Below, in pieces: positions 1 to 24,514 of a DNA stretch of 24,514 nt (positions are counted from its first letter, which is position 1; every line of letters starts with the position of its first letter). This DNA comes from a virus (lineage: Duplodnaviria > Caudoviricetes). The translations under genes and the position numbers were made by a program. The notes under the pieces are model-generated. The model did no database searches and was not told where the DNA came from. It worked only from the letters and a program-made list of their open reading frames with translations. Location of the stretch: positions 1-24,514 of the IMG/VR virus record IMGVR_UViG_3300009095_000071. One strand, written 5' to 3'.

Positions 1-471
1 GCGAAACTGATCGGCGGTGACCCCCACCTGGGGCGCGATGTTCTCGAAAAAATCCTTCATCGGGCCGCCGCCGGTGGAGAGAAAATCCCCCACCCGGTCG
101 TTCATGTCCTTGAGGATGTCGGCGAGCTTGGTCTGCTCGATGCCCACCGTTTTGGCGCCCACCGCCCAGCGCTGGAAGTCCTCCGCGCTGGTGTTGGCCA
201 CTTGCGAGAGTGTGGTGATTTCCCGGGCGGAATCGGCGGCGCTTTTTACCAGTGCCGCGCCACCGGCCACCGCCGCCACGCCAATGGCGCCCACGGCCTT
301 GGCGGCGGCGTTGAGGTGCTTCTCGGCACCCTTGGCCATTTTCGCCAGGGCCTTGTCGATCTCCTGGGCACGCTTGTTGGCAGCCCGCTCGGCCTTGTCC
401 ATGCCCTCGACAAAACCGCCCACCTTGGCGATCAGGTCAATGGTCAGCTGCCCAAGAGATTTAACGGCCAT
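1..471 (-). CDS. Tail tape measure protein, N-terminal part (runs off the window edge)
   Basis: Hand translation from ATG at 471 gives MAVKSLGQLTIDLIAKVGGFVEGMDKAER...FQRWAVGAKTVGIEQTKLADILKDMNDRVGDF. It is Ala-rich and helical, and lies directly after the tail chaperone genes. Absent from the ORF track because it has no stop in the window. Confidence 0.9.
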   Translation of the reverse strand, partial: MAVKSLGQLTIDLIAKVGGFVEGMDKAERAANKRAQEIDKALAKMAKGAEKHLNAAAKAVGAIGVAAVAGGAALVKSAADSAREITTLSQVANTSAEDFQRWAVGAKTVGIEQTKLADILKDMNDRVGDFLSTGGGPMKDFFENIAPQVGVTADQFR

Positions 472-486
472 GGGTGATCCTTCCGG

Positions 487-873
487 TTACTTTTGCGGGC
501 GCTTTGGCGCGGCGTTGTTGGTGGCGGCGACGGTTTTAAGCAAGCCGAAGACGGCGGCGATGTCCGCCTCGGGCTCTTCGCCGGCGGCGGGCTTGAGGAC
601 AACGTGGGGCATGTACTTGTCGGGGCTCGCGGCCTTGCCCGTAAAAAAGCTTTCGAGCAGCGCCTGCATGTGGGCGAAGTTCTCCTCCACCCGCAGGCCG
701 AGGTTGAGCAGCCCACGCTGGCGGCGGTAGGCCATCCACACCGCGGCCTCCCGCAGGGTGATGGCGGCCTTGGCCTCGGCGATGGTTCGCCCGCCAATGC
801 CGGCCAGCACCATCTCGCACCAGAAGTCGTCCTCGGGGCTCAGGCCGCCTTGCGTCGCGTCTTCGGCACCACC
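487..873 (-). CDS. Tail assembly chaperone, C-terminal frameshift extension (lambda gpT-like)
   Basis: The frame of ORF 487..813 stays open upstream (…LSPEDDFWCEMVLAGIGGRTIAEAK) to the slippery site at 873-879. It is the -1 frame of the upstream chaperone gene. Confidence 0.85.
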   Translation of the reverse strand, partial: GGAEDATQGGLSPEDDFWCEMVLAGIGGRTIAEAKAAITLREAAVWMAYRRQRGLLNLGLRVEENFAHMQALLESFFTGKAASPDKYMPHVVLKPAAGEEPEADIAAVFGLLKTVAATNNAAPKRPQK

Positions 874-1223
874 TTTCCCCCGCTTTTCCTCACGGTGCCA
901 ATGGCGCCGAAAAACGCCAGCAGCAGGCCGGGCTTGAGCCGGGCGCAGTCGGCCAGTGGCAGCTGATCGACGTCGGCCTTCTCGCCGTTCACGGCGTGAA
1001 TGCGCACCATGCGGTGGATGGTGCGGGCCATCACGCTGCGGTCATCCGCGCCTTGATCCTGCATGTTGATAAACTCGAAGTCGGCGACGGTGGCTTCTTT
1101 CTTCACCGAGATGTCGAATTTCACCGGGTCCGCGCCCTCGGCGGGCGCCCATTCGAATGCGGTTTTTTCAAAGCCTTCCGGCCCTACAAAGGCGCCGATG
1201 CTGCTGAGCAGGTCGTTGATCAT
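840..1223 (-). CDS. Tail assembly chaperone (lambda gpG-like)
   Basis: Lies between the major tail and tape measure genes. GGAGA RBS precedes the ATG at 1223, and G GGA AAG occurs in frame near the 3' end. Confidence 0.85.
   Translation of the reverse strand: MINDLLSSIGAFVGPEGFEKTAFEWAPAEGADPVKFDISVKKEATVADFEFINMQDQGADDRSVMARTIHRMVRIHAVNGEKADVDQLPLADCARLKPGLLLAFFGAIGTVRKSGGKVVPKTRRKAA
873..879 (-). promoter_or_regulatory. -1 programmed ribosomal frameshift slippery site GGGAAAG
   Basis: G-GGA-AAG is in the correct phase and identical to the lambda G/T slippery heptamer. A -1 shift enters the 487..813 frame. Confidence 0.88.
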
Positions 1224-1234
1224 TGGTCTCTCCG

Positions 1235-1260
1235 AAAAAAAAGGCCGCGCGGGCGCGGCC
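1235..1260 (-). terminator. Intrinsic terminator after the major tail gene
   Basis: GGCCGCG/CGCGGCC stem followed by T8 on the minus strand. Confidence 0.7.
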
Positions 1261-1298
1261 ATCAGGTGTGGTAGCAGTTATTCGAGGGGTTATTCAGC

Positions 1299-1775
1299 TC
1301 AGACCTTGGGCACCAGCACCGGCTCGCCGGATACCTGAATGCCCACGGTGGACTGCACCACGGCGTTCTGCGCGAAGCTGAACGGGTAGGAGTTCATAAA
1401 GCCTTCGAGCTCGATCCAGGACCGGGTGGCGGGCAGAACAAACTCGTAGCTGCCATCGCTGTTGGTGTTTACCGTCGGCGCGTCGGTGCCGTCGGAAAAT
1501 CCCACCGCCCAGGGCAAAGTGGTACCGGCCACCTTGAGCTGGTGCAGGCGCACGTGGCTCTCATCGGCGGTGTCCACGTTGATGCCGAAAGACGCCGTGC
1601 CAGGGGTGGCAAGGCCCGCCAAATAGCTGCGGGCGCTGTCGCCGAGGCAGGTTGTCTCGATCTGGTCGATGCTGGTGTCGATGCCGTCGATGCTGGTGAC
1701 GCAGCCCACGGTGATGAGGGTGCCGTCGTCCGGGTCGATGGTGTAGAGGTTGGTGCCTTGGGTTTTGATCGCCAT
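1299..1775 (-). CDS. Major tail (tube) protein
   Basis: MAIKTQGTNLY…IETTCL…YLAGLATPG…VQSTVGIQVSGEP is the pattern of lambdoid/HK97-type tail tube proteins. GGAG RBS precedes the ATG at 1775. Confidence 0.9.
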   Translation of the reverse strand: MAIKTQGTNLYTIDPDDGTLITVGCVTSIDGIDTSIDQIETTCLGDSARSYLAGLATPGTASFGINVDTADESHVRLHQLKVAGTTLPWAVGFSDGTDAPTVNTNSDGSYEFVLPATRSWIELEGFMNSYPFSFAQNAVVQSTVGIQVSGEPVLVPKV

Positions 1776-1839
1776 TGGTCGTATCTCCATGGAGGTTGGT
1801 GGTGTTGCCCGGGCGGGCGTTTTCCTTGCGCAGGAAATG

Positions 1840-1867
1840 AAAAAACCCGGCGCGGGGGCCGGGTTTT
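1840..1867 (-). terminator. Intrinsic terminator (possibly bidirectional)
   Basis: AAAACCCGGC-N6-GCCGGGTTTT hairpin with T6 on the minus strand. Confidence 0.7.
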
Positions 1868-1883
1868 GGTGGTTATCGCTGGT

Positions 1884-2456
1884 TTAGCGCGGCGGGCTCG
1901 CCGCTTTCTGCTGGCGCTTGATGGCGCGGTCCAGCGCTTTGCTGTACTCCTTCGCGAACACGTCAACAGGGGCCGTGCCCACCTGGGCCATGACCGGCCG
2001 CATAAAGGGCTGGGGCGGGTTTTTCTCGGTGCCGAATTCCAAAAACCGCCAGTAGTAGGTGTGGCCCCCCGGGTTGCCGGCCCCGGCGCCCTTGATCTCG
2101 CCGAGCTGTTCAAGGGATGCCTGGCCGAGGCGCTTGCGGCGCCGCTCGGTTTTCCGCGCGGCCTTGGCGTCGACGGGGCGGCGGGCACCGCCGAGGATGC
2201 CAACGCGAAACATCAGGTCCCCGGTGCGCTTGAATGCCCGGGGGCTCCAGCGCATCACCAAATTCTTGGCGATCTCTTCCGGGGTTTTGGGGTCGTTCAC
2301 CGATGCCGCATTGGCCCGGGCCTGGGCAAGCACCACGTTGCCCGCTTTTCGCAAAGCCGCGCGGCCACCCTTGAGGCGCATGTCCACCGACAGGGCCTTG
2401 AGCTTTTTGGTGATCTCATCCACGCCCGTCAGGGAATACTCCACGCCGTCTTTCAT
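1884..2456 (-). CDS. HK97 gp10-family tail/neck morphogenesis protein
   Basis: From ATG 2456 (ATGA overlap with the upstream gene): RAALRKAGNVV…YYWRFLEFGTEKNPPQPFMRP signature. The longer N-terminus in the ORF track is a shadow of the neighbouring gene. Confidence 0.9.
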   Translation of the reverse strand: MKDGVEYSLTGVDEITKKLKALSVDMRLKGGRAALRKAGNVVLAQARANAASVNDPKTPEEIAKNLVMRWSPRAFKRTGDLMFRVGILGGARRPVDAKAARKTERRRKRLGQASLEQLGEIKGAGAGNPGGHTYYWRFLEFGTEKNPPQPFMRPVMAQVGTAPVDVFAKEYSKALDRAIKRQQKAASPPR

Positions 2457-2818
2457 CGCCCCACCATCCATTCCACGTCGAAGCTGTAGCGGTAGTGGCC
2501 CGTTTCGCCGTCGCGGGATTCGCCGCCCCACCGGGTCACATGGGCCACCGGCTCGAAGGCATCCCGCAGGGCCTTGGCGGCGGTGCGTGCCGCCGTGGCG
2601 GTGGCGGCGTACACGTCGACCTGGGTGGTGAATTCGTCGAGGTCCGGCACCTGACCGAGGTAGTTCTCGGGGCCGCCGCCCACCACCTGCCACACGGCAT
2701 AGGGCAGCATCACGCCCTGGGGCGCTTCGCCAAAGGGGAACACCCGGCACGGGCTGGTGCCGAGCGCGGCCTTGACGGCGGCGCTGGCAAAGGCGGTGGC
2801 GAAGACAGGCGGCGTCAT
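2453..2818 (-). CDS. Tail terminator / tail completion protein (DUF3168-like)
   Basis: RVFPFGEAPQ…PYAVWQVVGGGPENYL…QVDVYA…YRYSFDVEW. ATGA overlaps at both ends. Confidence 0.85.
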   Translation of the reverse strand: MTPPVFATAFASAAVKAALGTSPCRVFPFGEAPQGVMLPYAVWQVVGGGPENYLGQVPDLDEFTTQVDVYAATATAARTAAKALRDAFEPVAHVTRWGGESRDGETGHYRYSFDVEWMVGR

Positions 2819-3444
2819 CGGCTGGCCACCCGCCGGAAGGCGTAGGAGCCGATGCCCTCCCGGCCCAGCCGGGTCTCGAAGTCGTCATCCGCCACCAGCT
2901 CAAAGCCGTGGCCTTCGAACCAGCTGACGAGGCCCGCGTCGGTCCAGTACCAGAGGTGCTCGCCGGGCTTGTAGTGCTTGCTGGCCAGCAGGTCGTCGAG
3001 GTCGCCGTAGATGGGCATCGACACGAACACCCACTCCCTGGCCCTGGCCACCAGGGCGCCGGGGTCAGGGATATGCTCGAGGCTGTCCCAGCAGGTGATG
3101 GCCAGCACGTTGTCGTGGCGATAGGGGTCGAGGTAGGAGAGCCGATACCTCAGCCAGTCATTGGCCTCGGGGTTCACGTCAAAGCCAAAGCCGCCGGCGC
3201 CGAGGGCGCGCACAAAGCCGCCGCCGCCGATGCCGATGTCGATTACCGGCCCGGTGTAGCAGGCCCGCACAAAATCCACCCGGGCGCGGGTGAGCGCCTC
3301 GCCCATGGGGCTGGCATCCCGGGCGAGGTACTCCGCCCAGTAGCTCTCGGTGTAGGCCATCGGCGGGCGGGTGTGAAACCCCATACCCCGCTCAGGGCTC
3401 CACAGCAGGCAGTCTTCCAAGCCAGTTGGCAACGATCCGGTCAT
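2815..3444 (-). CDS. Class I SAM-dependent methyltransferase
   Basis: Motif I VIDIGIGGGGF, GFDVN, ITCWDSLEHIPDP and HYKPGEHLWYW. This resembles methyltransferases found in glycan biosynthesis loci, and no DNA methyltransferase motif (DPPY/NPPY or motif-IV PC) is visible. Confidence 0.88.
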   Translation of the reverse strand: MTGSLPTGLEDCLLWSPERGMGFHTRPPMAYTESYWAEYLARDASPMGEALTRARVDFVRACYTGPVIDIGIGGGGFVRALGAGGFGFDVNPEANDWLRYRLSYLDPYRHDNVLAITCWDSLEHIPDPGALVARAREWVFVSMPIYGDLDDLLASKHYKPGEHLWYWTDAGLVSWFEGHGFELVADDDFETRLGREGIGSYAFRRVASR

Positions 3445-4237
3445 AGTTCGAAATCCGCTTGTCGCAGTTGTGATTGCGCTGGGTGCAGTGGCAGAACCTG
3501 TCGGGCACCGCGAAGGTGATGCGCGACAGGTCCATGGTGTGGTGGGTGATTTTGTCCGGGGCGTTGTAGCCCCCTTGCCCGCCGCAAATCACCAGGGCAG
3601 GCACCCGGGCGGCGATGCAGGCGGGCACGATCCAGCCAATGCCGCCGATCACGGCGGCGGCCCCCTGGACAAGGGCGAGCAGCTGCGTCACCGACAATTC
3701 GCCCCGGTGGTAGACGATGTCTGCCGGGGGCAGCGGCGCCAGGGCCCACTCCTCACCCGGCGAGAGGTCGGCCACCGATACCAGGGTGTAGCCGGCGGCG
3801 CGGGCGGCGGCAGCCGCGGCGGCCACATAGGCGGGCAGCGGGTTGCGGGCGTCCGCTCGCCACTCGGCCCGCACAGTCACCGGGCGGACCACCACATACC
3901 GCCCGGCCACCGAGCTCGGGCCAAAGGCGGGCAGGTCCATGCTCGCGGGGATAACCCCAAGCGCTCGCTTCATGCCCCGGTAGATGCCATCGGTGCTGTA
4001 GGCCACCCGGCGGCGCACCGCCCCCGTGGGGCGCGGGTGCCATTGCCCCTGCCGGGCGATGTTCTTGGCCTGGGTGCGCAGCGTGGTCTCGGGCTTGACG
4101 CAGCGCACAAAGGGCAGGTCGGCATACAGCTCGGGCCAGGGGGTTTCGAGGCAAAGCTCGCGGCCAATGGCCTTGATGTAGGCCCGCTGGTAGATGTTGT
4201 CGCCAAGGCCCTTCATGCCCTCGATGAGGATAGGCAT
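3392..4237 (-). CDS. GT-B fold glycosyltransferase, GT9 (heptosyltransferase)-like
   Basis: N-terminal GMKGLGDNI motif, GELSVTQLLALVQGAAAVIGGIGWIVPACIAARVPALVICG segment and C-terminal Cys cluster (CHCTQRNHNC). The ATG at 4237 overlaps the upstream stop. Confidence 0.72.
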   Translation of the reverse strand: MPILIEGMKGLGDNIYQRAYIKAIGRELCLETPWPELYADLPFVRCVKPETTLRTQAKNIARQGQWHPRPTGAVRRRVAYSTDGIYRGMKRALGVIPASMDLPAFGPSSVAGRYVVVRPVTVRAEWRADARNPLPAYVAAAAAAARAAGYTLVSVADLSPGEEWALAPLPPADIVYHRGELSVTQLLALVQGAAAVIGGIGWIVPACIAARVPALVICGGQGGYNAPDKITHHTMDLSRITFAVPDRFCHCTQRNHNCDKRISNYDRIVANWLGRLPAVEP

Positions 4238-4593
4238 CAGCGGCCGTCCGTCAGGCCATCGGAACAGCGCAGGCGCCACTCACGGCGGCCGGTGGCGTCG
4301 GTTTCGATGCTGGTGATGTTGTACACCCGGCCATCCCACAGCACGCGCATGGTGGGCATGAGGCCCGGGAACCAGCGCAGGTTGATGCGGGCGGCGGTCT
4401 CCGCCTGTTTGGCACCGGCGGCCAGCAGCTCGCGGCCGGGGCCGGTGAGCACCTCGGCGGGCACCGCGTCCAGCACGGTGCCATCGTCGAGGATCACATC
4501 AACCCAGGTGGTGGTGATCTCGCCGGTGACGGTGTCTTGCACTTGCTGGGGCTCTTGGATGGCCACGCGATGACGCAGTCGGTAGGCGAGCAT
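4237..4593 (-). CDS. Head closure / head-tail adaptor (SPP1 gp16-like)
   Basis: RLRHRVAIQ…TGE…W…VPAEV…GRE…RINLRW…TMRVLWDGRVYNITSI. Confidence 0.9.
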   Translation of the reverse strand: MLAYRLRHRVAIQEPQQVQDTVTGEITTTWVDVILDDGTVLDAVPAEVLTGPGRELLAAGAKQAETAARINLRWFPGLMPTMRVLWDGRVYNITSIETDATGRREWRLRCSDGLTDGR

Positions 4594-4902
4594 TCAGGCC
4601 CCCAGGTTGGCGCGGAAGGGCGCCAGCTTGATCTCCGCCGCTACCCGCAGGGCGGCGGCCTGATCCGGGTCGGCCTGGTAGTTGGCCTGCAACAGCAGCA
4701 GGATGCCAACCACAAGGCTGGCGGGCAGGTCGGGCACGCCGTCGGAGCTGGCGCCGTCGGCGAGCTCCTCGAGGGTGTCGCGGTCGAGGTAGTGCCGGGC
4801 TTCGTCCTCGGCGCCATCCAGCAGCAGCTGGAGCTTGGCGTCGTCCTCGGTGTGGATCACGTCCAGAAACCCCTTGGCGGTTTCCAGCTCGATCAGTGAC
4901 AT
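4594..4902 (-). CDS. Head-tail connector (HK97 gp6 / SPP1 gp15-like)
   Basis: LIELETAKGFLDV…DDAKLQLLLDGAE…YLDR…ILLLLQANY…LAPFR. Confidence 0.9.
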   Translation of the reverse strand: MSLIELETAKGFLDVIHTEDDAKLQLLLDGAEDEARHYLDRDTLEELADGASSDGVPDLPASLVVGILLLLQANYQADPDQAAALRVAAEIKLAPFRANLGA

Positions 4903-5450
4903 AGGGCATCCTCAAGCCGTTGGCGCGGCCAGAATGGCAGCGCCGTGTGGCGGCTGCAGTTGATGATGTGGCAGTGGGCCAGGTGGCCCGCCATCTCGGC
5001 GAATTGGGCCTGCCACTTGGGCAGGCTGGCGGCATTGCCCAGCCCCTTGGGGTGGTTGCCATGCCAGTGGGCTTTGCCGCCGGTGTACTGGCAGTCGTAG
5101 CCCAGAAGGATGATGCGCCGGGCGCCGAAGTGCTCCGCCAGGGACATGGCCCCGGCGCCGGAGTTGCCGCCCTGGCGAAAGATCACGGTTTTTGCACCAG
5201 GCACGTTCTGGGCGCTGGTGAGGCATTCGCCCCGGAAGCCGGCGGCCACCTGGGCTCGGTATTTGTTCCACCACGCCCTGTCCATGGCGTAGAGCGCGTC
5301 GGCCCAGGGGCAGAGCTGAAAGGTGGTGTTGGTTACAACAACGGCTCGCCCGCGGCCTTGGCTGCGCCACGCCCGGGCTTTTTCGCAGTCGTCCGCGGTG
5401 AGGCTGGGGCCGCTGGCGATGCAGACAACGGAGTGCCAGCGGCCTGCGGA
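4893..5450 (-). CDS. Maf/DUF115(MptE)/CstII-like nucleotide-sugar transferase domain, probably expressed by -1 frameshift from the upstream gene
   Basis: The frame is open well upstream of the ATG at 5285 and encodes VVCIASGPSL…VVVTN…ADALYAMD…W…GGNSGAGAMSLAEHFGARRIILLGYD…HWHG…IINCS. There is no ATG/GTG/TTG in this frame between the stop at about 5597 and 5285. Confidence 0.7.
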   Translation of the reverse strand, partial: SAGRWHSVVCIASGPSLTADDCEKARAWRSQGRGRAVVVTNTTFQLCPWADALYAMDRAWWNKYRAQVAAGFRGECLTSAQNVPGAKTVIFRQGGNSGAGAMSLAEHFGARRIILLGYDCQYTGGKAHWHGNHPKGLGNAASLPKWQAQFAEMAGHLAHCHIINCSRHTALPFWPRQRLEDALCH

Positions 5451-5584
5451 GGGCGATCGTCGATGATGCGAACGAGGCCACGGGTAGCCAGGTCTCGGGC
5501 CACGGGCTCGGAGACGGTAAAACGGTTGAACCGGCGGCGGGCGCCGCCGTGCTCGAAACTCTGCAGTGCTTCCACTAGGGGCAT
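5333..5584 (-). CDS. Small putative head-associated protein with a Ser/Thr/Pro/Ala-rich tail
   Basis: Strong AAGGAG RBS, directly after the major capsid gene. About 42 aa of compact N-terminal domain are followed by a low-complexity tail. Confidence 0.75.
   Translation of the reverse strand: MPLVEALQSFEHGGARRRFNRFTVSEPVARDLATRGLVRIIDDRPPQAAGTPLSASPAAPASPRTTAKKPGRGAAKAAGEPLL
5388..5455 (-). promoter_or_regulatory. Candidate -1 frameshift signal: C-CCT plus 10-bp stem and possible H-type pseudoknot
   Basis: GGCCGCTGGC (5444-5435) pairs perfectly with GCCAGCGGCC (5417-5408), starting 5 nt after the CCT codon (5452-5450). Loop GUUGUCUGC (5429-5421) can pair with GCGGACGAC (5396-5388). Confidence 0.55.
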
Positions 5585-5596
5585 GGAGTGCTCCTT

Positions 5597-5623
5597 AAAA
5601 GCCGGGGGGCCGAAGCCCCCCGG
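5597..5623 (-). terminator. Hairpin/terminator after the major capsid gene
   Basis: CCGGGGGGC-TTCG-GCCCCCCGG followed by CTTTT. Confidence 0.65.
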
Positions 5624-5629
5624 TCAGGC

Positions 5630-6838
5630 TCAGGCGCCGGAGGAGGTGATGGTGAAGTCGCCCTTCACAAACGCCTCGGGGCGGTACACGGTGAGGGCAA
5701 CACGCTCTTCACAGAGGATGGTGACCATGTTCTTGATGAAGTTGTCGCGGTCCTCGGTGCTGACGGTGACGGTGGCATCTTCGCGGTCCCAGCCCTGGGC
5801 ACCCATGCGGAAGGCGCCGGTGAGGAAGTCACCCGCGTCCATCGACTGAGTGGCCACCACCGGCAGGCCCCACAGCACAGGGCCAGCCAGCTGGACAGGG
5901 TTGGCGAAGATGTAGCGGCCCTGGGTGTCCTTGGTCAGCTCGATGGCGGCCCAGTCGATCGGGCTGAGCACGATGCCGTCGGCGGTGTACTCGGCCAGTT
6001 GCACCTGGAGCATCGCCAGCCGCAGGCGGTCGATGATGGTGTCCTGATCCACCGATACGCCCGGGTTCGCGTAGCTCGACGCCTGGGTGTAGATGCCGTT
6101 GATGTTGAGGCCAACGCCGGAGCCCTTGAGCAGCTGCGCCTCTTCCTTGAGCTTGAGGCCGTAGCGCAGGCGACCGTCGATGTAGCTTTGCAGCATGGCC
6201 GCGTCGGACAGCACCTGCTTGGACGCCTGGAGCCAGTGGGCGATGGTGGCGACGTGGGCAGAGGCCAGGTCGAACACCAGGGAGGATTCCGGCTTGCCGT
6301 CGCTGGGGTTCTCCGACACAACATCGGCGCCGTTGGTGAAGCCGGTCTCCTTGACGTACTCCACCGCGTTGGAGCCAGTGCGACCCCAGTTGAGCAGGTC
6401 GCGGATGAACAGCCGGCGCTCAGGGGTGGCAACCACGCCAGGAACGCGGGTGGGCTCGATGAGGTCACCAGCGCTGGCGGCGTCGGAGGTGAGGGCCGCC
6501 TGAACCGGCACGGTGAACGAGCCCTTGGAGCGGGCCAGGGTGGCGGCGCGGGCCTGGAACTCGTCCGACTCGGTGACGATCTGGCCCATGGTTTTGGGGC
6601 GGGCGCTGTGGCCACCGCCGGATTCCAGCCGGGCGATGACTTGCTCGACGGCTTGGAGGTTGGCTTGCAGCTCGCCCTGCTTGACCAACAGCTCGTCGAC
6701 CTTGGCCTTGGTCTCTTCGCTCATGGACTGGTGGCGCTTGATATCGGCCTGGGCCTGCTCGGCGTAGGCTTTCAGGTCGTCACCGACCTTTTTGAGATCC
6801 GCCTGGACCTGCTTGTATTCCTGTTCGATCTGGGACAT
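5630..6838 (-). CDS. Major capsid protein, HK97 family
   Basis: Coiled-coil delta domain, then RLFIRDLL…YVKETGF…KPES…TIAHWLQASKQVLSD…F.KNMVTILCEERVAL.VYRPEAFVKG. Confidence 0.97.
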   Translation of the reverse strand: MSQIEQEYKQVQADLKKVGDDLKAYAEQAQADIKRHQSMSEETKAKVDELLVKQGELQANLQAVEQVIARLESGGGHSARPKTMGQIVTESDEFQARAATLARSKGSFTVPVQAALTSDAASAGDLIEPTRVPGVVATPERRLFIRDLLNWGRTGSNAVEYVKETGFTNGADVVSENPSDGKPESSLVFDLASAHVATIAHWLQASKQVLSDAAMLQSYIDGRLRYGLKLKEEAQLLKGSGVGLNINGIYTQASSYANPGVSVDQDTIIDRLRLAMLQVQLAEYTADGIVLSPIDWAAIELTKDTQGRYIFANPVQLAGPVLWGLPVVATQSMDAGDFLTGAFRMGAQGWDREDATVTVSTEDRDNFIKNMVTILCEERVALTVYRPEAFVKGDFTITSSGA

Positions 6839-6843
6839 GGGTG

Positions 6844-7698
6844 TTACCTCAACGGTGAGAAAGGGGATTGAAGGCGGGGCAGTGGCCCCAGGGTTGCTAC
6901 CGCATCGCGCGGGTTGCCGGCGGGATCGCCCTCGCCGTTGCCAGCCGCGTCGCGCAGGCTGGACTTGAAATCAGAGATCAGCTTCATCGCCTCGGATCGG
7001 GGCAAGCCGGAGGCCCGCAGGGCGGCCTCGATGCGGCGCACGCTGGCGGCGCTGGCCCGCTCGCCACCCTCGCCGATCTGGTCGGAGGGCAGCAGGGCGT
7101 CGGCAAAGCCCCGGGCCACGGCATCGCTGCCGCCGATCCAAGTCTCGGCGTCCATCAGGGCGGCCATGTCGTCCAGGCTGTCGCCAGTGCGGGCGGCGTA
7201 GATGTCGGCCATGGCGGCGTCGAAGGGCTCGAGGTAGTCGGCCACGCCACGGAGTTCGTTGCGGTTGCCGGCGGCGATCACCCAGGCGTTGTGGATCATC
7301 AGAAAGCCGGCCCGGGGCACCTGCACCTCGTCGCCCGCCATGGCGATGATGGAGGCGGCAGAGGCGGCGAGGCCCAGCACCTTGACGGTGACTTCGCCCG
7401 GGTGCTCCCGAAGCAGGTTGTAAATGGCCAGGCCCTCGAACATGTCGCCACCGGGGCTGTTGATGTTGACGGTGACGGGGCCCTTGCCGAGGCTGCGCAG
7501 GGCGCCGGCAATGCGCTTGCTGGTGACGCCCTCGCCGGTCCACCAGTCCTGGCCGATCACGTCCAGGACGGAGATGGTGCGATCGTCCTCGGCGGCGGCC
7601 TGGATGCCGGCGTCCCAGCGGCTGAGGGCCTTGGGGGACAGGCGGCTTTGCACGTCGAGGCGATTGGCCGGGGCGGCGGGGAGGTGCTTGATGGTCAT
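6844..7698 (-). CDS. ClpP-type (S14) prohead maturation protease
   Basis: VNINSPGGDMFEG, GLAASAASIIAMAG, LMIHNAW, MDAETW. Confidence 0.95.
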   Translation of the reverse strand: MTIKHLPAAPANRLDVQSRLSPKALSRWDAGIQAAAEDDRTISVLDVIGQDWWTGEGVTSKRIAGALRSLGKGPVTVNINSPGGDMFEGLAIYNLLREHPGEVTVKVLGLAASAASIIAMAGDEVQVPRAGFLMIHNAWVIAAGNRNELRGVADYLEPFDAAMADIYAARTGDSLDDMAALMDAETWIGGSDAVARGFADALLPSDQIGEGGERASAASVRRIEAALRASGLPRSEAMKLISDFKSSLRDAAGNGEGDPAGNPRDAVATLGPLPRLQSPFSPLR

Positions 7699-8972
7699 TG
7701 TGTTTCTCCGTTGTCGTCACGCAGCCAGTTGGCCAGGGCGGCGCGGGCTTGCTGGTCGGTGGTGGCATTGCCCAGCATGTCCAGCGGCGCCAGGGCGGTT
7801 TGCACGGTCAGCACGGCGGCATTGCCGCCCATGGGCTCGCGGTCTTCCAGTTCCCGCACTTCGTCCCGGGTGAGGATGCCGTTGTTGACCATGGCGCTGT
7901 AGAACGCCGAGCGCCCGGCGCTGTCGGCGCGCAGCAGGCCCTCGACGGAGAACTTGGGGTAGTAGCGCAGCCGCTCCGCCGGGCTCAGCAAGTCCTTGCT
8001 GATGGACTGCTCGATGCGGCGCAGCCATGGCCCCAGGGTGAAGGTGAGGAAGCCGATCATCTGCTGCTCGATGCCGGTGCCCCAGCTGGTGGTCTTTTCC
8101 GCATGGCCAACCATAAAGGGCGGGACGCGGAACCAGCGGCAGACCTCCTCGACGGAGAAGCCGCGGCTTTCGAGTAGCTGGGCGTCGTTGGGGTTGATGC
8201 CGATGGTGCCCACGTCCATATCGGCTTCGAGAATCGCTGGGTCGCCGGCGTTGACGGCGCCGGAGATCGCCTTGATGGCGGTGCGGGCGTCGTCCCGCTG
8301 CTCCTTCTTCAGCACCTTGGGATATTTGAAATACGTGGTTGGCATCAGGCCCTTTTCAAAGGTGCTGCTGGCGGCTGCATCCGCCGCGAGGGCCGCGCCA
8401 AACACGTTGGCGCCGTACTGGATGACCGAAACGCCATTCTTGCCGTCAAGGCTGAACCCGGGGATGGTCCAGATGCGGCTGTCGGGGATCTGCCGCTGGC
8501 GGCCGGTTTCCTCGGTGTACCGCCAGATGCGGGTGCCATTGCTGCCCCGCTCGCAGTTCAGGCGGTCGGGCGCGAGGAAGGCAAGGCCAACCAGGCGGTT
8601 TCCCACCATGAGCTTTTCCGCCCGGGCCGCACCACGGAGCAGCATGGCGGCGACGGTGGATTCCCAGTGGACGGCGGCGGTGGTGTCGGCATTGGGCTGG
8701 TCGTGGATGATCATGTGCAGCGGGTGCTGGCTGGCCACCCGCTTGCCGGTGCTGGTCTTTTCGTACATCGACAGGGGCAGGGTGGCGATGGTCTCGGAGA
8801 TCAGCCGGGCGCAGGCCCACACGGCGGAGATGGACAGCATCTTTTCCGGAGTGACCACAATCCCCGAGGCGGAGTTGGCCGCGGTGGCGCCGTCGCTGTA
8901 GGTGCCGGAGAGGCCGAACCAGGAGAGGATGGCGGCCCGTATCTTCCCCGGCTTGTGCTGGCGTGGTTTCAT
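7695..8972 (-). CDS. Portal protein, HK97 family
   Basis: SAVWACARLISETIATLPL, DAQLLESRGFSVEEVCRWFRVPP, WGTGIEQQ, GLLRADS. Confidence 0.97.
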   Translation of the reverse strand: MKPRQHKPGKIRAAILSWFGLSGTYSDGATAANSASGIVVTPEKMLSISAVWACARLISETIATLPLSMYEKTSTGKRVASQHPLHMIIHDQPNADTTAAVHWESTVAAMLLRGAARAEKLMVGNRLVGLAFLAPDRLNCERGSNGTRIWRYTEETGRQRQIPDSRIWTIPGFSLDGKNGVSVIQYGANVFGAALAADAAASSTFEKGLMPTTYFKYPKVLKKEQRDDARTAIKAISGAVNAGDPAILEADMDVGTIGINPNDAQLLESRGFSVEEVCRWFRVPPFMVGHAEKTTSWGTGIEQQMIGFLTFTLGPWLRRIEQSISKDLLSPAERLRYYPKFSVEGLLRADSAGRSAFYSAMVNNGILTRDEVRELEDREPMGGNAAVLTVQTALAPLDMLGNATTDQQARAALANWLRDDNGETQ

Positions 8973-10705
8973 CAGATTATCGGGTCCATCAAGAAGTCGC
9001 GGAGATCGCCTTCATCGCTTCCCATGGCCAGGGCAATGGCCATGATAAGGGCGACGGCGGGGTCAATTTTTTCGGAAACCTTGCTCTTGTCGGGCTTGAT
9101 GTCGCCGGCCGGGTTGGTGTCGGCCACCACGTTGCTCACTGCCCAGGTGAGCAGCGGGTCGTTGTGCTCCAGCTTCCCGGTGAGCACCAGCCGCATCAGC
9201 TCCTTCATGGGCGCGGACATGGAGCCGAAGCCCTGCCCAAACTTGACCATGGGCACGCCCTCGGCCATCAGGTCGTTGACCAGCTGGGAGCTGTTCCAGC
9301 GGTCAAAGGCGATGCCGCGCACGTCAAAGCGCTCGCAGGCGGCGAGGATGTCGGCCTTGATCCAGTCGTAATCGATGGTTTCGCCGGGCAGCACCACCAG
9401 GTGGCCGCTGTCGCGGAACTGCTCCAGGGTCTTGTCGCCCTTGCGCAACCGGCGCTCCAGGGCAGCCTGGGGCAGGTAGGCGCGGCCAATGGTGCGGCGG
9501 GCGCCGTCAGGGCCGGGGAACACCAGGCGGAAGGCGCACATATCCTCGACGCTGGCCAAGTCGAGGCCGCCGTGGCACTCGGCGCCGTCGAGGTCGCTGC
9601 GGGTGCCGGGCGTCCAGGGCGCGAGACTGTCGAAATCGACGCGGCACTGGTGCCACTTGTCCATGCCCATCCAGAGGGACTCGGCATAGGTCCAGATGTT
9701 GAGGCGCTTGGTGAGGAACTCGACCTTGGCGCTGGGCATCTCTTTGGCCTTGCGGCACTGGTCCCGCAGGTCGTCCAGCTTGACGCTGACGCCGAGGTTG
9801 GGGTTGGCTTTGATCCAGACCCGCTCGTCGTCCCAGCGCTCCATGTCTTCGGTGTCCAGGGTGTAGATGATGGCGAAAAAGCTGTCATCCTCTACGGCGC
9901 GTTCCAGCACCTTGACGGCGTAGCCGCGCTGTTCGTAGCCGAAGCCCTTGCGATTGAAGCCGGCCGTGGTGATGCCCCGCATCAACGGCTGGCGGCGGGC
10001 GCCCTTTGCCGATTCCAGCACGTCCCAGACGGCGCTGGTGGGGTGGGCGTGAATCTCGTCCACCAGCCCGAGGTAAACATTGAGGCCGTCGAGGCTGTCC
10101 GTTTTAGAGGCAAGCGGCTTGAAGACGCAGTGCCCTTCGCGGCTACGGATGTCGTGTTCCCGCGCTTCCAGGAACTGCCGAAGGCCAGGGCTTTGCCGAA
10201 CCATCGCCTGGGCGCTGGTGAAAAGCTCCCGCGCCTGATCTTTTTGCGTGGCCGCGCTGTAGACCTTGGCGCCGGGCTCCTGCTCGCCAACCAGACCGTA
10301 CAGACCGGCGGCGCTGAGGCGCGTTGTTTTGCCGTCCTTGCGGGCCACCTCTTCGTAAGTCGATCGGAACCGGCGCGTGCCGTCCGCCCGCAACCAGCCG
10401 TAGACGTTGGCCTCGATGAAGCACTGGTGCGGGGAGAAATCAATCGGCTTGCCAGCCAGCTCGCCCTGGTAGTGCCGGCAGTAGCGGGCAACGAACCGGA
10501 AGAACCGGGCGGCGCTTCGCTCATCAAAATAAATGCCCCGCTTGTGGCCGTGCTCGAGGTCGTCGTAGAACCGATCAACGGCGAGCTTGACGTAGCGCCC
10601 CGCCACCTGGCGCCCGGATTTGACATCGGCGGCGTACTGGTAGGCACGGTCGAGCCACTCCCTGCCGACTTCCGGCGGGGCTGTGATTTCTGCTGGTAGG
10701 CCCAT
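8972..10705 (-). CDS. terL: Terminase large subunit
   Basis: ARKDGKT Walker A, LVDEIHAH Walker B, ITTAG, KANPNLG, GGLDLAS, FDRWN, KIDPAVA. Confidence 0.97.
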   Translation of the reverse strand: MGLPAEITAPPEVGREWLDRAYQYAADVKSGRQVAGRYVKLAVDRFYDDLEHGHKRGIYFDERSAARFFRFVARYCRHYQGELAGKPIDFSPHQCFIEANVYGWLRADGTRRFRSTYEEVARKDGKTTRLSAAGLYGLVGEQEPGAKVYSAATQKDQARELFTSAQAMVRQSPGLRQFLEAREHDIRSREGHCVFKPLASKTDSLDGLNVYLGLVDEIHAHPTSAVWDVLESAKGARRQPLMRGITTAGFNRKGFGYEQRGYAVKVLERAVEDDSFFAIIYTLDTEDMERWDDERVWIKANPNLGVSVKLDDLRDQCRKAKEMPSAKVEFLTKRLNIWTYAESLWMGMDKWHQCRVDFDSLAPWTPGTRSDLDGAECHGGLDLASVEDMCAFRLVFPGPDGARRTIGRAYLPQAALERRLRKGDKTLEQFRDSGHLVVLPGETIDYDWIKADILAACERFDVRGIAFDRWNSSQLVNDLMAEGVPMVKFGQGFGSMSAPMKELMRLVLTGKLEHNDPLLTWAVSNVVADTNPAGDIKPDKSKVSEKIDPAVALIMAIALAMGSDEGDLRDFLMDPII

Positions 10706-11160
10706 CAGTCAAGATTGAGCCTGGCCTGCTGCGGGTTATCGATGCTGACCCCTTTACGGGCAACCGGCGTCATGCCGAACTGCCTGGCAAGGGCGTTGTA
10801 TGCCTTGCTGTAACGGGAGTAGGCCACCGAATACGGGCTGACTTGCACATAGCCATTCGGCGTTGTCTGGAACTCACCATGGACCTGCAGCTGCTCCTCG
10901 GCCTCTTTCGCCCTCGCGTAGTAGGTGCAGAGGTTGGCCAGCGTGCCCTGGTCAAGCCGCGAGAGCAGGCCGTAGTCCTTGAGGTGCTTGACCATATAGC
11001 GCCAGTGTTTTTTCGCGTCGTCGGACAGCCACTGGGGCATCGTCGGCGCTTCGCACGGTATGCCCTGGAACAGGTCGGGCTTTTGTGCGACCTCGGCAGC
11101 GGCTTGATCACGGCGCCGGTCTTCGAGGCTGATCACCGATGGAAAGTGGGAAATGGTCAT
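10705..11160 (-). CDS. terS: Terminase small subunit, P27 family
   Basis: PQWLSDDAKKHW…LSRLD…L…YY…QVSPY…FGMTPVAR, immediately upstream of terL. Confidence 0.92.
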   Translation of the reverse strand: MTISHFPSVISLEDRRRDQAAAEVAQKPDLFQGIPCEAPTMPQWLSDDAKKHWRYMVKHLKDYGLLSRLDQGTLANLCTYYARAKEAEEQLQVHGEFQTTPNGYVQVSPYSVAYSRYSKAYNALARQFGMTPVARKGVSIDNPQQARLNLD

Positions 11161-11217
11161 AACGCCCTCCGGCTTTTAACCCCCCCCCATTTTTTTCAGC
11201 GCTCATAAATAAACGAT

Positions 11218-11226
11218 TGGGGGCGC
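11218..11226 (-). other. Probable cos site core GCGCCCCCA
   Basis: Lies in the HNH-terS intergenic gap, flanked by G-runs and an AT-rich tract. It matches the 9-nt 3' cohesive end I recall for Pseudomonas phage D3. Confidence 0.6.
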
Positions 11227-11252
11227 GGTGTCCGGGGCGATGGCCTGAAGTT

Positions 11253-11609
11253 TTACCCACCCCTCCCCTGTCTCGACTCCGCTTGTGTCTTGATGTCGCT
11301 GCACCGGCGGCACAGCGTTTGGAGATTGCCGTCATCGTCCGATCCGCCTTGCGAAACCGGCACGATGTGGTCGCAGATCCCGGCCAGCGGCCCGGATAAT
11401 GCCACCACGGTCACAGTCCCGACCTTAAGGCAAGACTGGCACAGAAATTCATCGCGGCGAAAAATCCGCTCACGAAGCCGACGCCAGGGCCTCCCGCCCC
11501 GACCCGATCTAGCGACATGCGGGGCCTTAACCCACGCCTGACGATTAGGGCAATCGCCCTGGTGCACAGCTTTGCAAGCGCCACACCAGCGAGCGGGGCG
11601 GCCCGCCAC
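11253..11609 (-). CDS. Terminase-associated HNH endonuclease (HK97 gp74-like)
   Basis: WRRLRERIFRRDEFLCQSC…CDHIVPVSQGGSDDDGNLQTLCRRC. Confidence 0.93.
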   Translation of the reverse strand: MAGRPARWCGACKAVHQGDCPNRQAWVKAPHVARSGRGGRPWRRLRERIFRRDEFLCQSCLKVGTVTVVALSGPLAGICDHIVPVSQGGSDDDGNLQTLCRRCSDIKTQAESRQGRGG

Positions 11610-11785
11610 TACACGGGGCTCCCATCCAGATAACGACCAGGATCATCGCCAAGGTCGCCATCATCGGTCTCCTCCGATGCCTCCACGATCATCTCCAACA
11701 GCAGAACCTGGCGCTCTTGAAGCACCACCAGCCTCGCCAAGCTCGCCGCCAGACTTTCGCAACAGCATCGCCCGCAATCGCTCAC
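11609..11785 (-). CDS. Small phage hypothetical protein (58 aa, not in the ORF track)
   Basis: GGAGGT RBS then GTG at 11785. MSDCGRCCCESLAASLARLVVLQERQVLLLEMIVEASEETDDGDLGDDPGRYLDGSPV; its stop overlaps the HNH start (TAGTG). Confidence 0.65.
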   Translation of the reverse strand: MSDCGRCCCESLAASLARLVVLQERQVLLLEMIVEASEETDDGDLGDDPGRYLDGSPV

Positions 11786-11846
11786 GCGACACCTCCACCA
11801 GCCTGGCCATCCGTTCGCGCCGCCGCCGGCAACCCTCGCAACTCAC
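11661..11846 (-). CDS. Small basic hypothetical protein (N-terminal CxxC)
   Basis: MSCEGCRRRRERM…, starts 4 nt after the upstream stop and overlaps the 58-aa gene in another frame. Confidence 0.4.
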   Translation of the reverse strand: MSCEGCRRRRERMARLVEVSRERLRAMLLRKSGGELGEAGGASRAPGSAVGDDRGGIGGDR

Positions 11847-11849
11847 CCG

Positions 11850-12113
11850 TCACTTCCGAAAAACGCCGGCCGAGTTGAACGCACCCACCAGCCCGCCGAT
11901 GGTCTTTTCAAGCGCTGGCCACAGCTCAGAAAAGGTCAGCCCGATGTCTTGTGCGGCGGCGTAGGCGCCTTCGAGGATGGCGCGGATGGCAGCCAGCTTG
12001 GCCTCACCCTTGCCCTGGCCGGGGATCGCCTCTTCCACCGCCTTGATGGCCTCGATAACCACGGGTAGCAGGGTAATGATGGCTTTGAGAATCGTCAGAA
12101 ACTTCATGGTCAA
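11850..12113 (-). CDS. Amphipathic/membrane protein of the lysis module
   Basis: Hydrophobic N-terminus and GQGKGEAKL motif; lies at the end of the lysis cassette. Confidence 0.7.
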   Translation of the reverse strand: MTMKFLTILKAIITLLPVVIEAIKAVEEAIPGQGKGEAKLAAIRAILEGAYAAAQDIGLTFSELWPALEKTIGGLVGAFNSAGVFRK

Positions 12114-12310
12114 TACCTACACGTTACGCTCGCCACAGCGCCATCAAGGCGCAGGCCAGCAGGAGTGGAATCATCACGGGCGATCACCGGCGCCAGGCTT
12201 GGTTGGCAGTCCCACCTTTTCGGTGCTGACCACGGTGAACACGACATTAACCAGGGCGAACAGACCAACAGCCATAGCATCAATCGCCTCACCCGTGACG
12301 GGGATCTCAT
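12110..12310 (-). CDS. Putative lipoprotein (o-spanin/Rz1-like), overlapping the upstream membrane gene
   Basis: GGAGG RBS before the ATG at 12310. MRSPSRVRRL-MLWLLVCSPW-LMS/C gives a basic n-region, an h-region and a lipobox-like Cys. The stop overlaps the next start. Confidence 0.5.
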   Translation of the reverse strand: MRSPSRVRRLMLWLLVCSPWLMSCSPWSAPKRWDCQPSLAPVIARDDSTPAGLRLDGAVASVTCRY

Positions 12311-12464
12311 AGCCGAACGCCTCCGCCGCATACACCAGCGCCACCAGCAGGGCGGCCACCGCGTTGCTGGTTACCTGGCCGCGCTTCCACGCCGCCGGGT
12401 CGGCCACCACCTCGCCGGCCCTGAACACCCGCCACGCGGCAGACAGCTTACGCATCGAACCCAT
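12174..12464 (-). CDS. Two-TM membrane protein of the lysis module
   Basis: GGAGG RBS before the ATG at 12464, and two hydrophobic segments (AVAALLVALVYAA; AMAVGLFALVNVVFTVVS). Confidence 0.75.
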   Translation of the reverse strand: MGSMRKLSAAWRVFRAGEVVADPAAWKRGQVTSNAVAALLVALVYAAEAFGYEIPVTGEAIDAMAVGLFALVNVVFTVVSTEKVGLPTKPGAGDRP

Positions 12465-12921
12465 AAAACCTCCGCGCCCGCTCAAAGTACCCGGGCCAAG
12501 TATTCGCGTGCGGCTGGCCAGGGCGCCACGCCCACAGGTATTGCTTCCAGCCATCGCCAGACGACTCAGGCAACGCGCTCGGCACCGTAAACAGCAACAG
12601 CCGGGCGAACACCAAGGCCAGCACATCGTTATCCGGCAGCGCGTTATACGCCGCCTCCACCGTCACCGGATAATCCAGGCGGGTCAGCACATCGCGGGCA
12701 ATCCCGCTGGTGGCCGGGTGCGTCATCACCCCGCGCACACCGCCGCCCATCTCGAACTGCCAGTAACCATTCGCGGGCCCGCCGATCTGTCGCCGGTGCA
12801 TAAACCGCGACTCCTGCAGCCCAATGGCCATCAGCATCGCCCGGGCCTGGGGCGTATCGAACCGCTCAGGCAGCCACAGCAGACCCGCTGTGATCAGCTT
12901 GTCCGCATCGCCCAGGGTCAT
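12448..12921 (-). CDS. Endolysin (lysozyme/transglycosylase-like fold)
   Basis: AMLMAIGLQESRF…GGPANGYWQFE…YLWAWRPGQP. ATGA overlap with the holin. Confidence 0.8.
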   Translation of the reverse strand: MTLGDADKLITAGLLWLPERFDTPQARAMLMAIGLQESRFMHRRQIGGPANGYWQFEMGGGVRGVMTHPATSGIARDVLTRLDYPVTVEAAYNALPDNDVLALVFARLLLFTVPSALPESSGDGWKQYLWAWRPGQPHANTWPGYFERARRFYGFDA

Positions 12922-13232
12922 CGCTTCACCCGCCCCACCACATAATCCAGCACCAACTCGCGGAACTTCACCACGCCAGCAAACCCAACCGCCGAACCGA
13001 TAAACACCGCTACGCCACGGGGAACGCTGAAATACTCCGCGCCGCTCGCAATGCCATAGGCAATGCACCCACAGAGCAGCGACTCGAGGGCGATCCGCAT
13101 CCGGTTCGTCTCCGTCTGATCGTAGATAATGCGCAGCGGCGCGATGATCACCGCCGCCACAAACGCCTGCAGCGGCCCGGGCAAGCCCGACAGCCAGTCA
13201 AGCACCATCGCAATCTTCTCGGGCATCCGCAT
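12918..13232 (-). CDS. Holin, lambda S family, with dual-start motif
   Basis: MRMPEK N-terminus (lambda S is MKMPEK), three hydrophobic segments and a basic C-terminus. First gene after the late promoter. Confidence 0.9.
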   Translation of the reverse strand: MRMPEKIAMVLDWLSGLPGPLQAFVAAVIIAPLRIIYDQTETNRMRIALESLLCGCIAYGIASGAEYFSVPRGVAVFIGSAVGFAGVVKFRELVLDYVVGRVKR

Positions 13233-13347
13233 AATCCTTGAGCCTGCCGGCGGTCATAAAAAACCCCGCGTAACCGCATTGCGCGGCCAGAGGCGGGGGC
13301 TGTCGGGGGAGGACAACACAGTCATGGCCGAGGCCAAAATCGGGCAT

Positions 13348-13372
13348 AAAAAAACCCGGCGCGGTGGCCGGG
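13348..13372 (-). terminator. Late-leader terminator (tR'-like)
   Basis: CCCGGC-N6-GCCGGG followed by T7, about 40 nt downstream of the late promoter -10. A second hairpin plus T-run lies at about 13258-13299. Confidence 0.75.
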
Positions 13373-13409
13373 CTTCATCTATCGTCGGGTTTCAAAACTT
13401 TACACGTAA

Positions 13410-13438
13410 ATTCTGGTCGACCGGTAGACCACTGTCAA
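13410..13438 (-). promoter_or_regulatory. Late promoter (pR'-like)
   Basis: TTGACA-17 nt-CAGAAT. The spacer contains the imperfect palindrome GGTCTACCGGTCGACC, and the -35 overlaps the stop of the Q-like gene. Confidence 0.75.
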
Positions 13439-13827
13439 GCACTCTCCCCCACATTTTTCAAATACAGCGCGCCGTACAGCTGATTGAGCGCGCAGTCCCG
13501 CAGTTGCATCACCCGCTGCTTGCTCATCCCGCTGGCCCGGGAGACCGCATTCAGGCTCCGCCGAAAGCAATACAGTGCCACCATCACCCGCACCACGTCC
13601 GGCCCCATCGCCGCGATCATCCGGTCAAGCGCCTCGCAATACTCATCCGACGCCCTCGGGTATGGATACCGGGGCGGCGCATCATCCCCCCACCCAGAGC
13701 CACGCGGCACCAGCTCCGCCCAACCAGGGCGGCCAGCCCCCAGCATCCGCTCGATGCGCGGCCGCGCCCACTGCCCCCACGCCATGATCATCACATCGTC
13801 CTCGATCTTCGTCACAGTAACCGCCAT
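13435..13827 (-). CDS. Q-like late antiterminator / late gene regulator
   Basis: AWGQWAR N-terminal motif and C-terminal sigma4-like HTH (SLNAVSRASGMSKQRV); lies directly before the late promoter. Confidence 0.75.
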   Translation of the reverse strand: MAVTVTKIEDDVMIMAWGQWARPRIERMLGAGRPGWAELVPRGSGWGDDAPPRYPYPRASDEYCEALDRMIAAMGPDVVRVMVALYCFRRSLNAVSRASGMSKQRVMQLRDCALNQLYGALYLKNVGESA

Positions 13828-13856
13828 TTGATGCCCTCCACCCTATCAAAACCCAA

Positions 13857-14111
13857 TGCCGACACTATGCCGACACTTAAAGCCCAACTATCGGCAATAT
13901 AAACCCTTGATATTTATCCATTTGCCGGAGTGCCGACACTGCCGACACTTGTGCGCCTCGCGTGTGAGAGATTTTTTTTCATCACACGAAGAATCCCCGC
14001 ATTTATTTACGCCCGTGCGCGCGCGATAAACCCTCGGCACTGTCGGCACCCCGGCAAATCCATTATTTTCAATAGCTTGCATTGCCGACACTTGGCAACC
14101 AACTATCGGCA
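13857..14111. repeat. Iteron-like repeats, probable replication origin
   Basis: TGCCGACACT at 13857, 13868, 13931, 13940 and 14083. Inverted variants at 13886-13896, 14039-14048 and 14101-14111. Interspersed AT-rich tracts, directly downstream of the helicase gene. Confidence 0.78.
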
Positions 14112-14123
14112 GACCTCCGGCAA

Positions 14124-15773
14124 TCACGCGTCCCCCTTCGCCAACTTGGCAAATTCCACAGCACAACGCCCAAGCCAAGCCTGCTGACTCTCACCCTCGC
14201 GCGCGCGCCAAGGGTCAGCAGGGGCGCGGGGAATGAAGAACGTGCCCTTCCTCGATCGGTACCCGTCGTTGTAGTGCACATCCCGTCGCCGCTTCACCCC
14301 CTCCTGCACGCCGACAAACCCGCCGAACTTCGTCATGCTGACGACATTCTCCCGGCGCTTATCCGCCCACGCCCGGTACAGCGCGAACAGATCCTCAGCC
14401 AAGCACGGCATATACGGCGCATCCAGGTAGCCATCACGCCACTCCAGGTAGAACACCTCCCACCCAGGCCGGCCGAAGTCGATAATCCGCTGCTTCGCCT
14501 CGGTGACAGGCGGCTCAGAGTGCGTCGAGAACCCTGTCGTATCCACCGCCAACAGATACGCCAGCAGCGCCTCACGCCCGCCCGACGCCAGCTCCGCCAG
14601 CACGTTCGCCTTGAGCGAATCCGGCAGCTTCTTCTCCGGCCACACCACCAGCATCCGCCGGTCCGTGGGCTCCAGCGGCCACGGCTGCAGCTCATTGCTC
14701 AAGAACACCGAATTCATGTGGTTCGACTCCTCCCAGCCGGTGAGGAACTTTTGCTCAATCCGCTGCGTCTTCCCGGTGATCATGTGCTTCAGCGTGCCCG
14801 TGTGGCTGTACTTTTGATCCCGGCTCAACACCTCCTCGAACAGCGCGAACAGCAACTGGCTTCGCCACGCCGTGTACTGGCTTTCGAGCTGGTGCTGCCC
14901 CAGGGTCGAGCCATACTCGCCGTACATGGGCTTGATCACCTCCTCCCAGAACAGCGACTTGCCCGACCCCTGCTGGCTCGAGTGCATCAACACCGCGCTC
15001 GCCATCTTCGCCCCCACATGCTGGAGCGGATACGCCAGCCAGCGCACCAGCCACTCCACCACCGCGGCCTCGCCGTTGCACAAATGGTCCAGCAACGCCA
15101 GCTGCCACACGCACCGGCTATCGTCCCGCCGGGGCGACAGCGGCAGGCCGCGAAAGGTGTTGATATGGGTGTCCAGGTCAACCTGCTGCGTCGGGTCAAA
15201 CACCAAGTTCTCGATGTCCAGCTCCGCCCGCCCCGGGTGCTTGATCCAGTCATCAAAGCAATCCGCAATCGCGTGGCGCAGCGCCGACAGCGGCACCCGC
15301 TGGCGCTTTTCCCGATCCCATGCCGCATCCGTCGGGTACAGATACACATACCGCGACAACGCCCTGGCCAACCCCCCGCCCCCCTGGCCGGCGGCCGAGG
15401 CCGCGAGGGGCTTCACCAAGTCTTGATGAACCGATCGGCGCCCATCGTGGTTCAACCACTCCTCAAACAGCTTTTTCCCCAGAAAGTCCTTCGCCGCCGT
15501 CTTTTTCAGCAGCTTCTTATCGTGGGCATCCCACACCTTCCCGTCCGGCATCGCCAGCACAAAGCGCTCGAGGGCCTCGGCCAGCGTCACCCGGCCATCC
15601 AGGTCCGGTGGGGCCGGGGGAGGCAGATCATCACCCCCCCAGGGCGGCGCCAGATCATCAGCAGAGGGCGCGGGAGGCTCATTGGCCGCCACCAACCCCG
15701 CCCGCAGCTGATCCCGCACCGCATCAATGCCCAGGGCCACATGCAGGTCGTTGAAATCAGACGGCCCGCTCAT
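14124..15773 (-). CDS. Primase-associated SF3-type helicase (NrS-1/D5/DUF5906-like)
   Basis: WLVRWLAYPLQH, QQGSGKS Walker A, LFALFEEV Walker B, LKHMITG, FLSN, DRR. Confidence 0.88.
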   Translation of the reverse strand: MSGPSDFNDLHVALGIDAVRDQLRAGLVAANEPPAPSADDLAPPWGGDDLPPPAPPDLDGRVTLAEALERFVLAMPDGKVWDAHDKKLLKKTAAKDFLGKKLFEEWLNHDGRRSVHQDLVKPLAASAAGQGGGGLARALSRYVYLYPTDAAWDREKRQRVPLSALRHAIADCFDDWIKHPGRAELDIENLVFDPTQQVDLDTHINTFRGLPLSPRRDDSRCVWQLALLDHLCNGEAAVVEWLVRWLAYPLQHVGAKMASAVLMHSSQQGSGKSLFWEEVIKPMYGEYGSTLGQHQLESQYTAWRSQLLFALFEEVLSRDQKYSHTGTLKHMITGKTQRIEQKFLTGWEESNHMNSVFLSNELQPWPLEPTDRRMLVVWPEKKLPDSLKANVLAELASGGREALLAYLLAVDTTGFSTHSEPPVTEAKQRIIDFGRPGWEVFYLEWRDGYLDAPYMPCLAEDLFALYRAWADKRRENVVSMTKFGGFVGVQEGVKRRRDVHYNDGYRSRKGTFFIPRAPADPWRAREGESQQAWLGRCAVEFAKLAKGDA

Positions 15774-16615
15774 GCCGCCACCGTCGACAAATCCGGCACC
15801 ACCACCACCCCGCCAACCGCCAGGGCAGCCTCCCGGGCCTTCGTCACACCCGGATTGCCCGGGGTGGCCGCATCGTTGTCGGCGGCAATTGCAATTCGCA
15901 CCGCCGGGTACAGCCCCCGCAGCGCCTGCGCCACCGGCTGCAGGTTCCCCGCGTCAAACGCCACCGCCACCGGGCAGCCCGTGGCCTCATGCACCGTCGC
16001 CGCCGTCGCGTAGCCCTCGGCGATCCACAGCAAGCCCCGCTCGTCGGTGGGCGCGGGAGGCTCGCCAATCAAATGCCAGCACCCGCGCTTCGGCGTGCCC
16101 GTCAAAAATTTCTTGCCGCCATCCGGCGCGATAAACTGCAGGCCCACCAGGGCCCCGCCGGCATCCCGCACCGGCACCACAATGGACCCGCGCGAAAACC
16201 GCACCCCATAGGCGCGCACCTTCTTGCGGTCGAGATACCCCGACGCGCCCACCTCCGGCAGCTTCGGCCAGATCGCCGTCGCCCGCCGGGCAGCATCCGC
16301 CGCCCGCGCCTGGCGCTCCGCCTCCGCATCAGCACGCAGCCGGTCCTGCTCCCGGGCAAGGCGCTCCCGCTCCGCCGCCGACAAGCCAGCCCCGTCAAAC
16401 GTCACCGCCATCGACTCCGGCCCGTAGCGCTTCCAGTTGCCGTAGCGGCCCACTGTCACGACAGCGCCGTTGTCCAGGCGCAGCTCATGGAGCACATACC
16501 AGCCGCTGGATTTCCGGCCCCGGTCGCCGTCCGCACGGCAACGCACCAGGCGCCCGTATTCCAGGGCCCCGTCAATTTCAAGGCCCGCCTGGGCCAGCTG
16601 ATTGAATACGTCCAT
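15770..16615 (-). CDS. TOPRIM-domain DNA primase (P4 alpha/TraC-like N-terminal part)
   Basis: GWYVLH, YLDRKKV, GLQFI..DGGKKFL, IAEGYATAATVHEATG.PVAVAFDAGNL, IAADND. Confidence 0.9.
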   Translation of the reverse strand: MDVFNQLAQAGLEIDGALEYGRLVRCRADGDRGRKSSGWYVLHELRLDNGAVVTVGRYGNWKRYGPESMAVTFDGAGLSAAERERLAREQDRLRADAEAERQARAADAARRATAIWPKLPEVGASGYLDRKKVRAYGVRFSRGSIVVPVRDAGGALVGLQFIAPDGGKKFLTGTPKRGCWHLIGEPPAPTDERGLLWIAEGYATAATVHEATGCPVAVAFDAGNLQPVAQALRGLYPAVRIAIAADNDAATPGNPGVTKAREAALAVGGVVVVPDLSTVAA

Positions 16616-16636
16616 CGGTCCCCCGACCTCTCGTTG

Positions 16637-17032
16637 TTATTCGCCCGCAGCTCTCAGTCGGAGCTCCAGCACCGCGAGCACATTCCAGGCGGCGTGGGCC
16701 AGGTGCGGCAGGCAACTGTCGCCGTCCAGCGCATCCCCCATCGCATCCGCCAACAGGTGCCGATACAGCGCGTCGGTGTACCGCCCCTCGCCATCCGGCA
16801 CCGCCAGCCAGCCCCGGTCGCTGTACTTCGCAGCCCCATGGGTGCCAACCTCCACCACCGCCGCCAGCGCGCGGGAAAAGTCCCCCAGCACAAGCCCGGC
16901 CCTGGGCTTTCCGGCATCCAGCTTCGCCCCCGGCACACCCGGGGCAAGCCCATGCGGATCTCGCTCGCCAACCAAGGCGGTCCCTGGCTGGTAATCGGGA
17001 CTCAAGTCGTAAGGGTCACGATACTCACTCAC
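16637..17032 (-). CDS. dATP/dGTP diphosphohydrolase domain protein (DUF5664-like)
   Basis: GAKLDAGKPR…GTHGAAKYSDRGW…YTDALYRHL…DSCLPHLAHAAWN. Confidence 0.82.
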   Translation of the reverse strand: MSEYRDPYDLSPDYQPGTALVGERDPHGLAPGVPGAKLDAGKPRAGLVLGDFSRALAAVVEVGTHGAAKYSDRGWLAVPDGEGRYTDALYRHLLADAMGDALDGDSCLPHLAHAAWNVLAVLELRLRAAGE

Positions 17033-17244
17033 CGCACCGCCCCCCGCTCAATCAGCCCCGCGCACTCAGCGCAATGCTGGGTCCCCGGTATCGCCACCTG
17101 CCGGGCACTGGGTATCTCCAGCCCGCACTCCTGGCACTCGCTGGCGCTCACCTCCCCCACCGGCGCCGTCCGCGCCCGCTGCGTCAACAGCCGCGCCTCC
17201 TGGCGCTCGATCTCAACCTGTGCAATATCAGCGTTGTCCGCCAT
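17029..17244 (-). CDS. TraR/DksA C4-type zinc-finger protein
   Basis: AAGGAG RBS, MADNADIAQ (DxxDxA motif), CQECGLEIP..R..A.PG...CAEC. Confidence 0.92.
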   Translation of the reverse strand: MADNADIAQVEIERQEARLLTQRARTAPVGEVSASECQECGLEIPSARQVAIPGTQHCAECAGLIERGAVR

Positions 17245-17443
17245 GCCCTGCTCCTTTGTTGTTCTGGCAAAAAGTGCCGGTCTTTCCCGGCTGTCAGCGG
17301 CTCGCCCGATTACCGCCTCTTCACTCACGCGCCGGCGGCGGTTTACCCACCCCTGCCCGCTGAATATCCCGGGGGCGTGCAGGCTAGGGATCGGGCGCAA
17401 GCACCGGCCACCGCGGGCCGGCCAAGGAGGCCAGCGCCCCGAA

Positions 17444-17665
17444 TCACGCAACCGCCAGGGCGGGCATCACACCCTCCACACGCACATACAAGGCCCCCAC
17501 CACGGCTGGCGGCGGCACAATGTTGGTCACGGCCACATCACCGGGCATCAGCGGCGCACCGCGCCACTCATCCACCAGGCGGGCGCCCATGCTGTTCGCC
17601 AGAGCCGTTGCCAGCGTCGTCTTGCCCGTGCGCTGCCGCCCGTATACGATCACAATCTTTTTCAT
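17444..17665 (-). CDS. Miniature P-loop protein (73 aa)
   Basis: IVIVYGRQRTGKTT Walker A and LVDEW Walker B-like segment. Confidence 0.65.
   Translation of the reverse strand: MKKIVIVYGRQRTGKTTLATALANSMGARLVDEWRGAPLMPGDVAVTNIVPPPAVVGALYVRVEGVMPALAVA
17622..17650 (+). promoter_or_regulatory. Candidate sigma70 promoter for the antisense accessory gene
   Basis: TTGCCC-17 nt-TACGAT, about 40 nt upstream of the ATG at 17692. Confidence 0.45.
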
Positions 17666-17691
17666 AACCGACCCTCAAAAGGAGTTGAACA

Positions 17692-18015
17692 ATGGCACTC
17701 TTCACCGTCATGCACGCCGCCATGCCCTACTGCCTGCAGAAGCAACCTGACAACACATGGGTGATACTCAACCGCGAGTACAAGCCTCTCGGATTCCTTG
17801 GCGGACTCCACAACTACGGCGACTACCCCATAGCAATGAATATCCAGGGCCTCACAGCACGGGTTGCGGACAAGATTTCTTGCAACCCAAACCCAGACCC
17901 AAACTGCATCTATCTCTACAACGACGGATGCGTCCCCACTCACAGCGACGACAACATGGCCGACTATCTCCGTCGACTGGCGGTACTCGGGCCTCTGAAG
18001 CTGGCGCAGACCTAA
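17692..18015 (+). CDS. Hypothetical accessory protein (moron), antisense to the surrounding operon
   Basis: AAGGAG RBS, lower GC than its neighbours and a globular-looking sequence (NREYKPLGF, IYLYNDGCVP). Confidence 0.8.
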   Translation: MALFTVMHAAMPYCLQKQPDNTWVILNREYKPLGFLGGLHNYGDYPIAMNIQGLTARVADKISCNPNPDPNCIYLYNDGCVPTHSDDNMADYLRRLAVLGPLKLAQT

Positions 18016-18053
18016 AACCACTGTATAAAAAGCCACCGCGAACCGGCGGGCGG

Positions 18054-18085
18054 AAAAAACCCCCAGCCTTGGATAGACTGAGGGT
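18054..18085 (-). terminator. tR1-like terminator downstream of cro
   Basis: ACCCTCAGTC…GGCTGGGGGT followed by a T-run. A second hairpin plus T5 follows at about 18027-18052. Confidence 0.55.
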
Positions 18086-18185
18086 GTCGAATCACTTTTG
18101 TCGGGGGACACAATGGACGACGCCACCACCGGGCCCATGCCCGTCATAGCTGACTGTGCCTGCTGGCTGATGGCGAGCGGGGGCG

Positions 18186-18392
18186 TCATGCGGCCTGGCC
18201 CTGGCACACAAACGAGTACGCAGAGAGACGCCCGCCAGAGCGTTCAATCAGCGCCGAAATCGCACGAGAACGGGGCCACCGTTCCCCCCGCCGCCAGCTT
18301 GCGACAGTGCGAACCTTGACGCCAAGAACCTCGGCGGCCTTGTCGTCGCCGAGCTCCTCGATGAATTGCTGAAGGGTGATGATTTTGTCCAT
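18186..18392 (-). CDS. Cro-like HTH regulator
   Basis: 68 aa, AAEVLGVKVRTVASWRRGERWP; divergent from the repressor. Confidence 0.88.
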   Translation of the reverse strand: MDKIITLQQFIEELGDDKAAEVLGVKVRTVASWRRGERWPRSRAISALIERSGGRLSAYSFVCQGQAA

Positions 18393-18402
18393 ATCCCAAA
18401 AT

Positions 18403-18475
18403 TACACGTTAAGTGCATTTTCCGCAACACTTTCCGTGCAAGACTTTCACTCATGGTCAATACACAATCTGTGTA
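18403..18475. promoter_or_regulatory. OR-like switch: three operators, consensus TACAC-N5-GTGYA
   Basis: TACACgttaaGTGCA at 18403-18417, AACACtttccGTGCA at 18426-18440 and TACACaatctGTGTA at 18461-18475. Confidence 0.8.
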
Positions 18476-18849
18476 TGGACATCAAAAAAGAATCTGGACG
18501 GCGACTCAGGGAGGCGAGACTCAGGGCAGGCTTCGAGACTATCGATCAGCTGGCGGACGCAGCGGGCCTGGACTTCAAGGGCCGGGCCTACACCGTCTCC
18601 AAGATCAGCAACTACGAACGCGGATACCGAGCCATCCATCCCGAGATCGCAAAACAGCTGTCGCGGATACTTCAGTGCAGCGCCGGATGGCTGCTATGCC
18701 TTGATGACACAGACAACGTGCTAAGGCCAGACGAGCAAGCTCTACTGGACAACTTCCGAGCCACGGACGAGCGAGGCAAAAAAGTCATCGCCCGCGTTGC
18801 TGAGGAGGAACGTCCCTACCCCGCCGGAGAAATGAGAGACACCGGATAA
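18475..18849 (+). CDS. CI-like XRE-family repressor (no S24 peptidase domain)
   Basis: GRRLREARLRAG…QLADAAG…SKISNYERGYR…LSRILQCSAGWLL, then EQALLDNFRATDERGK. Confidence 0.88.
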   Translation: MDIKKESGRRLREARLRAGFETIDQLADAAGLDFKGRAYTVSKISNYERGYRAIHPEIAKQLSRILQCSAGWLLCLDDTDNVLRPDEQALLDNFRATDERGKKVIARVAEEERPYPAGEMRDTG

Positions 18850-18867
18850 CACTCGCAAGGAGGCATC

Positions 18868-19476
18868 ATGGAAATCCACCGCATCTTCAACCGGGCCCGC
18901 ATCGACGACCGCCTGGCCAATGAACTGATCGGTATCGCCCGGGGCCTGGTGGCCGACGGCAAGATCAACCAACAGGAGGCGGAATACCTGCAAACCTGGC
19001 TCGCCGCCAACGCCCACATCAGCCAAAACCCCGTTGTCGCCACCCTGCTCCACCGCGTATCACATATGCTCCACGATGGCCACCTCGACGCCGACGAAGC
19101 CGCCGAGCTGTTCGACACTCTCCACCGCTTCACCGGTGGCGACAGCATCCTCGGTGAGATCAACAAAGCATCCACCCTGCCCCTCGACCAGCCCCCGCCG
19201 CCCGTGGCGTTCCCAGGGCACCAGTTCTGCTTCACCGGCACCTTCGCCTACGGCACCCGGGCAGACTGCGAAACAGCCGTCGCCAACCTCGGCGGCACCG
19301 CCGGCGGCCTCACCAAAAAAACCGACTACCTGGTGCTCGGCATCTACGCCACCGACAGCTGGGCCCACAGCGCCTACGGCCGCAAGATCGAGAAGGCCCT
19401 CGAGATGAGGGCCCATGGCGCCCCCATCCGCATCATCGGCGAGCAGCACTGGCTACAGCAGGGCAGCCTGGCCTGA
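18868..19476 (+). CDS. BRCT-domain protein with N-terminal helical (TerB-like) domain
   Basis: LIGIARGLVADGKINQQEA; FCFTGTF…R…LGG…LTKKTDYLVLG…YGRKIEKA…IIGEQHW. AAGGAGG RBS. Confidence 0.88.
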   Translation: MEIHRIFNRARIDDRLANELIGIARGLVADGKINQQEAEYLQTWLAANAHISQNPVVATLLHRVSHMLHDGHLDADEAAELFDTLHRFTGGDSILGEINKASTLPLDQPPPPVAFPGHQFCFTGTFAYGTRADCETAVANLGGTAGGLTKKTDYLVLGIYATDSWAHSAYGRKIEKALEMRAHGAPIRIIGEQHWLQQGSLA

Positions 19477-19505
19477 CACCCACCACCCACATCAAGGAGA
19501 CAACC

Positions 19506-19757
19506 ATGGATAGCAATCTCGGGCTCGGCGGAATCGGCGGATTTGGCGCCATCTTCATTATCTTCTGGGTAATCGCCAGCGTACTGTTGCCCTTTCTCGT
19601 CTGGGGCATCTACAACCAAGCCCACGCCAGCCGGCGCCAGCTGGAAAGGATCCGAAAAGCCCTCGAGCTGCAGGTGGTCACCCAGCGGCAGCAGGCGGGC
19701 CTGCCGCCGCTCAAGGGCAAAGGCCCCATCGATAACGACCCCGCCCGCAATATGTAG
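19506..19757 (+). CDS. Small single-pass membrane protein
   Basis: AAGGAG RBS, a long hydrophobic segment, then a basic helix. Confidence 0.75.
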   Translation: MDSNLGLGGIGGFGAIFIIFWVIASVLLPFLVWGIYNQAHASRRQLERIRKALELQVVTQRQQAGLPPLKGKGPIDNDPARNM

Positions 19758-19769
19758 CCAGGAGGCCCC

Positions 19770-19982
19770 ATGCCAACACTCGAAGAGCTGTTACGAGAAC
19801 ACACCCACGCCGACGCCGGCCTGAGCATCCACGAGCGCGTTTTCTACACCGTCACAGACAAGCCCGCACTCACCGAGAACCGAACGGCAAAACTGCTTGG
19901 GCTGTTGATCGAGGGGCTTGTCGATTCCGGCGCGCTCACGCCACAGCAGCTGGACAAGCTGCTGCTGGATGCCGTGCTATAG
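19770..19982 (+). CDS. Hypothetical protein
   Basis: AGGAGG RBS, operonic spacing, helical 70-aa product. Confidence 0.7.
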   Translation: MPTLEELLREHTHADAGLSIHERVFYTVTDKPALTENRTAKLLGLLIEGLVDSGALTPQQLDKLLLDAVL

Positions 19983-20145
19983 CCTCTTCCACCAGGTCAG
20001 CGCAACGGTTGCGGATAACCGGGTCCGTGCCATCCTCAAGGCGATTGCACGGGTCCAGCCCCAAGCACAAGAGATCATACGGGCGCACCCCATCCCGCCC
20101 GAACCGGATATACCGCAGCACAACATCTAACTGACGCTCAGTCAT
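19936..20145 (-). CDS. Hypothetical protein
   Basis: GGAGGT RBS before the ATG at 20145; follows a copy of the 17-bp repeat. Confidence 0.45.
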   Translation of the reverse strand: MTERQLDVVLRYIRFGRDGVRPYDLLCLGLDPCNRLEDGTDPVIRNRCADLVEEAIARHPAAACPAAVA

Positions 20146-20213
20146 CACACTTACCTCCAAGGCCCGCCCCATGCGGGCCACACTAAAAACCAAGCAGCCA
20201 GGAGGCCGCCACC

Positions 20214-20441
20214 ATGATCCGCGAGATAAACCGATTCATCGCCAGCAGCGATAACGGCACCCAGCACACCATCATCCTTTATCAGCACTACCGCACCCAC
20301 CGGCCACTCAGCGGCAGCCCAACCGAGCTGCCAACCATTCGAGAGTACAGAACGTCAACCGGCCATAGCGTCAACGTTATTGATGAAGATGCCGGCCTTT
20401 TCCAGATCGTCCAAACCGATGAAACTGTCAGGAAGCGATGA
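20214..20441 (+). CDS. Hypothetical small beta-rich protein
   Basis: AGGAGG RBS, 75 aa, lower GC. Confidence 0.7.
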   Translation: MIREINRFIASSDNGTQHTIILYQHYRTHRPLSGSPTELPTIREYRTSTGHSVNVIDEDAGLFQIVQTDETVRKR

Positions 20442-20786
20442 CAAGGGCGCCCTGATCCACCGCCGACTGTTGTCCGGCCCAACAAACACACCGGCCAGCA
20501 CATCATCGCCCTGCCGCTGGAGCTGCCACATATCCCTGGGCAGTATTCGCCACGCCGGGTCCGCCTGGCCGCAGGCCGCCACCAATCTGGCTTCCCCCCT
20601 GGGTTGCACCTCATAGCGCTGCAGTAGCTCAACCAAGCGCTCCATCCCATCCTTGCTGGGATAAAAGCGGCACACCACCTCAACAGGCGCATCCGCAGGC
20701 ACCTTAATATCCAACCGTGTCACGCTGCTTGGCAGCCCCAGGGCCTTGCACAACGCAACACCAATATCTCGCCCAACAATAGCCAT
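20355..20786 (-). CDS. Hypothetical protein
   Basis: AGGAGA RBS before the ATG at 20786; MAIVGRDIGVALCKALGLPSSVTRLDIKVP…. Confidence 0.6.
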   Translation of the reverse strand: MAIVGRDIGVALCKALGLPSSVTRLDIKVPADAPVEVVCRFYPSKDGMERLVELLQRYEVQPRGEARLVAACGQADPAWRILPRDMWQLQRQGDDVLAGVFVGPDNSRRWIRAPLSSLPDSFIGLDDLEKAGIFINNVDAMAG

Positions 20787-20798
20787 TGCCATTCTCCT

Positions 20799-20821
20799 GC
20801 CCGCCCCATGCGGGCTTTTTT
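20799..20821 (+). terminator. Intrinsic terminator closing the repressor/accessory transcript
   Basis: GCCCGC-CCCAT-GCGGGC followed by T6. Confidence 0.75.
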
Positions 20822-20863
20822 GTGCGCCTGCCAATCAGGCACCAGCACAGGATAACAAAAAAA

Positions 20864-20904
20864 TACACTTTGCGTGTTGACGATATACACTTTTGGTGTA
20901 CTAT
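20864..20904 (+). promoter_or_regulatory. pL/OL-like early promoter with two operators
   Basis: TTGACG(20877)-16 nt-TACTAT(20899), overlapped by TACACtttgcGTGTT at 20864-20878 and TACACttttgGTGTA at 20886-20900. Confidence 0.8.
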
Positions 20905-20932
20905 TTTCGAAACGGTACACGGAAAGGCAACC

Positions 20933-21343
20933 ATGCCCACCATAAAAATCCACGGCAACTACACCCCAGCCCAGCGCCGCACCATCCGCCTGGCCCTGGA
21001 GCGCCGCCTGGTGTCCGACAAGGCCCAGGCCCGGGAAGAGGGCGTCAGCCCCCGGTCGATAGGCGACCGGTGGGACGGCATCGCCCACCGCCTGCACCTG
21101 CCCTTTGGGCAGCGGGAACGGGCACAAGTAATCGCCGAGCTGGTGGTCCGCAAGCACATCGAGGTCGCCGTGCTGGCGCTCGCCATCCTCACCAGCATCG
21201 GCACCTACGGCACCCAGCCACAGCGCCCGCGCCCACCCAGCGGCGCCCGCACCGTGGCCACCCTCGCCCGCCCCGCCAGCACCCGCAAGCCCGGGCAGGA
21301 TGGCGGAATGGCCGGCCTCAACACCTGGGGGATCGCCGCATGA
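20933..21343 (+). CDS. First early gene; LuxR-like HTH regulator with a hydrophobic segment and basic tail
   Basis: YTPAQRRTIRL…SDKAQAREEGVSPRSIGDRW…RAQVIAELV resembles a LuxR C-terminal HTH. Confidence 0.6.
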   Translation: MPTIKIHGNYTPAQRRTIRLALERRLVSDKAQAREEGVSPRSIGDRWDGIAHRLHLPFGQRERAQVIAELVVRKHIEVAVLALAILTSIGTYGTQPQRPRPPSGARTVATLARPASTRKPGQDGGMAGLNTWGIAA

Positions 21344-21534
21344 ACCGCCACGACGCCGACGAAGCCGGAACCCTCTTCATGCTCGGCTTGTACCTCGCCA
21401 TTGCCATCATCGGCACCGCCTACGGCCTGGCCGAGATCGAGCCCCGGGCCCAAAGCCCCCGGGCGGCCCACTACACCCACATCAATGGGCGGGACTACAA
21501 CCCCGCCGCCGAACAACCCCAGCGGAGCAACTGA
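21340..21534 (+). CDS. Small membrane protein
   Basis: ATGA overlap with the upstream gene; one TM segment. Confidence 0.6.
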   Translation: MNRHDADEAGTLFMLGLYLAIAIIGTAYGLAEIEPRAQSPRAAHYTHINGRDYNPAAEQPQRSN

Positions 21535-21535
21535 C

Positions 21536-21706
21536 ATGGCCAAGATCATCATCTTCCCCACCGCCCCGGGCGCCGAAGGCCGCCGCCAGGCCGCCGAACG
21601 CGCCGTCAACATCCAGCGCGCCCTGGGCGGCCACATCATCAGCCGGCCCTTCCGGGGCAAGCCCCGCAACGACGATGGCCCCGGCAACGGGCCGAGGGCG
21701 GCGTGA
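21536..21706 (+). CDS. Small hypothetical protein
   Basis: GGAG RBS; MAKIIIFPTAPG…; tight operonic packing. Confidence 0.6.
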   Translation: MAKIIIFPTAPGAEGRRQAAERAVNIQRALGGHIISRPFRGKPRNDDGPGNGPRAA

Positions 21707-21714
21707 TGGCCGGC

Positions 21715-22251
21715 CTACTCGCCGCCCTTCGCCGGGCCTTTACCCTCACGGAGTGCGCGCCGCTGTTTTCGGCGAAGCCGACTTGCCGGTGCGTGCTGGT
21801 TTACAAATTCGCGGAAGGCCCCACCGGCACACTCAGCCTGGGCGCCGCACTCTGTGCCGACCTGCACACACTCGAAGCGATGCAGTGTCTTGACGTGCGC
21901 GAGTGCAGCCGGTGCCAGAAACGTGGCGGAAGCCCGTGGCTCAAGGCGATGCGGCAGGGTGGCGAAGCGGCAGTCCGGCAGAAGCTGGTGAAACTGGCGG
22001 CTGAATCGATAGCGGATCCGTATCCACCGCACGGTGACGGGCACAAGGCCCTGGTTGGTAACCGTAATCACCAGCTGCGACCCGTCCAGGGTATCTGTCA
22101 ACAGGTGGCCGAACACCAGCCCGCCACGGCTGACGGAGACGGACAGCCGAACCCTGTCACGCCGCCAAGCCATCAGCACCCCAGCCACGCCGGCGATAGC
22201 CCCAACAAGGGCGGAAGCCAACACCAGAAAGTCGATCAAGCCAGCGTCCAT
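21715..22251 (-). CDS. Membrane-anchored protein with a probable Ig-like beta domain (moron, antisense; start could be 22284)
   Basis: N-terminal TM, then WRRDRVRLSV…LVITVTNQGLVPVTV…LPHRLEPRAS. Confidence 0.65.
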   Translation of the reverse strand: MDAGLIDFLVLASALVGAIAGVAGVLMAWRRDRVRLSVSVSRGGLVFGHLLTDTLDGSQLVITVTNQGLVPVTVRWIRIRYRFSRQFHQLLPDCRFATLPHRLEPRASATFLAPAALAHVKTLHRFECVQVGTECGAQAECAGGAFREFVNQHAPASRLRRKQRRALREGKGPAKGGE

Positions 22252-22332
22252 GACAGCACCGGGGAAGAGAAAGACCCAAAGCATGAACACCGGCAAGCGC
22301 AAATTCAACCACACCGGCAAGGAGCCTCCGGG

Positions 22333-22521
22333 ATGAAAACCCTCACCGTCACCCTCAGCGACAACCTATACGACCAGCTGCGCCTGCTGGATGCCGAGGT
22401 CCGCCACAGCACATTCAGCGACGACTGGGCCGAGCGAGTTGAGAGCCTTGCGCCCAGGGCCATTGCCGTTCTCCTGGTTGCCATCACCGAGCAGGCCAAA
22501 GCACAGGAGGCAGCAGCATGA
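22333..22521 (+). CDS. Small hypothetical protein, possibly ribbon-helix-helix-like
   Basis: AAGGAG RBS; MKTLTVTLSDNLYDQLRLL. Confidence 0.65.
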   Translation: MKTLTVTLSDNLYDQLRLLDAEVRHSTFSDDWAERVESLAPRAIAVLLVAITEQAKAQEAAA

Positions 22522-22655
22522 CCATCGCCCTCACCATCATCGGCCTGGCCCTGCTCGCCCGTGGCCTCTACCGCCAGGCCATCAGCGGCGTAGCCATCGG
22601 CTCCCTCTGCCTGGCCCTGGCCTACCTGCTCGCCGCCGTGGAGGCCACCCAATGA
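22518..22655 (+). CDS. Small hydrophobic peptide (45 aa)
   Basis: AGGAGG RBS and ATGA overlaps at both ends; MTIALTIIGLALLARGLYRQAISGVAIGSLCLALAYLLAAVEATQ. Confidence 0.6.
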   Translation: MTIALTIIGLALLARGLYRQAISGVAIGSLCLALAYLLAAVEATQ

Positions 22656-22747
22656 GCGACGACATCGCCCTCGCCCTCACCATCACCACCCTGCTGGCCG
22701 CCGGCTCACTGCTGGCCTACTGCGCCGGCATGGCCATAGGAGCCTGA
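22652..22747 (+). CDS. Small hydrophobic peptide (31 aa)
   Basis: GGAGG RBS and ATGA overlap; MSDDIALALTITTLLAAGSLLAYCAGMAIGA. Confidence 0.55.
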   Translation: MSDDIALALTITTLLAAGSLLAYCAGMAIGA

Positions 22748-22748
22748 C

Positions 22749-23045
22749 ATGCCCAGCCATTGCACACGCCAAGCCGTCGCCCTCCTGCGGGATCGCCACT
22801 GGGTCCACACCACCGAGCACCAGCTGCTCAGCTGGCTGGTGGACCAAGGCATCGCCCGCCGCACCGAATGGGGATACGAACTGATCAACCCCCGGGCCCA
22901 CCAGGGCCGCCTGGCCAACCACTACAGCCAGCGCAACGTGGTCATCGCGGGCGAGCACCGCACGCGCCACACCGCCGCCATCCGCCTCACCGACGACGGC
23001 ATCGCCTGGCTCGCCGAGGCCATGGTCGAGAGCGCCGCGGCGTAA
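22749..23045 (+). CDS. Antirepressor KilAC(ANT)-like domain protein
   Basis: EHQLLSWLVDQG…QGRL…IRLTDDGIAWLAE resembles the KilAC pattern; AGGAG RBS. Confidence 0.55.
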   Translation: MPSHCTRQAVALLRDRHWVHTTEHQLLSWLVDQGIARRTEWGYELINPRAHQGRLANHYSQRNVVIAGEHRTRHTAAIRLTDDGIAWLAEAMVESAAA

Positions 23046-23047
23046 CC

Positions 23048-23350
23048 GTGCAGTGGAAGCCGCTCATCTACAAATCAGGCCCCCGGGGCGAGGAGCAAGA
23101 CCGTGAGTGCAAGCACACCATCCAGTCCAGTTGCGGGCGCTACCGCATCAGCCGCGACAAGCTCGACGGCACCGGGCTCTACACCCTATGGCACCTCAAC
23201 GCCCGCGACTACCTGTACGCCAGCGGCACCAGCGCCTGGCGCTGTATCGCCCAGGCACTACCTACCGCCAGCGACGCCAAGCGCCTCGCGGCAGATCACC
23301 AGCGCACAGGCCGATGCGATCCACGCGGCCCTGCTGCAGGCGCGGCTTGA
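23048..23350 (+). CDS. Hypothetical protein
   Basis: GTG 3 nt after the upstream stop; SSCGRYRISR…YTLW…ASDAKRLAADH. Confidence 0.6.
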   Translation: MQWKPLIYKSGPRGEEQDRECKHTIQSSCGRYRISRDKLDGTGLYTLWHLNARDYLYASGTSAWRCIAQALPTASDAKRLAADHQRTGRCDPRGPAAGAA

Positions 23351-23461
23351 TGCCATCACCCTCTACCGCATCAACCGCCGCGACCGGCGCGATTACGACG
23401 ACCAGATCAAGCTGATCACCGAAGCCGAGCACGCCATCGGCGCCCACGAGGCCCTCGACCT

Positions 23462-23911
23462 ATGAACGCACCCGCAAAAATCACCGGCAGCGGCCGCCAC
23501 AGCAGCATCGACGACTGCTACTGGACGCTCGACAGCGCAGCCCCCAGTCCCTGCGACACCTGCCCGACGCGGCAGGGCTGCCAGCACGAGTGCAACCTGT
23601 TTTTGAAATACATCCGCGCCGCCACCCGCACCGAGGGCCTGCGCCGATACATGCGCGCCCTCGCCGAGCGCGACGGCATCCGCCACCTCTCCGCCGCCGA
23701 CCAGCGCGCCCACCAGGCCGCCGCCGACATCGGCGCACCCTTCACCACCGAGGACCTGGTCATCGCCTACCAGATCCGCTTCGGCAAGCTGATGCTCGAA
23801 AAAACCGCGGAGGAGCACCTGGTTGCGCTGGAAAAATGCGGCACGGTAGAACGGTGCGGTGACGGGCTTTGGCAAATTCGTTTTACCAACCAACCAACCA
23901 CACAGGAGTAA
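23462..23911 (+). CDS. Hypothetical protein with a Cys cluster and possible C-terminal winged helix
   Basis: PCDTCPTRQGCQHEC; FTTEDL…TAEEHLVALEKCGTVERCGDGLW. Confidence 0.7.
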   Translation: MNAPAKITGSGRHSSIDDCYWTLDSAAPSPCDTCPTRQGCQHECNLFLKYIRAATRTEGLRRYMRALAERDGIRHLSAADQRAHQAAADIGAPFTTEDLVIAYQIRFGKLMLEKTAEEHLVALEKCGTVERCGDGLWQIRFTNQPTTQE

Positions 23912-23915
23912 CACC

Positions 23916-24257
23916 ATGGGCACTCGTCCATTTGTCGACACCCTGCGCGAAATCGAATTCGGCCACCTGCTGGACGAGCTCGCCGATGCGCAACAACAAG
24001 TCGTCGAAGCGGTAATGGAGACCGGCAAAAAAGGCCAGATCACCATCACCCTCAACTACAACCCCGAGGGCCAAGGCCAGATCACCATCGCCAGCGACCT
24101 CAAAAAGAAAGTCCCGCAGCTGCCGCGCGGCAAGTCGCTCTTCTTTGTCACGCCCGAGCGCAACCTCACCCGTCAAGACCCGCGCCAGATCGAAATCACC
24201 GGACTGCGCAAGGTCGAAGACACAGCCACCGAAGTAAGGAGCGTCAACAATGGATAA
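23916..24257 (+). CDS. YfdP-like phage protein (partner of DUF2303)
   Basis: AGGAG RBS; FVDTLRE…V.ETGKKGQITITL…FFVTPERNLTRQDPRQ. Confidence 0.75.
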   Translation: MGTRPFVDTLREIEFGHLLDELADAQQQVVEAVMETGKKGQITITLNYNPEGQGQITIASDLKKKVPQLPRGKSLFFVTPERNLTRQDPRQIEITGLRKVEDTATEVRSVNNG

Positions 24258-24514
24258 TGCCAACACGTGGGCCAAAGACATCATCGGCGCCGCCATGGCC
24301 AGCCAGGCGCAGCCCATCGCCCCGCCGGCCGACGCGGACACCTTCATCGTCGCTACCCACAAGGACATGGTCGTCCAGAGCCTTGAAGAGCACCTGCCCG
24401 CGCCGCTCCGCATCCGCGAGCAGGTATACATCACCGAGGCCACCAGCTTTATCGACTACTGGCAACGCTTCGCCAGCGACTCCAGCGTGATCTTCGCCGA
24501 CCTCAACCAGCGCC
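24250..24514 (+). CDS. DUF2303/YfdQ-family protein, N-terminal part (truncated by the window)
   Basis: AAGGAG RBS; hand translation MDNANTWAKD…SLEEHLPAPLRIRE…SFIDYWQRF…SVIFAD. Confidence 0.78.
   Translation, partial: MDNANTWAKDIIGAAMASQAQPIAPPADADTFIVATHKDMVVQSLEEHLPAPLRIREQVYITEATSFIDYWQRFASDSSVIFADLNQR

Follow-up and report, generated by a model that had tools for sequence, protein, structure and literature searches.

Organization of the locus

The window, i.e., the whole stretch of 24,514 nucleotides that was analyzed (IMG/VR record IMGVR_UViG_3300009095_000071, Caudoviricetes; a prophage), carries between its capsid and head-tail connector genes a cassette of two overlapping reading frames, both on the minus strand, as are all the features described below. 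The first one, localized directly after the capsid gene, is an ORF of 83 aa (P0002; 5333..5584 including the stop codon, with ATG at 5584 and the stop at 5335-5333). A Shine-Dalgarno sequence, AAGGAG (5591..5596), is read in the sequence 6 nt 5' of this ATG. Codons 1-45 (5450..5584) encode a folded domain which, according to the alignment of homologs and an AlphaFold model, would have a fold like that of the C-terminal domain of lambda gpFI and would be common to the two predicted products; the remaining 38 residues form a low-complexity tail.

The second frame is the −1 frame relative to the 83-aa ORF. Preceded by a TAA at 5597-5595, it stays open from 5594 to 4896 and contains no ATG, GTG or TTG upstream of ATG 5285, i.e., it is start-less ahead of its conserved motif VVCIASGPSL, which lies 48 codons upstream of that ATG. 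This first ATG (5283..5285) encodes a Met within a conserved AMDRAWW. Gene callers begin there and drop about 50 conserved residues: in P0004 and eight relatives, the called protein begins with MD[RK]xWW. Read from CCC 5453-5451 to the stop codon 4895-4893 (4893..5453), the frame encodes a domain matching phrog_4603, predicted to be a Maf/CstII/MptE-like transferase. The first-pass annotation of this DNA had noted the lack of a start before the conserved motif, the −1 offset and the strong ribosome binding site of the 83-aa ORF, and all three are read in the sequence.

The junction of the two frames contains CGC-CCT-CCG at 5455-5447. The predicted −1 slip site, placed by comparison of aligned junctions, is the tetramer C_CCU (5450..5453), i.e., the last base of CGC and the Pro-45 codon CCT. 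A perfect 10-bp stem (stem 1), pairing 5444-5435 with 5417-5408, begins 5 nt after it. Its 5' arm, GGCCGCUGGC (5435..5444), encodes GRW in the −1 frame, and its 3' arm, GCCAGCGGCC (5408..5417), encodes the ASG of the motif; both were placed from the pairing in the window and in relatives. A putative stem 2 of 9 bp, including two G-U, pairs 5429-5421 with 5396-5388. Its 5' arm, GUUGUCUGC (5421..5429), lies within the loop of stem 1 and covers the VVC codons; its 3' arm, GCGGACGAC (5388..5396), covers the ADD codons, and an H-type pseudoknot with stem 1 is possible. The coordinates proposed from the first reading for the CGC-CCT-CCG, the spacer and both stems all hold. So do the sizes of the predicted products, which are computed as 83 aa and 230 aa (45 + 185).

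Frame layout in related loci

Transferase homologs amount to 1103, and at least 572 confirmed relatives were obtained in a scan of viral contigs; the named hosts belong to several families of Pseudomonadota. The small ORF followed by the transferase in its −1 frame is found in 81 of 96 distinct related junctions, many of which are related to one another, so that the counts given here are not independent events. The conservation of the frame offset among homologous loci, which had been proposed as a check of the frameshift, is thus observed. The −1 offset is kept at the same codon down to about 45-50% protein identity, with a −1 frame that is open and conserved throughout.

Among the 81 frameshift junctions, 60 have no start at all before the motif, 20 have their only start upstream of the slip site and one has a GTG 3 codons before the motif. 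The small ORF continues past the slip codon with a tail of 34-50 aa in 77/81. The genomic context is also kept: a capsid-sized ORF ends at most 200 nt upstream in 64 related loci.

The predicted slip site

An in-register C_CCN is present at the aligned place (within 4 codons) in 76/81 junctions, as compared with 37 of the 3936 codons in the rest of these ORFs (0.9% per codon). A heptamer of the type X_XXY_YYZ occupies this place in 41/81 (CCCAAAG 17, CCCTTTG 5, CCCCCCG 3, AAAAAAG 2, GGGAAAG 1, and others), and all 81 have either C_CCN or a canonical heptamer. The C-CCN whose conservation among homologs the first-pass annotation had proposed as a check is found. A −1-frame stop directly adjoins the CCC in 6 junctions and lies at most 3 codons away in 13 more. 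The shift cannot be further upstream than such an adjoining stop, and the site is thus fixed in these 6 junctions.

Outside the heptamers, the last base of C_CCN is mostly T (29 cases) or C (18), with one G and one A; CCA, when it is used at the slip site, occurs as C_CCA_AAG in 17 of 18 cases. According to Sharma et al. 2014 (PMC4066793), C_CCU and C_CCC are equally prone to shift in E. coli, C_CCA and C_CCG barely shift, and C_CCA_AAG is the best heptamer. The choice of N at the related sites, as read from sequence, matches this measured hierarchy. The first-pass annotation had listed as a caveat that the site is not a canonical heptamer. This is right for the window, which has the tetramer C_CCU, yet it does not stand as an objection, since C_CCU and C_CCC tetramers are −1 shift-prone in E. 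coli when a pseudoknot lies 3' of them (PMC4066793). The efficiencies given there for C_CCY tetramers with a pseudoknot are within 0.26-5.6%. C_CCU alone is a weak site, so that the enzyme would be made in small amounts.

A Shine-Dalgarno-like stimulator is absent upstream of the slip site in the window; 26 of 76 relatives have one, vs. 5.4 expected. C_CCY tetramers, heptamers and in-frame fusions form a natural series that is useful for studying the trade-off between slip-site and stimulator strength.

Predicted RNA structure and synonymous sites

The fold of the junction in the window (−29.8 kcal/mol; z = −1.77) is unremarkable when taken alone, 8 of 200 shuffles being as good, and its significance has to come from the comparison with related loci. 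Stem 1 has a mean of 8.2 of its 10 pairs in 77 frameshift junctions vs. 5.9 in 14 others, and is present in the minimum free energy (MFE) fold of 44/77 frameshift vs. 2/15 other loci. It is best kept in the 40 junctions having the tetramer only (8.9 of 10 pairs on average, with a spacer of 5 nt in 38 of them). The mean is about 7 pairs in the 17 CCCAAAG junctions, 5 in the AAAAAAG and 3 in the GGGAAAG ones; the C_CCA_AAG clade has a weak stem 1, whose start would fall only about 2-3 nt past the heptamer.

Across 79 aligned sequences, stem 1 is paired in 81% of the cells and the putative stem 2, a perfect 9 bp in the consensus, in 78%. Overall 79.7% of the cells pair, vs. 28-59% when the partners are slid, a control that is biased because one of the aligned sequences served to derive the structure. 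Covariation is modest (score 0.125 vs. 0.101 shuffled), though none of 500 shuffles reaches it. Changes on both sides are observed at 8 of 19 pairs vs. 4.9 expected, a value reached by 34 of 500 shuffles. RNAalifold on the 79-sequence alignment gives 3 pairs only and recovers neither stem; the two stems are mutually exclusive in a nested fold. Both stems lie in codons of conserved residues (GRW, VVC, ASG and ADD), thus the pairing could largely reflect protein constraint. The covariation of the stem, proposed as a check in the earlier reading, is found only in part: the stem is kept, the covariation signal is modest. Stem 2, and with it the H-type pseudoknot, is proposed on the basis of this pairing. 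As an alternative geometry, an extended hairpin with stem 2 atop a longer outer helix, seen in the 86-nt folds of L050, L001 and L091, was considered and is not preferred, since stem 2 has at least 6 pairs in the MFE of only 7/77 junctions.

The synonymous choice is frozen in the −1-frame codons 1-26 past the slip: CCC is used in 69/69 cases, GTC at a frequency of 0.96, TGC of 0.90, CTC of 0.89 and AGC of 0.80, and the 4- and 6-fold degenerate codons downstream have 1.4-2.5 bits. This bias is absent from the non-frameshift loci. GAC, in the 3' arm of stem 2, is found in 0.89 of the frameshift loci vs. 6 of 15 other loci. In the 3' arm of stem 1, the three nearest loci with their own start (L039, L003 and L051) use TCN serine codons.

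In-frame fusions, own-start homologs and independent assemblies

Nine proteins are in-frame fusions, colinear with the predicted frameshift product (..RDxP|xxGRW..VVC). One of them (P0095) was read as DNA (L118). It keeps the amino acids with other codons (CGA CCG / GGT AGA TGG / GTG GTA TGT / GCC TCC GGG, i.e., with a TCN serine codon at the position of the 3' arm of stem 1), has no C_CCN, and has only 6/10 pairs of stem 1 and 6/9 of stem 2. Two loci that are 50% identical to it, L119 (C_CCU_UUC) and L120 (C_CCU), are frameshifted. In a FastTree tree, unrooted and with weak deep support, most of the large clade is made up of frameshift forms, and the fusions branch at no fewer than 3-4 positions within it.

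Homologs that start at an ATG of their own, some 14 codons ahead of the motif, lack the N-domain entirely. Contigs from three other metagenome studies contain the same stretch with substitutions and 0 gaps; one variant, at 5448, is silent in the −1 frame and replaces a Pro of the 0 frame by Gln. Three independent assemblies with substitutions but no indels exclude an assembly error.

Among the observations that would count against a frameshift, the first-pass annotation had named homologs that are in-frame fusions or have a normal start, as signs of a sequencing error or a recent indel. In-frame fusions do occur, in separate lineages, but they are colinear with the predicted product, and the one read as DNA has lost the slip site as well as the stems. 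Normal starts are also found among homologs, which then lack the upstream domain. A sequencing error is contradicted by the assemblies.

Proposed mechanism and alternative explanations

The 83-aa gene and the start-less transferase frame very probably constitute a single programmed −1 ribosomal frameshift cassette, as judged from the comparison of sequences. Most ribosomes would keep to the 0 frame, with the 83-aa protein as their product. A minority would move back by one base at C_CCU (5453-5450), which would yield the 230-aa fusion of the first 45 residues to the Maf/CstII-like transferase. The ribosome would be held up by the stem lying 5 nt downstream, possibly a pseudoknot, as the tRNA-Pro shifts its pairing from CCU to CCC. 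By reference to the published C_CCY values (0.26-5.6%), the efficiency should be low and the enzyme a minor product.

The overlap could also reflect tight packing of two genes, the transferase being translated alone from the ATC before ASG, by coupled restart, or from ATG 5285 (130 aa). Of 76 distinct sequences, 60 have ATC or ATT, which are rare start codons, just ahead of ASG, and the proteins given by gene callers and GenBank records are truncated or begin at TTG. In 13 junctions, those of the P. aeruginosa-type C_CCA_AAG clade, a TTG or GTG lies 20 codons ahead of the motif; NCBI takes it as the start of P0024, and independent initiation may take place in these junctions. However, CTC, TGC, GTT or GTC stands at the position of the ATC in 16/76, and no Shine-Dalgarno motif is seen in the bases of the window before the ATC. 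Moreover, a start at the ATC or at ATG 5285 drops the conserved GRW..VVC or the whole VVCIASGPSL...NTT...PWAD block, which is open in the −1 frame, and leaves unexplained the conservation of C_CCN or a heptamer, the stops adjoining the CCC and the fact that the own-start homologs are all devoid of the N-domain. Independent translation of the transferase is hence improbable.

Two other explanations were considered. Slippage of RNA polymerase could add a base in the C run, so that some mRNAs encode the fusion in frame; the sites do consist of short homopolymers (from CCC up to CCCCCCC; L079 and L089 have AAAAAAA). The run in the window has three C only, and productive transcriptional slippage generally needs much longer runs. 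The need for register, the X_XXY_YYZ grammar, the use of C_CCY in preference to C_CCR and the structure located 5 nt past the site are typical of ribosomal slippage. As weak evidence, since contigs drop rare variants, contigs from run X11 (labelled RNA-Seq, probably DNA) have no indel at this place; this explanation is very improbable. Finally, the locus could be a broken in-frame fusion (a pseudogene or a recent indel) making the 83-aa protein alone, in line with the in-frame fusions of other lineages and with the relative L020, whose N-domain is interrupted by a further frame break and which appears decayed. L020 is however the only frameshift locus in which stops or indels are seen in the transferase frame. 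The same offset at the same codon in 81 distinct junctions with an open and conserved −1 frame, the agreement of the three assemblies, and the tree, in which (root and deep support being as stated above) the frameshift forms are the rule and the fusions scattered, make a broken gene extremely improbable.

The two domains and their possible role

The transferase matches phrog_4603 («alpha-2,3-sialyltransferase») with an E value of 9.4e-57 over residues 59-232. Its match to Pfam PF01973 (24 bits, residues 128-172 only) is below the gathering cut-off of 34.6 bits, though some homologs carry a PF01973 match; the NCBIfam search of the transferase gives no match, nor does that of the 295-aa neighbour. 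The motifs HWHGDHP and NSGAGA are invariant among the transferase homologs. The in-frame homolog P0063, 46% identical to the protein of the window, was modelled with a pLDDT of 92.8. The fold of this model is close to 5mu5, 1ro8, 8sd5, 9c08 and 2p2v (probability 1.00, TM about 0.45-0.52), e.g., to 5mu5 (Maf; E 1.8e-4, TM 0.51) and 1ro8 (CstII; TM 0.52). The model of P0063 thus appears to share its fold with the Maf flagellin glycosyltransferases, the GT42 sialyltransferases (CstII and Cst-I) and PF01973. The domain of the window differs from Maf in being much smaller (about 180 aa), and it may alternatively have an MptE-type kinase activity.

The 83-aa protein matches phrog_7993 (E 2.5e-7); Pfam and NCBIfam searches of it give no match. 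Its N-domain has 76 distinct homologs that align with the conserved pattern SFDHGG..R..G..F.VS...A..L...GLV, and its AlphaFold model has a pLDDT of 90. The model resembles the C-domain of lambda gpFI (2lsm: Z 5.8, rmsd 0.9 Å for 41 aligned residues, 29% identity), such Z values being common in small domains. 2lsm is also the only PDB sequence match of the N-domain profile, a weak one (E 0.37), and hhalign of the N-domain against lambda FI gives a probability of 58% with E 1e-4. The fold of the N-domain is common in small phage proteins (DUF7210-like matches), and the L9 N-domain and the GINS B-domain are alike at a similar Z.

The likeness to lambda gpFI extends to gene order: the gene of gpFI, a DNA-packaging chaperone, immediately follows major capsid gene E in lambda (E-FI-FII), and the window has the order capsid, small ORF, connector. 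Both proteins also consist of one small folded domain and a probably unstructured part. On the contrary, the folded domain comes first in the protein of the window, i.e., in the reversed order, the sequence support is weak, and gpFI has neither a frameshift nor an enzyme.

The shared gpFI-C-like domain of 45 aa would bring the enzyme to the procapsid or capsid, where a virion protein would be modified with a sugar that may be sialic-acid-like. Tentatively, the cassette may be a stoichiometry device for virion glycosylation. The 0-frame protein would be a gpFI-like head-binding or packaging protein, and the rare fusion, by means of the same head-binding domain, would put a few copies of a sialic-acid-type transferase on each procapsid, so that D3-like phages of Gram-negative bacteria would glycosylate their own heads, at a dose set by the strength of the slip site (C_CCY vs. 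C_CCA_AAG lineages). We regard this role as rather doubtful at this stage. With a defined predicted enzyme and a candidate targeting domain, particle glycosylation by the tailed phages of Gram-negative hosts becomes testable.

Annotation and comparison with known systems

The frameshift is marked in none of the three related phage records inspected: D3 is split into orf6.5 and orf7, and phPA-G has a truncated «sialyltransferase». With the gene split or truncated in this way, databases lack some 50 conserved residues of the enzyme as well as its connection to a domain of the head module. Among the papers listed in literature searches (D3 capsid, phage sialyltransferase frameshift, CCCAAAG and PAJU2) and the annotations inspected, none describes this frameshift, and the available part of the review of Atkins et al. 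2016 (PMC5009743) does not mention phage D3, major capsid, sialyltransferase or glycosyltransferase. Recognition of the frameshift gives the correct protein for this family in hundreds of prophages and viral contigs.

The cassette is close to those of IS3/IS911 and dnaX, described in Sharma et al. 2014 (PMC4066793) as Z_ZZN or X_XXZ_ZZN followed by a hairpin or a pseudoknot. The common features are overlapping ORFs, the second of which is in −1 and start-less, an in-register C_CCY or heptamer (C_CCA_AAG, A_AAA_AAG), a GC-rich stem 5 nt downstream and an N-terminus common to both products, which are predicted ones here. The differences are that a phage head-module protein and a predicted transferase are found here instead of a transposase or a polymerase subunit, and that the window is devoid of the Shine-Dalgarno-like upstream stimulator.

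The cassette as predicted would also resemble the lambda-like tail assembly chaperone G/GT, with a conserved −1 frameshift in a structural operon, a short major and a longer minor product. However, G/GT is localized between the tail tube and the tape measure, whereas the cassette is between capsid and connector, its extension has an enzyme fold and is not a chaperone domain, and its site is mostly a tetramer.

A frameshift reportedly occurs in the capsid gene of T7 (10A/10B), and the references of Atkins et al. 2016 (PMC5009743) include one in the major head protein of Lactobacillus phage A2. In these capsid genes, as in the cassette, a −1 shift in the head module would place a C-terminal extension on a fraction of the molecules; here, on the contrary, it is a small accessory gene after the capsid gene that would shift, and the extension is a predicted transferase. 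The operon that contains the cassette also carries a canonical tail-chaperone site, G_GGA_AAG, at 879-873 of the minus strand.

Frame organization of the transferase locus

The minus-strand operon of the window consists of D3/HK97-like prophage morphogenesis genes: a ClpP-like protease (7698..6847), the major capsid protein (6838..5633), the 83-aa ORF (5584..5333, preceded by AAGGAG at 5596-5591) overlapped by the transferase frame, a gp6-like head-tail connector (4902..4597), which is the next gene after this locus, a head completion protein (4593..4240), a tail completion protein (2818..2456) and a tail tube protein (1790..1302). The head completion and tail completion genes are separated by a 295-aa ORF (4279..3395), without match in Pfam or NCBIfam, and a SAM methyltransferase (3444..2818; PF13489, E 6e-11). 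A terminator-like hairpin (CCGGGGGGC-UUCG-GCCCCCCGG, then C and UUUU; 5597-5623, minus strand) is localized between the capsid stop and the Shine-Dalgarno of the 83-aa ORF, and might lower the expression of all genes after the capsid gene.

The transferase frame is the -1 frame of the 83-aa ORF and is open from 5594 to 4896. Its protein matches phrog_4603 (residues 59-232, E 9.4e-57) and, weakly, the Pfam MptE-like family (24 bits, under the cut-off). In the window, no ATG, GTG or TTG is found in this frame ahead of ATG 5285, which itself lies inside a conserved AMDRAWW block, 48 codons downstream of the VVCIASGPSL motif. The first-pass annotation had proposed a -1 frameshift at CGC-CCT-CCG, and all its coordinates hold on re-check of the window sequence. 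C_CCU at 5453-5450 is the presumed slip site; the trans-frame product would comprise M1-P45 then SAGRWHSVVC..., up to the stop at 4895-4893, i.e., 230 aa in total.

The frame offset is not an artefact: the stretch is also covered, gap-free, by contigs of three further studies, which differ from the window by 5, 9 and a few substitutions, respectively. One shared substitution, G>T at plus-strand position 5448, leaves the -1-frame codon synonymous (TCC to TCA) and replaces Pro by Gln in the 0 frame.

Conservation of the layout in related loci

A homolog search with the transferase gave 1103 proteins, whose N-termini fall into three classes: (i) proteins starting at a Met of their own, about 13 residues ahead of the motif; (ii) proteins called from MD[RK]xWW only, shortened as in the window; (iii) longer proteins that begin with a stretch resembling residues 1-45 of the 83-aa ORF, i.e., in-frame fusions. 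Five homologs of 354-361 aa (P0026, P0035, P0039, P0050, P0060) look like methyltransferase-transferase fusions, another way of joining the enzyme to partners; precomputed methyltransferase Pfam domains (PF13649, PF08241 or PF08242) are present in three of them (P0026, P0050 and P0060).

From 114 related loci, each junction being analysed by script, 96 distinct junctions were obtained. In 81 of these, an ORF of about 80-97 aa has the transferase in its -1 frame, begins 158-300 nt before the motif and stops 70-118 nt after it. No start codon exists anywhere before the motif in the transferase frame for 60 of the 81 junctions; the sole start is upstream of the slip site in 20, and one has a GTG 3 codons before the motif. 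In L020 (Neopusillimonas aromaticivorans chromosome, ~2840-3004), the N-domain (first 45 codons of the small ORF) is itself split over two frames, in addition to the offset seen elsewhere, which suggests either a decaying copy or a sequencing error.

Predicted slip site

The junctions were aligned on the motif and a slip motif was sought within a 4-codon window. A 0-frame CCN codon after a C is present in 76 of the 81 junctions, whereas the remainder of these ORFs has it at 37 of 3936 codons (0.94%). Different codons stand before it (GAC, ATC, GTC, AAC, CAC, CGC, GCC and others), and their last base is always C. A canonical X_XXY_YYZ heptamer occupies the slip place in 41 junctions (CCCAAAG 17, CCCTTTG 5, CCCCCCG 3, AAACCCT 3, AAAAAAG 2, AAAGGGC 1, GGGAAAG 1, and others). 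Since each of the five junctions without C_CCN has such a heptamer, a slippery motif is found in 81/81.

In the tetramer-only sites the base N is T (29), C (18), G (1) or A (1), and CCA is nearly always found as C_CCA_AAG. As reported by Sharma et al. 2014 (PMC4066793), tetramers with a pseudoknot rank in E. coli as A_AAG >> U_UUC > U_UUU > C_CCU = C_CCC > A_AAA (0.26-5.6%), C_CCA and C_CCG are hardly over background, and the best heptamer is C_CCA_AAG (54%). The choice of N across the junctions mirrors these measurements. A -1-frame stop abuts CCC in 6 junctions and lies within three codons of it in 13 more, and a conserved GRW is found three to four codons after CCC; the shift is thus pinned to the CCC codon.

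In 26 of 76 junctions a Shine-Dalgarno-like core (GGAG, GAGG or AGGA) lies 4-20 nt ahead of the slip site, whereas 5.4 would be expected from other windows of these ORFs; the junction of the window lacks one. Some lineages may use this core as an upstream stimulator, or it may simply result from Glu/Asp codons.

RNA structure and synonymous sites

Stem 1 (10 bp, 5444-5435 with 5417-5408) is separated from C_CCU by a 5-nt spacer. Within its loop, 5429-5421 could form a stem 2 with 5396-5388, which in the family consensus is a perfect 9 bp. Over 79 aligned sequences, paired cells reach 79.7% vs. 28-59% with the partners slid, and the covariation score is 0.125 vs. 0.101 in shuffled alignments, with 0/500 shuffles reaching 0.125. 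Changes on both sides are seen in only 8 of 19 pairs vs. 4.9 expected (34/500 shuffles get there), RNAalifold did not recover the stems from this alignment, and the junction of the window, folded alone, has z = -1.77.

Stem 1 has on average 8.2/10 pairs in 77 frameshift junctions vs. 5.9 in 14 others, and is present in the MFE structure of 44/77 vs. 2/15. At tetramer-only junctions the mean is 8.9/10, with a 5-nt spacer in 38/40; it is about 7 at CCCAAAG, 5 at AAAAAAG and 3 at GGGAAAG sites. This is the expected trade-off of motif strength vs. stimulator strength; the CCCAAAG set, however, comes largely from one clade. Of the stem and pseudoknot described in the first-pass annotation, stem 1, kept in frameshift junctions, is a likely stimulator; stem 2, and with it the pseudoknot, is plausible but unproven.

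Synonymous choice is almost frozen over the first 26 -1-frame codons (CCC 69/69, GTC 0.96, TGC 0.90, CTC 0.89, AGC 0.80, GAC 0.89, GTC 0.92) and relaxes to 1.4-2.5 bits downstream, ahead of the end of the 0-frame ORF. Non-frameshift loci do not have this bias. At the nucleotide level, conservation of the core 5382-5441 far exceeds that of the remainder of the gene: it is the sole part matching the window at ≥90% identity in several otherwise unlike contigs of other organisms from four metagenome runs, where matches consist of a ~45-60-nt core seen as a depth spike with loose ends on both sides.

In-frame fusions and own-start forms

Nine in-frame fusion proteins are colinear first with the 83-aa ORF, as far as ..RP, and then with the -1 frame, starting at ..GRW. 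The DNA of one of them (L118, 100% identical to protein P0095) encodes ..RDRPRDGRWDTVVCIASGP with the codons CGA CCG ... GGT AGA TGG ... GTG GTA TGT ATC GCC TCC GGG. No C_CCN exists at the L118 junction, and 6/10 (stem 1) and 6/9 (stem 2) pairs are possible. Its 50%-identity relatives are frameshifted (L119, GTC CCT TTC, i.e., C_CCU_UUC; L120, GTC CCT CTC).

An HMM of the N-domain matches 99 of 115 sequences and none of the loci with an own-ATG transferase (L039, L003, L051, L023, L024, L025, L028, L029, L032). The N-domain is thus never found as a separate gene next to a transferase with a normal start, only frameshift-linked or fused to the enzyme. In a FastTree phylogeny of the transferase domain, frameshift forms are 84 of the 105 rows of a large clade, interspersed with a single clade of own-start forms and with fusions in at least three or four lineages; the minimum number of label changes is 11, on a tree with weak deep support and no known root.

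Protein folds and possible role

The predicted fold of the in-frame homolog P0063 (pLDDT 92.8) has a large domain matching the Maf glycosyltransferase 5mu5, CstII 1ro8/1ro7, Cst-I 2p2v, the Pasteurella sialyltransferase 9c08 and the archaeal MptE kinase 8sd5 (TM ~0.45-0.52, probability 1.00). The modelled fold of the predicted transferase is thus of the Maf/GT42/MptE type.

The N-domain model (45 aa, pLDDT 90) has short strands and one helix. Compared with 48,161 PDB representatives, its best matches (Z 5-7) are GINS B-domains, the ribosomal protein L9 N-domain, the lambda gpFI C-terminal domain and the prophage protein YqbF; this fold is also common in small uncharacterised phage proteins, some labelled DUF7210. 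The gpFI domain (2lsm) superposes with Z 5.8 and rmsd 0.9 Å over 41 residues (29% identity). It is also the one match of the N-domain sequence profile in the whole PDB, a weak one (E 0.37), and hhalign gives 58% probability with FI residues 109-131. Lambda FI is directly after the capsid gene E, the same place as the 83-aa ORF. According to a 2026 review (PMC13595911), gpFI links the capsid to the terminase-DNA complex, and mutations of capsid or terminase bypass it. Because of the likeness to gpFI, the same gene place and the capsid bridging by gpFI, a capsid-directed role of the shared N-domain is a reasonable proposal.

The layout, the slip motif, their conservation and the fusion and own-start controls are shown by the sequences. 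In the mechanism proposed on top of these, tRNA-Pro would move from CCU onto CCC while the downstream structure resists unwinding. The yield in the window would be low, with the 83-aa protein as main product and the 230-aa enzyme made in smaller amounts, both presumably brought to the head by the N-domain.

Annotation status

None of three records inspected (D3, phPA-G, PAJU2) marks a frameshift at this junction: orf6.5 and a truncated orf7 are separate entries in phage D3, and phPA-G has a truncated "sialyltransferase" only. In PAJU2, the own-start homolog ORF010 (L117, AP009624.1 7780-8349) was labelled "structural protein" by the depositors; if this label rests on virion protein data, it would put a family member in the particle. 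No publication was found on a frameshift at this head-gene/transferase junction. Frameshifting of this kind is already known; what is new is the gene family, the natural series of tetramers, heptamers and fusions, and the gpFI-like link.

The operon also carries a canonical lambda-type tail assembly chaperone frameshift site, G_GGA_AAG (873-879, minus strand), within ORF 1262..840. This ORF, of 140 aa, comes after the tail tube gene; the site is in register at its codon 128, with ~125 further codons open in the -1 frame.
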